From positions 4,038 through 68,037 of IMG/VR virus record IMGVR_UViG_3300007960_000002: 64,000 nt of DNA; one strand, written 5' to 3'. The notes under the pieces were generated by a model, which saw only the letters and a list, made by a program, of their open reading frames with translations, had not been told where the DNA came from and did no database searches. This DNA is from a virus. This document shows positions 1-64,000 of this stretch, piece by piece. The translations under genes and the position numbers were made by a program. How positions within the stretch are numbered: the first letter of the stretch is position 1; every line of letters begins with the position of its first letter.

Positions 1-573
1 ACTATCTGCACCTGCTGAAATTGTCCCATCATACCTCACTTGTGCTATTAAACCATTAATAGCTGACTCTCTCTTAGAGTAGATAAGGTATTGCCTTAGT
101 AGAGGACCAATACCAACATTTAATGAAGAATAGCTAGATTCTGTGAGTTTAGGTGATGTTTGTATTTTCTTACCATTTTCAAATTTAAAATTATATGTAT
201 CAGGTTCCCATCCTAATTTATCTAATTGTTCTTTTAATTGTACAGTGGAATTAATATTTGGTTCTTCAAATACTACTTTCTGGAATGGCCCTCCGATTAA
301 ATTAGAATTAGGATTAATGTTAAAATAATCACATATCCCTTTAGTTAGTTCCCCATCCTTTTTAAATATTTGTTTTGGTTCTAAACCAGGAGAAACTTTA
401 ACATGTAGATGTGGTCTAATCTCATTATATAATCTTGCTTGTTCTTCCCTAAGGAAATTTACATGTCGATATGCTTGCTGTAAATCAAAATATATTCCAT
501 CAATCTCTTGTTGTGTAATTATTTTAGCTACTTCATGTTCTATCTTGTATGCATTCAACCATGTAAGTTTCAT
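1..573 (-). CDS. DNA polymerase family A (T7 gp5-like), polymerase part; runs off the window start
   Basis: Not in the ORF track. Manual translation from the ATG at 573 gives MKLTWLNAYKIEHEVAKIITQQEIDGIYFD...FEEPNINSTVQLKEQLDKLGWEP...QVRYDGTISAG, resembling the T7-type segment that follows the exonuclease domain (EHxxAxxxxxQExxG; NxxS..QL...L..LGW.P). Confidence 0.85.
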   Translation of the reverse strand, partial: MKLTWLNAYKIEHEVAKIITQQEIDGIYFDLQQAYRHVNFLREEQARLYNEIRPHLHVKVSPGLEPKQIFKKDGELTKGICDYFNINPNSNLIGGPFQKVVFEEPNINSTVQLKEQLDKLGWEPDTYNFKFENGKKIQTSPKLTESSYSSLNVGIGPLLRQYLIYSKRESAINGLIAQVRYDGTISAGADS

Positions 574-820
574 TTATTAACCTAATGTAAAATTCTAAAT
601 CTAATCCATCTAAGAATTCATCCATAATACCCTCAAAAGTATTTTTTTCCTCCCAGTATTTTGTACAAAGTCTTTCAAATTTCATACATAATTCTTCAGG
701 GAATATTTCATCTAATAAATCACTCCATTGAGCAAAGTAATTAAAAGAATACTCTTCAAAATCAGTTAACCAGTACATATATAATATATCTTCTATATTT
801 AATTTAGCAGAGTTATTCAT
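533..820 (-). CDS. Hypothetical protein between the two DNA polymerase genes; carries an LDLEFYIRL motif
   Basis: 95-aa ORF overlapping both neighbouring genes. Confidence 0.6.
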   Translation of the reverse strand: MNNSAKLNIEDILYMYWLTDFEEYSFNYFAQWSDLLDEIFPEELCMKFERLCTKYWEEKNTFEGIMDEFLDGLDLEFYIRLINETYMVECIQDRT

Positions 821-1376
821 AATTTATCTCATGGAGTGGATCAGGTATTTCATCTTTTATCTCTGGATAAATATATTTAAGAAACATATCATGATTAATA
901 TCAACATCTGTTTTACATCGAGCAATCATTCCAGAAGAGTATCTCTTCCAATCTAAATCTGGAAGTTTCTTAATACCTAATCTCTCGCCGTAAGCTTCTA
1001 ATGAGTGAGGTTTAACTCTCTTTGGCATACTAGATGGTGATTTAATATCAGGATATAACATTTTACTCCAGATAAAACTATCAATTAACTTTTCATCTGG
1101 AATAGTATAATCAATGGTTATTGATAGCATAGGGTTATCATAACCTACACCATTATGGATAATTATATAATCAAACTGTTCAATTAATTTTGATACTTCA
1201 ATTGGTAAGCCGACATCCTTGTATCTAACAAAATCTTCCAACTCTATCCCTGCCCCATTAGCTGCATCAAAAAGCCAATAGTTATTTGTATTTAATTCTC
1301 TAAAAACCCCACACCAAATTTTAGTTACATCATCTAATAAACCATTAGCTTCAAAGTCACCAACTAATACCTTCAT
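813..1376 (-). CDS. Stand-alone 3'-5' proofreading exonuclease domain of a T7-like DNA polymerase
   Basis: ExoI DFEANGL, ExoII HNGVGYD, HSLEAYGERLG and ExoIII-like RCKTDV motifs. Confidence 0.9.
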   Translation of the reverse strand: MKVLVGDFEANGLLDDVTKIWCGVFRELNTNNYWLFDAANGAGIELEDFVRYKDVGLPIEVSKLIEQFDYIIIHNGVGYDNPMLSITIDYTIPDEKLIDSFIWSKMLYPDIKSPSSMPKRVKPHSLEAYGERLGIKKLPDLDWKRYSSGMIARCKTDVDINHDMFLKYIYPEIKDEIPDPLHEINYE

Positions 1377-1638
1377 GTTCCAGCCTCACTATATCTTCTA
1401 ATTCTAAAGATTCTTTATATTTTTTGTATAAAGTTTCTGGTATTTTTAATACATATACTTGAAATTGGAAATCAGGTAAATATTGTTCACTGGCTATCAA
1501 ATCTATATCACCCCAAACATTATTTATTATATCCCAATTTTTATTATATTTTTTTAAAAAATAATAAGATTTATCTTCTAATTTACCCCCATTAACAGAA
1601 TTACAATAAATATAAATATTTTGTTTTAATGATCCCAT
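1357..1638 (-). CDS. Hypothetical protein (C-terminal LELEDIVRL motif)
   Basis: ORF tightly packed in the operon. Confidence 0.55.
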   Translation of the reverse strand: MGSLKQNIYIYCNSVNGGKLEDKSYYFLKKYNKNWDIINNVWGDIDLIASEQYLPDFQFQVYVLKIPETLYKKYKESLELEDIVRLEHEGISW

Positions 1639-2006
1639 TTTATAACCCCATTATCAATGGAATGATATACCTCTTTGACACCACTATCCTTAATAAGTTC
1701 CCTACAAATTTCACATGGAGCAGAATTCATGAGTTTATTTCTACTATTTATTCTAACAACCACGAGGTAATAAGGGGCTTGAGATTTTCTTAGGGCATCT
1801 ACTTCAGCATGAGTATACGTTTTATCTGGCTTTCCTACTTTCTTAGCATACATCCTTTGTATCCAACTGCTCCCTTTATTATTGTACCCTACATTTAATA
1901 CATTACCACGTCTATCCAATGTAACAGCACAATGCTTATGTGAATGGGGAGAACACTCTGCTTGTTCTACTGCTAATTGGACAGCCTTAGTAATGTATTT
2001 ATTCAT
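1626..2006 (-). CDS. Cytidine/dCMP deaminase-family protein
   Basis: HAE and PCxxC (PCEIC) zinc-binding motifs. Confidence 0.85.
   Translation of the reverse strand: MNKYITKAVQLAVEQAECSPHSHKHCAVTLDRRGNVLNVGYNNKGSSWIQRMYAKKVGKPDKTYTHAEVDALRKSQAPYYLVVVRINSRNKLMNSAPCEICRELIKDSGVKEVYHSIDNGVIKWDH
1674..1701 (-). promoter_or_regulatory. Candidate intragenic ECF/sigmaE-type promoter upstream of the DNA polymerase genes
   Basis: Minus strand reads GGAACTT-N16-TCAAA. Confidence 0.45.
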
Positions 2007-2209
2007 TTACTTAACTCTTCAATAACAATATATGATAGGAGTAAATCAAAGCTTCGTTGTTTTCCTTTCATTTTTACTTCTCTATAATATTTTGTCATTG
2101 CTTTAAAATACCTTCCAAACATAAATGCTTTAGGGAAACCTGTTATTTGAGGTAGAGTAATATCCTCATATGCATATCTCCTTAAAACATGTTCTTCATA
2201 TTTAGTCAT
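2003..2209 (-). CDS. Hypothetical protein (ends YIVIEELSK)
   Basis: ATGA-coupled ORF. Confidence 0.6.
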   Translation of the reverse strand: MTKYEEHVLRRYAYEDITLPQITGFPKAFMFGRYFKAMTKYYREVKMKGKQRSFDLLLSYIVIEELSK

Positions 2210-2667
2210 TTCATCATTTCTTTTATAACTTCATCAAATTGTTTCATTTTCCCATTAACTGAATCTTGTATCATTAAATCAATTTCTTTTTCAATATAAC
2301 TATTAAGTGATGAGTTAATTTTTCTCTCAATTAAATCATTAACCCTTTTTTGCATAGACTTTTTCATCCCTTGAGTTAATACTAATTGTAATTCTGTTTG
2401 TTCCCATTCCTTGACAGCTTTCTCAGCTATATGAGATAGTCTATCTCCAATAGGAGAATTCCCGGCTCTCCCATTACAATGATCTAACTTCCATGTTCGG
2501 TTTCCCCACACATTCTGATCAAAACCTAATACTTTACGAAGTATTTCTTGTTCTGACTTTTTAATTTCTTTTAAAAAATTATCTTGAATTTTAGTAGTTG
2601 GGTTATCTTTAAAGTATTTTTCTTTTGCTGCTTCAATAGCATCACGAATATCTAATAAGTCATTCAT
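2206..2667 (-). CDS. Hypothetical phage protein
   Basis: 153-aa ORF, ATGA-coupled. Confidence 0.65.
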   Translation of the reverse strand: MNDLLDIRDAIEAAKEKYFKDNPTTKIQDNFLKEIKKSEQEILRKVLGFDQNVWGNRTWKLDHCNGRAGNSPIGDRLSHIAEKAVKEWEQTELQLVLTQGMKKSMQKRVNDLIERKINSSLNSYIEKEIDLMIQDSVNGKMKQFDEVIKEMMK

Positions 2668-2924
2668 AGTTTCATCTCATTCATAACAAGCCAAGCTTTA
2701 TATGCATCTTCTTGATCAGGTGGAACATAATATTTAAAACTCTTTACTGTTTTATGGCTAGCAAAGCCTAATGTTTGTCCATTCTGATCAATAATTGCAA
2801 ATCTAGCATGACCATGTTGATTAGATATAGTCTCTATAAATATTGCTTTAGTTTGTTTAAGATTATTTTTAATAAATCTTTTTAGGTTACTCATCAATAT
2901 GTACTGTTTCGCCAAAAGGAACAT
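2664..2924 (-). CDS. Hypothetical protein (ends AWLVMNEMKL); true start possibly the downstream MSNLK
   Basis: Coupled ORF. Confidence 0.6.
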   Translation of the reverse strand: MFLLAKQYILMSNLKRFIKNNLKQTKAIFIETISNQHGHARFAIIDQNGQTLGFASHKTVKSFKYYVPPDQEDAYKAWLVMNEMKL

Positions 2925-4143
2925 TATAACCCCTAGTTTTAGTTACCCACAAAACTGGATAATCAGGTTCTATTTCAGGGAAACCACCATACAAATCAGT
3001 AAAATAAAGTACAAATGCTGGCTGTCTATCTTGTTCTTCTACCCACTTAAAGAAAGGTTTAAAGCTAGTCCCACCACCACCTTTAGGGGTTAATTTAATA
3101 GGACTGTCTTCAGATGTAAATGTTTCAGTACCAGCTACACCATAATCAGTATATACAAATGTTGCTTCTGTATTAAATGTATTAAGAATACCTTCTACTT
3201 CAGCAGCTCCATCTTTTTGATCTTGAAGACTCATACTACCAGAAGTATCAAAACCAATATAAATAGGAGGGAGTGTTTCACCAGAATATGCAGGCAAGGC
3301 AAAATCAAATGATCCATAACGACGATTACGTTTTTTCCATGTATAATCATCATATGATTGCATAATCTGGGTCATATACAATGCAAGTTGTTGTCTCCAA
3401 TCAACCTTTGGTTCTGATAAATCTTTAATCAACCATTCCATATCAGCGGTAAGCAGCCCAGCATCCTTTGCCATCTTAGCTGCCCTTACTGCCTCAATAG
3501 CAGTTGATTCCATTGCTTTTGTGATACGTTCTTCATATTCTTCGTTAGATTCACCTTGTCCTTGTTGTGGAGCTAATACCATATCCTCAAAATTGTCACC
3601 ATTTCCATTACCGCTTTGGCTCTGTCCATCTCCTTGTTGCTGCTGTTGCTGGTCTAAAAGCTTATTATAAATCTTCTCAGCTCCCATTTTATATGTATAC
3701 TTTTTATCCAACAGCGCTTGCTTAGGACATTTTGGAGCTTCATCAGACCAATTTTTATATCCTTTACGTTTCCATAATTCAATAATGCCAGGGATATAAA
3801 TAGTTTCCAATCCATCATTAAGAGAAAAATCTGCTGATACATTCCATAGTAACGGATCTCTTTTCCCTAAACGAAGAGAATGCATAAGAGCAATATGTTC
3901 TCCTTCATGAAGAATAACAAAATCTAACTCTTGAGGGGAAAGACTATTTACAAAATCTTCATCATAGTAAATATTAAAATGGTCAGTAGCCATAGTTTTT
4001 GGCTTACCAGTAGCTTCAAATTGCTTTTCAACCCAAGTACCCTTCATATTAATAAAGGATTTTGGGATAATAAAAGGAGCTTTACCAGGATGTCTACGAA
4101 AAATCCTAGCTTTTGATTGCGTAATCGGGTCATATTTAGACAT
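2887..4143 (-). CDS. HExxH metallopeptidase plus C-terminal VWA-like domain protein (DUF2201 type)
   Basis: HEGEH motif, WNVSAD, poly-Q/G linker, MIDAS DTSGS, GGGGTSF, YFTDLYG. Confidence 0.85.
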   Translation of the reverse strand: MSKYDPITQSKARIFRRHPGKAPFIIPKSFINMKGTWVEKQFEATGKPKTMATDHFNIYYDEDFVNSLSPQELDFVILHEGEHIALMHSLRLGKRDPLLWNVSADFSLNDGLETIYIPGIIELWKRKGYKNWSDEAPKCPKQALLDKKYTYKMGAEKIYNKLLDQQQQQQGDGQSQSGNGNGDNFEDMVLAPQQGQGESNEEYEERITKAMESTAIEAVRAAKMAKDAGLLTADMEWLIKDLSEPKVDWRQQLALYMTQIMQSYDDYTWKKRNRRYGSFDFALPAYSGETLPPIYIGFDTSGSMSLQDQKDGAAEVEGILNTFNTEATFVYTDYGVAGTETFTSEDSPIKLTPKGGGGTSFKPFFKWVEEQDRQPAFVLYFTDLYGGFPEIEPDYPVLWVTKTRGYNVPFGETVHIDE

Positions 4144-4153
4144 AATAAACTCC

Positions 4154-5011
4154 TTAGAAAATCAAACCCATGTCATTTTCAACCTGTTGAAACCTTCGTT
4201 GAATTGTATCCTTTGCTCCAGGTACTTCACGAAGTTCTTCAGGTGAATATGTATTAAGGATTTCCTTAATTTCATCAGAGAATTGACGTAAGCTAAAATC
4301 ATCAGTTACGTCATTTTCATGAATATTATCTACAAATTCATGAATTTTATTGAAAGATCGCTTATTTATCCTATCCCCATTCTCTAAAACACTCACCATT
4401 TTAGTGACAAGTTCAGTCAATGTATCCCGCATATATGACCGTAGTTCCCTGTCCTTCACTTCTTGTGTACGTCTTAGCTCAGATAGGATAAATTCTTCTG
4501 TTTCCTTTTCTACTTTACCAATAAAAGACCCAGGTTCAATCTCTTCTAAAAGAATATCCATATCCCAACTATTACTAAATTCTTCAGGGGTAGGATAGTT
4601 AATGTCTCTAGAGAGTTCACCATTTAGATTAACTTCTTCATCCATAATATCATCATATTTCTCAGTGTATTCTTTTACAGCTTGAGATTTAAGATGATTA
4701 AATGTAGCTTTATGATTATTTACAGCATCAAATAAATCCTCCCACTTCTTTGAATTAACAAGCCATGCACCAGGACAGAAATCAGGAGCTGTAGCAACCT
4801 TATTGATATGATTGCGTGTAGCTGCTAATTCTGCCCTCAGAGCTTTAATGATTTGATTATTAGACCAACGCTTAACAGATACACTAGCCTGATTGTTTAC
4901 GGCACCACTAACAAGTTCTAAATCTCTAGCTTGCTTCTTATTTTGAGCTGTTATGGCTGGAGCTTTAGTCTTCAGGATAACACGAATATGTGAATCAGAG
5001 ATTTTAGTCAT
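4154..5011 (-). CDS. Helical protein of the AAA/VWA module (DUF3150-like)
   Basis: 285-aa ORF between the AAA ATPase and the VWA-peptidase; YPTPEEF motif. Confidence 0.55.
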   Translation of the reverse strand: MTKISDSHIRVILKTKAPAITAQNKKQARDLELVSGAVNNQASVSVKRWSNNQIIKALRAELAATRNHINKVATAPDFCPGAWLVNSKKWEDLFDAVNNHKATFNHLKSQAVKEYTEKYDDIMDEEVNLNGELSRDINYPTPEEFSNSWDMDILLEEIEPGSFIGKVEKETEEFILSELRRTQEVKDRELRSYMRDTLTELVTKMVSVLENGDRINKRSFNKIHEFVDNIHENDVTDDFSLRQFSDEIKEILNTYSPEELREVPGAKDTIQRRFQQVENDMGLIF

Positions 5012-5274
5012 CTATCTAATTCCTCTTTTAAAATAATAAATTTATAATCATCAATGTATTTTCTTAATACATCTTTAAATGAGTTATTGTGAATTATCTC
5101 ATGATCTAATTCACGATCATTAGATGGAAAATAAAACCTACTTCCCAATTCTCCTGGCTCTAATAAATATACTCCATTATATAATGTTACAGAGATATCA
5201 TTCCAATTTTCTGTTTTTAAAATAAGATCATAATATTTTTTAAACTTTCTTATTTTACTTAATGGAATTTTCAT
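5008..5274 (-). CDS. Hypothetical protein (ends FIILKEELDR)
   Basis: ATGA-coupled ORF. Confidence 0.55.
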   Translation of the reverse strand: MKIPLSKIRKFKKYYDLILKTENWNDISVTLYNGVYLLEPGELGSRFYFPSNDRELDHEIIHNNSFKDVLRKYIDDYKFIILKEELDR

Positions 5275-6398
5275 AGGCCAGACAATCCAGCAATATCAGC
5301 ACCATGATTAAGCGCCCACTTCTTAAAATCTTTGGTAATAAGTTTACCATCCTTCTTACTTACACCAGACATAATCATCCATTGCTGTTCACCAGGAAGA
5401 CGAATAACATACTCGATTAAATTAGGAAGAGTTTCAGGGGTAGCACGAGAAACAAGAGCAGCACATAGCATATATACAATACCCATCTGATGAGGCTTAG
5501 GGATAGCTGCTTGCTTAGGACGTTTGATACAATCATCAGGATCAAGACCTTCCCAAAGATCAGCAGTTTCAAGAAAGACCTTCATCTTTAAAGCTGCTTC
5601 TTGTCCCACCATTCCAGCAACTCGACGAAGCTCTTGCTTTTTATCATGAGGAGATTGAAGATAGTTAGATACATAAGTCCAAGCACGATGTGAAGGAAAA
5701 GCACCAATCTTCTCTTTCTTCAATTTTGCAGGATCATATTTGTGAAGAAAATCAGGTTCAGATTCTAGAAACTTCAATACATAAGGACTAATATTGTGAG
5801 GAATAGCATAGTTATGTAGCCAACCTTGACCATCACCAGTATCAAAGGGGTTCTTGACTTCCATTACATGAAGACGGTTCCAAAACTGAGTAGGGAATCC
5901 ACCAGCACTAGCACCACTGCCAGAAAAGTTACCAGCACCAATGATGGTCCAACCAATGGGAAGTTCAATATCACCAATCTTATGTTCCGACATCCACTGA
6001 GACATAGATGCTTTCATGAGAGGAGCAGCATCAGCCACTTCATCACAGAAAACAATTCCACGTTCATTTTCTCGAATAAGGTTAGCAATCTCATGAGGAG
6101 GGAGATAGCGAGTAGTTACATTTCCTTCCTTGTCTTCAAACTTGAAAGGAAGACCACGGGCATCAGTAGGATCAGCCTGACTAGCAATGAAAACAATAAC
6201 AGGAACAGGTTCATTATACTTTTTAGACAGTTCCTTAGCTGCCTGATGAACTGCTGCAGTCTTACCCATACCAGGATCAGATACTAGATAAAGGGTACCA
6301 ACAGATTCCCCAGGATAATGTTGTTTCATTTCATATTCAGTAATAATTTCTTTGATGGTTTCTTGAATATTAAAGGGGGCGAATACGTCATGGGACAT
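5271..6398 (-). CDS. MoxR-like AAA+ ATPase
   Basis: Walker A DPGMGKT, Walker B IVFCDE, sensor GAGN, arginine finger NRL, sensor II PSHRAW. Confidence 0.85.
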   Translation of the reverse strand: MSHDVFAPFNIQETIKEIITEYEMKQHYPGESVGTLYLVSDPGMGKTAAVHQAAKELSKKYNEPVPVIVFIASQADPTDARGLPFKFEDKEGNVTTRYLPPHEIANLIRENERGIVFCDEVADAAPLMKASMSQWMSEHKIGDIELPIGWTIIGAGNFSGSGASAGGFPTQFWNRLHVMEVKNPFDTGDGQGWLHNYAIPHNISPYVLKFLESEPDFLHKYDPAKLKKEKIGAFPSHRAWTYVSNYLQSPHDKKQELRRVAGMVGQEAALKMKVFLETADLWEGLDPDDCIKRPKQAAIPKPHQMGIVYMLCAALVSRATPETLPNLIEYVIRLPGEQQWMIMSGVSKKDGKLITKDFKKWALNHGADIAGLSGL

Positions 6399-6502
6399 TT
6401 GATTATCTCCAATAATAAGGTTTATATGTACTAAAACATGCAGAAGAAATCCATATATAGGATTCTTCTTTAGACATAGGGTTAAGTTCTTCTAAAATAG
6501 AA

Positions 6503-6841
6503 TCAAGTTTCTTCTGTGCTGCTTTCTCCTGCTTCACTCTTTTCTTGAAATACTTCCCTTGCTTTTTCTGTAACCGCCGTTCCATCAGCGAGACGTTGTA
6601 ATGACCCTGGATCTTTTTCAAGTTGCACCTTCACTAGATAACCTAATGATGAAGCCATCATTTCAATAAGAAATTGTTGTTTTTTATGTAAATCTTGTAC
6701 ATAATCTGCAACAATCATGGCTGGTAGTAAAACAATTATCATAAAACCAGCAGGATTATAAAATAATGTTACAACAACAGCTAACCAAAACAAAGCTGTT
6801 ACAGGATTTCTAAAGAAAAAGTTAAATAAAAATTGTTTCAT
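6503..6841 (-). CDS. Putative membrane protein
   Basis: Two hydrophobic segments at the N-terminus. Confidence 0.6.
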   Translation of the reverse strand: MKQFLFNFFFRNPVTALFWLAVVVTLFYNPAGFMIIVLLPAMIVADYVQDLHKKQQFLIEMMASSLGYLVKVQLEKDPGSLQRLADGTAVTEKAREVFQEKSEAGESSTEET

Positions 6842-6887
6842 AATTTACTCCAAGGTGAAAATAGAATAAGAAGAATCACTAGACTAA

Positions 6888-7796
6888 TTAATCCTGCCAT
6901 AAACAATTGTATACCCTCCATCCACCAGGAATTGCTTTAGTTAATAGACCGTACAATTTACCATCTTTAATATAAGGTGTAATACCTTTAGTTTTTTGTG
7001 GAACATGCAAAACAGATTCAATTTTAAATCTAAAATCATTTCCTAAAACTTGTGTAGTTATATTCTTTGGTATCCACTTGTCAGTTGATGTACAAATACC
7101 TTTCCAATTATAATTAATACAGTGGGGAAATAAAGCTTTATTAATATTTGGGAATAACTCTAGTATATTCCCTTCTTTATCTCTAAAGAATTTCCATTCA
7201 GCATTAATAAGATTTTCTTGTGGTGTATACATACCTGATAGCTTAACACCATAGCCATCTGAATAAATAACCCATCGTTGAAATTTTCCTTCCCTTTCAA
7301 CCCTAAATAAGGAAATGCCACTAGCAACTACTCTTTTATTATTTTTATATTCTTCTGGTTCCCCAAATAAGTCTGTAAACTGCCAAGGTTTTCCATCCAC
7401 TTTAACGATTAATGTAGGAACTGATTCCCATGTCCCACTGTAATAATCATCAATAACTGTTGCAGCTACAACAATTTGTCTTGCTGTATCAAATCTAAAT
7501 GCTGTTGGTCTAGAGAAACATTGATGATTTCCTCTAGATGGTTTAATAATGGATGTATTAAATACTGTTCGCCAGGGTCCATTATCCAATTTATGTTGAA
7601 TAGGTTTTTGTGAATGAGCTGTAGCTCCCTCTGGACATAAGTTTCTAAAAACTTGTGTATTACATTTACCACTGGGAAAACATTGTATAATATGACTAGG
7701 ATACCCAGCATTCATTTCAGTGTCTTTACAATTCACCCACTCAGCATTAGTTAAGAAAGAAACAACCATTAACACCAAACCAATTAAGTATTTCAT
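6888..7796 (-). CDS. Exported Cys-rich protein of unknown function
   Basis: Sec-like signal peptide MKYLIGLVLMVVSFLTNA; several paired cysteines. Confidence 0.7.
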   Translation of the reverse strand: MKYLIGLVLMVVSFLTNAEWVNCKDTEMNAGYPSHIIQCFPSGKCNTQVFRNLCPEGATAHSQKPIQHKLDNGPWRTVFNTSIIKPSRGNHQCFSRPTAFRFDTARQIVVAATVIDDYYSGTWESVPTLIVKVDGKPWQFTDLFGEPEEYKNNKRVVASGISLFRVEREGKFQRWVIYSDGYGVKLSGMYTPQENLINAEWKFFRDKEGNILELFPNINKALFPHCINYNWKGICTSTDKWIPKNITTQVLGNDFRFKIESVLHVPQKTKGITPYIKDGKLYGLLTKAIPGGWRVYNCLWQD

Positions 7797-7838
7797 TATT
7801 ATTTATCCCTTAAATGCACATCCATGTGCTATTATTTA

Positions 7839-8078
7839 TTACCAATTAACCTCTTCCCAATAACCATTAACATGATTAAATGTATCTACTTCATCACAAT
7901 CTTCTTTCTTTGCTAGATAAGAAACATCCTCATAAGGACAATAATCTACCCATACATAATCACTACTAGGCTGGCCATGATGACCGTAGTAACTCAACCC
8001 GTAGTTACTCGCTGAAACACCACTAACTACACCGCACATAAACATACCAACTGCAAAACCTACCACTGCTTTATACAT
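7839..8078 (-). CDS. Small exported protein
   Basis: Signal-peptide-like N-terminus ending VSA; GAGGA RBS. Confidence 0.6.
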   Translation of the reverse strand: MYKAVVGFAVGMFMCGVVSGVSASNYGLSYYGHHGQPSSDYVWVDYCPYEDVSYLAKKEDCDEVDTFNHVNGYWEEVNW

Positions 8079-8124
8079 CTTAATTTCCTCTAGTTAAGTT
8101 TAATTTCTCCATTCCCTTTAGTAG

Positions 8125-8307
8125 TTATATACTCTGTAATTTTTTATGTGCTACACAGATAGCTTGATAATTAATAACAGGTCTACCTGTCATCTCCACT
8201 ATCTTTTCTCTTGCATGAAAACATTCATCCATCTTATCAAAGATGGCTATGTCATAACTTTCCACTTGATTATTTGTAGCTAATAGTAATACAAGGATAA
8301 ATGTCAT
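8125..8307 (-). CDS. Small exported or membrane protein
   Basis: Hydrophobic N-terminus; two cysteines. Confidence 0.55.
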   Translation of the reverse strand: MTFILVLLLATNNQVESYDIAIFDKMDECFHAREKIVEMTGRPVINYQAICVAHKKLQSI

Positions 8308-8425
8308 TGCTCTTTCCTCTTTGGTACAAACACAATGTACCTAGGTTGCCAAGCTAACAATTTACTATCTTCTACCTTATCCATAAACTGTTTAGCTGTT
8401 TTATAATATATAAGATAATAATACA

Positions 8426-8605
8426 TTATTCTTTCTTTTTAAAACATTCTGGTTTATCAGCAAATACAGCAATGGGCACCTCACTATTGCCCCACCACTT
8501 AGCAGCATTCTTCCTTACATCTGGTGTAAGAGAACGAAAACATTTATCACCTTCAGTACATTTTTTGTAGAATGTACAGAATGTCATATCTTTATAACAA
8601 ATCAT
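8426..8605 (-). CDS. Small Cys-rich phage protein (MICYKDMTFC...)
   Basis: 59-aa ORF found manually with AAGGTG RBS; below the track cutoff. Confidence 0.6.
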   Translation of the reverse strand: MICYKDMTFCTFYKKCTEGDKCFRSLTPDVRKNAAKWWGNSEVPIAVFADKPECFKKKE

Positions 8606-8622
8606 ATATCACCTTTATTAAT

Positions 8623-8700
8623 TGGTCTCCCAGGTAGGACTCGAACCTACGACATGCAGCTTAGAAGGCTGCTGCTCTAATCCAACTGAGCTACTGGGAG
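8623..8700 (-). tRNA. tRNA-Arg (anticodon TCT)
   Basis: Full cloverleaf: CTCCCAG/CTGGGAG acceptor, GCAGC-CTTCTAA-GCTGC anticodon arm, TTCGAGT T-loop, encoded CCA. Confidence 0.95.
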
Positions 8701-8706
8701 CATTAC

Positions 8707-8734
8707 TTAGACAACATATATCAAGAAAAGTTCC
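8707..8734 (-). promoter_or_regulatory. ECF/sigmaE-type promoter driving tRNA-Arg and the exported-protein cluster
   Basis: GGAACTT-TTCTTGATATATGTTG-TCTAA, 6 nt before the tRNA 5' end. Confidence 0.75.
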
Positions 8735-8756
8735 ATAAGAATTTTATTTAACCTTT

Positions 8757-8972
8757 TTATTTCTTATCTCCAGTGAAAACAGTCTTTCCTTCTTTCCCTG
8801 TATAACGATAGCGATTCTTCTTACCATTACATGCCTCTCGTGGAAAGGTATTGTTGGTAGATTTACTATCATTACCCCAATTATCTCTCATTTTACGATT
8901 ATCAAAACGATTGGACCATGCACCAGTCTTCTTATCTTTTGCAGTCTTACCTTTACGATCTACATCAGTCAT
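8757..8972 (-). CDS. Small basic hypothetical protein
   Basis: AGGAG RBS; 71 aa. Confidence 0.55.
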   Translation of the reverse strand: MTDVDRKGKTAKDKKTGAWSNRFDNRKMRDNWGNDSKSTNNTFPREACNGKKNRYRYTGKEGKTVFTGDKK

Positions 8973-9296
8973 TTTATTTCTCCTATTTAACAGAGGATTT
9001 GTTTACTAAAATATATTGTCATTTATATACCCCAACAATACTATTACCTGCAATCAAAGCAGGATTAGAAGTTACTAATCCATCAGTAACTGTGAGATCA
9101 TTTGTCCTTCCATGAAGGAACATTTGTCCCCTATCAGGACCATCCAATACCATACATTTGTGAATCCCTCTAACCTTGTACAGTGGTCCTATGTAAATGT
9201 AGCGTTTTTGCTTGGGAAACATATGATTTCTCCTCAATTCTGAGAGTTGACAAGGTAAAGGAATAGTAGGGTAGTGGGTATCCTTGTTTTTAATAA

Positions 9297-9566
9297 TTAA
9301 TTAGAAAAGAAAGAGTAAAGTTTATTATATGGGAATGTTTTACCCCTGTTCCATATTGTGAATACATGCTCCCAATGATTTCTTCCCACCCGTTTACATA
9401 ATACACACTGACTAAACTCATTGGAATTATCTGCTGGCTCAAAGAAAAAACCATAAACCCCATCATCTCTTTTGTGTATCATTCGGATAGTTTTAATGTA
9501 TTCAAAATTACAACGAGCATCAATCCTGATGAATTGATAAAACTTAAAACGATTCAACAATTTCAT
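9297..9566 (-). CDS. Hypothetical protein
   Basis: GGAG RBS; 89 aa. Confidence 0.5.
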   Translation of the reverse strand: MKLLNRFKFYQFIRIDARCNFEYIKTIRMIHKRDDGVYGFFFEPADNSNEFSQCVLCKRVGRNHWEHVFTIWNRGKTFPYNKLYSFFSN

Positions 9567-9633
9567 AATATATTCTCCAAAACATCATAAGGGAAACGGC
9601 GCGATGACCGTAGTTACTTTTACTACGTAAAGC

Positions 9634-9855
9634 CTATTCAATATCATACAGTTCAGAATAGGCCATTTGTTCCATCATAGTCCAAGCTTCTTCTTCAATA
9701 GCAGCTTGTTCATCAATGGAAAGCATAGGATACGAACTAGGTTCATTAGCTCTCAGCACCTCTTCGGGATAGCCACTATACATATCGTTATAGCCACTGT
9801 ATTCATCTCCTACTTCATCATCAGGAGAAGCAATATGTTGAGAAAACATTTTCAT
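9634..9855 (-). CDS. Small acidic protein
   Basis: GGAG RBS; D/E/Y-rich. Confidence 0.55.
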   Translation of the reverse strand: MKMFSQHIASPDDEVGDEYSGYNDMYSGYPEEVLRANEPSSYPMLSIDEQAAIEEEAWTMMEQMAYSELYDIE

Positions 9856-9990
9856 TAGTGATACTCCAATCGTCTGTTGATAGGGATTTGTTTGTCTTGT
9901 GCATATCCAGCCACTTCTGCATTAGTAATAATAAATACAATAAAAATAGTATAATTAGGTAGCACCACCTCCCCCTTTATTTAGTAACTA

Positions 9991-10440
9991 TTAATAAATG
10001 GTATGTTCATTAATCACTTCTTCAAATGATACACTCTCAGAGTAATACCCGTTACTTGTGCCATACCAACGGATAGTAACACGCCCTTTAATTGTCCCTA
10101 GTTTATAGAATGTCCATGTTTCTGAATCTGTTACACAACTCTCATTACTGCCCTCACCCTGTAATTCATTAAGTGTGAAAGAAAGCTTATCATTTTCAGT
10201 AAGAAAATCTTTTTCTAATTCATTCGATTCTACTTCCTCCGCTTCAAGGATTGGATAGCCAATCAAATCATCCCAATCTCCACAAATATCTTCCACCTCC
10301 ACCGATTCACAACAATCTTGATGATGGTGCATAATATACTTCTTACCATCATCTGTTGTAAAGACAATAGTATATTCATTTGCTTTTACATCAACTATTG
10401 TCTTCCCTTTTAATAGTATAATACTCATATATCCTCCCAC
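9991..10440 (-). CDS. Conserved phage protein (HHQDCCE...TWTFYKL...WYGTSNGYYSE family)
   Basis: Recognisable motif set of a widespread phage family of unknown function. Confidence 0.75.
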   Translation of the reverse strand: MGGYMSIILLKGKTIVDVKANEYTIVFTTDDGKKYIMHHHQDCCESVEVEDICGDWDDLIGYPILEAEEVESNELEKDFLTENDKLSFTLNELQGEGSNESCVTDSETWTFYKLGTIKGRVTIRWYGTSNGYYSESVSFEEVINEHTIY

Positions 10441-10802
10441 CTATCTTTCATTCTTTGAACTACTTCATCAGGAACACCATGAATGTTTTTATATTGTCCA
10501 TTCATAGTAATAATAGTTAATTTTACACCTAACTCGTCAGCTAGATTAATGTATGGCTGTAATTCCCACTTCTTTATAAATGTATTAGCAACAGCTACAC
10601 TATTCCCCTTTTCTAAATGAAACCTTGTACCTTGAAAGCACTTCTCATGGCATTCAGGGAGACGACTGGGATCAAAAGAATATTTCAGTCTATCATCCAC
10701 CATGAACATATCAGCTTCCATAACCCAATAATCAGGAATAGACATAGCAAATGTTGATTTACCACTGCCAGGTAAACCACGAATGAGAAGTAAGTTAGCC
10801 AT
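10425..10802 (-). CDS. P-loop kinase (AAA_33 / polynucleotide-kinase-like)
   Basis: RGLPGSGKST, EADMF, VAVANTF and HGVP motifs. Confidence 0.85.
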   Translation of the reverse strand: MANLLLIRGLPGSGKSTFAMSIPDYWVMEADMFMVDDRLKYSFDPSRLPECHEKCFQGTRFHLEKGNSVAVANTFIKKWELQPYINLADELGVKLTIITMNGQYKNIHGVPDEVVQRMKDRWEDI

Positions 10803-11128
10803 TACAATATTCTCCCATATTTAGCAATAGAAATATCTTTGTATGTCGGATTAAATGGCTTATCAGCAAAGAAACAAGCCCAAACAGGAGTACAATGTTG
10901 TCTCACTTCACCAATAGGATTGCCATCTAAGTCTACCTCTTGAACAATCCATCCCCATCGTCTTCCTTCATCGGTTTTACCAAAACCTAAAACATTGGCC
11001 CATGTTTGCCAATAATCATTATAAACATACAACCCAATATACATATCTTTTAATTGTGCTTGTTTATTCATGGGTGGGTAAGACATTACAATTCTCCTAT
11101 AGAAAAGACAAAGAATAATATTAATCAA
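10802..11128 (-). CDS. Hypothetical protein (likely start at MSYPP)
   Basis: AGGAG RBS before the internal ATG. Confidence 0.55.
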   Translation of the reverse strand: MINIILCLFYRRIVMSYPPMNKQAQLKDMYIGLYVYNDYWQTWANVLGFGKTDEGRRWGWIVQEVDLDGNPIGEVRQHCTPVWACFFADKPFNPTYKDISIAKYGRIL

Positions 11129-11163
11129 AGCTACTAATTAAATATTAATAGCTTCTGTTAATA

Positions 11164-11406
11164 CTACTGCTCCATGGCTTCTTCAATTAACAGCTTTGCT
11201 TCTTTCAAGCTGCAGTCCAGCATCGCCCTGACAATCTTAATTGCCTGGATTTTAAATGTTGTTTCACGGTACATAGGGCAGGAATTATTATACATAGAAG
11301 CCTTTTCCCTCAAGACTTCCACAATCTGGATAGCTGCCCACTGCTTATCTTCCAGAATGATAGACATACCATCCCGACAAACAACAGTCTTCTTTTCAAC
11401 ACTCAT
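11164..11406 (-). CDS. Protein with a ribosomal bL12 (L7/L12) C-terminal-like motif
   Basis: KIQAIKIVRAMLDCSLKEAKLLIE resembles the bL12 CTD motif KxxxIKxVRxxxxxxLKEAKxxVE; start MSVEKK follows an AGGAG RBS. Confidence 0.65.
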   Translation of the reverse strand: MSVEKKTVVCRDGMSIILEDKQWAAIQIVEVLREKASMYNNSCPMYRETTFKIQAIKIVRAMLDCSLKEAKLLIEEAMEQ

Positions 11407-11441
11407 TTTTTTCTCTCCTCTTGTGAATGACAGACAATAAA

Positions 11442-11475
11442 AAAGCCCCCTATTCAATTAAGAATAAGAGGCTTT
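11442..11475 (-). terminator. Intrinsic terminator-like hairpin
   Basis: AAAGCCTCTTATTC-loop-GAATAGGGGGCTTT followed by a U-tract; G-U pairs form only on the minus strand. Confidence 0.65.
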
Positions 11476-11486
11476 GTTATTGAAAG

Positions 11487-11744
11487 CTATCTAATCTTAT
11501 TACGGAATACTGCACCATGTACCCCTGTAATAATGTTTCTAGGCACTACCCCAGTATGAGCATATTTACTATGCTTATTCTGTCTCCTCTCATCCCGAGA
11601 CATACGTGCATTGTCTTGCTTGACTTCACCGGGTTTACACCCCATAAAGGAATTAAAACGAGACTGGTTTAGTTTCCTCAGTTGTTGCGGAGTCATATTT
11701 TTCCTCCAAGATAATATTGATACGTTCGCAAGCAACAAACGCAT
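11487..11744 (-). CDS. Small basic hypothetical protein (likely start MTPQQ)
   Basis: GGAGG RBS before the internal ATG. Confidence 0.5.
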   Translation of the reverse strand: MRLLLANVSILSWRKNMTPQQLRKLNQSRFNSFMGCKPGEVKQDNARMSRDERRQNKHSKYAHTGVVPRNIITGVHGAVFRNKIR

Positions 11745-11952
11745 TAAGCTTAATCTTCTCTAATCCTTTCCGTTTGATAGCACGAGGAAAAGAGATAAGA
11801 TTGAGCTTGTTTCTCCAGTTGATATACCCATCAATGGAGGTATGAGGGTTTAATTCTAAAAAACAATAAACCCTATTATTCACTTCCCATAGAGCGTTTA
11901 ATTTATCTATAGACAATTCTCTGTATTGATCCATTATTTCAGAAACATACAT
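11653..11952 (-). CDS. Hypothetical protein
   Basis: AGGGG RBS. Confidence 0.5.
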   Translation of the reverse strand: MYVSEIMDQYRELSIDKLNALWEVNNRVYCFLELNPHTSIDGYINWRNKLNLISFPRAIKRKGLEKIKLNAFVACERINIILEEKYDSATTEETKPVSF

Positions 11953-11976
11953 TATAAGTCCCCTATTAAAGACAGA

Positions 11977-12019
11977 TATTATTAATACACACTCAATAAT
12001 AGAATATGTATTAATAATA
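11977..12019 (-). other. Long intergenic RNA hairpin (RNase III site or terminator candidate)
   Basis: TATTATTAATACATATTC / GAGTGTGTATTAATAATA 18-bp stem including G-U pairs. Confidence 0.55.
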
Positions 12020-12049
12020 CATAAAGGGCCTCCCTGCCCTTTTAATGTA

Positions 12050-12553
12050 TCAAGCGGCTGCTTCGCTCATCGCCCTGCGAAAACGGGATTCGATTTCCTG
12101 GTTTGACAGTCCTTCTTTGTCCATTCCCTTGCGTAGAACAGCAACTAATGCCTTATCAAAATCAAAGGCATTATCAGCAGATTGTTTATTAAACATATCC
12201 CACCGCTGGCCATTAGCCAGTTGATGGGCAGCCTTATCCCAGTCCATTTCACTAAACTTCCGCTTTCCAGCGACCTTATAACGCTGGGTTTCTTTATCCC
12301 AAGAAACAGGAAGTTCCAAGAAGCGGAAGTAAGCATTCATTTGCTTACCGTCACTCCCGACAACTAACTTGTCTCCCGATTTATGGGATAAACCTTCGAC
12401 CAAGTCGGTAAGCCAATCAGTGTTACCCATGGAGAGCTGGTAAACTGCCCCACCGATAGCTGTTTGCAACATTGCAGCAGCCGATACCCGCGCCTTGACG
12501 GCCTCAGCCAGATACTTACGAGAGACGGAAGAAAAATCGTTAATGGTAGCCAT
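12050..12553 (-). CDS. First leftward (early) gene, hypothetical, higher GC than its neighbours
   Basis: Start MATINDF after a GAGGA RBS; the track extension to 12640 is unlikely. Confidence 0.7.
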   Translation of the reverse strand: MATINDFSSVSRKYLAEAVKARVSAAAMLQTAIGGAVYQLSMGNTDWLTDLVEGLSHKSGDKLVVGSDGKQMNAYFRFLELPVSWDKETQRYKVAGKRKFSEMDWDKAAHQLANGQRWDMFNKQSADNAFDFDKALVAVLRKGMDKEGLSNQEIESRFRRAMSEAAA

Positions 12554-12629
12554 AATAAACATCCTCGGAGTGGTTAAAAATACATTGATATATATCACAG
12601 AATTATGATATATATTCATATATTCTTTA

Positions 12630-13145
12630 CAGTCCTCCAAACTCGGCTATCTAATCTAATAGTTAGCTCGCATATCCATAAGGTGGCGGTATCAATCCAT
12701 AGCCTCATAAGCCCCATATCATGCACTACATAAGCCTCTGCTTATGCTGTGATAGTGGGAAGCGTTCCCTGCCCCTATACCATTGCAAGCCTGCCGATAA
12801 CCTAAGCCCATCCGCTGTTTATATGGTTCAAAATCACATAATCCAATTAATCCGATGATGCCGATTAATCAAACTATGTTCATCCAAACCTAAACAGTGT
12901 ATGCCTAGGGATTTTAATTGCTGATTTAGTGCGTCAAGGTTTTCTATGACCCAAACCGTATTCCAACACTCTCGTGTTATCCGCTTACTGTTCAACTTCA
13001 GCCGGATAGGTTATTGCAAACAATTAGGCCCTGTTCTCTACGGATAACAGCAGCCATATTGCTTTATACCTAAATGCAACAAAGGGAGAATTAATTAATG
13101 GTCCTTGTTCCCCTCTAATTGCCATCCAATGGCTTACTACTCGGA
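12630..13145 (-). ncRNA. Candidate large (~500 nt) structured non-coding RNA
   Basis: No ORF of 60 aa or more; about ten hairpins, including a 17-bp stem with four G-U pairs (12863-12879 with 12836-12852) and a GAGA tetraloop; begins just downstream of a sigma54 promoter. Confidence 0.6.
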
Positions 13146-13154
13146 CCTAATAAT

Positions 13155-13171
13155 AGCAACCACTGTGCCAA
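13155..13171 (-). promoter_or_regulatory. sigma54 (RpoN) -24/-12 promoter
   Basis: TTGGCAC-AGTGG-TTGCT matches the TGGCAC-N5-TTGCW consensus exactly. Confidence 0.75.
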
Positions 13172-13245
13172 CTATGAAAAACAATAGAGAAAACAATAAC
13201 CTACTCAATAACAGGATATACTAATGTAGAGAAATAACCATAAAA

Positions 13246-13351
13246 TGTAAAATATTCTGACACTATTCCCATGAATAAAACAACTATAGCGAGAGAAAAC
13301 AACAACATACTCATCTGTAAAGAATCCTGACAACTGTCAATAAATTTAACA
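13246..13351. promoter_or_regulatory. Three TGT-N11-ACA enhancer-like (bEBP UAS) sites
   Basis: Sites at 13246-13262, 13316-13332 and 13335-13351, about 100-200 bp upstream of the predicted sigma54 start. Confidence 0.55.
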
Positions 13352-13809
13352 ACTGAACAATGAAGAGAATAAATACATGAAATATATAGAGAATAAATAG
13401 GAACAATATTGCAATGAGATTTAATGAACTAATCCATAGGAACAATACAATTATAATGAAAGAAAACAACAACATATGTAAGAAATAGGACATAAACAGG
13501 AGAATATGTATCATATCACAGGAAGCCATGTAAGCCATTCTAAGCTATCCAAGCTTCTATCCTGCCCGTGGTATCAACCAATAGCACAATGGCTTAGAAC
13601 GCAGCACATGGCCAGCTAGAGTTATAGAACAAACAGAGAACATACCCACCAATAACAGAACAGTGTACATATATATAAGGAATAGATGTGAATAAAAAGA
13701 ATAGGGGATGGCATGATATGTGCTACCTTGTGGGGCTTGCAGAATGATAATACTATCAACTAAATGTGTGGTAAAAAAACAACAATAAGTTAGATGTGTA
13801 GGAGGAAAT

Positions 13810-13856
13810 ACACTATATATTGAATAAGCAGGACACATAAACACAATATATTGTGG
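13810..13856. promoter_or_regulatory. Tandem NrdR-box-like operators
   Basis: ACACTATATATTGAAT (13810-13825) and ACACAATATATTGTGG (13841-13856), 31 bp apart. Confidence 0.6.
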
Positions 13857-14123
13857 TCTATCAATAATTTACATAGGAATGTTGAGATCATAGAATAGGT
13901 TTATAATGGTGTAGATGGTATATATATGAAGGGGGGTTGTTAGAATAAAGGTGGTAGGGGGAGGGTCTTATTATATATATTATCCTACCTATAAACACAA
14001 TACTTGTTTTTTTTATTTAACAATACTTGATATTTTATATATCTACCTTGTTTTTTTTATTTAACAATATTTTATATTATTTTTCAATTATTTAATTTTT
14101 TTTAATTATTTTTTCATTTTTAG

Positions 14124-14151
14124 GGAACTTTTTTTGATTTCTGTTGTCTAA
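14124..14151 (+). promoter_or_regulatory. ECF/sigmaE-type promoter at the head of the late arm
   Basis: GGAACTT-TTTTTGATTTCTGTTG-TCTAA. Confidence 0.75.
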
Positions 14152-14630
14152 AGGTTGTATGAAGCAATTATAGTAAGGAATATCATTTTAGGGATAGTAA
14201 GAAATCATAGGATGGTTTGCTCTAATCCAACACTCATCAAAGGAATGATGTTTTAAACAGTCGCCCCTTTAATCCGGGGGAGTACATCTACTAGTAGGTA
14301 TATAGCACCTGAGTAGAGTCAAAACAGGCAAGACACATTAACAGTCAATGCTCTCCTTTAGACACCTCACTATATGATTTTAGACATTCATGGTGAGGAC
14401 AATGTTTAAATGGAAGTAGACACCTCACCATGATACATAGTATATAATACTATGACATCAACAAGAGAAGGGCTACTCTTTAAAATAGCTTCCTGATAAT
14501 TGACTAAGACTATACGCATAACAGACTACCATAGAATATTTAATATATATTCTATCATGGTAGGAGTGTTAGGATTAAACATGTCTAAAATAAATTAATT
14601 TAAATAGATTCTTTGACATAATTGCGTCTA

Positions 14631-15008
14631 ATGTACAGATTCTCTAATTCTTCATATTATAAATTATATGGTGTCAATCCTAAATTAATTTCTTTAGCTA
14701 CACTAGCTCTAAAATATTCTGATGTAGATTTTGGTGTTAGTGAGGGCGTAAGAAGTAAGGAAAGACAAAGAATGTTATTTAAAATGGGTAAGTCTCAAAC
14801 AATGAATTCTAAGCATTTAAAGGGTGATGCTATTGATGTCTTTGCTTGGGATGATGGAGTGAAATGGGATTTCTACTATTATAATAAAATTAATGAAGCT
14901 TTTAAATTAGCTGCTCATGAATTAAATATTGATTATGTTTGGGGTGGTGATTGGCATACATTTAAAGATGGTGTTCACTTTGAGTTAGATGATAATGCAA
15001 AATTTTAA
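14631..15008 (+). CDS. Endolysin, L-Ala-D-Glu peptidase (M15, T5 Lys-like)
   Basis: EGVRSKERQ, SKHLKGDAIDV, WGGDW and DGVHFEL motifs. Confidence 0.9.
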   Translation: MYRFSNSSYYKLYGVNPKLISLATLALKYSDVDFGVSEGVRSKERQRMLFKMGKSQTMNSKHLKGDAIDVFAWDDGVKWDFYYYNKINEAFKLAAHELNIDYVWGGDWHTFKDGVHFELDDNAKF

Positions 15009-15429
15009 ATCAAAACAAAGAATTTCTCTTTCTAGAAATATTAAAGATAAAAAGCGGTTTGAAGTGTTAGAAGATATTTTTTATAAAAATATTATAATCC
15101 ATGAGGGTTTTAAAACTGATGGTGCTAGTATTAAGTTTGGTAGATATGCTGTTGGTTGTCCATTTGAAGGAGTTTATTTAGGCCCTGCTATAGTACATGA
15201 TATGTTATATGTCTCGAAGAAATGTTCTAGAAAAGAAGCAGACAAAGAGTTTAAGGAAGCTTTATTAGATGTTGGTGTTTCTAAATTGAAAGCTAATGTT
15301 ATGTATTATGCCGTTAGAATGTTTGGTAGATGGCCTTGGGAGAATTACACTGAAGAAGAAATATACACAGCAAGACAATTTCTCACAATTATACCAGTTA
15401 GTTATGGAGATTTCATCGGAAGTGAGTGA
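14989..15429 (+). CDS. DUF1353-family protein
   Basis: GFKTDGASI, AIVHDMLY, RKEADKEF, MYYAVRMFG. Confidence 0.8.
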   Translation: MIMQNFKSKQRISLSRNIKDKKRFEVLEDIFYKNIIIHEGFKTDGASIKFGRYAVGCPFEGVYLGPAIVHDMLYVSKKCSRKEADKEFKEALLDVGVSKLKANVMYYAVRMFGRWPWENYTEEEIYTARQFLTIIPVSYGDFIGSE

Positions 15430-15480
15430 GAAGGATATTTTAATGTTAGAATACGAACAATTTAAAGAGGAATTCGATAG

Positions 15481-15753
15481 ATGCCTTCATCGCCTGGGTA
15501 CAAAAGAGACTACCAACAAGAAAACAAATATAAAAAGAAGCCAGAACAAATAAAGAAACGTGTAGCTAGAAATAAAGCTAGACGTAAGATGGTGAAGGCT
15601 GGTAAGGCTTTTCTTGGTGATGGGAAGCATGTAGATCATAAGGATGGTAATACATCTAATAATAAAGCTTCTAATTTAAGAATGAAGTCAGCTTCTTCTA
15701 ATAGCAGCTATCCCAGAAATAAGAAAGCTGGGAAGAAAAATAAACGTGACTAA
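15481..15753 (+). CDS. Small basic HNH-like protein
   Basis: HVDHKDGNTSNN...SNLR. Confidence 0.7.
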   Translation: MPSSPGYKRDYQQENKYKKKPEQIKKRVARNKARRKMVKAGKAFLGDGKHVDHKDGNTSNNKASNLRMKSASSNSSYPRNKKAGKKNKRD

Positions 15754-15958
15754 CACTTCTATTATTAATTCTGTATTAGCTGAAATAGAAGGTAGAGAAT
15801 TATGTTCTATATGTGATGGAGAAGGATGGACATGGGCACATGAAAATCCTTATATATCTTTTGATCCTTTTGATTGCTATTCTGATGATACAAAATATAT
15901 ATGCTATAATTGTAATGGATCAGGTATAGAAAAAGGAGAGGTAACAAATGACTGTTAA
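15746..15958 (+). CDS. Small Zn-finger protein (CxxCxGxG twice)
   Basis: CSICDGEG and CYNCNGSG. Confidence 0.55.
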   Translation: MTNTSIINSVLAEIEGRELCSICDGEGWTWAHENPYISFDPFDCYSDDTKYICYNCNGSGIEKGEVTNDC

Positions 15959-16122
15959 TGAATTCAAAGCTTGGTTAGAAGGTTATTTAGAGGATAATAA
16001 TAATCCCTCTATTGATAGAATCAAAGAGCAAGCAGATAAGATAGTAGCTGAGGTTAGATTTGATCCATCTAGAATAGATCCTTCCCCTTACGCCCCTTTT
16101 CGCCCTACTACAGGGACTAGTA

Positions 16123-16623
16123 ATGCCTAAAGCTCCTGTTAAGTCAGCAATATTAACTAAAGATCAAGAAGCTGTATTAACAAATTGGTTAGAATATAGA
16201 AATATTAAATCTGTTATGGAGAAGACAGGATTTAATTATAATAAAGTAAATAACACTCTAAAATCTGTAAGAGTTCAGAGGGAAATAAAGAAGCATAATA
16301 CAGAGCTTAGAGAAAAGGTATTTTATAATGAAGCTGTAATTATTGAAAAGCTTTGGAGAGAAGCTACTAATTATGAGGGTAATACAGGACAAATGAGAAT
16401 TAATGCTCTTGCTCTCTTAGCTAAACATCTTGGTATGTTTGAGGATAAAGAGAAAGCTAAAGGGCAACAAGTAAATATACAAGTGGTTAATTATGCTGGG
16501 AAGGTGGAAAAAGAGATAAAGTCTGTAGGTGAAGAAAAAGTTAAAGATGCTCTAGAGCACATTGAGCCTAATGTTCTTCCCGATAATGTTGTCATTAAAG
16601 AATACAGCAAGGAACAGAAATGA
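16123..16623 (+). CDS. terS: Terminase small subunit
   Basis: Position upstream of TerL; ALALLAKHLGMF motif. Confidence 0.75.
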   Translation: MPKAPVKSAILTKDQEAVLTNWLEYRNIKSVMEKTGFNYNKVNNTLKSVRVQREIKKHNTELREKVFYNEAVIIEKLWREATNYEGNTGQMRINALALLAKHLGMFEDKEKAKGQQVNIQVVNYAGKVEKEIKSVGEEKVKDALEHIEPNVLPDNVVIKEYSKEQK

Positions 16624-16874
16624 TTTACGTTAAAATGGCAGTTATAGCAATTGTTTTATTTTTTGTCGGATTCCTTTTAACAAGTTGTACTACAACTATT
16701 GAGAAAGCTGGAGAAAAGAAAATTGATGTTTCTCGTAAAGCTTTAGATTATTCTATGTGGGAAATTTGTGAAGGAGCTAGTATTGGGGCAGTAAAAGAAT
16801 ATATTAATAGGCATAATATTGATGAGAATATATATAAACAGTTATGTAACGATAGGGTAGACGTCCTTAAATGA
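16620..16874 (+). CDS. Lipoprotein (possible spanin component)
   Basis: Signal peptide with LTSC lipobox. Confidence 0.55.
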   Translation: MIYVKMAVIAIVLFFVGFLLTSCTTTIEKAGEKKIDVSRKALDYSMWEICEGASIGAVKEYINRHNIDENIYKQLCNDRVDVLK

Positions 16875-18229
16875 TAGTTATTCCTCATGCATATGAGCCA
16901 TATGCTCATCAAGTAGATTTATTTAAAGCTAGAGATGAAGGTATAAGGCATATTCTTTGTAGATGGTCTAGACGAACGGGAAAAGATAAATCATTTTGGA
17001 ACCTTATTATTAGAGAAGCAGTAAAGAGGGTCGGTATTTATTATTATTTTTTCCCTCAGTTAAAACAGGGTAAGAAGGCTCTATGGGATGGTATTGATAA
17101 TGATGGATTTAGATTTTTAGATCATATTCCTCCAGAATTAAGAGGTGGTCAACCCAATTCTGTTGAAATGAAAGTTCCATTAAGTAATGGATCTATTATT
17201 CAGGTTATAGGTACTGATAACTTTGATAGAATACGTGGCACTAATCCTGTTGGGTGTATTTTTTCAGAATATGCTTATCAAAACCCAGCAGCAAGACTAA
17301 CAGTCAGGCCAATTCTTCTTGCTAATGGGGGATGGGAAGCTCTTAATTCCACTCCTGCAGGTAAGAATCATATGTATGATTTAGAGCAGGAAGCTACTAA
17401 ACTAACAGGAGATGATGTCCCTCTTAATGAAAGATGGTTTATCTCTGTTAAAACTATGGATGATTGTTTTAGACATGATGGGAGTCAAATCTTTACTCCT
17501 GAAATGTTAGAAGCAGAAAGAAGACAAGGTTTTTCAGAAGAATTCTTACAACAAGAATATTATGTTGATTATACTGCTAACTCTCAAGGTTATTTCTATC
17601 TTAAATATATTAATGATTTAAGGGATACAGGGAGAATTGGTAACTTTCCTCATCTTCCAGATATCCCAGTTCATACTTTTTGGGATATTGGTAGAGATAC
17701 TACATCTATATGGTTTATGCAATGGGATGATGGAGAACCTAGATTTATTGATTACTACCAAAACTCTACTCTTGGTTTAGAACACTATGCACAGGTAATT
17801 TCTAAGAAACCTTATGTATATAAGTCTCATTGGTTTCCTCATGATATATGGGTTACTGATTATTCTAATGATAGAACTAGATTAGAAGTTGCTCAATCTT
17901 TATTAGGGAGGGATAAATGTGAAGCAGTTCCTAAGATGGATAAAGAAGATGGTATTCAATCTGTTCGTTCCATCCTCCCTCGATGTAAATTTAATGAAGT
18001 AGAGGATACGAAGAAAGGAATCTCAGGACTTGAAAATTATAGAAGAAAGTGGGATGACAATTTACAAGAGTTCTCTCATGACTCTATTCATGACTGGGCT
18101 TCTCACCCTGCTGATGCTTTTAGATATTTTGCTATAACAGCAGAAAAACCAAAGAAGAAAGAATACATCACCTCTAGACTACGGAAATATAGACGTAGGC
18201 TAGGCAGACATAGTTGGAAGGTAGCCTGA
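16871..18229 (+). CDS. terL: Terminase large subunit
   Basis: WSRRTGKD Walker A, IFSEYA Walker B, STPAG, nuclease motifs WDIG and SHPADAFRY. Confidence 0.95.
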   Translation: MIVIPHAYEPYAHQVDLFKARDEGIRHILCRWSRRTGKDKSFWNLIIREAVKRVGIYYYFFPQLKQGKKALWDGIDNDGFRFLDHIPPELRGGQPNSVEMKVPLSNGSIIQVIGTDNFDRIRGTNPVGCIFSEYAYQNPAARLTVRPILLANGGWEALNSTPAGKNHMYDLEQEATKLTGDDVPLNERWFISVKTMDDCFRHDGSQIFTPEMLEAERRQGFSEEFLQQEYYVDYTANSQGYFYLKYINDLRDTGRIGNFPHLPDIPVHTFWDIGRDTTSIWFMQWDDGEPRFIDYYQNSTLGLEHYAQVISKKPYVYKSHWFPHDIWVTDYSNDRTRLEVAQSLLGRDKCEAVPKMDKEDGIQSVRSILPRCKFNEVEDTKKGISGLENYRRKWDDNLQEFSHDSIHDWASHPADAFRYFAITAEKPKKKEYITSRLRKYRRRLGRHSWKVA

Positions 18230-20199
18230 TGCTTACTGGATTAAAATTAGCAAATAAACTCTATGATGACTATACTTCCTCTATGCAGAGAGGTCATCAA
18301 AATTACATCCTTAATGCTAAGAAATTAGAAAATACATATTTAGGGGCTGGTAGACATTGGGATGAGGAAGATAAAGCACAATTAGATGCTGAAGGAAAGC
18401 CAGCCCTAGAAATCAATCTTGTTTATTCCACTATCCAGTCTCTTCTTGGTTTTCAAACCCAGTCTAGAATGAATATTGCATATCAGCCTAGAGAGACAGG
18501 AGATCAAGAAGTTAGTGAAATCCTCACTAAAATTTCTCTTTATGAATTAGATAAAAATAAATTTCCTTGGATTGAATCACAAGTGTTTTCTGATGGTATT
18601 ATCCAGCAACGTGGATATTTTGATATTCGTATGGATTATGAAAAGGATTTAAATGGTCAAATTAAAGTTGAAGCTTTAGATCCTATGGATGTTATTCCAG
18701 ACCCTGATGCTAAATCATATGATCCGAATGATTGGAAGAAGGTAATGGTTACAAAATGGCTTCCATTAGAAGAAATCAAAATCCTCTATCCTAAAAAATA
18801 TAGACAGGTGATGAACACCTCTGACCATGATAGTGATTGGGGTGATGATGAATGGGGTATAGAACGGAATAAATTTGGAGACAGTTATACATCTAAGCCA
18901 TATCATACAGATAAATATGGAGAGAAGTATATAAGAGTTTTAGACACTCAATATCGTAAAGTAGTAAGGAGAGATTATTTCTATGATAGTGAGGCTGATG
19001 AACTTATTCCTGTTCCAGACAGTATGACACAAAAAGAAGCTAAGAGAGAAGCTAAAAAACTAGGAATGGAGATTATTACTAGGGTTACTAATCGTATTCG
19101 TTGGACTGTTTCTACCAGGGATGTAATTTTACATGATGATTGGAGTCCTTATGAACATTTTACTGTTGTGCCTTTCTTCCCTGTATTTCGTAGAGGCCAA
19201 ACCTTAGGATTAGTTGATAATCTAGTTTCTATTCAGGACAGTTTAGATAAAGTGTGGAGTCAGGTTTTACATGTTATTAATACTACTGCCAACAGTGGAT
19301 GGATAGTAGAAGAAAATAGTTTAACTAATATGGATACAGAGGATTTAGAGGATCATGGTGCTAAGACTGGATTAGTTGTAGAATATAAAAGGGGATATAC
19401 TCCTCCACAGAAGATTGAACCTAATAAAATTCCAACAGGTTTAATGGAATTTCTTAATTCAACTGTTGGTTTTATTAAAATGGTAGGTATTGTCTCTGAT
19501 GCGTTTCAGGGACAAAAGGGGAATGAAGTAAGTGGCCAAGCAATTCAGCAACGTGTAGCTCAAACTGCTATTGGTTTGAGTGCTATGATTGACAACCTTT
19601 TATATACACGCAATTTAGTAGCTACAGTGATTCTTAATCTTATTCAAAACTTCTATACTGAAGAACGCACATTTAGGATTATTTCTGATAGAGATACACA
19701 AAAAGAAGCTGATGAAGAAATTGCTATTAATCAACCTGAAACTATGATGGATGATACAGGTGAAGTAGTAGAGAGAATTGTAAACGATGTTACAGTTGGC
19801 AAGTATGATGTAGTTATCTCTGATGTACCTACTCAAGTGAACTACCAGCAGGGACAATTGCAAGAAGCTTTAGAGTTTAGGAAGTATGGAGTGGGTATTC
19901 CTGATGATGAGATGGTTAAACTTTCTACTCTTACTAGAAAAAATGAAATTGCTAAAAGGCTTTCTGGTGAAGCTAATGAAGCACAGCAACAACAGATGCA
20001 GATGCAAATGGAACAGCTCAGAGCACAGATTTCTGAGATTAATTCTAAAGTGGAGAGTAATACAGCGGATGCACAAAAGAAAATTGCTGAGGTAGCTCAG
20101 ATTATAGCTGAACAGCCCCAAACTGCTGCTATTATGGATCAATTAGAACAAGAAGAGAATACCACTGAACAGCAGCAATTAGGTCAAACATTGTATTAA
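18229..20199 (+). CDS. Portal protein (P22-like)
   Basis: Follows TerL with a TGATG overlap; size and motifs (GKPALEIN, VGKYDVVI, Q-rich C-terminal coil) fit podoviral portals. Confidence 0.85.
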   Translation: MLTGLKLANKLYDDYTSSMQRGHQNYILNAKKLENTYLGAGRHWDEEDKAQLDAEGKPALEINLVYSTIQSLLGFQTQSRMNIAYQPRETGDQEVSEILTKISLYELDKNKFPWIESQVFSDGIIQQRGYFDIRMDYEKDLNGQIKVEALDPMDVIPDPDAKSYDPNDWKKVMVTKWLPLEEIKILYPKKYRQVMNTSDHDSDWGDDEWGIERNKFGDSYTSKPYHTDKYGEKYIRVLDTQYRKVVRRDYFYDSEADELIPVPDSMTQKEAKREAKKLGMEIITRVTNRIRWTVSTRDVILHDDWSPYEHFTVVPFFPVFRRGQTLGLVDNLVSIQDSLDKVWSQVLHVINTTANSGWIVEENSLTNMDTEDLEDHGAKTGLVVEYKRGYTPPQKIEPNKIPTGLMEFLNSTVGFIKMVGIVSDAFQGQKGNEVSGQAIQQRVAQTAIGLSAMIDNLLYTRNLVATVILNLIQNFYTEERTFRIISDRDTQKEADEEIAINQPETMMDDTGEVVERIVNDVTVGKYDVVISDVPTQVNYQQGQLQEALEFRKYGVGIPDDEMVKLSTLTRKNEIAKRLSGEANEAQQQQMQMQMEQLRAQISEINSKVESNTADAQKKIAEVAQIIAEQPQTAAIMDQLEQEENTTEQQQLGQTLY

Positions 20200-20218
20200 A
20201 AAATATTTTTAAATTTAG

Positions 20219-20246
20219 GGAACTTTTTTAAGTTTTTATTGTCTAA
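20219..20246 (+). promoter_or_regulatory. ECF/sigmaE-type promoter for the scaffold/capsid operon
   Basis: GGAACTT-TTTTAAGTTTTTATTG-TCTAA. Confidence 0.75.
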
Positions 20247-20320
20247 GTAAATATAAGTAGGAAATTTCGTCTACTAACTACGATAAGTTAGGATTTCGTC
20301 TACCAACGATAAAGGTAATT

Positions 20321-20533
20321 GTGGAAGATATAAATTATGAAGAAAAATTTCAAGAAATTCAAAATAAATTATTGTCTGTTGAGGAAACCCTCCTGGATGA
20401 TATTCTAAATGGGGATAATACAGAGAAAAGATCACTTTGTGTACATTCTTTTTTAGAATTTAGACAAGCAATGTCAGTTAGTCAATTAGGATTTATTCCA
20501 GAAGAGGAACCAGAAGATGCCCAAGACAGTTGA
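20321..20533 (+). CDS. Small hypothetical protein
   Basis: AAGGT RBS and GTG start. Confidence 0.55.
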   Translation: MEDINYEEKFQEIQNKLLSVEETLLDDILNGDNTEKRSLCVHSFLEFRQAMSVSQLGFIPEEEPEDAQDS

Positions 20534-21557
20534 TGTATATGAACGAATGAAAGATGTAGATCCCGATTATATGGAAGATTTAGAAAATATGTCTGAAGAA
20601 GAGAGATTAAAGGCTATGGGATATGATTTTGATGATGAAGAAGAGGAAGAAGTAGATCCTGAAGAAGAAAAAGAAGAAGAAGGGGAAGAGGATAGTGGAG
20701 AAGATGAATCTGAAGATGAAGGTGAGCAAGGAGAGGATGAAGAAGAGGGAGAAGAAGCTTCAGAGGATGATGAAGAAGAATCCACAGATAAGGATGACAT
20801 TAGAATCCCTAAGGCCCGATTTGATGAAGCAGTTCAGACAGAACGAGAACGAAGGAAAGAATTAGAAACTAGGTTCAAGGAACAGGAAGAACGTAGTCGA
20901 TGGTTAGAAGAACAATTAGGTTTATTAATTCAAAATCAGCAAGCCCCTAAACGTGATATAGCAGAACCTAAAGAAGTATTTGATTTTGAAAAAGCAGAAG
21001 CTGATTATATTAAAGCCCTTATTTCTGGTGAAGATCAAGAAGCAGCAAAATTACGTAGTGTTATTAATAGGGAACAAGAGAAGCGATATGAAAGTCGTAT
21101 TTCTCAATTAGAGGAAAAGTTATTAAATAAAACTACAGAGTCTTATAAACGTATTTCTGATGAAGATAAACTTAATCTTGTGTTAGATAATGCTAGAAAT
21201 AAGTTTCATCAATTAGACGAAAGTCATGATGACTATGATGTAGATTTAGCAAATGATATTGATGCATTAGCTCAAGGTTATGTAGCTAGACAGAAGATTA
21301 ATCTAGCAGATGCTTATCAAAAAGCTATTGATCGTTCTATGAAGGGTGTAAAAAAAGAAGAAACTGTAGCACCATCTAAAGAAATCTCTAAAAGGAAAAA
21401 GGCTAAAGCTAAAAAGATTTCTAGTCAGCCTCCTAAAACTGCTGGTAGTAAGACTAAAGAAATTGATTTAGATAGCTTAGATGTTTCTAAGATGACAGAA
21501 GAAGATTTTGCTAAACTTTCAGATAAAGATATTTCTTACCTATTAAATAAAGCATAA
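20517..21557 (+). CDS. Scaffolding protein
   Basis: Acidic low-complexity N-terminus, IPKARFDE, coiled coil; lies between portal and capsid. Confidence 0.75.
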   Translation: MPKTVDVYERMKDVDPDYMEDLENMSEEERLKAMGYDFDDEEEEEVDPEEEKEEEGEEDSGEDESEDEGEQGEDEEEGEEASEDDEEESTDKDDIRIPKARFDEAVQTERERRKELETRFKEQEERSRWLEEQLGLLIQNQQAPKRDIAEPKEVFDFEKAEADYIKALISGEDQEAAKLRSVINREQEKRYESRISQLEEKLLNKTTESYKRISDEDKLNLVLDNARNKFHQLDESHDDYDVDLANDIDALAQGYVARQKINLADAYQKAIDRSMKGVKKEETVAPSKEISKRKKAKAKKISSQPPKTAGSKTKEIDLDSLDVSKMTEEDFAKLSDKDISYLLNKA

Positions 21558-21563
21558 ATCTTA

Positions 21564-21640
21564 GGCGGGGTAGAGAAGTGGTTGTTCTCGCCGGCCTCAT
21601 AAGCCAGAAATCGTAGGTTCAAATCCTACCCCCGCCTCCA
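21564..21640 (+). tRNA. tRNA with CAT anticodon (Met or Ile2)
   Basis: GGCGGGG/CCCCGCC acceptor, CTCATAA loop, TTCAAAT T-loop, encoded CCA. Confidence 0.9.
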
Positions 21641-21722
21641 ACTCCGGTATAGAGTTCTCCGATAAGGACTCTCGGTTATCACTCCGTGATGTGGGAAGTA
21701 ATTTTAAATTAGGTTAATAACA

Positions 21723-22838
21723 ATGGCACAAACTAGTTTTCCCTTAGCTACTGGTCACGGTAGTAAAATCGTATGGTCACGTCTTGTCTGGAAAGATGCT
21801 CGTGATCAGATGTTCATTAATAAGTTCTTTGGTGGTAGTGATAGTGTTATCAATCGCGTCACTGAACTAACTAAACAGGAACGTGGTGAGAGTGTTCGTT
21901 TCCAGCTCGTTGCAGATCTAATTGGTGATGGCACCATTGGTGATAACGAACGTGAAATGAATGAAGAATCTCTACAGAACTATGTAGATAACATCACTAT
22001 TGATCTTATTGCTAATCAGGTTAAAAATACTGGTAAGCTCTCTGATCAGAAATCTATCTTTGATTTCCGTTCCCTAGCTCGTGAGAAACTAGCCTATTGG
22101 TTAGCTAATCGTCTAGACCAGTTAGCTTTCTTAACCCTATCTGGCATTGATTATTCTTATAACAATGATGGTTCTACTCGTACTGATAGTGCATTTGCTA
22201 ATCTAGGTTTTTCTAGTGATGTATCTGCTCCTACCAGTAATCGTCATTATCGCGTAACTGCTGATGCTTCTGGTGTTTATACTGGATTAGAAGCTGGAGC
22301 TACTGCTTCAGTAGATGCTACTGATACTCTGTCCTATAAAGCTGTAGTAGATGCTTGTGTTAAGGCTCAGCGTAACTACATGCCTCCTCTTTCTAGTGGT
22401 GGCCAGGATAAGTATGTAGCTTTTATTTCTCCTGAAGGTTATGCCCAGCTTAAGAAGGATGATGATTTTCAACGTGCTGTTACTTCTGGTGGTAGCCGTG
22501 GTAGTGATAATCCTTGGTTTACTGGTGGCATTCAGACTGTTGATGGTGTAGTTTTTCATCCTCATCGTCTAGTGTTCAATACTCTAGGTGCTGCCTCTGG
22601 TAGTAAATGGGGTAGTGGTTCTACTGTCGATGGTAGTCGTATGCTACTATGCGGTCGTCAGGCTCTTGGTATGATTGATCTCGGTCCTCCAGAGTGGAAT
22701 GAAAAGACTTTCCAGTATGGGACTCAGCAGGGTATTTCTGTTGATAAGATGTTTGGTATGAAGAAACCTAAGTTCTATAATGTCAATACTGGCCAGGATG
22801 AAGATTTTGGTGTAATGGCTATTGACCACGCCATATAG
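21723..22838 (+). CDS. Major capsid protein (N4 gp56-like)
   Basis: VWSR, ELTKQERG, DFRSLAREKL and C-terminal DFGVMAIDHA, typical of this capsid family. Confidence 0.9.
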   Translation: MAQTSFPLATGHGSKIVWSRLVWKDARDQMFINKFFGGSDSVINRVTELTKQERGESVRFQLVADLIGDGTIGDNEREMNEESLQNYVDNITIDLIANQVKNTGKLSDQKSIFDFRSLAREKLAYWLANRLDQLAFLTLSGIDYSYNNDGSTRTDSAFANLGFSSDVSAPTSNRHYRVTADASGVYTGLEAGATASVDATDTLSYKAVVDACVKAQRNYMPPLSSGGQDKYVAFISPEGYAQLKKDDDFQRAVTSGGSRGSDNPWFTGGIQTVDGVVFHPHRLVFNTLGAASGSKWGSGSTVDGSRMLLCGRQALGMIDLGPPEWNEKTFQYGTQQGISVDKMFGMKKPKFYNVNTGQDEDFGVMAIDHAI

Positions 22839-22858
22839 TATTAAATTTTTAAAACTAG

Positions 22859-22886
22859 GGAACTTTCTGGTCTATTTGTTGTCTAA
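22859..22886 (+). promoter_or_regulatory. ECF/sigmaE-type promoter embedded in an RBS-sequestering hairpin
   Basis: GGAACTT-TCTGGTCTATTTGTTG-TCTAA. Confidence 0.75.
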
Positions 22887-22921
22887 GTAAGTGTAGACGA
22901 TAAATAGACTGGAGGTTCTAG

Positions 22922-23404
22922 ATGAAAGAGATTCAATTAACAAAGGGTAAAATTGCTTTAGTAGATGATGATATTTATAATGATTTAATTTGTGTTAGGT
23001 GGTGTTATACAAGTGGATATGCTTGGAATGGTTCTAGGGGTTTAATGCATAGGTATATTTTAGGATTACCTTATGTAAAAGGACATCGAGGACCAATTAA
23101 AGGACAAAGTCAGGTTGACCATATTAATGGGGATAAGTTAGACAACCGTAAGGAAAATCTCCGGGTTGTAACTTCTTCTGAAAACCAATTAAATCATTGT
23201 AAGACAAAAGGTAAATCTAAGTATCGGGGTGTTATCTGGGCAGAATCTTGTAAGACATTAAAGAAACCTTGGATTGCAAGAATTAAGCTCCCTGGAAAGC
23301 CTCGTAAATACTTAGGTAGCTTTGAGACTGACTATGAAGCTGCTATTGCTTATGATACATATGCTAAAGAAAATTGTCCTGAGTTTACTAAATTGAATTT
23401 CTAA
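22922..23404 (+). CDS. Free-standing HNH homing endonuclease with AP2 domain
   Basis: VDHINGDKLDNRKENLR; SKYRGV...WIARI...YLGSF..EAAIAYD. Confidence 0.9.
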   Translation: MKEIQLTKGKIALVDDDIYNDLICVRWCYTSGYAWNGSRGLMHRYILGLPYVKGHRGPIKGQSQVDHINGDKLDNRKENLRVVTSSENQLNHCKTKGKSKYRGVIWAESCKTLKKPWIARIKLPGKPRKYLGSFETDYEAAIAYDTYAKENCPEFTKLNF

Positions 23405-23462
23405 ATCCAATTAAAGATGTCCCGTTGTTGTTGAGGGACACAATACTTAGAAAGGTAATAAA

Positions 23463-23936
23463 ATGACTGCATTTACTACTGCTAATCTGAAAGATCGGAT
23501 TATGCGTGATGGCCTTAGCCAGAAGTTAAAAAAGACTCTACGTGATATTGCTGATAGTGTAGAAGCTGGTATTGATACTACTGCATCTGCTGCTGAAATT
23601 AATAATGTTGCTGATGTGTCTGCTAGAGTACAAGAATTAACTGCAACTGGGACTGTTACTACTGGAGTTCAATCCGTTGAACTAAATCATGCAACTGTTG
23701 CTGCTGCTGCTACTATTGCTGATAGTTCTAATCATGAAGGTCTTTTTATTGTAAAAGACACTTCTGCTTCTGGTACTGCTGCTCATTCACTAACATTAAC
23801 TTCAGGTACTTTTGATGGCACTAATAATAAAGCTACTATGAATGCTCCTAATGAAGCATTAGTAGTTTATTTTGATAGTGCTGGTAATGGTACTATTGTA
23901 GAGAATGTTGGTAGTGTAGCTTTATCGAGCGTTTAA
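23463..23936 (+). CDS. Virion structural protein (Ala/Thr-rich)
   Basis: Position in the head module; composition. Confidence 0.55.
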   Translation: MTAFTTANLKDRIMRDGLSQKLKKTLRDIADSVEAGIDTTASAAEINNVADVSARVQELTATGTVTTGVQSVELNHATVAAAATIADSSNHEGLFIVKDTSASGTAAHSLTLTSGTFDGTNNKATMNAPNEALVVYFDSAGNGTIVENVGSVALSSV

Positions 23937-23938
23937 TT

Positions 23939-24187
23939 ATGGCTGATCAAACACTTAATACATATGGTCATGCTGCTGCTGTAACTAAGCATGATACTAA
24001 TGCATTAACAACTCCTGCTGATGCTATCCTAGTAGTTGTTGCGGGAACAGTTAAACTAGTATCAGTTAGTGATGATACTGTAACTTTTACTGCCAGTGTT
24101 CCAGTTGGTACTGTTATTCCGATTAGAACAAAGCAAGTGTTTAGTACTGGTACTGCTGCAACAGTTGTTGCATTATATAACGATTAA
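23939..24187 (+). CDS. Small virion structural protein (capsid spike-base-like)
   Basis: Beta-rich; GTVIPIR..QVFSTGT motif. Confidence 0.5.
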   Translation: MADQTLNTYGHAAAVTKHDTNALTTPADAILVVVAGTVKLVSVSDDTVTFTASVPVGTVIPIRTKQVFSTGTAATVVALYND

Positions 24188-24248
24188 AAATTGAAATGAA
24201 AAGATACAACGGGACTTCCCTCGTTGTTGTTGAGAGAGGAAACTAAAA

Positions 24249-24662
24249 ATGACTATTTCTTACCAAAGAGATGTACAAGATCTTATTTCACGAAGTGTAG
24301 AAATTACTTATGATGAATTTACTTCAGGCACTGCTTTAAACGCAATTAAACTTCCTGATAATGCTACTGTCGTTGATGGTACTTATTGGGTGTTAACTGC
24401 ATTTGATAGTGGTACTTCTGACGCTGTAACAGTTACTTTTAATGGCCTGACCCTTATTAATGATACTGATGCTCAGGCTAAAGTACGTACTGCATTTACT
24501 ATGCCTACTACCACTGAAGCTGATGTTGATAAAGTAAGTGTGTCTACCCCTACTTGGGTACAGGCTACGCTAACTAGTGTAGGAACTGCAGCAACAGCGG
24601 GTAAAATTCGTATTGAAGTACGTTATTATGTTCGTGGCAGGGCTTTTGTACAACAGTCCTAA
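24249..24662 (+). CDS. Capsid decoration/cement-like protein
   Basis: LPDNATVV, TAFDSGTS and ATAGKIRIEVRY motifs. Confidence 0.55.
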   Translation: MTISYQRDVQDLISRSVEITYDEFTSGTALNAIKLPDNATVVDGTYWVLTAFDSGTSDAVTVTFNGLTLINDTDAQAKVRTAFTMPTTTEADVDKVSVSTPTWVQATLTSVGTAATAGKIRIEVRYYVRGRAFVQQS

Positions 24663-24678
24663 TTTATAATTAGATTTC

Positions 24679-24700
24679 AGTGCCAAGGACGGCACTTTTT
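24679..24700 (+). terminator. Intrinsic terminator with an AAGGAC loop
   Basis: AGTGCC-AAGGAC-GGCACT followed by TTTT. Confidence 0.75.
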
Positions 24701-24723
24701 AATTCTTAATTCGAGAATATAGA

Positions 24724-25107
24724 ATGCAAAAGAAAGAATTCAAATCTCCTACTGGAAAACCTATTCGTGCTATTTCTGATGATAATTTTCATATTTATTT
24801 AATTGAAGAGGAGTGGACTCCAGTAATTGAACCTTGTTGGCGTTCAGCTTATGCCCAAGGTGCTGTATCAAAAGATATGACTGGCTCTTGGAATTCTCCT
24901 GAAGAGACAGTAGCAAAAATGAAAGCTGAGGAAGATTTATTTATTAGTCAACTTAAAGATTATATGAAAGAAATTATTGATGAAGGTGATATTGAAAAGA
25001 TTGATACAAATGGAAAACCTAAAACTAATATATTAACTAAGTGGGCTAATGGTCGGGTAATTAATGCACGACTACGTGATCAATTATATAGACAGATCAC
25101 TAAATAA
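24724..25107 (+). CDS. Hypothetical protein
   Basis: 127-aa ORF in the structural arm. Confidence 0.6.
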   Translation: MQKKEFKSPTGKPIRAISDDNFHIYLIEEEWTPVIEPCWRSAYAQGAVSKDMTGSWNSPEETVAKMKAEEDLFISQLKDYMKEIIDEGDIEKIDTNGKPKTNILTKWANGRVINARLRDQLYRQITK

Positions 25108-25123
25108 GAGTTAGAGGTAGTTA

Positions 25124-28100
25124 ATGTCTGAGCATTTAAATTTAGCAAGAGAAGAAGGTACAATTGCCGCTAATGTTATTACATTAAGCGGTGTTGCTGT
25201 TAAGGGTGCTCAGACATTTTCAAATGCTGGTGCTGTTAATTCTACACAATATACAGTTACAGTACATCAAGGTAATAATCCTGAAGTATGGGCTTTATGG
25301 TTAGCTACATATGATAGTGGTGCTGGTACTCTTACTAGAGATAGTTTAGTTGATAGTCAAGGTAGTTTTGATGAAGGAGCTACAGTACAAGTATTCCAGG
25401 GTATTCAGAAAGCTGAATTAAATGATACATCGGATCATGTAGCCTCTACATCTAATCCACATAATGTTACTAAAGCTCAAGTTGGATTAGGGAATGTACC
25501 TAATTTAGATTTCACTGATGCTGCTAATGTTAGCATTACTGATGCTGCTGGAAAATATGATGCCACCACTGTAGAAGGAGCTTTACAAGAAGTTGGTGTT
25601 TCTTCTGATGACCATATAAATGATACTTCTAATCCTCATTCTGTAACCCATTCTCAATTATCAGATAAGGGTACAAATGATCACGCTGCAATTGATAGTC
25701 ATATTGCAAATACATCTAATCCCCACTCTGTTACTAAAACACAAGTTGGACTTGGTAATGTTGAGAATGTAGATACTACAGTTGCTGCTAATGTAGATAT
25801 TGTAGATGCTGGTGGTCAATATACGGGCACAGAAGTAGAAACAGCTCTACAGGAAGTTGGTCCTTCTGCCACTCAAACTCTAACTAATAAAACTTTAGAA
25901 GATCTAACTAATCAGATTCATGCTAATGCCATTCATTATAAGGTTAGATGTGTAGAAGCAGGCGGTATTAGTAAAGGGCAAGCTGTAGCTTATAGTGGTT
26001 GGAATGATGGATTAAATGCTGTAGAAGTGATATTAGCTGATAATTCAACTAATGTTGCTATTGGATTAGCTGGTATTGACATGTCTCTAAATGACATTGG
26101 TGGTGCAATAGCTTCTGGTGTTTTAGAGAACGTAGATACATCTGCTTATTCAGCAGGCACCATTCTTTATGTTAATGGGGTTGGAGATCTCACCTCTACA
26201 GAACCCACTACAGGTTTTGCACAACCCATTGCCTTCGTTTTACGTTCACATCTATCTCAAGGTGATTTACAAGTATTAGCTGACTATCCTAAGCAGGATG
26301 CTGAAGATGTACGTATTGATGATACTGGTGGGTATTTTGCTTCTAATAATGTAGAATTTGCTATAGCTCAATTAGGTGCTCATGAAGTAAATACATCTAA
26401 TCCTCATTCTGTAACTGCAGCACAGTTAAGTCTAGGGACAAGTGACTCTCCTACTTTTGCTGGTTTAACTATTACTGGATTAAGTGGTGTATTGAAAGCT
26501 GCTGCTGGAGTAGTTTCAGGCAGTGCAACCACAAGTGATATGCCAGAAGGTACTAACTTATATTACACAGAAGCGCGAGTATCTGCTAATACAGATGTTG
26601 CTGCTAATACCACACATAGAAGTAGCGACGGGACCGATCACACCTATATTGACCAGGACTTACGCACAACGGCAACGCCTGAATTTGCGGAGTTGGGGAT
26701 TGGTACTGATTCTATAACCCGTCAATTACACATTTCTGGATCTGACAGCAATATGTTGGGTCTGACCAACACATCGGGCAACGTAATTGCATATTTCCAG
26801 GCGGAAGATACAGCAGGAGTTACACAATTAAATTTTGGACCTAGTACAGACCCTGATAAAGGGCGTATTAGATATGAGAATGCTAATGATTCACTATCTT
26901 TCTACACGAGCAATTCCCGGCGTTTACTAGTTGACACATCGGGCAATGTAGGTATTGGTATTAACAGTCCAGAGGAAAGACTCCATGTCTCTGGAGGGGA
27001 TATTTTACTCGACAACAATACTCAAATTAAGTTTGATAATGCAGTAGGGACACCAAAGAAAGTATTAACAACCCTAGCCGATGATTCTGTTCTCTTATAT
27101 GGCTATGCTGAGGGGAATGTTATAAAGTCAGTTAATGGCGCAAATTATATCTATGATAATGCGGGCGCGACACTGCAAACACTGAAAGATGGCAATGTTG
27201 GTATTGGTGTTACTACACCCCAAGAAAAGCTCCATATGTTAGATGGAGATTTCAGACTACAGAATACAACCAATGGTGATGTCTGGTTAAAGAATAATGG
27301 GGTGAGAGATTTTGGAGTTTCCAATAGCTCAGCCAATGATTATTATTTTCGCATACAAAATGAATCCACTGGTGTTACCAACTTAACAGTTGATGGTAAT
27401 GTAGGTGTTGGCACCACTTCTCCCGGGAGCTATAAACTTGCTGTCAATGGCGGCGACGTTAGTATCATCGGAGGGACTGATACTAGATTGTTAATTGGGG
27501 ATACCTTAGGAACAGATGACTATGGACAGCTTCAGTGGGATACAACCGGGAACTACCTTTCTTTAGAAACTAGTGGGACATCACGACCTTTAGTTTTACA
27601 GCAAGATGGTGGCAAGGTAGGTATTGGCACGGATTCTCCAGACCACACTTTGCATGTAGATTCCGCTGGGTTGAATTCAGTAGCATTGTTTAAATCAACT
27701 GATGCCAACGCTTTCATTTATTTCCAAGATGGTTCTACAACCTCAGATCAATATTCTGCGATTGGTACTCTTGGGGATAAATTACAGTTAGCTACTGAAA
27801 ATACAGCTCGCCTTACTATTGATCAGGGTGATGTAGGTATTGGTACTGATTCCCCCTCCTGGCAGCTAACTGTAGCTAAAGCCGGCACCACTGATATAGC
27901 AATTCAGAACACCACTTCGGCATTCAATGCTGTATACAGTGCTGATACTGTTGGAGGCTTTTTAAAGTCTAATGGTGTTCTTCGCTTCGGTGCAGGTAGC
28001 TCATATACTGAATATGTACGACTAATCGAGAATGGCAATTTTGGTATTGGTACTACCGCTCCGAGCGAACTACTAGAAATCGCCCATACAGGTGCAAGTG

Positions 28101-30919
28101 CTGGCTTATCCCTTCTCCGTAATGATGCATCAATTAATGATGCGAACACTGTAGGCTATATCCGTTTCAAAGGCGCTGATCCCTCCGGCACAAACACTGG
28201 TGCACAGATTGTTGCATCTGCTGCTGGCGCTTGGGGTACAGGTGATTATCCAACAGATATTCTTCTTCAAACTGATAACAACGGATCACAAAAAGAACAA
28301 GTACGGATTTCTAATACTGGGTATCAACTTGAAGTAAACGGCAATATCGGTCTGTCTGAGCAAACACCTACTCAAACCGGCACTCCCGTTGCTTACGCTT
28401 GGTACAACACTGCTGACGATGACGATCCAAGTTGGATCTACGGTAACGGGCAGTCTTGGCACGATGAGCTTGGTGATTTCCCAAGGTTGGCGTTGTTGGT
28501 GTTGGAAACTTATAAATTAACTATCTATGATGCGACTGATCCGAGCTTGCCGAGTTGGATGGTGATGAATGCTCAAGCTAGTGGAACTACTCCACACCTT
28601 TGGAGGCATTCTCCTCGAGCTGGTACTGCTGTTTCAGCAGCAAATGGTTTTGTATATATAGGGTTAAGCTCCTCCTCTGATGACGCGCAGGCGGGAAAGA
28701 TAATTCTTGATTTTTGCTCCGATAAAGCTGGTCGTCGTAATGGCTCTACACTTTATGGTTGGGATACAATTTCAGACAGAGATTCCGGAAATCAATTATC
28801 CACAATTGAGTCCGTAGGGTTAGTTCATAATTTGGTCAATGACGTAGCCCTAACCCTCCTCCCCGACACCCCCATAGACCCCATCCGCAAGATGCGGACT
28901 CCAACTGTTGCTGTTGGTACTGATGGTGGGGTGAGTGTGATTCATGCTGATGGGACGGTCACTGACAGTAATAGAACCTATACGTTCGCCCAGGTTACGT
29001 TCAATGATGCTGGAGACTTGTTTTTCTCAAGAGATTCATCTTTTATCGGTTTTTATTTTGTAAGGTCTGGCGCATATAGTGTTGATAACTTTGTCGAGTC
29101 CGGCTCGTATAATAGTGGATATCCTGTATTACCCGGCACCCATAGGGCGATAGCAGCATGTGGGAGGAGTGTGGTTGCGGACGGATCTATTTCACAACTC
29201 TCTTTGCTTCGTGAAAACGTCACCACTCCAGCTAACGGTGCCGTTGCCTACATCACCTCCGATTACAACACCGGCTGGATGCACGGGGACATCAAAGGGT
29301 GTTGGCTGTCTGACACCGTGGCGGAAACTGTTGGTGTTGATGAATCTACGGAGCTTGTAACGAATGGCACTTTCGATACTGATACAGACTGGACGAAGGG
29401 AACCGACTGGTCAATAGGTGCTGGTGTAGCTACAAAAGCAGCAGGGGCTGCGGCTTCAAATTTATCCCAAACAATAACTACTGTTGCAGGTGGGTACTAT
29501 GAAGTTGAGTACGAGATTACAGCCCATACTGCAGGCACTGTAGGGGTTTACTCAACGGAGAGTACCAACAAAACTTCAGCTAGTTATGAAGGCAATGGTG
29601 TTGGAACCTATAAGGTGGTTCTCATTGCTTCCGGTACATCTATGACTGTGAGGCTGCGGGGCACTAATACAGCGGACTTGTCTATCGACAATGTTTCAGT
29701 TATACGCACCGGAAATCTGATTGAGAATGGTGAGTTCACTTACAATACTGATGGGTGGACTGCAGGTGATGCAGCAAGCGGGCTTTCTGTTGTATCAAAC
29801 AAGCTACGTATTACAAACAATGATGCCACAAGCGCCTGGACTTACCAAAGTTTTACTGCTGTCGTAGGTGAGACGTATGTCCTAACTTTTGATTTTACTG
29901 CAGGAACATCTACGTCATTCAATTATGGCGTGGGAACGTCTGCAGGCGGCGATCAATATGCTGGAGATACAGGTGTAACAGCTACAGCAAATACAATTAC
30001 CTTTGTTGCAACTGCTACAACGAGTTATGTGTATTTTCAAAATGCTGATGCAACCAATACATACTATTCAGATTTTGATAATGTTTCCATCCGCCTAGCC
30101 GACCCCGACCGCTCTGTAAACGACAATGGGTTGGAGGTGTATGGACAATTCACCAAGTCTGCTGTTGCCACTGGTGCGGATTTGATGGGGTATAAGAATG
30201 GTGGGAGCGGAGCAAGTTTACGCTTGCCTTACAATGCGGACTTAGATTACGATGGAACATCAGCTTTCCATGCCATCATTTGGGCTAAAACATCTAACTC
30301 TAGTGTTACCAACGATGGGCTCATAGGTAATATGGCTTGGGGTACAGCGGCAGATCCTGGTGGTTGGGCATTGCGTATTGGCAGTACAAGTGAGTTTTTT
30401 GCTTCTTTATATGATGGAACTACGTTTACGAACTTAGAATCTAATATAAGTTTGGTGCAAGACGTTTGGCAGCAAGTGGCTATGGTATATGACACGACCA
30501 CACTGTATATCTATGTTGATGGAAAGTTAGCGAATTCAGTTGCTGCTACAAGCGCAGATATAGATCAAACTGTAAACGAAGTTCTTATAAGTGCTAACTG
30601 GTACGACGACGCTATTGCTAATGCAGCCGCGACTTGGGATTTGGCTCTTGCCCGTACAGGACTTGGCGCACCCACAGCCGATGACATCGCCGCTTTCTAT
30701 GCGGATGAAAAACACCTGTTCAACGATAACGCCACATGCACCCTGCCGGGTTCTAGCGATGTGGTTAATGATCTTGCATACAACCGATGGAAAGAACAAC
30801 TCCATATAGCTACTGGTGCTGGTAAAGCTATATTTAAAGGATTAATTAATGTAGAGGAAGATACAACTGCTGCTGTCACTGTAATTGATGCATTAGGTGG
30901 AAACGAGGCTTACGATTAA
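25124..30919 (+). CDS. Long tail fibre/receptor-binding protein with repeats, carbohydrate-binding-like modules and a LamG-like domain
   Basis: Four SNPHxVT repeats, about six GNVGIG..P repeats, LVTNGTF/LIENGEF modules, WQQVAMVYD..IYVDG LamG motif. Confidence 0.85.
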   Translation: MSEHLNLAREEGTIAANVITLSGVAVKGAQTFSNAGAVNSTQYTVTVHQGNNPEVWALWLATYDSGAGTLTRDSLVDSQGSFDEGATVQVFQGIQKAELNDTSDHVASTSNPHNVTKAQVGLGNVPNLDFTDAANVSITDAAGKYDATTVEGALQEVGVSSDDHINDTSNPHSVTHSQLSDKGTNDHAAIDSHIANTSNPHSVTKTQVGLGNVENVDTTVAANVDIVDAGGQYTGTEVETALQEVGPSATQTLTNKTLEDLTNQIHANAIHYKVRCVEAGGISKGQAVAYSGWNDGLNAVEVILADNSTNVAIGLAGIDMSLNDIGGAIASGVLENVDTSAYSAGTILYVNGVGDLTSTEPTTGFAQPIAFVLRSHLSQGDLQVLADYPKQDAEDVRIDDTGGYFASNNVEFAIAQLGAHEVNTSNPHSVTAAQLSLGTSDSPTFAGLTITGLSGVLKAAAGVVSGSATTSDMPEGTNLYYTEARVSANTDVAANTTHRSSDGTDHTYIDQDLRTTATPEFAELGIGTDSITRQLHISGSDSNMLGLTNTSGNVIAYFQAEDTAGVTQLNFGPSTDPDKGRIRYENANDSLSFYTSNSRRLLVDTSGNVGIGINSPEERLHVSGGDILLDNNTQIKFDNAVGTPKKVLTTLADDSVLLYGYAEGNVIKSVNGANYIYDNAGATLQTLKDGNVGIGVTTPQEKLHMLDGDFRLQNTTNGDVWLKNNGVRDFGVSNSSANDYYFRIQNESTGVTNLTVDGNVGVGTTSPGSYKLAVNGGDVSIIGGTDTRLLIGDTLGTDDYGQLQWDTTGNYLSLETSGTSRPLVLQQDGGKVGIGTDSPDHTLHVDSAGLNSVALFKSTDANAFIYFQDGSTTSDQYSAIGTLGDKLQLATENTARLTIDQGDVGIGTDSPSWQLTVAKAGTTDIAIQNTTSAFNAVYSADTVGGFLKSNGVLRFGAGSSYTEYVRLIENGNFGIGTTAPSELLEIAHTGASAGLSLLRNDASINDANTVGYIRFKGADPSGTNTGAQIVASAAGAWGTGDYPTDILLQTDNNGSQKEQVRISNTGYQLEVNGNIGLSEQTPTQTGTPVAYAWYNTADDDDPSWIYGNGQSWHDELGDFPRLALLVLETYKLTIYDATDPSLPSWMVMNAQASGTTPHLWRHSPRAGTAVSAANGFVYIGLSSSSDDAQAGKIILDFCSDKAGRRNGSTLYGWDTISDRDSGNQLSTIESVGLVHNLVNDVALTLLPDTPIDPIRKMRTPTVAVGTDGGVSVIHADGTVTDSNRTYTFAQVTFNDAGDLFFSRDSSFIGFYFVRSGAYSVDNFVESGSYNSGYPVLPGTHRAIAACGRSVVADGSISQLSLLRENVTTPANGAVAYITSDYNTGWMHGDIKGCWLSDTVAETVGVDESTELVTNGTFDTDTDWTKGTDWSIGAGVATKAAGAAASNLSQTITTVAGGYYEVEYEITAHTAGTVGVYSTESTNKTSASYEGNGVGTYKVVLIASGTSMTVRLRGTNTADLSIDNVSVIRTGNLIENGEFTYNTDGWTAGDAASGLSVVSNKLRITNNDATSAWTYQSFTAVVGETYVLTFDFTAGTSTSFNYGVGTSAGGDQYAGDTGVTATANTITFVATATTSYVYFQNADATNTYYSDFDNVSIRLADPDRSVNDNGLEVYGQFTKSAVATGADLMGYKNGGSGASLRLPYNADLDYDGTSAFHAIIWAKTSNSSVTNDGLIGNMAWGTAADPGGWALRIGSTSEFFASLYDGTTFTNLESNISLVQDVWQQVAMVYDTTTLYIYVDGKLANSVAATSADIDQTVNEVLISANWYDDAIANAAATWDLALARTGLGAPTADDIAAFYADEKHLFNDNATCTLPGSSDVVNDLAYNRWKEQLHIATGAGKAIFKGLINVEEDTTAAVTVIDALGGNEAYD

Positions 30920-31584
30920 TGACTGTCAAGACTAAAATAGAAGAAATTAATATTAAACAGAAAATAGCAGAGTTAGAAGCTCTTGAAGCTAAAACTAGAA
31001 ATCTTTTAAAAACTTTGGAAGCTACGGCTGATGGGCAGCTGCGCCATCGCACGATTTGGAAAGATAACGTAGCGGCGATTGCTGCTGCGAATACAGGTGT
31101 TGCAGCACCCACGTTGAGGCTATTCGGTGCGACTGGATCAGGAACACAACGCAAAGAGTACGTATTTGGAACTGGGGATTCTGTCTACATTGCCCCTTTT
31201 CACGTCAACCATGACATTCTTCCTGGAGCCAAAGTCTACCCCCATGTTCATTGGTCTACGGATGGAACGGATACAGGTAATGTTCAATGGGAGCTAACCA
31301 TCATTCGTGCACTTGGACACGATCAAGCAGCGTTTGACGCGCAAACTGTTATCCAAATCGAGCAGGCCGCATCGGGCACAACTTGGCAGCACATGGTCGC
31401 AGAGTGTTCCGATGGTGATGCACTGACAGTAACAGAACCAGATGAATTGATTTGTATTGTATTAGAGCGTATTGCAGCATCAACAGATGAAAATACAGAT
31501 AGTGTTTTTGGACTTATGGTGGATTTACACTATGAGAGTAATACAATAGGGACTATTAATAAAGCTCCCAATTTTTACATTTAA
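30919..31584 (+). CDS. Tail-fibre-associated protein
   Basis: Coupled to the fibre gene. Confidence 0.55.
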   Translation: MTVKTKIEEINIKQKIAELEALEAKTRNLLKTLEATADGQLRHRTIWKDNVAAIAAANTGVAAPTLRLFGATGSGTQRKEYVFGTGDSVYIAPFHVNHDILPGAKVYPHVHWSTDGTDTGNVQWELTIIRALGHDQAAFDAQTVIQIEQAASGTTWQHMVAECSDGDALTVTEPDELICIVLERIAASTDENTDSVFGLMVDLHYESNTIGTINKAPNFYI

Positions 31585-31600
31585 ACTATAGGAATATAGA

Positions 31601-31789
31601 ATGACTGAAATTACTTTAGATGCAACTACTCAACAGGAAATCCTCTCTTTAGCTTCTGTAGCTCAAGAGGCCCAAAATAAGATTAAAATGATTTGTAATA
31701 TTTATGTACGTTCCCAGGGTGAAGAGGGTAGTTTTGAATTATCTAATGATGCTTCTAAACTAGTAAAGAAAGAAGAGGCTGATGAGTAA
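31601..31789 (+). CDS. Small protein, possible fibre chaperone
   Basis: AGGA RBS; position. Confidence 0.45.
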   Translation: MTEITLDATTQQEILSLASVAQEAQNKIKMICNIYVRSQGEEGSFELSNDASKLVKKEEADE

Positions 31790-32015
31790 TCCAGCAGTTG
31801 ATTTATTTAATGGAGCTGGTGGTTTTTGTACTAGTGGTTGTGTAACTGCTGGTACGTTTAATAATACAGCTTCTATTATTTCAAGGAAAACTATTATTGT
31901 ATGTTTTGAAGATAGGGATATTAGGGTAAAAGATAAGGATGAAGTGGAATTAGATACTGAGTCAAGGGTAGTTTTAATACCTACTGAAGATAGAACAACC
32001 AGGGTAAATAAATGA
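31782..32015 (+). CDS. Hypothetical protein
   Basis: Coupled ORF. Confidence 0.45.
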   Translation: MSNPAVDLFNGAGGFCTSGCVTAGTFNNTASIISRKTIIVCFEDRDIRVKDKDEVELDTESRVVLIPTEDRTTRVNK

Positions 32016-32299
32016 GCGTAATTTGGAAAAGAGGATTAACATTTATTAAAGATCCTGATTCAGTATTGGATTATCCAGTTAATTTTTCTGATTGGTTGGG
32101 TGTAGATACTATTGATAGTCATACAGTAACTGCTGAATCAGGTTTAACTAAAGATAGTAGTAGTAATGATTCTACTACTGTTACTGCTTGGGTTAGTGGA
32201 GGAACTGTTGGTAATACATATGACCTAACATATCATATTGTTACTACTGCTGGAAGAGAGATTGATAGAACTATTAAAATTAAAGTTAGGAGCAGATAA
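32012..32299 (+). CDS. Conserved phage Ig-like protein (KDPDSVLDY family)
   Basis: KDPDSVLDY..WL, WVSGGT, TTAGR.IDRT. Confidence 0.7.
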   Translation: MSVIWKRGLTFIKDPDSVLDYPVNFSDWLGVDTIDSHTVTAESGLTKDSSSNDSTTVTAWVSGGTVGNTYDLTYHIVTTAGREIDRTIKIKVRSR

Positions 32300-32988
32300 T
32301 GTTAATCAAGAAGCCTAGTGACCTCCTAGCTTTAGCAAGAAGAGAATTATCTGATACAGTAGAGCCTTATCTATGGTCTGATAATGATTTATATTATTAC
32401 ATGGATGAGGCTCAGAGAGAATTTGCAAGAAAAACTAGATGTATTACAGATGCTACCCATTTTACTGAAATTGCTGTCAATGAAGATGATCCTTGGTTAG
32501 ATTTTGATCCTGCAATTATTGATATTAAACGTGCTACTCTATCAACTGCTGATCAAGTATTAGAAATACAAACCATTGAAGAGTTTCAAAATAGTTACTA
32601 TGATGATGATTATGGTATTATTAGGAAAAAAGGATATTGGGAAGAACAGACAGGAACACCTACTCATATCATTTTAAATATGGAAACTGATATGATGAGA
32701 CTCTATCCTATTCCTTCTGCTGATGATGAATTAGATATGGTAGTGTGGAGAGAGCCTATTTATGATATTGAAAGTAGCTCTAGTAATTTTGAAATCCCAC
32801 AGAAATACAATTATAAATTAATATATAAGATTAAAGAATTAGCATATGGTAAACAAGACTATGAAACATTTGATGGAGATAGGAGAGAAGTTAATTTAGC
32901 TTTATGGGAAAATGCTGTATTAGAAGCTAGATCAGATGTTAAAAAGAGAACTCGTAGACCCCGTGGAGTTAGGTATGGGGGTATTTAA
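32299..32988 (+). CDS. Head-tail adaptor (tail tubular protein A-like)
   Basis: ARRELSD..PYLWSD, EAQREF, RLYPIP. Confidence 0.7.
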   Translation: MLIKKPSDLLALARRELSDTVEPYLWSDNDLYYYMDEAQREFARKTRCITDATHFTEIAVNEDDPWLDFDPAIIDIKRATLSTADQVLEIQTIEEFQNSYYDDDYGIIRKKGYWEEQTGTPTHIILNMETDMMRLYPIPSADDELDMVVWREPIYDIESSSSNFEIPQKYNYKLIYKIKELAYGKQDYETFDGDRREVNLALWENAVLEARSDVKKRTRRPRGVRYGGI

Positions 32989-34262
32989 TGGCTAGACAGA
33001 ACATTAAATTAGGACCATTCCCAAAGGGAAAGAATAATGTTCAGAAAGAAACCTCTATTCCTCAAGACTCTCTTAATGAAGCCCTTAATGTTAATATTAC
33101 GGATGATGGCAAAGTTGAAAGAAGAAAGGGATATCAAAGAGTTTATTCTGGGTCTAATATACATTCTTTCTATAGTAGTGGTGATCTGGCTATATTTGTA
33201 GAAGGGAATGATTTAAAGAGATTAGATAATAGTTTTGAATCTGCAACTGTTATAAAAGCTAATGAATTTGGTCCAGAACTCCTAGATTATTTAGAATTAA
33301 ACGGGTCTATCTACTATACCTGCTCCTATGGTACGGGGGTAGTAAAAAACAATGGGGAATATAGCAATCTTGGTGTAGTTCCACCACATGGACAACCAAC
33401 ATTAATTGCTACGTCTAGTGCTAGATTACAAGCTGGAACATATCAAGTTGCTATTACATATTTAGATAGTGAAGGGCAAGAGTCTGGAACTAATGATGCA
33501 TCTGTTATTACTATAGAAGATGGCCAAGGGATATTGTTACAGAATATCCCACAAAATTTAGATTATTCTAGTATCAATGTATATGCTACTCCTCCAAATG
33601 GTGTAACCCTCTATAAACAAGCTAATATACCAATGGGTACTACATCTGGAACTCTTTCATTCTTAATTGAAGGTGATGAGTTACTAACACAATTTGGTGA
33701 TGTTGCTCCTTCTGGACAATATATTGATTACTATAATGGTAGACTATGGATAGCAGATGGAAATGTGTTGTGGTTTAGTGAGCCCTGGAGATATGGATTA
33801 TTTAAATATGCAACTAATTTTATAGAGTTTCCAGAAGAAATAAAATTTATTAAATCTCTTAATACTGGAATGTATGTGGGTAGTGATAAAGTGTATTTTT
33901 TACGTGGTAGTTCTCCAGATGAATTAACATATAAATCTGTATTTGATGCTACACCAATTCATAATACAGCGATAGTAGTAGATACTACATTATTTAATTT
34001 TGAGAATGTTTTTGGTAAGGGTGTATTTCTTTGGTCAGATAAAGGAGCACTCTTAGGTATTGAAGAAGGTAGTGTTATACCTCTCTCTCATAAACGATAT
34101 GTTCCAGATGAATATGATAGTGGAACTTCATTTTTAAAGGCTGAAGACGGGATTACCCATATCATCAGTTCTTTAACTAAAAAGGGGAATGTGTCAAACT
34201 TACAAACCTCTGATAGTGCATCAGCCGAAGTAATACGGCATTCAATTACAATTGAGGAATAG
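32988..34262 (+). CDS. Tail nozzle/stabilisation protein
   Basis: ALNVNITDDG..RRKGY and YNGRLWIA..LWFSEP beta-propeller-like motifs. Confidence 0.7.
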   Translation: MARQNIKLGPFPKGKNNVQKETSIPQDSLNEALNVNITDDGKVERRKGYQRVYSGSNIHSFYSSGDLAIFVEGNDLKRLDNSFESATVIKANEFGPELLDYLELNGSIYYTCSYGTGVVKNNGEYSNLGVVPPHGQPTLIATSSARLQAGTYQVAITYLDSEGQESGTNDASVITIEDGQGILLQNIPQNLDYSSINVYATPPNGVTLYKQANIPMGTTSGTLSFLIEGDELLTQFGDVAPSGQYIDYYNGRLWIADGNVLWFSEPWRYGLFKYATNFIEFPEEIKFIKSLNTGMYVGSDKVYFLRGSSPDELTYKSVFDATPIHNTAIVVDTTLFNFENVFGKGVFLWSDKGALLGIEEGSVIPLSHKRYVPDEYDSGTSFLKAEDGITHIISSLTKKGNVSNLQTSDSASAEVIRHSITIEE

Positions 34263-34264
34263 AA

Positions 34265-34813
34265 ATGACTGACAAAATTAGTGATAATGCCAATATCTCT
34301 GGCAAGTTCGATGTAGAAATCTGGAGAGATGGTAAGCAAATTGATAACTTCTCTACCCATAATGCAATCACTGCTGAAGGTAAGACCCATATCTTAAAAC
34401 TGCTTTTAGATAATTCTGAAGCTAAGAAAAACACTTGGTATGTTGGTCTTCAGCTAGCCAATAATACTGTAGACGCTACTTGGGGTGCTGGTGATACTAA
34501 TCAGTTTACTGCTACTGGTGATATTGTAGAAGATGATGGTACAATTTTTGTAGAATCTGGTAGGCAGGAATATGTAGACGATGCAGTAGAAGGTACTGGT
34601 AGTGGTCCATATAGTATTGATAATGATACTACTAAAGCTACTTATACTGTAGACACTGGTCAATCTACTACTGTTTATGGTGCTTTCTTAGTATCTAATT
34701 CTACTTACCGTAATACTACTGCTCCTCTATTGTGTGTAGCTAATTTCTCTGCTGGTAAAGCCTTATCTGCTGGAGATGAAATTAAGGTTAAATATACCAT
34801 CCAAATTAGCTAA
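34265..34813 (+). CDS. Virion tail protein
   Basis: HNAITAEG, WYVGL, VYGAFL motifs. Confidence 0.6.
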   Translation: MTDKISDNANISGKFDVEIWRDGKQIDNFSTHNAITAEGKTHILKLLLDNSEAKKNTWYVGLQLANNTVDATWGAGDTNQFTATGDIVEDDGTIFVESGRQEYVDDAVEGTGSGPYSIDNDTTKATYTVDTGQSTTVYGAFLVSNSTYRNTTAPLLCVANFSAGKALSAGDEIKVKYTIQIS

Positions 34814-37044
34814 TGAGATATAATGGTTGGGTAATTAATAGAACAAAGGATGTTCATCCTAAATATGTTCATCTAGCTAGGAAATATTTAGGTGAGTTAA
34901 AAGAGCATCGGGATACCTTTGACCTTGATGTTGATTTTCTCACTAGAAAAGAAACTGATGGGACTATTATTAAAGTTTCTTGGATATATGGACAACCTAT
35001 TATTGATATTATCCAACCAAAAGGTCAAGGTATTCCTCCTAAATACTGGGTTCCTCCAGAAGAAGAGGAAGAGGATGAGGAGGAGGATGAAGGAACATGT
35101 TCCCTTTATGTAGAGAGTGGTATTATTGATTTAAGTGCAGCTACAGGTAAAGTTTGGTTTGCTGGAGATGTATCGGGTCAATTTCAGAAAGATCTAGAAT
35201 GGACTGTAGAAGATGATGTTCATGATATTGATAGTGGCATAACTGCCCAAGAGCATCAAGAGGATGGGTTTGACTCTGAATCTTTATCTCATGCAAGTGT
35301 ATATACTAATCCCAATTTTGTAGAACCTTCTATTGCCACAGGTTTAATGAGAAAAATGAGGCAATGTTGGGTTTCATCTAAACCATCTTATGTTCCCGCA
35401 TCTAAGCATACTATTTACTCTACGGAGGGGGTTATAAGGGATGGGGAAGATTATTATTATGCTGTAGTTGGCATCAATAGTATTGATATACACGAATTCA
35501 ATTATACATTATGTGGATCTGCTTTAAAAGATTATATGAATATTAATTATTCTCTAGGATCAGATCAATATAATGCTTTAGAAGCATATGTCTTCTCTCA
35601 AATGACTCCTGGTGAAAAGAAGCATTCATTATATTTTGATGGTGTTTCAGAGCTAGGTGATCCTTTTTATTATGGATGGAAATTCTCTGAAGAAGGGAAG
35701 AAAATAGCAGTTATATTAAAAAGACCTAAACCTGGATTAGACCCTAATCATGATGCCCTTTTTAGATACGAATCCTATAAAGTTGAGTTGGAAATAAATT
35801 CTGAACTGTCTGATGTAGATGTATCTATTGATGGTCCACATGAATTTTTAAACTTTTATCAAGAGATGTATATATGGTATCCAGTAGAATTTGGTGAATG
35901 TGGAATGACATATTTTCAGCCATTCCCTGGACCTTTCGTTCCAAGTAGATTTCAATATGATGCTCCTGTTTATTGTTGGTATAAGGGAGAAGAACTAACA
36001 GAGATATGGATGAAAGATAATTCCAGGATTGTTGGCAATGGAGAGGATATTGGTACTACTGTAGGGTGCGGTCCAGGTGAAGTACAACTTCAAGAGAATA
36101 GTACAAGTACTTGGTATTATGATTATGGATTTTATGTAAAGGGAGATTTGGCCATAGATTATGTTGATCAAACCATTACTAATAATGGAATGGGGTGGGA
36201 TAATGTAAGCCATGGTGGAACATCAAAGACTGACTGGATAAAAGATACAGGTGTTGCTGATTGTTCTGATTGCCCCTCTAGTGAACCATGTAGTCCTGGT
36301 GGATGTGTTCCGGCCCCCTCTTCTGTTAACTGGTATAGGAAGGTTTCTGCTTTAGGTAAATATGTAACATATACCCAAGATCAAGCAGAAGATCATAGAC
36401 AATCCTTGATTATTCCTTATGATGATAGTGAAGCAGCTTATATTGGAAGATATAGATATGAATATGCTTCTTTCTCTGGAACCACATATCAGATGACTGG
36501 TGGGCAACTTATTCTAAGCTCAGATCAAGCGAAGTATTGTAATAATCTTTCTCATGGAAGTCCAGAAGTACCACATCCAGATGAATTAGCATGTGCATCA
36601 TATGATGTTCCCCACCAATGGAACTGTAATTTCGCTGGTCAGTCTATTGAATGGAATTGTGTTTATGGGGGGAACGGAACAGTTACAAGTGAAACAGGAA
36701 CATTAAGAATAACTAAATTAGATATTTCTGCATTTGGTACTGAAAAACATGATGTATACTCTGATCATAAGTATGCAGGTACAGGAGACTATAATACTAT
36801 GTATGATATTAAATTACCCGATGGTGGGACTTCAGGGAGATTAGACTGGTATGGATGGTATGGTTATTTTATAGCTACATTAACTGATCCTTGTTCATAC
36901 TCAGAAGTACATTATAAAGAAAGCCATGAAGACAATATTGTATTCTGTTATAAGGGACCAGATTTGGGATATGAATACACCAGTGAAGGTGGTAATTTAA
37001 TTGATAAAATCAGTAACAGTTTTGTTTACGGTGGAAGAATCTAA
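34813..37044 (+). CDS. Putative tail/receptor-binding protein, Cys-rich centre
   Basis: 743-aa ORF in the tail module. Confidence 0.55.
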   Translation: MRYNGWVINRTKDVHPKYVHLARKYLGELKEHRDTFDLDVDFLTRKETDGTIIKVSWIYGQPIIDIIQPKGQGIPPKYWVPPEEEEEDEEEDEGTCSLYVESGIIDLSAATGKVWFAGDVSGQFQKDLEWTVEDDVHDIDSGITAQEHQEDGFDSESLSHASVYTNPNFVEPSIATGLMRKMRQCWVSSKPSYVPASKHTIYSTEGVIRDGEDYYYAVVGINSIDIHEFNYTLCGSALKDYMNINYSLGSDQYNALEAYVFSQMTPGEKKHSLYFDGVSELGDPFYYGWKFSEEGKKIAVILKRPKPGLDPNHDALFRYESYKVELEINSELSDVDVSIDGPHEFLNFYQEMYIWYPVEFGECGMTYFQPFPGPFVPSRFQYDAPVYCWYKGEELTEIWMKDNSRIVGNGEDIGTTVGCGPGEVQLQENSTSTWYYDYGFYVKGDLAIDYVDQTITNNGMGWDNVSHGGTSKTDWIKDTGVADCSDCPSSEPCSPGGCVPAPSSVNWYRKVSALGKYVTYTQDQAEDHRQSLIIPYDDSEAAYIGRYRYEYASFSGTTYQMTGGQLILSSDQAKYCNNLSHGSPEVPHPDELACASYDVPHQWNCNFAGQSIEWNCVYGGNGTVTSETGTLRITKLDISAFGTEKHDVYSDHKYAGTGDYNTMYDIKLPDGGTSGRLDWYGWYGYFIATLTDPCSYSEVHYKESHEDNIVFCYKGPDLGYEYTSEGGNLIDKISNSFVYGGRI

Positions 37045-38862
37045 ATGTCATTTTACACAGATGAGTTAGCTAAAAGTTTAAATCATCAGAATTTCTGGCG
37101 ATTAAACGATACAACTTCCACTGCTACGGATAGTGAAGGTTCACTTAATGGCACATATAATGGTACGTACACTCAGAGCCAAACAGGTGCTATCTACGGG
37201 GATAGTGATAATGCTTGTTATTTTGATGGATCTTCTGGTTATGTTGAAGTTGCAGACCATGCCAATTTAACTTTTGCTGAAACTGATTCTTTTACAATTG
37301 AGTTGTGGGCTAAGAGAAATAGAACTGCAACAGTAGAGTGGATATTTGGTAAGGGTGATGCTTCTTATGTAAGAACAAATTATTCTTTAGACTTTGCAGC
37401 CTCTGATTATCCTATTTTCCATATTTCCCATAGTAATGGTACGTGGGTTGGTGCTGTAGGCAGTAATACTATTACTGACACTAACTACCATCATTATGTC
37501 TGTGTTCACACCGGTAGTGCAACAGGGGGTTCCTTAACTATCTATGTAGATGGTGTAGTTGGATCAACAGCCACTTATACTGGAAGTATTGATGATGCTG
37601 ATGCCCAACCATTTAGGATTGGTGGTAGACGTTCAACTGGGGGTGACTTCTTCCAAGGAACTATTGATGATGTTTCTATATTTAATGATGCTCTTACAGC
37701 TAGTGAAGTAGAAAATCACTACAACGCTGGTAAATATGGATACCTAATTGGCACTGTTTCTGATACTATTTCTTCAGTAGATAGTTTATTAGGGTCTGAA
37801 TCTATTATGGTATTAACTGCTGGTCCTGACAGTGTAGGGATTAGTGATACATTAGTAGATGAAGTTGGTTACTTTCTTGCTGAAACTGTTGGGTTTGTAG
37901 ATACTTCTTCAAGTACATTAGTAGTTGTATCATCTATCCTTGAAGATAATATTGAGCTTTCTGATAGTTTAATTACTGTGTATGAACCTGTATTAACTGA
38001 GGTGTTAGCTCTTACAGATGCTACCCCTGAACGCTACTTAGATATTATTCTTTCACTTTCAGATAAGATTGGTATTGCTCCTTCTGCTGAAGCTTTTTAT
38101 TCTTACGTTAAAGCTGTTAGTGTAATTATCTCTATTGCAGATACAATGCTTAGGGGTTTTGATGACACTATTACAGAAACTCTTGCAATTGCTGAATCTG
38201 TCCAAAGTGTTTTAGAGGCTTTATTAAGTGATACTATTGGAATATCAGATAGTGGAACAAATCATTTAGTTTTTTATGCTACTAATTCAGAAACTGTAGA
38301 TATCTCTGAATCTAATGATCCTTCACAAGTATTGTTAGGACTGTTAGAAGATGGAATATCTTTTGTTGGTAGTTTAAATATACAAGATGTTACATATCTC
38401 TCTGTAGTTACTAATATTGCTAATAGAGGTGTTTCTGAATATAATAATTTTCCATTTGATTCTTATGGTGAGTTTAGAAATAGTTATTTAGCTTCTGCTT
38501 CAGATGGTATTTATTTATTAGAAGGAGATGATGATGAAGGAAGTAATATCCAAGCTCAAGTAGAAACTGGGATGATGGATTTTAATACTACTAACTATAA
38601 AACTATCCCTGAATGTTATCTTGGATATACAAGTGATGGTGATTTAGTATTAAAAGTATATACAAATGAACAAGGAAATAAAAAAGAAGTTTGGTACTCT
38701 TTAACCAGGACTAAAGACACTGCTGATACTGATAGATTTGTGTTGTCTAGGGGTGTAAAGGGAAGATGGTTTCAATTTGAATTAGTTAACCGAGATGGTG
38801 GAGACTTTGAAATGGAAAGTATTGAATTTTTTCCAGTGGTGCTCAGTAGGAGAATCTACTAA
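37045..38862 (+). CDS. Tail protein with N-terminal LamG/ConA-like domain
   Basis: FTIELW, YHHYV, IYVDG, FQGTIDDV..L..EV..HY. Confidence 0.75.
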   Translation: MSFYTDELAKSLNHQNFWRLNDTTSTATDSEGSLNGTYNGTYTQSQTGAIYGDSDNACYFDGSSGYVEVADHANLTFAETDSFTIELWAKRNRTATVEWIFGKGDASYVRTNYSLDFAASDYPIFHISHSNGTWVGAVGSNTITDTNYHHYVCVHTGSATGGSLTIYVDGVVGSTATYTGSIDDADAQPFRIGGRRSTGGDFFQGTIDDVSIFNDALTASEVENHYNAGKYGYLIGTVSDTISSVDSLLGSESIMVLTAGPDSVGISDTLVDEVGYFLAETVGFVDTSSSTLVVVSSILEDNIELSDSLITVYEPVLTEVLALTDATPERYLDIILSLSDKIGIAPSAEAFYSYVKAVSVIISIADTMLRGFDDTITETLAIAESVQSVLEALLSDTIGISDSGTNHLVFYATNSETVDISESNDPSQVLLGLLEDGISFVGSLNIQDVTYLSVVTNIANRGVSEYNNFPFDSYGEFRNSYLASASDGIYLLEGDDDEGSNIQAQVETGMMDFNTTNYKTIPECYLGYTSDGDLVLKVYTNEQGNKKEVWYSLTRTKDTADTDRFVLSRGVKGRWFQFELVNRDGGDFEMESIEFFPVVLSRRIY

Positions 38863-40724
38863 TGTCTTGTAATGTACTTACACCCTCTACTGCTGTTGAA
38901 TTAGTAGAAGAGAAAATCAATCAATGGAATAATTATGCTAATCAAGCATTTTCAAATTCCTATACTCTCACTGAAGATCTCTCTGATTTAGAAATTGTAT
39001 TTAATGAAACTTCAGTAAATTTCTCTGTTGATGGTAATCTTGGCTCTCCTTTCTCATACCAAGAGGCTCCAGATCTTCCAGATATTGATGCTAATTTTTC
39101 TCAATTCTTAGAGCCTGTTCTTGGTATTCTTCCTGAAATTGGAGCACCTAATTTTAGAAACATCCCTGACTTTGAAGGAGAACTTCCTTCCCTCCATTTT
39201 CCAGCTAAACCAGTACTCACTTCTCCTACAGCTCCTGGTGATGCCCCCACTATTGATGATGTAACTGTTCCAGATGCTCCTGATGTTGATAGTTTAATTC
39301 CATCAGTCCCATCACTAACTGATATTGATCTTCCTACTGCCCCTACTCTAGATCTTCCTACATTTTCAGCAACTGCTCCCACCAATGTACCCCAAGCTCC
39401 TAGTGACACCTTTTCCTTTACAGAAGAGAGTTATTCTACTGATTTATTAACTGATGTCACAGCAAATATTAGAACTTGGTTAGAAGGTGGTACTGGTTTA
39501 CCAACTAGAATTTGGAATGCTATTTGGGATAGAGCTAGATCGCAAGAGAGCAAGAGTGCTAAAAGATCTATAGAAGAGGCTGAGAATAGATTTTCTAGTA
39601 GAGGTTATTCCTATCCTCCTGGTGCATATAATAAAGTTATGCAGGAGATTAACCAAGAAATTAAAAATAAAGAATCTGAATTAGCGAGAGAGATTGCTAT
39701 TAAGGCTGCAGAAATGGAGCAAACCAATCTTCATTTTGCTATTCAACAGGGTATTGCTCTTGAGAATGTACTTATTACTCTTTTCAATGAAAGAATGCAA
39801 AGAGCTTTTGAGACAGCTAGATATGCATTTCAATCTACAGTAGAAGTATTTAATGCTAAAATCACTTTATATAATGCTCAATATCAAGCTTTTAAAGTGG
39901 AAGCAGATGTATATAGAACACGCATTGAAGCTGAGTTATCTAGACTAGAAACATTTAAAGCTGAAATTGATGCTCAAAGGTTAGTAAGCGAAGTTAATAA
40001 CCAAGTTATAAATCTTTATAACTCTCAATTACAATCTGTCCTTACTCATATTGAAATATATAAAGGGCAATTAGCTGGTGTGCAGGCACAAGTAGAAGTA
40101 GATAAAACTAGAATGGATGCTTTCACTGCTAGGGTTAGAGCTTATGCAGAAGAACATAATGCCAATGCTATTGAAGTACAGGCTTATGCTGAACAGATTA
40201 AAGCTGAGATTACAAAGGCGGATTTATATAGACTTGAAGTGGATGCATATTCTGCTGAGATTAAGGCTTATCAAGCTGAAACTGACTTGGAGGCGAAGCG
40301 TAAGGAAATTGAGATTGCTTGGCAAAATCAAGAGCTAGAGAGATATGTTGCTTCTATTGATAAATATAAAGCTCAAATTTCTACAGAAATTGATAGAATT
40401 AGAGCTGGTGCTTTAGTGTACGATGCTAGGTCTAAGATTTATGCTACAGAGATTGGTCAGGAAGAAGCTAGAACTCGTAGTGATGAAGCAAGATATAATA
40501 TGGCTATTCAAGAAGGAAGGGCAGAAGCAGAATTAAATCTACAATCAGCTCAGATTAATATTGAGAACCTTCTACGTACTACTACACTAGAATTAGACAG
40601 ATTAAAAACAATTGCTAATGTACAAGGTAGTCTTGCATCATCGGCTCTATCTGCGGTTAGTGTTGGTGCTTCTCTATCTTCCCAAGATCAAACATCACAC
40701 GACTTTAACTTTAGTTGTGCTTAA
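38862..40724 (+). CDS. Virion coiled-coil protein (tail or ejection)
   Basis: Pro-rich N-terminal half and long heptad C-terminal half. Confidence 0.6.
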   Translation: MSCNVLTPSTAVELVEEKINQWNNYANQAFSNSYTLTEDLSDLEIVFNETSVNFSVDGNLGSPFSYQEAPDLPDIDANFSQFLEPVLGILPEIGAPNFRNIPDFEGELPSLHFPAKPVLTSPTAPGDAPTIDDVTVPDAPDVDSLIPSVPSLTDIDLPTAPTLDLPTFSATAPTNVPQAPSDTFSFTEESYSTDLLTDVTANIRTWLEGGTGLPTRIWNAIWDRARSQESKSAKRSIEEAENRFSSRGYSYPPGAYNKVMQEINQEIKNKESELAREIAIKAAEMEQTNLHFAIQQGIALENVLITLFNERMQRAFETARYAFQSTVEVFNAKITLYNAQYQAFKVEADVYRTRIEAELSRLETFKAEIDAQRLVSEVNNQVINLYNSQLQSVLTHIEIYKGQLAGVQAQVEVDKTRMDAFTARVRAYAEEHNANAIEVQAYAEQIKAEITKADLYRLEVDAYSAEIKAYQAETDLEAKRKEIEIAWQNQELERYVASIDKYKAQISTEIDRIRAGALVYDARSKIYATEIGQEEARTRSDEARYNMAIQEGRAEAELNLQSAQINIENLLRTTTLELDRLKTIANVQGSLASSALSAVSVGASLSSQDQTSHDFNFSCA

Positions 40725-40736
40725 TAGGATAGGATA

Positions 40737-42227
40737 ATGTCTGACGAAAAGAAAAGATTAGGTAAAGGTCCTTATAGGAAACCTTTAGTAGAAGGTGTTA
40801 TTGATGGAATATCTGATCTAGTTGAAAATCCACCTATACCTCCTTCATTACCTATCAGGAGAGGAGATGTAGATCCATATCTCTTACATATAAAGTTAGG
40901 TGATGCAATCGGTCCTGCTGTTGATCAAGCCGGTGCTAGCTTAAAAAGAGATTTTGTTGATCCAGTAAATAGAAAAATATCTAATTTAGCTAGTGGACTT
41001 GATTATGGAGAAGATCCTGTTGATTATACTCCAACAGGTTCTGGAACTGAAGCTTTAACAGGGTTAGCTACAGGAGCAGTTAAGTTTTTACAAGGAGCTG
41101 GGGAAAACTTAATTAGATCTAAAATGGCAGCTAGTGAAGCTTTGAGTGGACTTTCTATCCTCAATCCAACTACTGATATTACTTCTCCTGTATCAGTAGG
41201 GAATAATCAACGTAATCAAGGAGGCGTAAACACCAAAGGTCAAGATACTACTGGATCTGCTGTACAATCTGGAACAGGAGCTAAAGATTCAGGTCTATTA
41301 ACTACCGAAGATATTAAGAAAGGGCTTGCTGCTCAAGGTAAACCAGTCCCTGGTATTCCTCCTTCAGAGCCTATTGAAAATGTAGCTGCTAGGGATGAGG
41401 GACTAAGTGCATATTTAGATTATCGTAGATCTCAATCTCCAGGTGATTTAAATAGGCAAGGTGCATTCACTCTTAGTGGAGATAGGATTGTCCCTACAAG
41501 AAGAAATGCTAGGGAATTAGAGGGTAGAACAGGTGTATCTTTTGCCCCTACTACTAGTGAACAAGAATTCTTAAACGAGTTTAGAGCTAAACAGGCCGAT
41601 AAGATAGCTAGAACTAGAGCAGCAGAAGCCGTAACATTACGTAAATATGAAGCTAATAGACAAATCGAAGCTGCTAGAAAAAGATTAGCATCAGATAGAT
41701 TTTTTGGTAGACCAGAGGCTGAAGAAGATAAAGCTATTATTGAAGGACAGTTACGGGTGTTAGCTGGAGAACCAGAAATTGAAACTGCTAGACTTGGGGC
41801 TGAAGCAGAAAAGGCTAGAGTTGCACAAGCTAGTGCTGCTGCAGGAGCTACATTAGCAAGACAGGTAGCTAAGGATATAGCTGAACAACAGCAAACTAGA
41901 AGAGAATTTGGGTTGGATATGGCTAAGGAAGAAAGGCAGAGAAGGAAAGCTTTTGGGGAACTTGGTATTAAAGAATTTGAAGCTGCTGCAAAAGAAAAGG
42001 ATATTGCTAGTCAAATAGCTAGAAGAAAAGCACAAACTGAAATTGATCGTTCTAGGTTTCAATTAGCTACAGAACAAGAAAAAAGAGCTATTATTAAAGA
42101 TGTAGTAGCCAGCTTAGATGTTACGAAGCAAACTCCAACAGAGATGAAGAGGTATTTACTACAACGTATTCCTGGAGCTACTGATGAATGGATTGAAAAT
42201 GTAATTGCAAATAAGGTTGGTAAATAA
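40737..42227 (+). CDS. Putative DNA ejection protein
   Basis: Ala/Arg/Glu-rich helical protein at the ejection-gene position. Confidence 0.55.
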   Translation: MSDEKKRLGKGPYRKPLVEGVIDGISDLVENPPIPPSLPIRRGDVDPYLLHIKLGDAIGPAVDQAGASLKRDFVDPVNRKISNLASGLDYGEDPVDYTPTGSGTEALTGLATGAVKFLQGAGENLIRSKMAASEALSGLSILNPTTDITSPVSVGNNQRNQGGVNTKGQDTTGSAVQSGTGAKDSGLLTTEDIKKGLAAQGKPVPGIPPSEPIENVAARDEGLSAYLDYRRSQSPGDLNRQGAFTLSGDRIVPTRRNARELEGRTGVSFAPTTSEQEFLNEFRAKQADKIARTRAAEAVTLRKYEANRQIEAARKRLASDRFFGRPEAEEDKAIIEGQLRVLAGEPEIETARLGAEAEKARVAQASAAAGATLARQVAKDIAEQQQTRREFGLDMAKEERQRRKAFGELGIKEFEAAAKEKDIASQIARRKAQTEIDRSRFQLATEQEKRAIIKDVVASLDVTKQTPTEMKRYLLQRIPGATDEWIENVIANKVGK

Positions 42228-42229
42228 CT

Positions 42230-45200
42230 ATGCCTCTTGGTAAGCCAATTGAAGACGATAAAGATCCTACTGTAGCTACTGGCTTTAGTGGATATGTTTC
42301 ACAAGTAGGTAAAGGTTTTGGTAAAGGATTAGCTGGATTACCCAAATCACTAGGTGTTCTTCAAGAAGCTATTACTGATACACCTGCTGAAGAAACAGGC
42401 GCTTATCAATTAGGAGAAGATATTGAAGAATTTTTTACTCCTGGTAAAGTTGATCCTAAAATTGAAGAATCTTTTTCGGGAAAAACTGCAGAAGCTTTAG
42501 GTCAAATTGGTGCTTTCTTTGCTGGTGGTTTTGCTGGGGGAGTAGTAAAAGGTGGTGCAATTACTGCTACTACTGCTATGGGTGCTGGTTTAGGTGCCAG
42601 TAGTCAGTATGAAGAAGCTGGTGCTTTTGGAGCTAGCCCTGAAGATAGATTAGCTGCTGCTGGGCAGGGAGCTTTACTTGGATTAACTGAAGCTATGCCA
42701 ATTACTAGAGCATTGGGTAGAGTGTTAGGTCCAAATAAAGTTAGTAGTTTTAGGGATGCTGTCGTTGGAGCTGCAAAACAAGGTGGTGAAGAAGCTTTAC
42801 AAGAAGGTTTTCAATCTATTGGTGAAAACTTTATAGCTAAGACATCAGTAGGATATGACCCTGAAAGAGCATTAATGGATAGTGTAGGTGAAGCTGCAGG
42901 GGTTGGTGGTAGTGCTGGTTTTGTAGCTGGTTTATTATTAAATAGTATGGGTTATAAGATGAGAGGGGCTACAGAAGATCCCCTTAAAGCTGATGTTATT
43001 ATATCAGAGGATGGATATGAAATCGACCCATTATCTAATTATGGTAAAGCTGCTTTATTAGCTAAACAATCTAAACAAAAAGTAGCAGAATTACAAGACT
43101 ATAGTAATATTACTAATCTCACTAGATCTCGTATTGAGGGAGAAAAGGTATTATATAATAATAAGGATATTGCTGAAGCTCAGGTTGGTTATGTTAAAGG
43201 AGATGATAAACAACGAGAAGCTATTCAAGATTATTTAGTTAAGAAATATATTATGGTTGATAACCCTAAACCTACTGATGTTCAAGAGGTGGAGGATATG
43301 TTTGACCATTTTGGTCTAAATAAGAAGGATATTGAAAATGTTGAAACTAAATTAGAAAAAGAGAAAGTAGCTGAGAAAGAAGAAAAGCCTGGGGCAAAGA
43401 AAGAACCAACAGTTGCTGAAAAGGAGCCAACAGTAAAGGAAGAGATCCCTGCAGTAGACCCAACTGATCTAGAAAAAGTTACAAGCTTTAAGGCTATCTT
43501 CCCTACAGAGAAAGAAGCCAAGGACACTGCTAAAAAATTAGGAGCTGATGTAGTTGAGCAAGATGGTCAGTGGATTGTTACTAAAGAGGAGCCACAACCC
43601 CAGGAAATAGTAGAAAAACCTACAGTTGTGGAAGAACCAAAGCCTTTTACACCTACCCATACTACTTCCGATGGAGAGCCAGTAGAAGCTACAGAAACTG
43701 AAGGTTTTTTCCTTGACCAAGATGGAGTAATGGTTGAAGATCCTGCTGCTGAACCTATTACTCCTAGATCAGTAGACAGTATGAAGGGTGGTATTCTTGA
43801 TACTACTGTTCCAGATCCAATCACAGGAGATGAATATACTCTTACAAGTTTTGAAACTGATGAAGCTCGATATCATACTTTTGGTAAAGTAAAGATTCCA
43901 AAGAAGGAATCCCCTGAATCTATAGAAAGAAAAGTTCCTCAAATCTTTAATTTTTTAAAACAGAACCCTTTATTAGATAATATTGCTTTTTCTTTCTACA
44001 GAAAAGACACCGTTCAAGATAAAATCCCCTCACACTTAAGGAGACATATTGAGCAGAATAACCCTAATGCTTTTATTTATGGTAAAGATACTGCTAATCC
44101 AGAGGTATATATCAATTTAGATAAGTTTAATAATATTCAACAGGTGAAGGGTGCTCTCATCCACGAATTAACTGGTCATTATGGATTAAATAAGACCCTA
44201 GGTCCACAAGTTACTAGAGTATTGGATTCTGCTTTAAATAATCCTAATATTGTAAATGAAATGGATAAACGGATATCTGCTGTAAATTATCCTAAAAGGG
44301 AATGGGAAGCTGATAATGATTACCAACGAAGAAGAATGGAAGAATATGTTTCTGAGCTAGCTAGAGAAAAGTTTCTTGGTGGTGATCTTACTAAATCTGA
44401 TAATGCTTTATTAAATAGGATTGTTAATAAAATTCGTCATATATTAATGAAACTTGGTGTTAGTAAAGAAATGCTAACAGAAAAGGATTTATTAGATATT
44501 GTACAAAACTCTTATAACTATACAATTGGCAGAGAAGGCTATTCTGTAAAAGATGCTAAACCTGTTGGTGAGCAAGTAGACTTTATTAAAGAGCCTGAAA
44601 TAAAGGGTGATTATATTTCTGATATGCAAGATGGAGTAAAGAAAGCTAATCAAGCTGCTGGGTTTAAAGATAGTAGAAAAGACACTACTGCTATCAGAGA
44701 GTCTAATAATACACATATAGAAGCTTGGAGAGATAAGATTAACCGTGTCTTTGATATCATCCATAAAGACAAGAGGCTTAAGTGGCTTACTCATTTCACT
44801 ACTGTTCGTGGTCAGAAACTATATGAAAAATCTGAACTACCAAGGCGTGGGGATATCCAGAGATATCAAGATCAAGCTAGAGAATTTTTTAATTTATTTA
44901 AGAAATTAAAACTAACTGCCAGTGAACAACAAATATTCAAGGATTATTTTTTAGATCCTACTGATAATATGGATGATTTAAACAATTATCATACACATGC
45001 TAAAAATAAAATTAGAGCTAAGAAAGCAATTGATGCTACCATAAAAGCTAAACAAAGTATTAAAGATTTGGGTCAAAAATTAGTTGATTTAGGTTTAATG
45101 GAAGAAAGTGTCTACCAAAAAAATAAAGGAGCTTATCTTCCTACATTATATTTAGATTTTGTAATTAATCAAGATTTATATAAAGGTGGTGCTAAACGCC

Positions 45201-47248
45201 CATCTTTTATGAACTATCTAAAGAAACAACATAATGTTACTGAATTAGCTAGAGAATTAAAAGGCGAAGTAATTGACCCTGCTTTAATTGTACCTGATAC
45301 ACTAGGAACAATTGGACGTGACGTAGCTCTAACCGAATGGTATCATAACTTAAAATCCTTAAATGATCAACACAAAGGGCTTGGTTGGTTCCTTCATCCT
45401 GAAAGTATTGAGTTTAAAGGGAAAGAGTTTAATTTCCAAACCATTGAAGCAAGAATGGATGAAATTAAACTAAACCTTTCAGTAGGAAATATATCCGACC
45501 AAGCTAGACAAATTCTAGAAGATGATCTAAAAACCCTTACTGTTCTTCGAGATAATCTAGAAAACTCCCTTATTAGGAATATTATGGATGAAATGGAAAA
45601 GACAGGGGTTGAAAGTGGAAGAGAGATTACACCAGAGCTTGTAAGATCTACTATGAAGGAGAAGTATGTAAAAACTAGTCATAAAGATACTTGGTTAGGT
45701 CCATTAGCCGGATCATGGATGCATAAAGAAATCTATGATGATATTATTGATAGTGCAAAAGAAATTAGTTTAACTAATCAAGATGCTATTACTAAGTTAG
45801 TTGCTCCTGGTGGAACCCTTGAAAAATTAACTCAATTTTGGAAGACTGGTAAGGTTGGTTTAAATCCAGGAAGTTGGGTTAGAAATACTGCTGGTAATGG
45901 AATGCTTTTAGATTTTTCTACCTCTACTAATTTTGTTACTCTTTCTAAAATGATTGGAGAAGAGATTACAAATATTATGAGTGGTAAAAACACTAAATGG
46001 GTTGATTATGCTAAAAAGCATGGATTATTTTCTACTACGTTTTCTGCGTCTGAAATGTACAATATGGAACAAGATTTTAAAATCAGATTTAAACAGGAAT
46101 TAAAAAGAAAAGAAAAGCCTCATTCCCCTATTCGTGGTCTTTGGTGGGCACAGGATAAACTATTATGGTTAGCTGAAAAATCAGCCCATGGGCATGGACT
46201 TCTTGAAGGATTATTTAAAACTGTCTCTATGAGAGATTATGTGCAGCGGTGGGAAAAACAAAATAATACTAAATTAGAACGGCTTAGTAATGAAGATAAA
46301 GACTCTCTGTTATTAAACGCTGCTAGACATGCTAATGAGTCTATATTTGATTATTCTAAGGTTCCTGAGTGGTTACGTGTATTACGTAGAACCCCTATGG
46401 GATCTCCATTCTTCACCTTTATTTATAAATCATTTCCTGCTTTAGCTAAAGGGACATTAAAGTATCCTCACAAGATGCTTAAATACTATATGGCCCCTTA
46501 TCTCATTGCTCAAGCAATCCTCTCTATGTCGGATTTTGATGAAGAAGAGTATGAAGAAGCATTAAAAACTCTACCACAACATCAGGCAGATAAATCCTCC
46601 TTCTTTGTTATGCCTATTAAATCTGATGATGGTAAATTAATCACATTTGATGCTTCATATCTATTCCCGTGGGCACCTTTTGCTGATATGGCATTAAAAA
46701 TGAAAAGAGGAATTGCTGAAGGTAAAATTGATGAAGTAGCTGCTGATATACTTATGAGAGATTTAGGTGTATTAGGTGGACCTATTCCATCAATTATGAG
46801 CTGGTTATTGGTTAATAAAGACCCCTTTACACAAAAAGAAATTGTACAAGAAGGCGCTCCAGCTTCTGATAGATTTATGCAAAGGTTAGCTTATAATTGG
46901 ACCCTAGCTATGCCTCCATTCTTAGGAAGTCATGGTATTGTGAAAAATATGTATGATCAGATTCAAGGAGAAACATTAAATAAATACGGAACTAATGATA
47001 AGACCTGGGTACAGGATGTATTCTCTGGTTTTGGTCTTACTATGGGACAATTTGATCCACAAGAAAATAAAATAAATATTTTAAAAAGATTTAAATATGA
47101 AGAAAGTAAACTACGTCAGTATTATAAGAAAAAGATAAATGATCATAATACTTCTAATTTAGAAAGGGTTGAATTAGCAAAGGAAATGCATCAAAGGTTA
47201 AAAGTTTTAAGTGAAAAAAGAACAAAAACATTAACAGAAGGGTTTTAA
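42230..47248 (+). CDS. Large ejection/polyvalent protein with a zincin-like motif
   Basis: Gly/Ala-rich N-terminus; HELTGHYG...EEYVSELA metallopeptidase-like motif; LNPGSWVRN. Confidence 0.7.
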   Translation: MPLGKPIEDDKDPTVATGFSGYVSQVGKGFGKGLAGLPKSLGVLQEAITDTPAEETGAYQLGEDIEEFFTPGKVDPKIEESFSGKTAEALGQIGAFFAGGFAGGVVKGGAITATTAMGAGLGASSQYEEAGAFGASPEDRLAAAGQGALLGLTEAMPITRALGRVLGPNKVSSFRDAVVGAAKQGGEEALQEGFQSIGENFIAKTSVGYDPERALMDSVGEAAGVGGSAGFVAGLLLNSMGYKMRGATEDPLKADVIISEDGYEIDPLSNYGKAALLAKQSKQKVAELQDYSNITNLTRSRIEGEKVLYNNKDIAEAQVGYVKGDDKQREAIQDYLVKKYIMVDNPKPTDVQEVEDMFDHFGLNKKDIENVETKLEKEKVAEKEEKPGAKKEPTVAEKEPTVKEEIPAVDPTDLEKVTSFKAIFPTEKEAKDTAKKLGADVVEQDGQWIVTKEEPQPQEIVEKPTVVEEPKPFTPTHTTSDGEPVEATETEGFFLDQDGVMVEDPAAEPITPRSVDSMKGGILDTTVPDPITGDEYTLTSFETDEARYHTFGKVKIPKKESPESIERKVPQIFNFLKQNPLLDNIAFSFYRKDTVQDKIPSHLRRHIEQNNPNAFIYGKDTANPEVYINLDKFNNIQQVKGALIHELTGHYGLNKTLGPQVTRVLDSALNNPNIVNEMDKRISAVNYPKREWEADNDYQRRRMEEYVSELAREKFLGGDLTKSDNALLNRIVNKIRHILMKLGVSKEMLTEKDLLDIVQNSYNYTIGREGYSVKDAKPVGEQVDFIKEPEIKGDYISDMQDGVKKANQAAGFKDSRKDTTAIRESNNTHIEAWRDKINRVFDIIHKDKRLKWLTHFTTVRGQKLYEKSELPRRGDIQRYQDQAREFFNLFKKLKLTASEQQIFKDYFLDPTDNMDDLNNYHTHAKNKIRAKKAIDATIKAKQSIKDLGQKLVDLGLMEESVYQKNKGAYLPTLYLDFVINQDLYKGGAKRPSFMNYLKKQHNVTELARELKGEVIDPALIVPDTLGTIGRDVALTEWYHNLKSLNDQHKGLGWFLHPESIEFKGKEFNFQTIEARMDEIKLNLSVGNISDQARQILEDDLKTLTVLRDNLENSLIRNIMDEMEKTGVESGREITPELVRSTMKEKYVKTSHKDTWLGPLAGSWMHKEIYDDIIDSAKEISLTNQDAITKLVAPGGTLEKLTQFWKTGKVGLNPGSWVRNTAGNGMLLDFSTSTNFVTLSKMIGEEITNIMSGKNTKWVDYAKKHGLFSTTFSASEMYNMEQDFKIRFKQELKRKEKPHSPIRGLWWAQDKLLWLAEKSAHGHGLLEGLFKTVSMRDYVQRWEKQNNTKLERLSNEDKDSLLLNAARHANESIFDYSKVPEWLRVLRRTPMGSPFFTFIYKSFPALAKGTLKYPHKMLKYYMAPYLIAQAILSMSDFDEEEYEEALKTLPQHQADKSSFFVMPIKSDDGKLITFDASYLFPWAPFADMALKMKRGIAEGKIDEVAADILMRDLGVLGGPIPSIMSWLLVNKDPFTQKEIVQEGAPASDRFMQRLAYNWTLAMPPFLGSHGIVKNMYDQIQGETLNKYGTNDKTWVQDVFSGFGLTMGQFDPQENKINILKRFKYEESKLRQYYKKKINDHNTSNLERVELAKEMHQRLKVLSEKRTKTLTEGF

Positions 47249-47251
47249 AAG

Positions 47252-47572
47252 ATGAGTGATCCAATACTGAATGGAAATGTGACCGTAGGTCTACTAGCTA
47301 AATCATTTGCTATTGGCATAGCAATATTAATGGTGGGGTGGTTATCCTTTATTTCATTATTCTTATTCAAAGTGGGGGATAACTTATCTACTGTTACTGG
47401 TGAATTATCAGTGTTAATAAATGATGTTGCTTGGATTAAGAATCAAGCTACAATGGGAGGGAGATTTACAGCACAAGATGGAAAAAGGCATGAAACATTA
47501 ATTAAAGAAAGTCGTAAATTATCGGAAAGTAATAAAGAAAGGATTATTATATTAGAATCAAAAGTTAAATAA
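47252..47572 (+). CDS. Membrane protein (holin/spanin-like candidate)
   Basis: Single transmembrane segment followed by a coiled coil; last rightward gene. Confidence 0.45.
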   Translation: MSDPILNGNVTVGLLAKSFAIGIAILMVGWLSFISLFLFKVGDNLSTVTGELSVLINDVAWIKNQATMGGRFTAQDGKRHETLIKESRKLSESNKERIIILESKVK

Positions 47573-47586
47573 GCACGTCCTTGTGC
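47573..47586 (-). terminator. Hairpin at the convergence of the two arms
   Basis: GCAC-AAGGAC-GTGC followed by TTATTT on the minus strand. Confidence 0.55.
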
Positions 47587-47596
47587 CTGTCTGAAG

Positions 47597-47773
47597 TTAA
47601 CCTACTTCAACCTCATCTACAACTGTCTCTACATCAGTCCATTCACCACTTGAAGGATCAAGGTATTGTAGGACAGCATCTTCTGTATACCATTCACGAT
47701 AATAAGATACACCAAATAAATCTTCTTTAGTTTTAGCACGATGTTTCTTACGTCGAATCAGATTTCTTACCAT
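47597..47773 (-). CDS. Small hypothetical protein (MVRNLIRRKK...)
   Basis: 58-aa ORF found manually; fills the gap in the operon. Confidence 0.5.
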   Translation of the reverse strand: MVRNLIRRKKHRAKTKEDLFGVSYYREWYTEDAVLQYLDPSSGEWTDVETVVDEVEVG

Positions 47774-48039
47774 TTGTCATTTCCTCTTAGAGCGTTAAGT
47801 TGTTCATCAATCCATCCATCATACAAACCTTCTTCAAATTCTTTATCTAAATCTTCAAACCAACCTACAACTTGTGGTGGTGTATCCTGTCCAGTTTCTG
47901 GGTCATATTGAAAAGCAATAATAGCACCATCCCTACGAACACACACTACCATACTAGGTGTTACATCCAATCTAGCTACAATTTGATGACCTAATATATC
48001 TAGACTTTTCATATTTTTAAGCTGTGTATGGTCTTTCAT
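47767..48039 (-). CDS. Hypothetical protein
   Basis: Coupled ORF. Confidence 0.55.
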   Translation of the reverse strand: MKDHTQLKNMKSLDILGHQIVARLDVTPSMVVCVRRDGAIIAFQYDPETGQDTPPQVVGWFEDLDKEFEEGLYDGWIDEQLNALRGNDKW

Positions 48040-48443
48040 TCTTTATCCTCAAAAATAATATGTTGAATACCTTTCTTTTCTACCAACTCTTTTACTTTAT
48101 CTACTTCACTGTCTTTCTCCCCATTATCAAAAATAACAACTAAATCTGAATTATCTACAATTTGAATGTTACGAAGAAAGAAATAATTATTATCAAACTT
48201 ACCTTTTTGTGACTCCTCTTTATATAATTTCCTAGAAACAGTTGTCCAAGGTTTAAACTTCACTGTATCATATTCAGTCTTTAAATAATCATAAGCAATA
48301 GTTTGTGCTCCCTGTGCGCCTCCCCATAATACTGTAACACATTCATTACGGTGTTCTGCCATTTCACTTAATAGCCTATCAATATTTTCTTTGATAAAAC
48401 TATCGTTTTTAAAGTTTCTCTGTCCAAAAAAAGAAATCTTCAT
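48036..48443 (-). CDS. SLOG-family (YspA/DUF2493-like) nucleotide-binding protein
   Basis: FFGQRNF, GGAQGA, RNIQIVDNSDLVVIF. Confidence 0.7.
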   Translation of the reverse strand: MKISFFGQRNFKNDSFIKENIDRLLSEMAEHRNECVTVLWGGAQGAQTIAYDYLKTEYDTVKFKPWTTVSRKLYKEESQKGKFDNNYFFLRNIQIVDNSDLVVIFDNGEKDSEVDKVKELVEKKGIQHIIFEDKE

Positions 48444-48799
48444 TTAATAATTTCTCCAGTATTTACATTAATCTTTTGTTTATCTTCTTCTCTATATCTA
48501 ATATCTTCGTATGTTTCTGCGGCCTCCCATTCTTCATTAGTTGGTCTGGTGGTTGATGTGTCATTAGCTTTTTTCTTCCTTTCCCACCATGTATCAATTA
48601 CATTCCATTGAGTAATAGGCATAATATCACTAGGGAATAATCCAAACTTATTTAACTCTCTGAGACTAAGGCTTTTTCTCCTTTCTTTCTTTGCCTCTAT
48701 CTTAGTTTTATATACCCCCTTAATCTCTTTTATTCCAGTTGTAGGGTCTAGCTTCTGTAGAATAAAAACATTTTTGCATTGATTGAATATCTTTTTCAT
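48440..48799 (-). CDS. Hypothetical protein
   Basis: Coupled ORF. Confidence 0.5.
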   Translation of the reverse strand: MKKIFNQCKNVFILQKLDPTTGIKEIKGVYKTKIEAKKERRKSLSLRELNKFGLFPSDIMPITQWNVIDTWWERKKKANDTSTTRPTNEEWEAAETYEDIRYREEDKQKINVNTGEIIK

Positions 48800-49019
48800 C
48801 TGAAAATCTCTCTAACATTCGTCTGTCTAGTTCTTTAGATAACCATTCTCCAAACTTCTCTCTAGCAGCAGCTCTAAAATCTTCTACTGTAGGTTTAGGT
48901 TTGGGATTAAGTTCTTCCAATACCTCTTCTAATAATTTTTCCTCAGAGGTCAACGACTTCACAAACTCCTCCAGTACATGAATATGTTTGGACACCTTTG
49001 GTGTGATCTTCCTTTTCAT
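48720..49019 (-). CDS. Hypothetical protein overlapping the nrdJ 3' end
   Basis: AGGAGA RBS lies inside the nrdJ coding sequence. Confidence 0.45.
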   Translation of the reverse strand: MKRKITPKVSKHIHVLEEFVKSLTSEEKLLEEVLEELNPKPKPTVEDFRAAAREKFGEWLSKELDRRMLERFSDEKDIQSMQKCFYSTEARPYNWNKRD

Positions 49020-52000
49020 AATCTCCTAATTTAGACCAATCAACATCTTTAGGCATATTTTCTAAAAGAGTATTATATTCTTCTTCGCTAATTTCTTGAT
49101 AAGGGGCTTGTTTATATGTATGATTTGAATGAGGAAGAAAACTAATTCCACTAATCTCATCAAAATATTTATAAACCCATGCTCCTACTTCCATCCATTC
49201 TTCATCCTTTACATATACAGTAATAGAGGGTTTATGTTCACACCAATGCCTTTGATATGTTAACCAAAGCTCTAACTGTTCAATAGCTGTTCTATCATCC
49301 CTAAATATAGAATTCTCTGGAGATTTAATAGGGAAACTAAATACAGATACACTATCAGGCTTATTCTGTGCATCTTCTACAGGAAATCCAACATCAGTCA
49401 TATACTTTGCTAATGGATCTTTTTTATCAGCTCGTACAGTTCTAATATAGTATGGAGAGTGACGAGAATGAATGCCACTAGCGCTGTCCACCAACTGAGA
49501 GACAGTACCGGAAGGCTTACAAAAGTTCAACATCAGTCGTTACCTGATGCCCGTTTTAGGCGGTAGTAATGAGTTTTACTGATTCCAAACTTTCTCTTAG
49601 CTTCTTTAAAAGAATATTTTAAAATTTCTTCTGCACAATATGTGTCTTGTTTTGCCCAATATTCTTTAGAAACTTTAGAAAATAAACGTTTATTTTCATC
49701 AGTATGATTCATACCTAAAGCTGGTTTTCTACCTTGACGTTTAGACCTTAACTTCTTTTTCCAACCTTCAACGTCCTGTACCACAAAACCACCTTCACCG
49801 CCTTTAGCTAAATTAAGGATATTATGTTTTAAATTTCTAGCTTCTTCAATTAGAGTGATTTCTTTTTCACAACACTCTTGATGAGTTAAACTATCATCTT
49901 TTAACACAATAATAAAATCATTATACTTTCTCATGCAGTCATATAAAGGGGATTTAACGCCCCCTTTTGCACAAGATTTATGCTGATTTAATCTAGTTTG
50001 TAACTTGTTTTTAGTGATACCGATATAATACCACTTAGTAGATCTACTTACTAGATAATAAACCTTATAATTAGCTACACTGCCCTCAGATTTCTCTGGG
50101 GATCGGACTATATCTTCCTCTTTAGTAAGAGGCCCTGCACTTCCACAACACTTGTTGTGTACTCCGTCTTCACGGATAGTCTCTGAACCTTCCTCATTAG
50201 AGGCTTGGCTGCTGATTGCCATATCTTTCGACTTAGGTTTCCAGCAGTTCACAGGGTTATCCATCATTAGTTACCTAATGTGGGTGCTAATTCATTAACA
50301 CAAGTGATAGCGGCAGCAGGGTTAATCCCAAGTTTAGCAGCCCACTCTTTATTTGTAATAATTGCTTCATTACGCATCTCTTCTAAAAACTCTTCTAAGT
50401 TTCTTGGTAATTCACCAGTACCACTTACTGTCCATGTACTACTACCATTTAACACAGGATGATCCATAATACCAGTTAGTGATACACCAAGTAATGCTTC
50501 TTCCTCTGTATTTTCTTTCCACTTCTTAGAAAGATAACGGAAATTTACTAATGATGCTTGAAGTGTACCAAGGATTGTAGCAGCTCGTACTTTCCTTTTA
50601 AGGTCGTCCATCGTGTCACTATGTCTAACCACAACTTCTGAGAGGTTACAAAATTGCCTGTCTCGGAGAATAATTTCAGAGCATGGATTTGTTCCAAAAT
50701 CAAACTCTGCATTTCTTCTTCCGTTTTTCTCAGCTTGTTTTTTACTCGCTTCTCTGTTAAAGATGCCACGTTCTCCACTTTTACTCTCCACTAAGGCAAG
50801 CCATTCTCTCATAAATGTTTCAGCATCTGGCTTTTCTGTATAAGCTACAGAATTATTAGCTAGTTCATATTCTTTATGGTCTACCCACCACTGACCAGAC
50901 TTAGCATGACGCATCCTATCATCACTAAGATTAGAGAGACTGATTAATGCACTTCTACGACTATTTGGACTATATCTTTACATTTAATGTATCGGACGCT
51001 ATTTAGTGTTTGTATTTCCATATTCACTTAGTCTCTGAACCTTCCTCATCATGAGGCTTGGCTGCTGATTGGTTTTCACTTTCCAGCAATTCATCCGACG
51101 CTTGGGGCTCGTAGTATTTAACTAGGTAATTATTTAACATTGTATTTTTCTTCACATTCTTCAAATAAGGTGTTAAACTATCCAAGAAGGGCTTGTTCTT
51201 CTCTGTGTTTTGAGCTTGAAGTCTCCAGACATTATCACCATGCTGCCTTAATGTCGTAGGTACATTAAATCTCTCAAAAATTGATTGAAGATCACTTAAA
51301 AATAGTTCACTTTCATGTGTAATAAAAAAGCGTAATCTTGGTGTTCTACAATCTTTTCTATTAGTGACGGTTATAAACCCATCGGCATCTATACATCCAG
51401 CAAGATAAGGCAAAAGGAAGTCTTGTTTAATCCCAACAATTCTTCTATCTTTCTTATATTTAAATATACCAAACTTATTAAAAGAGTGGTTCATTTTAGC
51501 TGGAAATCTTAGTTCAAATACATTATTTCTAGCTGTAACCTTTTTTGAAGATTTTTTACCTACATTATAAACAACCCTATCAGGGCAATACCTATTATTG
51601 AAATGATTAATAATATGTTCTTCAGTGCTGCTTACCATCATAAAAGGGTATTTAGAATTAATATAACCCCCATCACAAGCCATATATCCAATTAAATAAG
51701 CAGTGAAATTATTCTCAATTTTATCAAATACTCTACAATGTTTTTTACTACCCTTATCTGTGTACTCGATTACTCTTTCCATAGGATTTCTCCTCTATCA
51801 GATTTAAAACTGAAAGGCTTAGTTTCTTGCCTCTACCCCGCCGACAACGACGATGTCTGCAATTTTACAAACAAGGCCATGCACTTCAATAGATGTAAGC
51901 TTACGGCCAGTAGCATTACGGAACAAATTAACAGAATAATTAAATAAATCATCTAATGGTTCTGGACCCGATGCCCTGCCTCCAAATGTTTTGAGTGGGG

Positions 52001-52532
52001 CACCTGCGGGGCGAATCTTAGACAAGTCCCATTTCGGGATTTTACCAGAGTAAAGAAGGCTGAGGAGTTCTCTAAATCCAGTAGCCCAACCGATTTTGCT
52101 ATCTGTAATAACGATTGACGTTTCACTCTCGTACATTTCCTCAGCTATAGTTGGTAGTTTGCTCACTTCTTGACGTTCACAACTAAAACCTACTCCAGTT
52201 CCACACATAAGGATATACATTAATTCATCAAAAGCACGTTGTCTATTAATGGCAACATAAGAACAATTATATCCTGCTACTTCATCTCTATTTAATGCTT
52301 CACCTGCTGTCATTAAAGATCTCATGCTGGGCATAATTTCTAGATCATAAATTGCTTGCTGTAATTCTGATCTAATACCCTTTACACTATCTGGAAACCT
52401 ATTCTCCCAAAAATCCATCAATCTACAAACAGTTTCGCTCCAAGATTCCCTCCGATTCTCATTAGGAAGCCATCTAGCATAGCGCGAAAGCGCAATAAAT
52501 TCGCCATATTGTGGGTATGAATGCTTATTCAT
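48943..52532 (-). CDS. nrdJ: Class II (B12-dependent) ribonucleotide reductase in three exons: 52532-51835, 50960-50298, 49519-48943 (645 aa spliced)
   Basis: GYNCSY, GTNPCSEI, FCNLSE and C-terminal CTGGVC; splicing restores VVGGVRRSA and TCVKPSGT in frame. Confidence 0.92.
49520..50297 (-). mobile_element. Group I intron 2 in nrdJ
   Basis: 5' splice after U in P1 (GTGT/GCAC), P AACTGCTGGAAA, Q AATCAGCAG, R TTCAGAGACTA, S AAGATATAGTCC, terminal G. Confidence 0.9.
49533..50267 (-). CDS. Intron-encoded GIY-YIG homing endonuclease
   Basis: KVY...YYIG.T, RLNQH, conserved E, LNLAKGG, NUMOD3-like GMNHTDE. Confidence 0.85.
   Translation of the reverse strand: MMDNPVNCWKPKSKDMAISSQASNEEGSETIREDGVHNKCCGSAGPLTKEEDIVRSPEKSEGSVANYKVYYLVSRSTKWYYIGITKNKLQTRLNQHKSCAKGGVKSPLYDCMRKYNDFIIVLKDDSLTHQECCEKEITLIEEARNLKHNILNLAKGGEGGFVVQDVEGWKKKLRSKRQGRKPALGMNHTDENKRLFSKVSKEYWAKQDTYCAEEILKYSFKEAKRKFGISKTHYYRLKRASGND
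50961..51834 (-). mobile_element. Group I intron 1 in nrdJ
   Basis: P1 GGGGT/GCCTT with a U-G splice pair, P AATTGCTGGAAA, Q AATCAGCAG, R TTCAGAGACTA, S AAGATATAGTCC, terminal G. Confidence 0.9.
51024..51782 (-). CDS. Intron-encoded double-motif LAGLIDADG endonuclease
   Basis: YLIGYMACDG and YLAGCIDADG; own AGGAG RBS. Confidence 0.9.
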   Translation of the reverse strand: MERVIEYTDKGSKKHCRVFDKIENNFTAYLIGYMACDGGYINSKYPFMMVSSTEEHIINHFNNRYCPDRVVYNVGKKSSKKVTARNNVFELRFPAKMNHSFNKFGIFKYKKDRRIVGIKQDFLLPYLAGCIDADGFITVTNRKDCRTPRLRFFITHESELFLSDLQSIFERFNVPTTLRQHGDNVWRLQAQNTEKNKPFLDSLTPYLKNVKKNTMLNNYLVKYYEPQASDELLESENQSAAKPHDEEGSETK

Positions 52533-52773
52533 TTTCTAATTCTTTCTCCTTTTCTTCTAGTGCAGAAAGAAACTTTGATTTTTCTTTAGCTTTTAACCAA
52601 CGCTTCTCAATCTCTTCAATTTGTTTTTTCTTACCAAGCCCGTTTTCCATGCGATTAGCCATAGATTGAGCTTCTTCAATTAATCCCTCTAAATAAGAAA
52701 AGTTTTTAGTTTCATTGCATTTTCTCATTTCATGAAAGACATCACAAATTACTCTATTTAAATAATAATCCAT
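52525..52773 (-). CDS. Conserved small phage protein
   Basis: CDVFHEMRKC...GLIEEAQSMANRME. Confidence 0.6.
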   Translation of the reverse strand: MDYYLNRVICDVFHEMRKCNETKNFSYLEGLIEEAQSMANRMENGLGKKKQIEEIEKRWLKAKEKSKFLSALEEKEKELENE

Positions 52774-52776
52774 TGT

Positions 52777-53217
52777 TTATTCCTCAATTTTTAAACCATA
52801 ATCAATTTTCTTTAATTCAGATATCTTTTTAGCTAAATCTATCTTTATTTCTCTCAACCCTGGATTAGCTTTTTTATATCCATTCCCATATAGGTCAGGT
52901 AATTCACAAAAGTTAATTGCTAGCTTGGCCTGTGGCTGCTTTTCAAATAAATAAGGTTCGATTTGCTTTAAGAAATTATTGGCTGCTTTTTTATTTGAAA
53001 TCCTCCATTGATAAATGGATCTATGATTCTCATTAGATTTATTTCTAACAGAAACCGTTCCTCCAAAAAAATCTTTCATTCGTTCTAAAAATGGCTTATG
53101 AGTATTTGTAATAAATACATGTATACCAAATCCATTATCTCGTTTGTTTTGAACTATCCTAATGCACCCCTCCCCATCAAAATACCCTGCAATATAGGCT
53201 AAAGTGTTACTGTTCAA
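52777..53217 (-). CDS. Free-standing single-motif LAGLIDADG endonuclease
   Basis: YIAGYFDGEG, PYLFEK..QA. Confidence 0.85.
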   Translation of the reverse strand: MNSNTLAYIAGYFDGEGCIRIVQNKRDNGFGIHVFITNTHKPFLERMKDFFGGTVSVRNKSNENHRSIYQWRISNKKAANNFLKQIEPYLFEKQPQAKLAINFCELPDLYGNGYKKANPGLREIKIDLAKKISELKKIDYGLKIEE

Positions 53218-54076
53218 TTATTTGTCTCCATTGTAGCCATCCCCTTGCATTTCCACTCCAATATCTACCATCCCTGTCTAGATGGGTAGTCCCTCTTTCC
53301 CAGTCTTTACCAGCCTTTAGCCTACTCTCAGTAAGATGTGATTCTTTCATAGGAGTTAGACAGTGCTCGAAAGGTGACATATGACCGGAAGATAATAAGA
53401 AGTTGTACAATTCAATATCCTTGTTAATATCTGGCTGACTTCCATCATGGTTATTATAAGAAACACGGGCACACCTCGCTATTGAACATTTAATTGCATT
53501 CTCAATACCTACATTATTAACATTCAACTCTTCAAATATATTAATATAAGGTAAATGATATTCTCCTGGTTTTAATACTTCAGGGGTACTCTCATCCATC
53601 GCTTCTTTCATACATCTAGCCAGCTCTTGTATTTCTGGTTGAGCATCCTTAGCTAAACGTAACTTAAAGAAGTTATCCCATTCCGTAGCTGTTACAATTT
53701 TCTTCTGTAACATCCATGGTTCTAGGTAACGATTTAAGTGTTGTTTGTGGATTATGTTTTCATATTCATGTAACATAACTTGAAGATCATCATAATAACT
53801 CTCTATATCGAATTTAAACCTTCCACGATCTCTTATTTCAATTTGCTCATATCCTTGCATTCCTTTTTGTTTCTTTCTAATATCTTCTGGAGTATACATT
53901 TCTTTCAACGGACCAAATGGAATAGCTCTAGATGAAGAAGAATTAGATGACAACATCCTGTGCTTTTCAAACTCAGCATCAATAAACTTAGGGGCTTGAG
54001 TTTCAATTGTTGTTAAACGAATACCACTCTGTGAAATACTATCTGCAATTATCTTTGCTGTAATTTGATTACTCAT
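53207..54076 (-). CDS. thyX: Flavin-dependent thymidylate synthase
   Basis: EFEKHRMLSSNSSSSRAIP, FFKLR..AQPEI, SIARCARVSY, HMSPFEH. Confidence 0.88.
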   Translation of the reverse strand: MSNQITAKIIADSISQSGIRLTTIETQAPKFIDAEFEKHRMLSSNSSSSRAIPFGPLKEMYTPEDIRKKQKGMQGYEQIEIRDRGRFKFDIESYYDDLQVMLHEYENIIHKQHLNRYLEPWMLQKKIVTATEWDNFFKLRLAKDAQPEIQELARCMKEAMDESTPEVLKPGEYHLPYINIFEELNVNNVGIENAIKCSIARCARVSYNNHDGSQPDINKDIELYNFLLSSGHMSPFEHCLTPMKESHLTESRLKAGKDWERGTTHLDRDGRYWSGNARGWLQWRQIIEQ

Positions 54077-54112
54077 TCACATCCCTTCTTTATAGCTTTT
54101 CTTGTAGCTTCA

Positions 54113-54370
54113 TTATTTGTATGGTCTAAAATTATGTAATGGACAATTTAATGATTGACATGTTTGAATTGTAATCTTAGTTTCTTTCTTACCATCTGCA
54201 CCACCGCCGGCACAATCCCAACATTTAGCATAGATAGCTATTGACCTTGACTTAGGATTTTCTTTTGCTTTCTGGTAGAAGTCTTTATGTACTACCTTCT
54301 CACCATTAGCTTTCATTTCAGCTTTCTTTTGTTGAGCTATTAATAAAGCTTTATTCATTAAATACTCCAT
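54113..54370 (-). CDS. Small Cys4 Zn-binding phage protein
   Basis: CWDC...CQSLNCPL. Confidence 0.6.
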   Translation of the reverse strand: MEYLMNKALLIAQQKKAEMKANGEKVVHKDFYQKAKENPKSRSIAIYAKCWDCAGGGADGKKETKITIQTCQSLNCPLHNFRPYK

Positions 54371-54844
54371 ATCTGATTGCTTGCTCTAGGTCTAGTTTGG
54401 CTACCCATGGATTAATAATTCTATGTTTAATCATTTTATTAATTGTATTAATATCATCTTGATTAACTAAACTAAGATTACATATACTACTATCAACTTT
54501 AATCTGTGTTCTCCTATCATCAACATATTGTATATTCCATAGCGTATCACGTCCATAATTATTTTGTGCAATATTACAACTACGTACACAATTAAATCCA
54601 GCTATTTTATTAACTTGATTTGTTAAAATAGGACTAATCCCCGGATTTATGGCAAAATCAGCTTCCATAATAATTCTCTAATTCATTAATAATGTTAATT
54701 AACAGGTCTAAACTACATCCCATTAATTGCCCTTTAGCCCAGGTCCATTCTTCTTTATAATGGTCAAATCTAATAACTGTCAGCCTTTCTCTAATAAATT
54801 CATCCGGTGGTTTATATGTAATTATATACCTAATTAACTGGTCT

Positions 54845-55132
54845 TTAGTCTCTAGTACTTTCTTCACCACATAACTCCTGTAACATTGAATCAATACAGA
54901 ACCTAGCTTTTCTTAGATCCTCTACTCTATTCTTTGCATACCAACGTAAGAGGTATTTGATAGCATTAGAATAGTCATAAGCTAGCTCTGCCCCTTGTCC
55001 ATCATAAGCTTTAACTACACCTGCTATTCTATCCTTAATAACATCCCTTACTTCATTACATTCACTATTGAATTGATAGTGAGAAGGTTTTGATACGTTA
55101 TCGTTCATTACCATCACCTTGAATAACTCCAC
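54845..55132 (-). CDS. DUF3310-family protein
   Basis: DNVSKPSHY, NAIKYLLR..KN..EDLRKA. Confidence 0.8.
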   Translation of the reverse strand: MELFKVMVMNDNVSKPSHYQFNSECNEVRDVIKDRIAGVVKAYDGQGAELAYDYSNAIKYLLRWYAKNRVEDLRKARFCIDSMLQELCGEESTRD

Positions 55133-55556
55133 GCTCTTTACGAGAAGTTAATTTGTTCATATTATTTTGAATGAATGCAGCAAAATGCATCTCTGAATAA
55201 TAATCTTTAAATATACATATTACATTTTCCATTAATTGTAAAACAACACCATCAATCTTTTTACCATCTCTAATCATTTTCTTAAGATTTTCTGCTATAT
55301 TAATTTGTATATAAGTTGGATCTCTTTCACAAAGAATATAATGTAAATCTTCTCCATAATAATTACATAATTGACTTAGATAATATAATACATCCCCTGC
55401 TTCTTTTTCATTATGTCCTGATTCATCCCACTCTTGTAATTCACCCCAAATACCTAAAGTTAAATAAAGAAGCTCATCTTGCTTATGTTCATTAGCACCT
55501 GGATACAATGCTGTTGTAGGGGTAAATTGTTGGTATTCTTGAAATAATTCTTTCAT
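55098..55556 (-). CDS. MazG-like nucleotide pyrophosphohydrolase
   Basis: LGIWGELQE, EAGDVLYY, NMNKLTSRKERGVIQGDGNER. Confidence 0.8.
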   Translation of the reverse strand: MKELFQEYQQFTPTTALYPGANEHKQDELLYLTLGIWGELQEWDESGHNEKEAGDVLYYLSQLCNYYGEDLHYILCERDPTYIQINIAENLKKMIRDGKKIDGVVLQLMENVICIFKDYYSEMHFAAFIQNNMNKLTSRKERGVIQGDGNER

Positions 55557-55587
55557 CTATCACCTTCGTTTTGTTGAGAGCAAATAC

Positions 55588-55615
55588 TTAGACAACACAG
55601 TTTTAAAAAAGTTCC
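55588..55615 (-). promoter_or_regulatory. ECF/sigmaE-type promoter for the mazG-thyX-nrdJ operon
   Basis: GGAACTT-TTTTAAAACTGTGTTG-TCTAA. Confidence 0.75.
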
Positions 55616-55680
55616 CTTAAAACTACATTTAATTTACTAAAACGGAAGGTCTACATCTACAGTGAGGTCAGCTCTAATTT

Positions 55681-56867
55681 TCATTTCATCAACTCTTGTA
55701 AAATAATATACTCTTTCATAGCGCATTTATGAAAACAGTCTTCTGGATATTTATCCACTATAATAGATTGTCCTATCTTAGTACATGAATAGCCACAAGA
55801 AGGATAACTTTCACCATAATCTTGTTCCCAGTAAATTAACCTAGAACATTGCTTTTGTTCACATATATCAGTTAGGTCCATAATTCCTTCACCGCTTGAA
55901 ACCCTTTGGCTTCTTTTAATATATTAAGAGGAAGTTCAAGTTTCTCTAATTCTTCAAAACAATTAAATTGAATATATGTATCACACCCTGTAATATTAGG
56001 ACCTCCAATAACAAAAGCTCTATTATTTTTAGACATACGCCAGTTAAAATAATATTTATCCCAATTCATTCATCACCATCCAAGTTTTATATCTTTCCTC
56101 TTCTTTCTTTGTAAGACAATAACACAGATCTATTTCTTCTTTAGTAAATAATGTAGTAGCTTCAATATCAGTCCTGTGTCTAATAATTATAATATTTCTT
56201 GTAGTATTTAATACAAACCTTGGTGAACCAATTAAATCAGAATACCTGTCAAGAAAAATAATTGTAGGGGTCTTTACCCATCGAAAGAAGTTTATAACAT
56301 TTCGTTTAATATCTCCCACAACTGCACCTCTTTTTTAGTTCCTTCAGGCCATTTAGACTCTTTTAAATTATAAAAGGGAATAAATAATCCATCACTATTC
56401 CTTTCCCAGTATAAAAAGGGAGTTTTATTATAAGTCTTTTTTGTATAAAGGGTAAATCTATCCCCTCTTAATACTATTTCACCATTAGTTATCCATCTCA
56501 TTAATAACACTCCAAACTTTTGCTTTATGGGACTCTTCATCTGGAATATTTCCAAATTCTTTTATTCCTTCACTATTATATATATGGTCAACCCTTGGTT
56601 CTTCAAAATAAGCTATAAAAATTGGCATATTAAAGAGGTTAGAATAATATTCATCAAAATAAATTTTAGAAGCCCTCATTTTAATTCTCTCATCACTCTC
56701 CATTGTATCTCTTTCTGTTTTTCCTCATATGGAATATCATAAGAAAAATTCCCTAATACGCGTCTTATTAAACATCGGGGAATATTTTGTATTATGCAAT
56801 AAATAGGCTCCCCATAATAGTCACTAGTTATTTCATCAAATAAAACTTTAAAAGTCCTCATCTTCAA
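55681..56867 (-). other. Array of six overlapping small ORFs sharing a C-terminal motif
   Basis: ORFs 55681-55881, 55872-56069, 56056-56319, 56292-56555, 56485-56703 and 56676-56867. Confidence 0.6.
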
Positions 56868-59800
56868 CTAAATACTCCTCATACTTATTTAATGGGATTT
56901 CCGTAAGCCTTCCAGTATCTTTTTCATAAGCTAAATAACATGCAATTCCAGTTAAACCAGCATATCTATTCTTTAATACTCTAACGGTAGTAAGGTTAGC
57001 TAGTTTATCTGTTGGTGCTTGTTGATCACGCTCTAAACCGATTACAGCATCACTTAATTGAGCAATAGATTGACTACCACGTAAATGGGATAGAGTCACT
57101 TCTTTACCCCTTTCATGTCCTTTATCACCTTCAGTTCTACGTAGATGAGATACAAGGAAAAGGCCAGCTCCAGTTTCTTCCGTAAGAGTACGTAGTTTAG
57201 TCATAATACTATCAATTGTCTTACGTTCATCTCCACTATCTTGAGCAGAAACAACAATGGATAAATGGTCTAAAATAATCCATTTACAATCTAAAGCTTT
57301 TATTAAATACCTAACCCTATTTAATAAGTTGTCTTCACTAGTAGAGCCAAAATGATCATAGATAGCAATACGGCCAGTACCATGAGTATTCTCCCACCAT
57401 TTATCAACGAGTTTATTCCAATTAATTGGATCTTTTTGTTCTGCTTTATACCGTTCTTCTAAAATCATTAAAGGTTTATTAGCTTCAATAGACATCATTC
57501 CCCACATAGTCTTATCTGGAGATTCTTCTAAAGCTAAAACACCAATATTATCATCAGTTGTTTTATGAATCCAATGTGATAATTCTCTTGTGACAGCAGA
57601 TTTCCCTAATCCTGAATTTCCAGTAATAAAGATATTTTTACCTCTTCTAAGGACTAACATACCAGAGGGGACAGTAAAACAATATTTAAACCCATCTATT
57701 GTTTTATATTTTTTGAATGTTGGTGATGAAGTACTAGTTTTTCTAAATGATACGTTTGTTACCTCAGTTGTATAAACATTATACTCAGTATGACCTTTTT
57801 CATGTCTAGGTATAGTTAATAATGTTGCTCTCTTACCAATAGCAGAGAAAGCATATTGAATGAATTTAGCATCTTCTTCTATAGTAGAAAAGAAGACTGA
57901 TTTCTGATCGCCATCCCATTGGAGACATTCTTCACAAATAACTTCTAACTCTCTCTTTGTACAAATTCTATACCAATATTTACTATATGTTTTTTTCAAA
58001 AAAGGTGGTTTGAAATAAAAATCCGAATAATCTCCTCGTTGTTGCACTTTATATTTTATATTAGCTTCAGTTAATAGTTTATGTGCCCTTTTAATTTTTC
58101 TTCCTTTTTTTAAATTTACCCTACCAATATTTTTTTGTATACAACCATCTGCTTGGAACATAACTTGAACACGTAATTGTTCTTCAGTAAGGCCAGTTCC
58201 ATTATTTAATGGTGCTTCAAATGTTGTTAATATTTTTCCACGAAACCCTGTTGTCTGAGAATCATGAATTTCCCTAATTTCACGTAATATCTTCTCTCTT
58301 AAGACATTTGAGTTCTCTGTTTTATATATAACCCGATGTTCATCAGAAAGTACTTGATCAACCCCATACTTTGTTTTAATATGCCATAGATAATTAGTGG
58401 GCTTTTTAATATATCTCTGTGGGTAAACAAAAGATGTTGAACCATCTTTATGGTATTGAAGTACCATATCATAATTTTCTTTATAATTAGATATCTTTTT
58501 CCATCCATCATTTGATAAAAACTCGGTATCAGCGTCTACACAACCGGCTGTTAATGTAACTATCTCTCTTTCTCTAAATCCATATAATTTATCATTCCAT
58601 CCATTCCAGGGAAAGGGATGAGACTTAATATGTTTATTTTTATCTAATAGTCCACGTAAATCCTTTGTTTTAAAAATACCATCTGGATGAAACTCTTTAG
58701 CATTAAAGATAGATTGTTTAAATTCTTTAAGCTTTTTATTTTGCAGCATATCATTTGGATCTTTCTCACTAAAATTAGCGATCTTTACCTGCCCTGGGTT
58801 AAATAATTCTGCTATCTCCCTGGCAGCTTTCTTTCCTGGCCGGTCTTGATCAAATGCAAGAATAATAGTTTTAAATTTATCTAGCCATTCATATTGGTCT
58901 TTAATTGCCCTAACATTAGCACCATCTGGAAGAGATACTACATTATACCTATCTCCATTTTGTTTAGTCATCATCATCCATGCAGCGGCGGCATCACAGT
59001 TCCCAGAAATTGAGATACTACCTTTTTGCCTAACTAATAACATTCCAGATGGAACTGTTAAACAGTAAACCTTACCATTATATGGAATAGTTTTATATCC
59101 TCTTTGTGCTGCTGAAGATGTTTTATTTAAAAGAATTGAAACTTTATACCAAGATCCATATTGATTAGATCTTGGTATAATGGTAGAAACCCATCCATTT
59201 AAATGGGCTAGTGTTTGAACAAATTTTGCATTGTTATATAATTTAGAAGAATATTCTAATTGTTTTTTCCCTTGTACATAGTTTCCATCCCAATTAACAG
59301 CTTCCCAAAGAAAGGTAGAAATCTGACTACTATTAAATTTATAGATTAATGAATGGTCAAATTCTTTTGCCCAAATTCTCGAAATATCGTTTGTTTTAAA
59401 CACTCTATAATCTACATATCCATCATTCCTTGTATTTTTTGAATATTCTAGATTAAGATTTGATAAAATCCATTCTGCTCTCTCTCTTTTCCTATCTTTT
59501 TTAAAAGAAGCTCTAGGACCACCTTGAGTTAAACTATAACTCCAATCAGCAGAAAACATCACCATAGCCCTGATTTCCATATCAGAAAGGTCACACCGAT
59601 TATTATCCTCTAAACTATATAATACCCTTGGTATATTAAAGTGTTTATTAGAATCATCTCTTGCTTTTTGTTTAATTAAATTTCCATTATTTTTATTAAT
59701 CCTAACTAAATTATGGTCTGGTGTAGTAATTGATTCCCAAGATCCAGACTTATATTGTACTAAATCACCATTAAAATCTTTTTCTACTTTAAAATCAGGA

Positions 59801-60396
59801 TAAACCCATTCTCCACCTTGATTTGAATTAATTTGTAACACTTTACCATTTTTATAATCTTTAAATGCTGTCCATCCTTCTTCTGTTAAAACTTCAGCAT
59901 CTGGAAGGAAACACTCCCCCTCTGTAATAATGACCGTAGTTCCGCCTTTTATTTTATCCTGTCCAAACAGTCCATATGTAGTGGTGTCACCAATCTTATA
60001 AAAACGCTTAGTATCACATTCTCTAATCTTATAACCTACCACCTGACCATTATGTATATTAGGATAGTAATGTTTTTCTACTTCTCCCGTTGTAGGGTGG
60101 TAACTAACTTTAATACCAAAATTACTACAGGCTTCTCTTGATAAACCCCGATCACTAATTGCTTTAACAGGGAGTGATTTTACATCATTCATACTTACTC
60201 TATTATTCACATTAACCTCATAATTAATTGAATGGTCTTGGGATAATTGTTTATATTTCTTATTATCATCACACTCCCCAAAACAATAACCCGTGATAGT
60301 TCCATCTTTATTTTCATACACAGCTAATCTAGTAGATTTATCATGAGTAGAACAATCTGGGCATGGGATGTTCTTTATGTGTTTACTTTCAGCCAT
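56848..60396 (-). CDS. T7 gp4-like primase-helicase precursor with two inteins (mature about 568 aa)
   Basis: N-terminal Zn ribbon CPDC..CFGEC, TOPRIM TEGE/CD and FDQD, Walker A AG/SGLGKS, ILDHL, LRGSQSIAQLSD, KNRYAG. Confidence 0.95.
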   Translation of the reverse strand: MAESKHIKNIPCPDCSTHDKSTRLAVYENKDGTITGYCFGECDDNKKYKQLSQDHSINYEVNVNNRVSMNDVKSLPVKAISDRGLSREACSNFGIKVSYHPTTGEVEKHYYPNIHNGQVVGYKIRECDTKRFYKIGDTTTYGLFGQDKIKGGTTVIITEGECFLPDAEVLTEEGWTAFKDYKNGKVLQINSNQGGEWVYPDFKVEKDFNGDLVQYKSGSWESITTPDHNLVRINKNNGNLIKQKARDDSNKHFNIPRVLYSLEDNNRCDLSDMEIRAMVMFSADWSYSLTQGGPRASFKKDRKRERAEWILSNLNLEYSKNTRNDGYVDYRVFKTNDISRIWAKEFDHSLIYKFNSSQISTFLWEAVNWDGNYVQGKKQLEYSSKLYNNAKFVQTLAHLNGWVSTIIPRSNQYGSWYKVSILLNKTSSAAQRGYKTIPYNGKVYCLTVPSGMLLVRQKGSISISGNCDAAAAWMMMTKQNGDRYNVVSLPDGANVRAIKDQYEWLDKFKTIILAFDQDRPGKKAAREIAELFNPGQVKIANFSEKDPNDMLQNKKLKEFKQSIFNAKEFHPDGIFKTKDLRGLLDKNKHIKSHPFPWNGWNDKLYGFREREIVTLTAGCVDADTEFLSNDGWKKISNYKENYDMVLQYHKDGSTSFVYPQRYIKKPTNYLWHIKTKYGVDQVLSDEHRVIYKTENSNVLREKILREIREIHDSQTTGFRGKILTTFEAPLNNGTGLTEEQLRVQVMFQADGCIQKNIGRVNLKKGRKIKRAHKLLTEANIKYKVQQRGDYSDFYFKPPFLKKTYSKYWYRICTKRELEVICEECLQWDGDQKSVFFSTIEEDAKFIQYAFSAIGKRATLLTIPRHEKGHTEYNVYTTEVTNVSFRKTSTSSPTFKKYKTIDGFKYCFTVPSGMLVLRRGKNIFITGNSGLGKSAVTRELSHWIHKTTDDNIGVLALEESPDKTMWGMMSIEANKPLMILEERYKAEQKDPINWNKLVDKWWENTHGTGRIAIYDHFGSTSEDNLLNRVRYLIKALDCKWIILDHLSIVVSAQDSGDERKTIDSIMTKLRTLTEETGAGLFLVSHLRRTEGDKGHERGKEVTLSHLRGSQSIAQLSDAVIGLERDQQAPTDKLANLTTVRVLKNRYAGLTGIACYLAYEKDTGRLTEIPLNKYEEYLVEDEDF
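57616..58542 (-). mobile_element. Intein 2 (309 aa) in the helicase Walker A motif
   Basis: G|CVDADTEFL...EHRV...YCFTVPSG...ITGN|S. Confidence 0.9.
58999..59913 (-). mobile_element. Intein 1 (305 aa) in the primase TOPRIM motif
   Basis: E|CFLPDAEVLT...TPDH...VYCLTVPSG...ISGN|C. Confidence 0.9.
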
Positions 60397-60565
60397 CTTC
60401 TTTCATTTCTGCTAGCACACGTTCTGTTTTAAGAAAGTCATCTTTATTTAAGACTCTTAGTGCAAAATCTCTATACTGATCTCCATACATATTATTTTCA
60501 CCAGCAATAATTAATAATGCTGCTTCATATAAGCCAAGTAGTCTAGCCATTTCAAGTTGATTCAT
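60389..60565 (-). CDS. Small hypothetical protein (ends ERVLAEMKEDG)
   Basis: 58-aa ORF found manually; overlaps the primase start. Confidence 0.5.
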   Translation of the reverse strand: MNQLEMARLLGLYEAALLIIAGENNMYGDQYRDFALRVLNKDDFLKTERVLAEMKEDG

Positions 60566-60773
60566 ATAATTTCCACCTTAGTACAGTTTCAAGGTCTTGC
60601 CTTCGTATAAATATATCCCAAGCTTCTTCAAATGTTTTACAATCTTTTACCTCACGCCAATCAACTTTTGTGTCCGCCAAAAATCCTTGAATGTGGTTAT
60701 CAACAAATGGGTATGTTTTTTCACTTAAAACATAATCCTCAAACCACCTTTTATACCATTCTAGAGTAGTCAT
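60552..60773 (-). CDS. Hypothetical protein
   Basis: Coupled ORF. Confidence 0.55.
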   Translation of the reverse strand: MTTLEWYKRWFEDYVLSEKTYPFVDNHIQGFLADTKVDWREVKDCKTFEEAWDIFIRRQDLETVLRWKLYEST

Positions 60774-61081
60774 TTTGCTAATTCTTCTAACACTCTCTGT
60801 TGTTGAAAGAAGGTTTCCTCTTCTTCATTTAATTCTATTTCTACTTCCGATAATTCATATTTTTTTATATATATTTTACCTCCTATCACTTTCTTAGCTC
60901 TATCAACTGCCGTATGTTTTTTATATGAACCATTAAGATTTTTATATCTACGTAATTTTAAAATAGATTCACACCATCTTCTTTCAGATTTATACATCGT
61001 CCATATTTTATTTAAAGAAGTTTTTTTATTACCAATAGGCAAATCATCAGCCATTAATCTATATAAATATTTTTTATTCAT
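60770..61081 (-). CDS. Hypothetical protein (ends QRVLEELAK)
   Basis: Coupled ORF. Confidence 0.55.
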   Translation of the reverse strand: MNKKYLYRLMADDLPIGNKKTSLNKIWTMYKSERRWCESILKLRRYKNLNGSYKKHTAVDRAKKVIGGKIYIKKYELSEVEIELNEEEETFFQQQRVLEELAK

Positions 61082-61131
61082 TTCTGTAATTCATCTAATA
61101 TAGATAGATACTACCTTTCAAAATGTCCATT

Positions 61132-61911
61132 TTATATACACTCTCTGAGGAGATAATCTACAGAAAGCTCCAAAGGACTAAACCAACCACTACCATCTAC
61201 TTCATTTAATTGGATGGCTCCCCTCCAATGAGGATTGCCCTGTGGTCCCATATACTCTAAGTTTTCTTGGTAAAAACTACCTGCTATAAGACCTCTTAAT
61301 ACCTTACCATTAGGTAGGTACCGAGGACTAGCAGTTCTTAATCCTTGCTTATGTCCCTGCACAAAAGAGAAACCTAATTTTGATAATTGTAAATCAATAT
61401 TAGAAGAGAAAGGCATCTTCTTAGCACTATCAGGATTAACCCAATAGTGAGAAAAATATATACCTTCTATTTCTACAGGCTCTAAATAACCATATACTTC
61501 AAAACCCATTTGGAAAAGCATTAAATCGTTATACGACAGTTTCCCATTTAAATAAGGATATGCTTGAATATGACGTTTAATTCGTTCTTCATGATTACCC
61601 AATAAAAATACTTTACGTGGGGTATATTGTCTCTTTTTCTGTTCTCTGCTTTTATTCTGGTCCATTTGAATTGGTAATAGTAACCTTTGCATAGCTTTAA
61701 TGCCAGCTAAAATATCATCTTGATATCTAGTTCCCTCATTAGCTAATCTACCTTGATCATAACTACTAAGGCTTTTCATATCCCAATGATCACCAAGGTG
61801 AACAATAATATCTGGTTTATGTTTAACAGCATAATTACCTAATGCTTCTAAATGATCTGTATTAGAATCAGGAGTAACTTGTGTATCTGGAATTATTAAG
61901 ATTTTCTTCAT
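61132..61911 (-). CDS. Calcineurin-like metallophosphoesterase
   Basis: IPDTQ, HLGDHWD, LGNHE, SHY, QGH. Confidence 0.85.
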   Translation of the reverse strand: MKKILIIPDTQVTPDSNTDHLEALGNYAVKHKPDIIVHLGDHWDMKSLSSYDQGRLANEGTRYQDDILAGIKAMQRLLLPIQMDQNKSREQKKRQYTPRKVFLLGNHEERIKRHIQAYPYLNGKLSYNDLMLFQMGFEVYGYLEPVEIEGIYFSHYWVNPDSAKKMPFSSNIDLQLSKLGFSFVQGHKQGLRTASPRYLPNGKVLRGLIAGSFYQENLEYMGPQGNPHWRGAIQLNEVDGSGWFSPLELSVDYLLRECI

Positions 61912-62182
61912 ACTTTAATACCTTTATGTAATCTTCAAGAGAAAGGGATAATAAACACTCATTCCATGTTTTCTTAAACCTAAGCCAATCTTTTCCTTCA
62001 AAGTTGGACTTACCTTTAAATTTAAATACTATAAATTCAAATATCCTTTCATGCACATTAAATATGGGATCAAAATATATATTTCTAATGTGACCTGCAG
62101 TTCCAACGCCTTGACCAGCAGGTGAATAGAAAAACTGCCATTCTAAATCTCTAATTAAATCACCCGGTTTTCTTTCTTTCAT
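61868..62182 (-). CDS. Hypothetical protein (LSLEDYIKV motif)
   Basis: Coupled ORF. Confidence 0.5.
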   Translation of the reverse strand: MKERKPGDLIRDLEWQFFYSPAGQGVGTAGHIRNIYFDPIFNVHERIFEFIVFKFKGKSNFEGKDWLRFKKTWNECLLSLSLEDYIKVLKYEENLNNSRYTSYS

Positions 62183-62534
62183 TTTGTGATTTTATTTTAT
62201 GACAGTCAATACATAATACTTGATATGATGTTGGGTCTTCTGGTGTAAGTCTTTTTAACCAATCAACTAAATCCTCTTCACATTTTAAACTACCAACTGG
62301 TATAATATGGTCTACCTGTACTTCTGTAGACTTAAACCAATTCTTACAATGATTACATTGAAATTCCCACTTTTGCCTTTTGTTCTTTCCTTTATATATC
62401 CTCCTAGCAGATAATTTAGCTTTTTGCATTGGCTTCCAATATCTAAAAGCTCTCCTTAAAAAGCTTCTAACTTGTTGCCAATATCTTGCCTCTGTCCATT
62501 GATTGTCGTTTCTCGTCTTTTTTACTTTACTCAT
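62160..62534 (-). CDS. HNH endonuclease
   Basis: CNHC, QVDHIIPVG, QVLCIDCH. Confidence 0.85.
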   Translation of the reverse strand: MSKVKKTRNDNQWTEARYWQQVRSFLRRAFRYWKPMQKAKLSARRIYKGKNKRQKWEFQCNHCKNWFKSTEVQVDHIIPVGSLKCEEDLVDWLKRLTPEDPTSYQVLCIDCHKIKSQNERKKTG

Positions 62535-62683
62535 AAAATAAAGGAATAATAAATTTTACTATAAGAACATATAGGGATAATGTTGTTACAATGCCAATTG
62601 TAAAGCTAATTAAAAACTTAATTACAGTTTCCATTATCCTTTCCTTTGATATTTATCATCATAAATTTTAGATGGGATCAGGT

Positions 62684-62866
62684 TTAGTCATAAATAACTC
62701 CTTCAGTTCCACAAAGAGGACAATCTTCATGATCACCTGAATAAACTAAATAACCATACCCATTACATTCAGGGCACACTTCAGGTTCTAATAGTTCTTC
62801 TTCATGAATATGCCCTTTATCAAAATAACTATCATCAACGTGTGGATTCATCTTTCGTACTTTCAT
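62684..62866 (-). CDS. Small Zn-finger protein
   Basis: CPECNGYG and CPLCGTEG. Confidence 0.55.
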   Translation of the reverse strand: MKVRKMNPHVDDSYFDKGHIHEEELLEPEVCPECNGYGYLVYSGDHEDCPLCGTEGVIYD

Positions 62867-63074
62867 CTTCTTTAATTAATTTAATGTAGTCTTCTAAATC
62901 TAATGTACTAAGGAATTGATTGAACCAATAATCCGTTTTCCCTTGATCTTTAATATCTTCTGCCCAAGGTATTTCAGGCTCCATATACCAACATTCTAAT
63001 ATATTAGGGAGGCTTTCATTCCGGTGTTGAATGAAATCATTCCATTCTCTATATAGGAAGTCTAAATGTGTCAT
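62835..63074 (-). CDS. Hypothetical protein (LDLEDYIKL motif)
   Basis: Coupled ORF. Confidence 0.5.
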   Translation of the reverse strand: MTHLDFLYREWNDFIQHRNESLPNILECWYMEPEIPWAEDIKDQGKTDYWFNQFLSTLDLEDYIKLIKEDESTKDESTR

Positions 63075-63912
63075 TCCAATCTCTCTTCATATATAAACAC
63101 ACACCTAATTCATATACAATGCTTTCAATATCTTCTTCTAAATAATATGGCTCATAACATGAACATACCCACCAATACATGTCAAGTTCATCATCAAATT
63201 CATCTATTTTTTCTACTAAACTCTTTTTAAGATTTTTTCCTGTTAAATGTTTATATCCAGGAATGTTATCAATAATATCACCTGTTAACATTTGTTTATA
63301 CAAGCTCCGATTCCCTTCGACAACATCAATCTCAAAAAGTTCCCCTGACTTTGAATATTTCTCATGATTTTTTGTATCCATGTTAAGATGAATTCCAGGA
63401 ACTTGTAATAAGTCTTTGTCTTGTGAGACAATTACTGGTTTCCATCCTTCATGACGTTTTAAATATATAGTATTATAAATGGCTAATAAATCATCTGCTT
63501 CAAGATTGTATTCTTTGAAATATACATATGAATAATTAGATAATAGAAAGTTTTTAATAGAGTCAAAATGAAATGGTCTTATAAAATTCTCTCTATTACC
63601 TTTATACTTTATGAAGGTAGTTGAGTTATTACGGAAGTTATTATTACTACTAAAACAGAATAGTAAATCATCAGCTTTAGTTTGATGTTTAATTTGCTTG
63701 AGAAAAGCTCTCGTATTAGCCAAGGCCCTAGAAAGAGAGAAAGGATACACACTAGGTATAATAACCAAATCATCTTTGTCTTTTATCCACTCTGTTGCTT
63801 GTTTCTTATATTGAAAGGATGCTAACCATCCATCCCCTTCTTCCCCTATTACATATACTTCATGACTAGTACGTTGGGCACCAAACCCAACTTTGTATAA
63901 TATCTCAGTCAT
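63049..63912 (-). CDS. 5'-3' exonuclease (T7 gp6/FEN-like) lacking its first catalytic motif in this frame
   Basis: NNFR, YKGNR, LEADD, SQDKDL.QVPG, GDIIDNIPG. Confidence 0.85.
   Translation of the reverse strand: MTEILYKVGFGAQRTSHEVYVIGEEGDGWLASFQYKKQATEWIKDKDDLVIIPSVYPFSLSRALANTRAFLKQIKHQTKADDLLFCFSSNNNFRNNSTTFIKYKGNRENFIRPFHFDSIKNFLLSNYSYVYFKEYNLEADDLLAIYNTIYLKRHEGWKPVIVSQDKDLLQVPGIHLNMDTKNHEKYSKSGELFEIDVVEGNRSLYKQMLTGDIIDNIPGYKHLTGKNLKKSLVEKIDEFDDELDMYWWVCSCYEPYYLEEDIESIVYELGVCLYMKRDWNDTFRLPI
63316..63343 (-). promoter_or_regulatory. Candidate intragenic ECF/sigmaE-type promoter
   Basis: GGAACTT-TTTGAGATTGATGTTG-TCGAA shares the extended TTTT...TGTTGTC pattern with the intergenic copies. 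Confidence 0.55.
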
Positions 63913-63995
63913 TCATCCCCATCTATTAATGCTAGCGTCTTTGATTGTCGCTGTCTAGGTTTAGATTTTACAGATCTGGTGAGATTTTTGACCAT
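63909..63995 (-). CDS. 28-aa ORF carrying the exonuclease N-terminal motif LALIDGD
   Basis: MVKNLTRSVKSKPRQRQSKTLALIDGDE*; its stop overlaps the ATG at 63912. Confidence 0.6.
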   Translation of the reverse strand: MVKNLTRSVKSKPRQRQSKTLALIDGDE

Positions 63996-64000
63996 TAAAA

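Follow-up and report, generated by a model that had tools for sequence, protein, structure and literature searches.

The window analysed here is a stretch of 64,000 nucleotides, bases 4038-68037 of a 68,037-bp IMG/VR virus record (IMGVR_UViG_3300007960_000002) whose two ends match each other. Its source is an uncultured 68-kb freshwater podophage, and all positions below are those of the window. Genes are arranged in two divergent arms. The left arm is read leftward from the ATG at 12553, with small orphan genes first and then replication genes, and the right arm starts at 14622 and is read rightward, with genes for an endolysin, the two terminase subunits (small and large) and the portal. The 2.07 kb or so between the arms (12554-14621) hold no credible gene, the two ORFs listed there (75 and 95 aa) resembling low-complexity T-rich frames. 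The stretch under study, 12630-13145, is the GC-richer left quarter of this gap. Six runs, all of DNA type and from freshwater or estuary, contain all or part of it, and none of the runs listed for it is of RNA type. The features of the locus are the following:

13186-13201, 13292-13307 and 13459-13474, minus strand: a TGTTGTTGTTTTCTCT-like motif in three direct repeats, which may be regulator sites or iterons
13150-13178, minus strand: promoter-like site, TTCATA-17-TATTAT with a TG before the -10, overlapping TGGCAC-N5-TTGC
12554-13145, minus strand: candidate 5' leader, about 590 nt and ORF-free, reaching from the predicted transcription start as far as the ATG of gene 1
12801-12909, minus strand: long arm, an imperfect hairpin of 109 nt and 41 pairs in four helices (7, 7, 8 and 17 bp)
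12565-12640, minus strand: A+U-rich hairpin with a 22-bp stem (12627-12576), closed by UUGGAG (12640-12635) paired to CUCCGA (12570-12565)
12566-12562, minus strand: ribosome-binding site GAGGA of gene 1, whose start codon is the ATG at 12553-12551
12050-12553, minus strand: gene 1, 167 aa, a member of a small metagenome-only family with no assigned function
12023-12042, minus strand: terminator-like hairpin directly 3' of gene 1
11475-11442, minus strand: second terminator-like hairpin, after gene 3 and stronger than the first

An earlier sequence-only reading had described the minus strand of 12630-13145 as free of ORFs, and it is so. TAA, TAG and TGA are each present in all six frames of 12554-13200, at 10 to 18 stops per frame, and the longest minus-strand ORF of the stretch has 53 aa. 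Inspection of the sequence revealed no ribosome-binding site for the small ORFs (30-53 aa) of the stretch. Coding under an alternative code was ruled out as well, since no stop reassignment rescues a frame when every frame contains all three kinds of stop. The base composition is less simple. The stretch has a G+C content of 42.6%, compared to 35.2% in the window, 33.1% in its non-coding part and 30.9% in the remainder of the gap, which forms the upstream control region; the gene just downstream of the leader reaches 46-49%. The stretch had been called more GC-rich than its flanks, which is correct with respect to the upstream control region and to the window, but not to the downstream gene.

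Two explanations other than a leader draw on these observations. The first is a stand-alone large non-coding RNA of about 520-570 nt, ending at the A+U-rich hairpin and its U run and acting in trans, which would be either the first of a new ornate class or derived from a 5' UTR by premature termination. We consider it unlikely. The absence of an ORF speaks for it, as does a G+C content 7 points above the window mean, like that of the gaps bearing tRNAs, but gene 1 is even more GC-rich, so that this composition may be due to where the DNA came from rather than to RNA structure. The second is that the stretch has no RNA function and is spacer or decayed horizontally acquired DNA, the long arm being an imperfect DNA palindrome such as a protein site, an origin element or the relic of a mobile element. 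This we find doubtful. It can draw on the resemblance in G+C to the adjacent orphan gene, but stops at the density given above are too frequent for a recent pseudogene. Reading the stretch as a leader provides no explanation, for its part, of why some 400 nt of it lie at 41-47% G+C, well above the non-coding mean of 33%.

The stretch was proposed to be promoter-proximal, beginning at the position expected for a sigma54 start. A promoter-like site does lie just upstream of it, at 13178-13150. Read as a sigma70-type extended -10 site (TTCATA-17-TGcTATTAT), it matches at 9 of 12 positions plus the TG, a match that is weak when taken alone, as 12 promoter-like sites were detected in the region against 11.8 expected. 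The sigma54-type motif TGGCAC-N5-TTGC has a single exact copy in the 64 kb, at 13170-13156; with up to one mismatch allowed it occurs twice where 1.96 occurrences are expected, so that this motif too is weak evidence by itself. Both motifs predict a start near 13142-13146. The sigma54 motif is confirmed and would put a start near 13144; this reading is not exclusive, as the overlapping sigma70-type site leads to the same start. A sigma54-like promoter has been reported in phage YuA, in a study of Pseudomonas phages (10.1101/2023.10.13.562163), and this gives a sigma54-type motif in a virulent phage a precedent. A literature search on sigma54 phage early promoters, on ROOL and GOLLD in phages and on the lambda N leader returned nothing specific to the element.

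Upstream of the promoter, the TGTTGTTGTTTTCTCT-like copies lie about 40, 150 and 315 nt from the predicted start. At up to three mismatches the motif has five matches against 1.39 expected; the copies with 0 to 2 mismatches are found only upstream of the promoter and are the only close ones in 64 kb. They are not palindromic, and repeat families D4-D6 were detected around 13186-13474. An enrichment in ATTAAT (86 against 69.5 +/- 8.4) was dropped because it was not localised. Further away, at the centre of the divergent control region, 14003-14123 contains two 44-bp tandem repeats and further A+T repeats, at 17-22% G+C, and looks like a replication origin or a DNA-unwinding element. Just upstream of the late arm, 14201-14800 folds strongly on both strands (300-nt z of about -3 to -3.4) and contains palindromes, and a direct repeat, TAGACACCTCAC, is present at 14359 and 14417; these are DNA-level elements, operator- or terminator-like. 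The absence of any RNA function would be in keeping with such a neighbourhood, an origin-like control region with direct repeats and 44-bp tandem repeats of 17% G+C.

Folding was measured as minimum free energy (MFE) against dinucleotide shuffles. On the minus strand the whole of 12630-13145 reaches -154.8 kcal/mol (z -3.17), which none of 100 shuffles equals; for the plus strand z is -1.26, and 11 of 100 shuffles do as well. The minus strand had been proposed as the strand of structure, and this difference bears it out. A whole-region z of -3.17 seen on the minus strand only also speaks for the stand-alone RNA. Among 13 sense-strand coding controls of 516 nt from the same window, z extended from +0.54 to -4.96, and the candidate, at -2.86 with the separate shuffle set used for this comparison, was far exceeded by one control (-4.96) and tied by another (-2.82). 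In a composition-corrected scan of 1276 windows of 300 nt, four candidate windows ranked between 37 and 120 and a fifth 440, the top places being taken by 11101-12500, by 14201-14800 and by one group I intron.

All the helices listed by the sequence-only reading are present where it had placed them, and most of them belong to the MFE fold. Their nearly continuous look is no more than chance gives, the longest stem excepted. The MFE fold has 15 stems of at least 5 bp, against 15.05 +/- 1.99 in 60 shuffles (38 of which reach 15), a count equal to chance that weighs against a stand-alone RNA. The paired fraction is 0.66, compared to 0.61 +/- 0.025 in shuffles (2 of 60 reach it), and only the longest stem is exceptional, 17 bp against 10.4 +/- 1.8 (0 of 60). 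Moreover, the MFE structure accounts for about 0 of the ensemble and long-range pairs differ between the MFE and centroid structures, which is also unfavourable to one large RNA. We then obtain, segment by segment:

12801-12909, long arm: minus strand -40.4 kcal/mol, z -7.15 (0 of 200 shuffles as good); plus strand -23.2 kcal/mol, z -4.36
12565-12640, A+U-rich hairpin: minus strand -26.5 kcal/mol, z -6.58 (0 of 200); plus strand z -2.93
12910-13145, 5' part of 236 nt: minus strand z -1.40 (21 of 200)
12630-12800, 3' part of 171 nt: minus strand z -0.72 (42 of 200)
13010-13135, sub-segment: minus strand z -1.60, plus strand z -1.58
12925-13010, sub-segment: minus strand z -0.90, plus strand z -1.37
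12651-12800, sub-segment: minus strand z -0.67, plus strand z 0.00

Only the two hairpins fold better than expected, the rest of the stretch being chance-like (z -0.7 to -1.6). The whole-region signal does exist, on the minus strand, but it comes almost entirely from one 109-nt hairpin. That most of the stretch folds like shuffles suits DNA devoid of RNA function, and the chance-like fold outside the arm goes against a stand-alone RNA. MFE statistics are a weak test, however: the two Rfam-confirmed group I introns of the window score z -3.99 and -0.47 (the latter for 50945-51145). Since a true group I intron can score -0.47, the absence of an energy signal in the flanks does not imply the absence of structure there, and a weak signal stays compatible with a stand-alone structured RNA.

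The long arm would occupy positions +237 to +345 of the transcript. Its pairs have probabilities of at least 0.93, and it is 5th by fold stability among the 6390 110-nt windows. As the sequence-only reading had pointed out, its 17-bp stem (12863-12879 with 12836-12852) contains exactly four G-U pairs and is strand-specific. In total 8 of the 41 pairs of the arm are G-U, and 4 of the 30 in the second hairpin; on the opposite strand those of the arm become A-C mismatches, and the strand difference of both hairpins is due to their G-U pairs. The arm is also a significant DNA palindrome (plus-strand z -4.36), which is an argument for a DNA-level element without RNA function. But all eight of its non-Watson-Crick pairs are G-U on the minus strand and its three symmetric mismatches include no A-C, a pattern not expected from undirected decay, and it is single-copy in the genome, both of which count against the absence of RNA function. 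G-U pairs on the minus strand together with the absence of A-C mismatches point to selection on a minus-strand RNA, and not to a DNA palindrome.

The second hairpin lies mostly outside the coordinates first proposed and adjoins the ribosome-binding site of gene 1. Its pair probabilities are at least 0.82, it is 3rd of the 6390 110-nt windows, and it was also detected as inverted repeat I1. The closing helix UUGGAG/CUCCGA covers the first two of the five ribosome-binding bases; in a 597-nt fold the remaining ones take part in 4 bp formed with the 5' terminus of the transcript, a pairing that hinges on precisely where transcription starts. The stem of the hairpin consists nearly throughout of A-U pairs and is directly followed on the 3' side by UUUUU. 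A simple terminator scan of 12554-13145 found no terminator, this hairpin having too few G-C pairs. A hairpin followed by UUUUU at 12627-12576 could nevertheless end a transcript, as the stand-alone RNA supposes. Only these two hairpins show clear selection for RNA structure.

We then looked for known RNA families and for relatives. At gathering score, Rfam 15 (4227 models, ROOL, GOLLD, OLE, HEARO, raiA, group I and II introns, RNase P, tmRNA and 6S included) gave no match in the stretch when run on the whole window. A relaxed search of 12400-13400 (E up to 10) returned two plus-strand rows at chance level (17 bits), neither of them within 12630-13145. Positive controls came from the same window: tRNAs at 8626-8700 and 21564-21637, and group I introns at 50084-50307 and 50945-51145. 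ARAGORN detected nothing in the stretch, and in the window only tRNA-Arg (8623-8700) and tRNA-Met (21564-21640). The two programs agree with the sequence-only reading that the stretch carries no tRNA, tmRNA, RNase P or group I signature, and the Rfam check that it had suggested matched no known family even at E up to 10. This absence of any Rfam match is a further point against the stand-alone RNA. The kinship with ROOL or GOLLD, which had been evoked, has no support beyond the long arm: on either side of it (236 nt on the 5' side, 171 nt on the 3' side) the sequence folds like shuffles, and neither family was matched in Rfam. Elsewhere in the window, the two group I introns split a ribonucleotide reductase gene (49533-52532, minus strand), close to which GIY-YIG and LAGLIDADG ORFs are found, and a 1182-aa primase-helicase (56848-60396, minus strand) has a weak LAGLIDADG-like insert, possibly an intein.

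By blastn against 50,697 GenBank phages, the leader had no match. Forty-four loci around relatives of the terminase and of one nearby early gene were covered by nhmmer and blastn. Loci of TerL relatives came from IMG/VR (11, best 54%) and from JGI metagenomes (15, best 55%), and none was similar to the leader; for the gene at 9991-10428, the surroundings of its relatives (17 loci) showed neither shared synteny nor a leader match. Five whole related records gave a best E of 0.07. Four exact-word scans of collections (19- to 22-mers) returned two matches, both judged to be chance, one in a high-GC contig and one inside a membrane-protein gene of a Bacillota MAG. The closest complete relative, MW202615.1 (65 kb, TerL identity 47%), has the same two divergent arms, but the head of its arm has no Rfam match and no comparable GC-rich gap; its gene-free gaps at 61835-62576 and 64483-64836 are A+T-rich. 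In this genome the annotated major capsid protein gene (14185-15042) is immediately preceded by a gap that contains a group I intron (13803-14125). A stand-alone RNA is made less probable by this lack of homologues in GenBank phages, at the TerL and neighbour-gene loci of IMG/VR and JGI and in the exact-word scans. The leader is an orphan, without relatives found, of a kind of element already known.

Gene 1 is better furnished with relatives. A full HMMER search (E up to 0.001) gave a family of 25 representatives, the best 52% identical and none in GenBank phages; conserved motifs are WDKE, RWD and AFD. In distinct searches, IMG/VR contained no homologue, and among 5.8 billion proteins gene 1 was found only as itself. 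One apparent gene-1 relative locus was a false match based on a single 8-mer. The relatives align from the Met at 12553 (MATINDFS, compared to MTIISDFS), which fixes the start of gene 1, 8 nt downstream of GAGGA, and places the second hairpin directly at its ribosome-binding site. The protein had no Pfam, PHROG or PDB sequence match, and a protein atlas placed it in unnamed viral clusters only. Its AlphaFold model (pLDDT 88.7) had no clear fold match: the best Foldseek E was 0.41, and a wide VIA-align search gave a best Z of 5.4 over about 40 residues. Its N-terminus is not arginine-rich.

The hairpins of the leader are not isolated. Among the nine top-ranked non-overlapping folds of the 6390 110-nt windows, ranks 1, 3, 4, 5 and 9 fall within 11421-12910 on the minus strand, which is the sense strand there, and three of these folds span gene boundaries: 11941-12050 with the terminator after gene 1, 12561-12670 before gene 1, and 11421-11530 with the terminator after gene 3. 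As five of the nine lie in the early arm, stable sense-strand hairpins appear to be a general trait of the early transcript and not the mark of one RNA gene. Indeed 11130-12049 has a z of -9.7 (20 shuffles) although it holds genes with strong ribosome-binding sites, and 11300-11815 a z of -4.96. No other part of the window is as structured as 11130-12049, in which a 19-bp A+U hairpin is also found at about 12020-11976.

Antitermination elements lie between a promoter and the first terminator, and the leader sits in just such a place. It could be a cis-acting antitermination leader, similar to HK022 put or lambda nut, that modifies the polymerase so that it passes the terminators after gene 1 and gene 3. 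We regard this as quite unlikely. In its favour, 9000-12100 contains four terminator-like sites against 1.5 +/- 1.2 expected, the hairpins 12042-12023 and 11475-11442 among them, and below the terminators only two promoter-like sites on the same strand pass the scan threshold (11313-11284 and 10362-10333); with terminators and so few promoters, the polymerase would have to pass the terminators to reach the rest of the arm. However, the downstream genes could be served by middle promoters of another type, and gene 1 has neither an arginine-rich N-terminus nor a known fold. No match to the rrn boxA (13-nt consensus; up to 3 mismatches) is present in 12554-13145 either, the 48 matches found, against 39.2 expected, all lying elsewhere.

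We tentatively conclude, giving the idea slightly less than even weight, that the first early operon has a long untranslated 5' leader with two stable hairpins, and that this is what the stretch represents. The leader, of about 590 nt, would be transcribed leftward by the host RNA polymerase from the promoter at 13178-13150. The 109-nt arm may be a processing or stabilising site for a double-strand-specific enzyme of the RNase III type, or a rod bound by a protein. Sites of the RNase III type are formed by double-stranded RNA that runs almost without interruption for some two turns or longer; the 41-pair arm, with its uninterrupted 17-bp stem, has this extent, so that its length would suffice for such a site, cleavage itself being predicted. 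The A+U-rich hairpin would act as a gate, on translation of gene 1 or on transcription that continues into it. Of the earlier interpretation, the option of a leader fits this context, but a single ornate RNA of about 500 nt has no support beyond the long hairpin. That the whole 520-590-nt transcript is a large structured phage RNA of a class not yet described, the arm being its most visible domain, seems to us very improbable. We have as little confidence in what this would entail, namely that the GC-rich flanks form a tertiary structure that MFE misses and that the RNA, as the first product of infection, acts on the host, for instance as a decoy or a scaffold.

In phage lambda (the pL-N leader) and in phage T7 (the early leader, with its RNase III site R0.3), a long untranslated leader separates the first early gene from the main early promoter. 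These leaders have a long imperfect hairpin of the RNase III-substrate type, structure by the ribosome-binding site of the first gene, and a terminator after that gene. The present locus resembles them in its long hairpin, in the structure at its ribosome-binding site and in the terminator-like hairpin after its first gene. It differs from these leaders in that no boxA-like element was found, that gene 1 is unrelated to any named protein and that RNase III cleavage is predicted from helix length.

Structured 5' leaders and 5'-UTR-derived non-coding RNA candidates are described for the virulent Pseudomonas phages phiKZ, YuA, LUZ19, LUZ24, PAK_P3 and 14-1, in the study cited above (10.1101/2023.10.13.562163). 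Like these leaders, ours is promoter-proximal, ORF-free, hairpin-bearing and upstream of early genes, and a hairpin with a U run in the 5' UTR could end part of the transcripts. Such documented phage RNAs are also a point in favour of a stand-alone RNA derived from a 5' UTR. According to the same study, most of those RNAs are shorter than 250 nt and are defined by mapped 5' and 3' ends, whereas the leader of about 590 nt described here is predicted from its sequence, which resembles that of no GenBank phage. Compared to the large bacterial and phage RNAs ROOL, GOLLD, OLE, raiA and HEARO (Rfam families; for cryo-EM see 10.1101/2024.12.08.627333), the stretch is similar in size (about 500-600 nt), in the absence of an ORF, in its phage location and in its raised G+C. 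It is unlike them in having no Rfam match, no adjacent tRNA and no family of homologues, and in being without a fold signal over most of its length. Structured, conditionally terminated phage leaders are an established kind of element.

The main value of this analysis is a warning: a single long stem can produce both the look of a hairpin-dense region and a whole-region z near -3. The locus would gain in importance only if the whole 500 nt proved, from natural variants or RNA data, to be a stable, conserved RNA. If our reading is right, this podophage would be one more case of a recurring and little-studied phage design, in which long hairpin-bearing untranslated leaders precede the first genes. 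It would offer two clean elements, the rod of 41 pairs and the hairpin that adjoins the ribosome-binding site, behind a promoter that can be read equally as sigma54 or as extended -10 sigma70.
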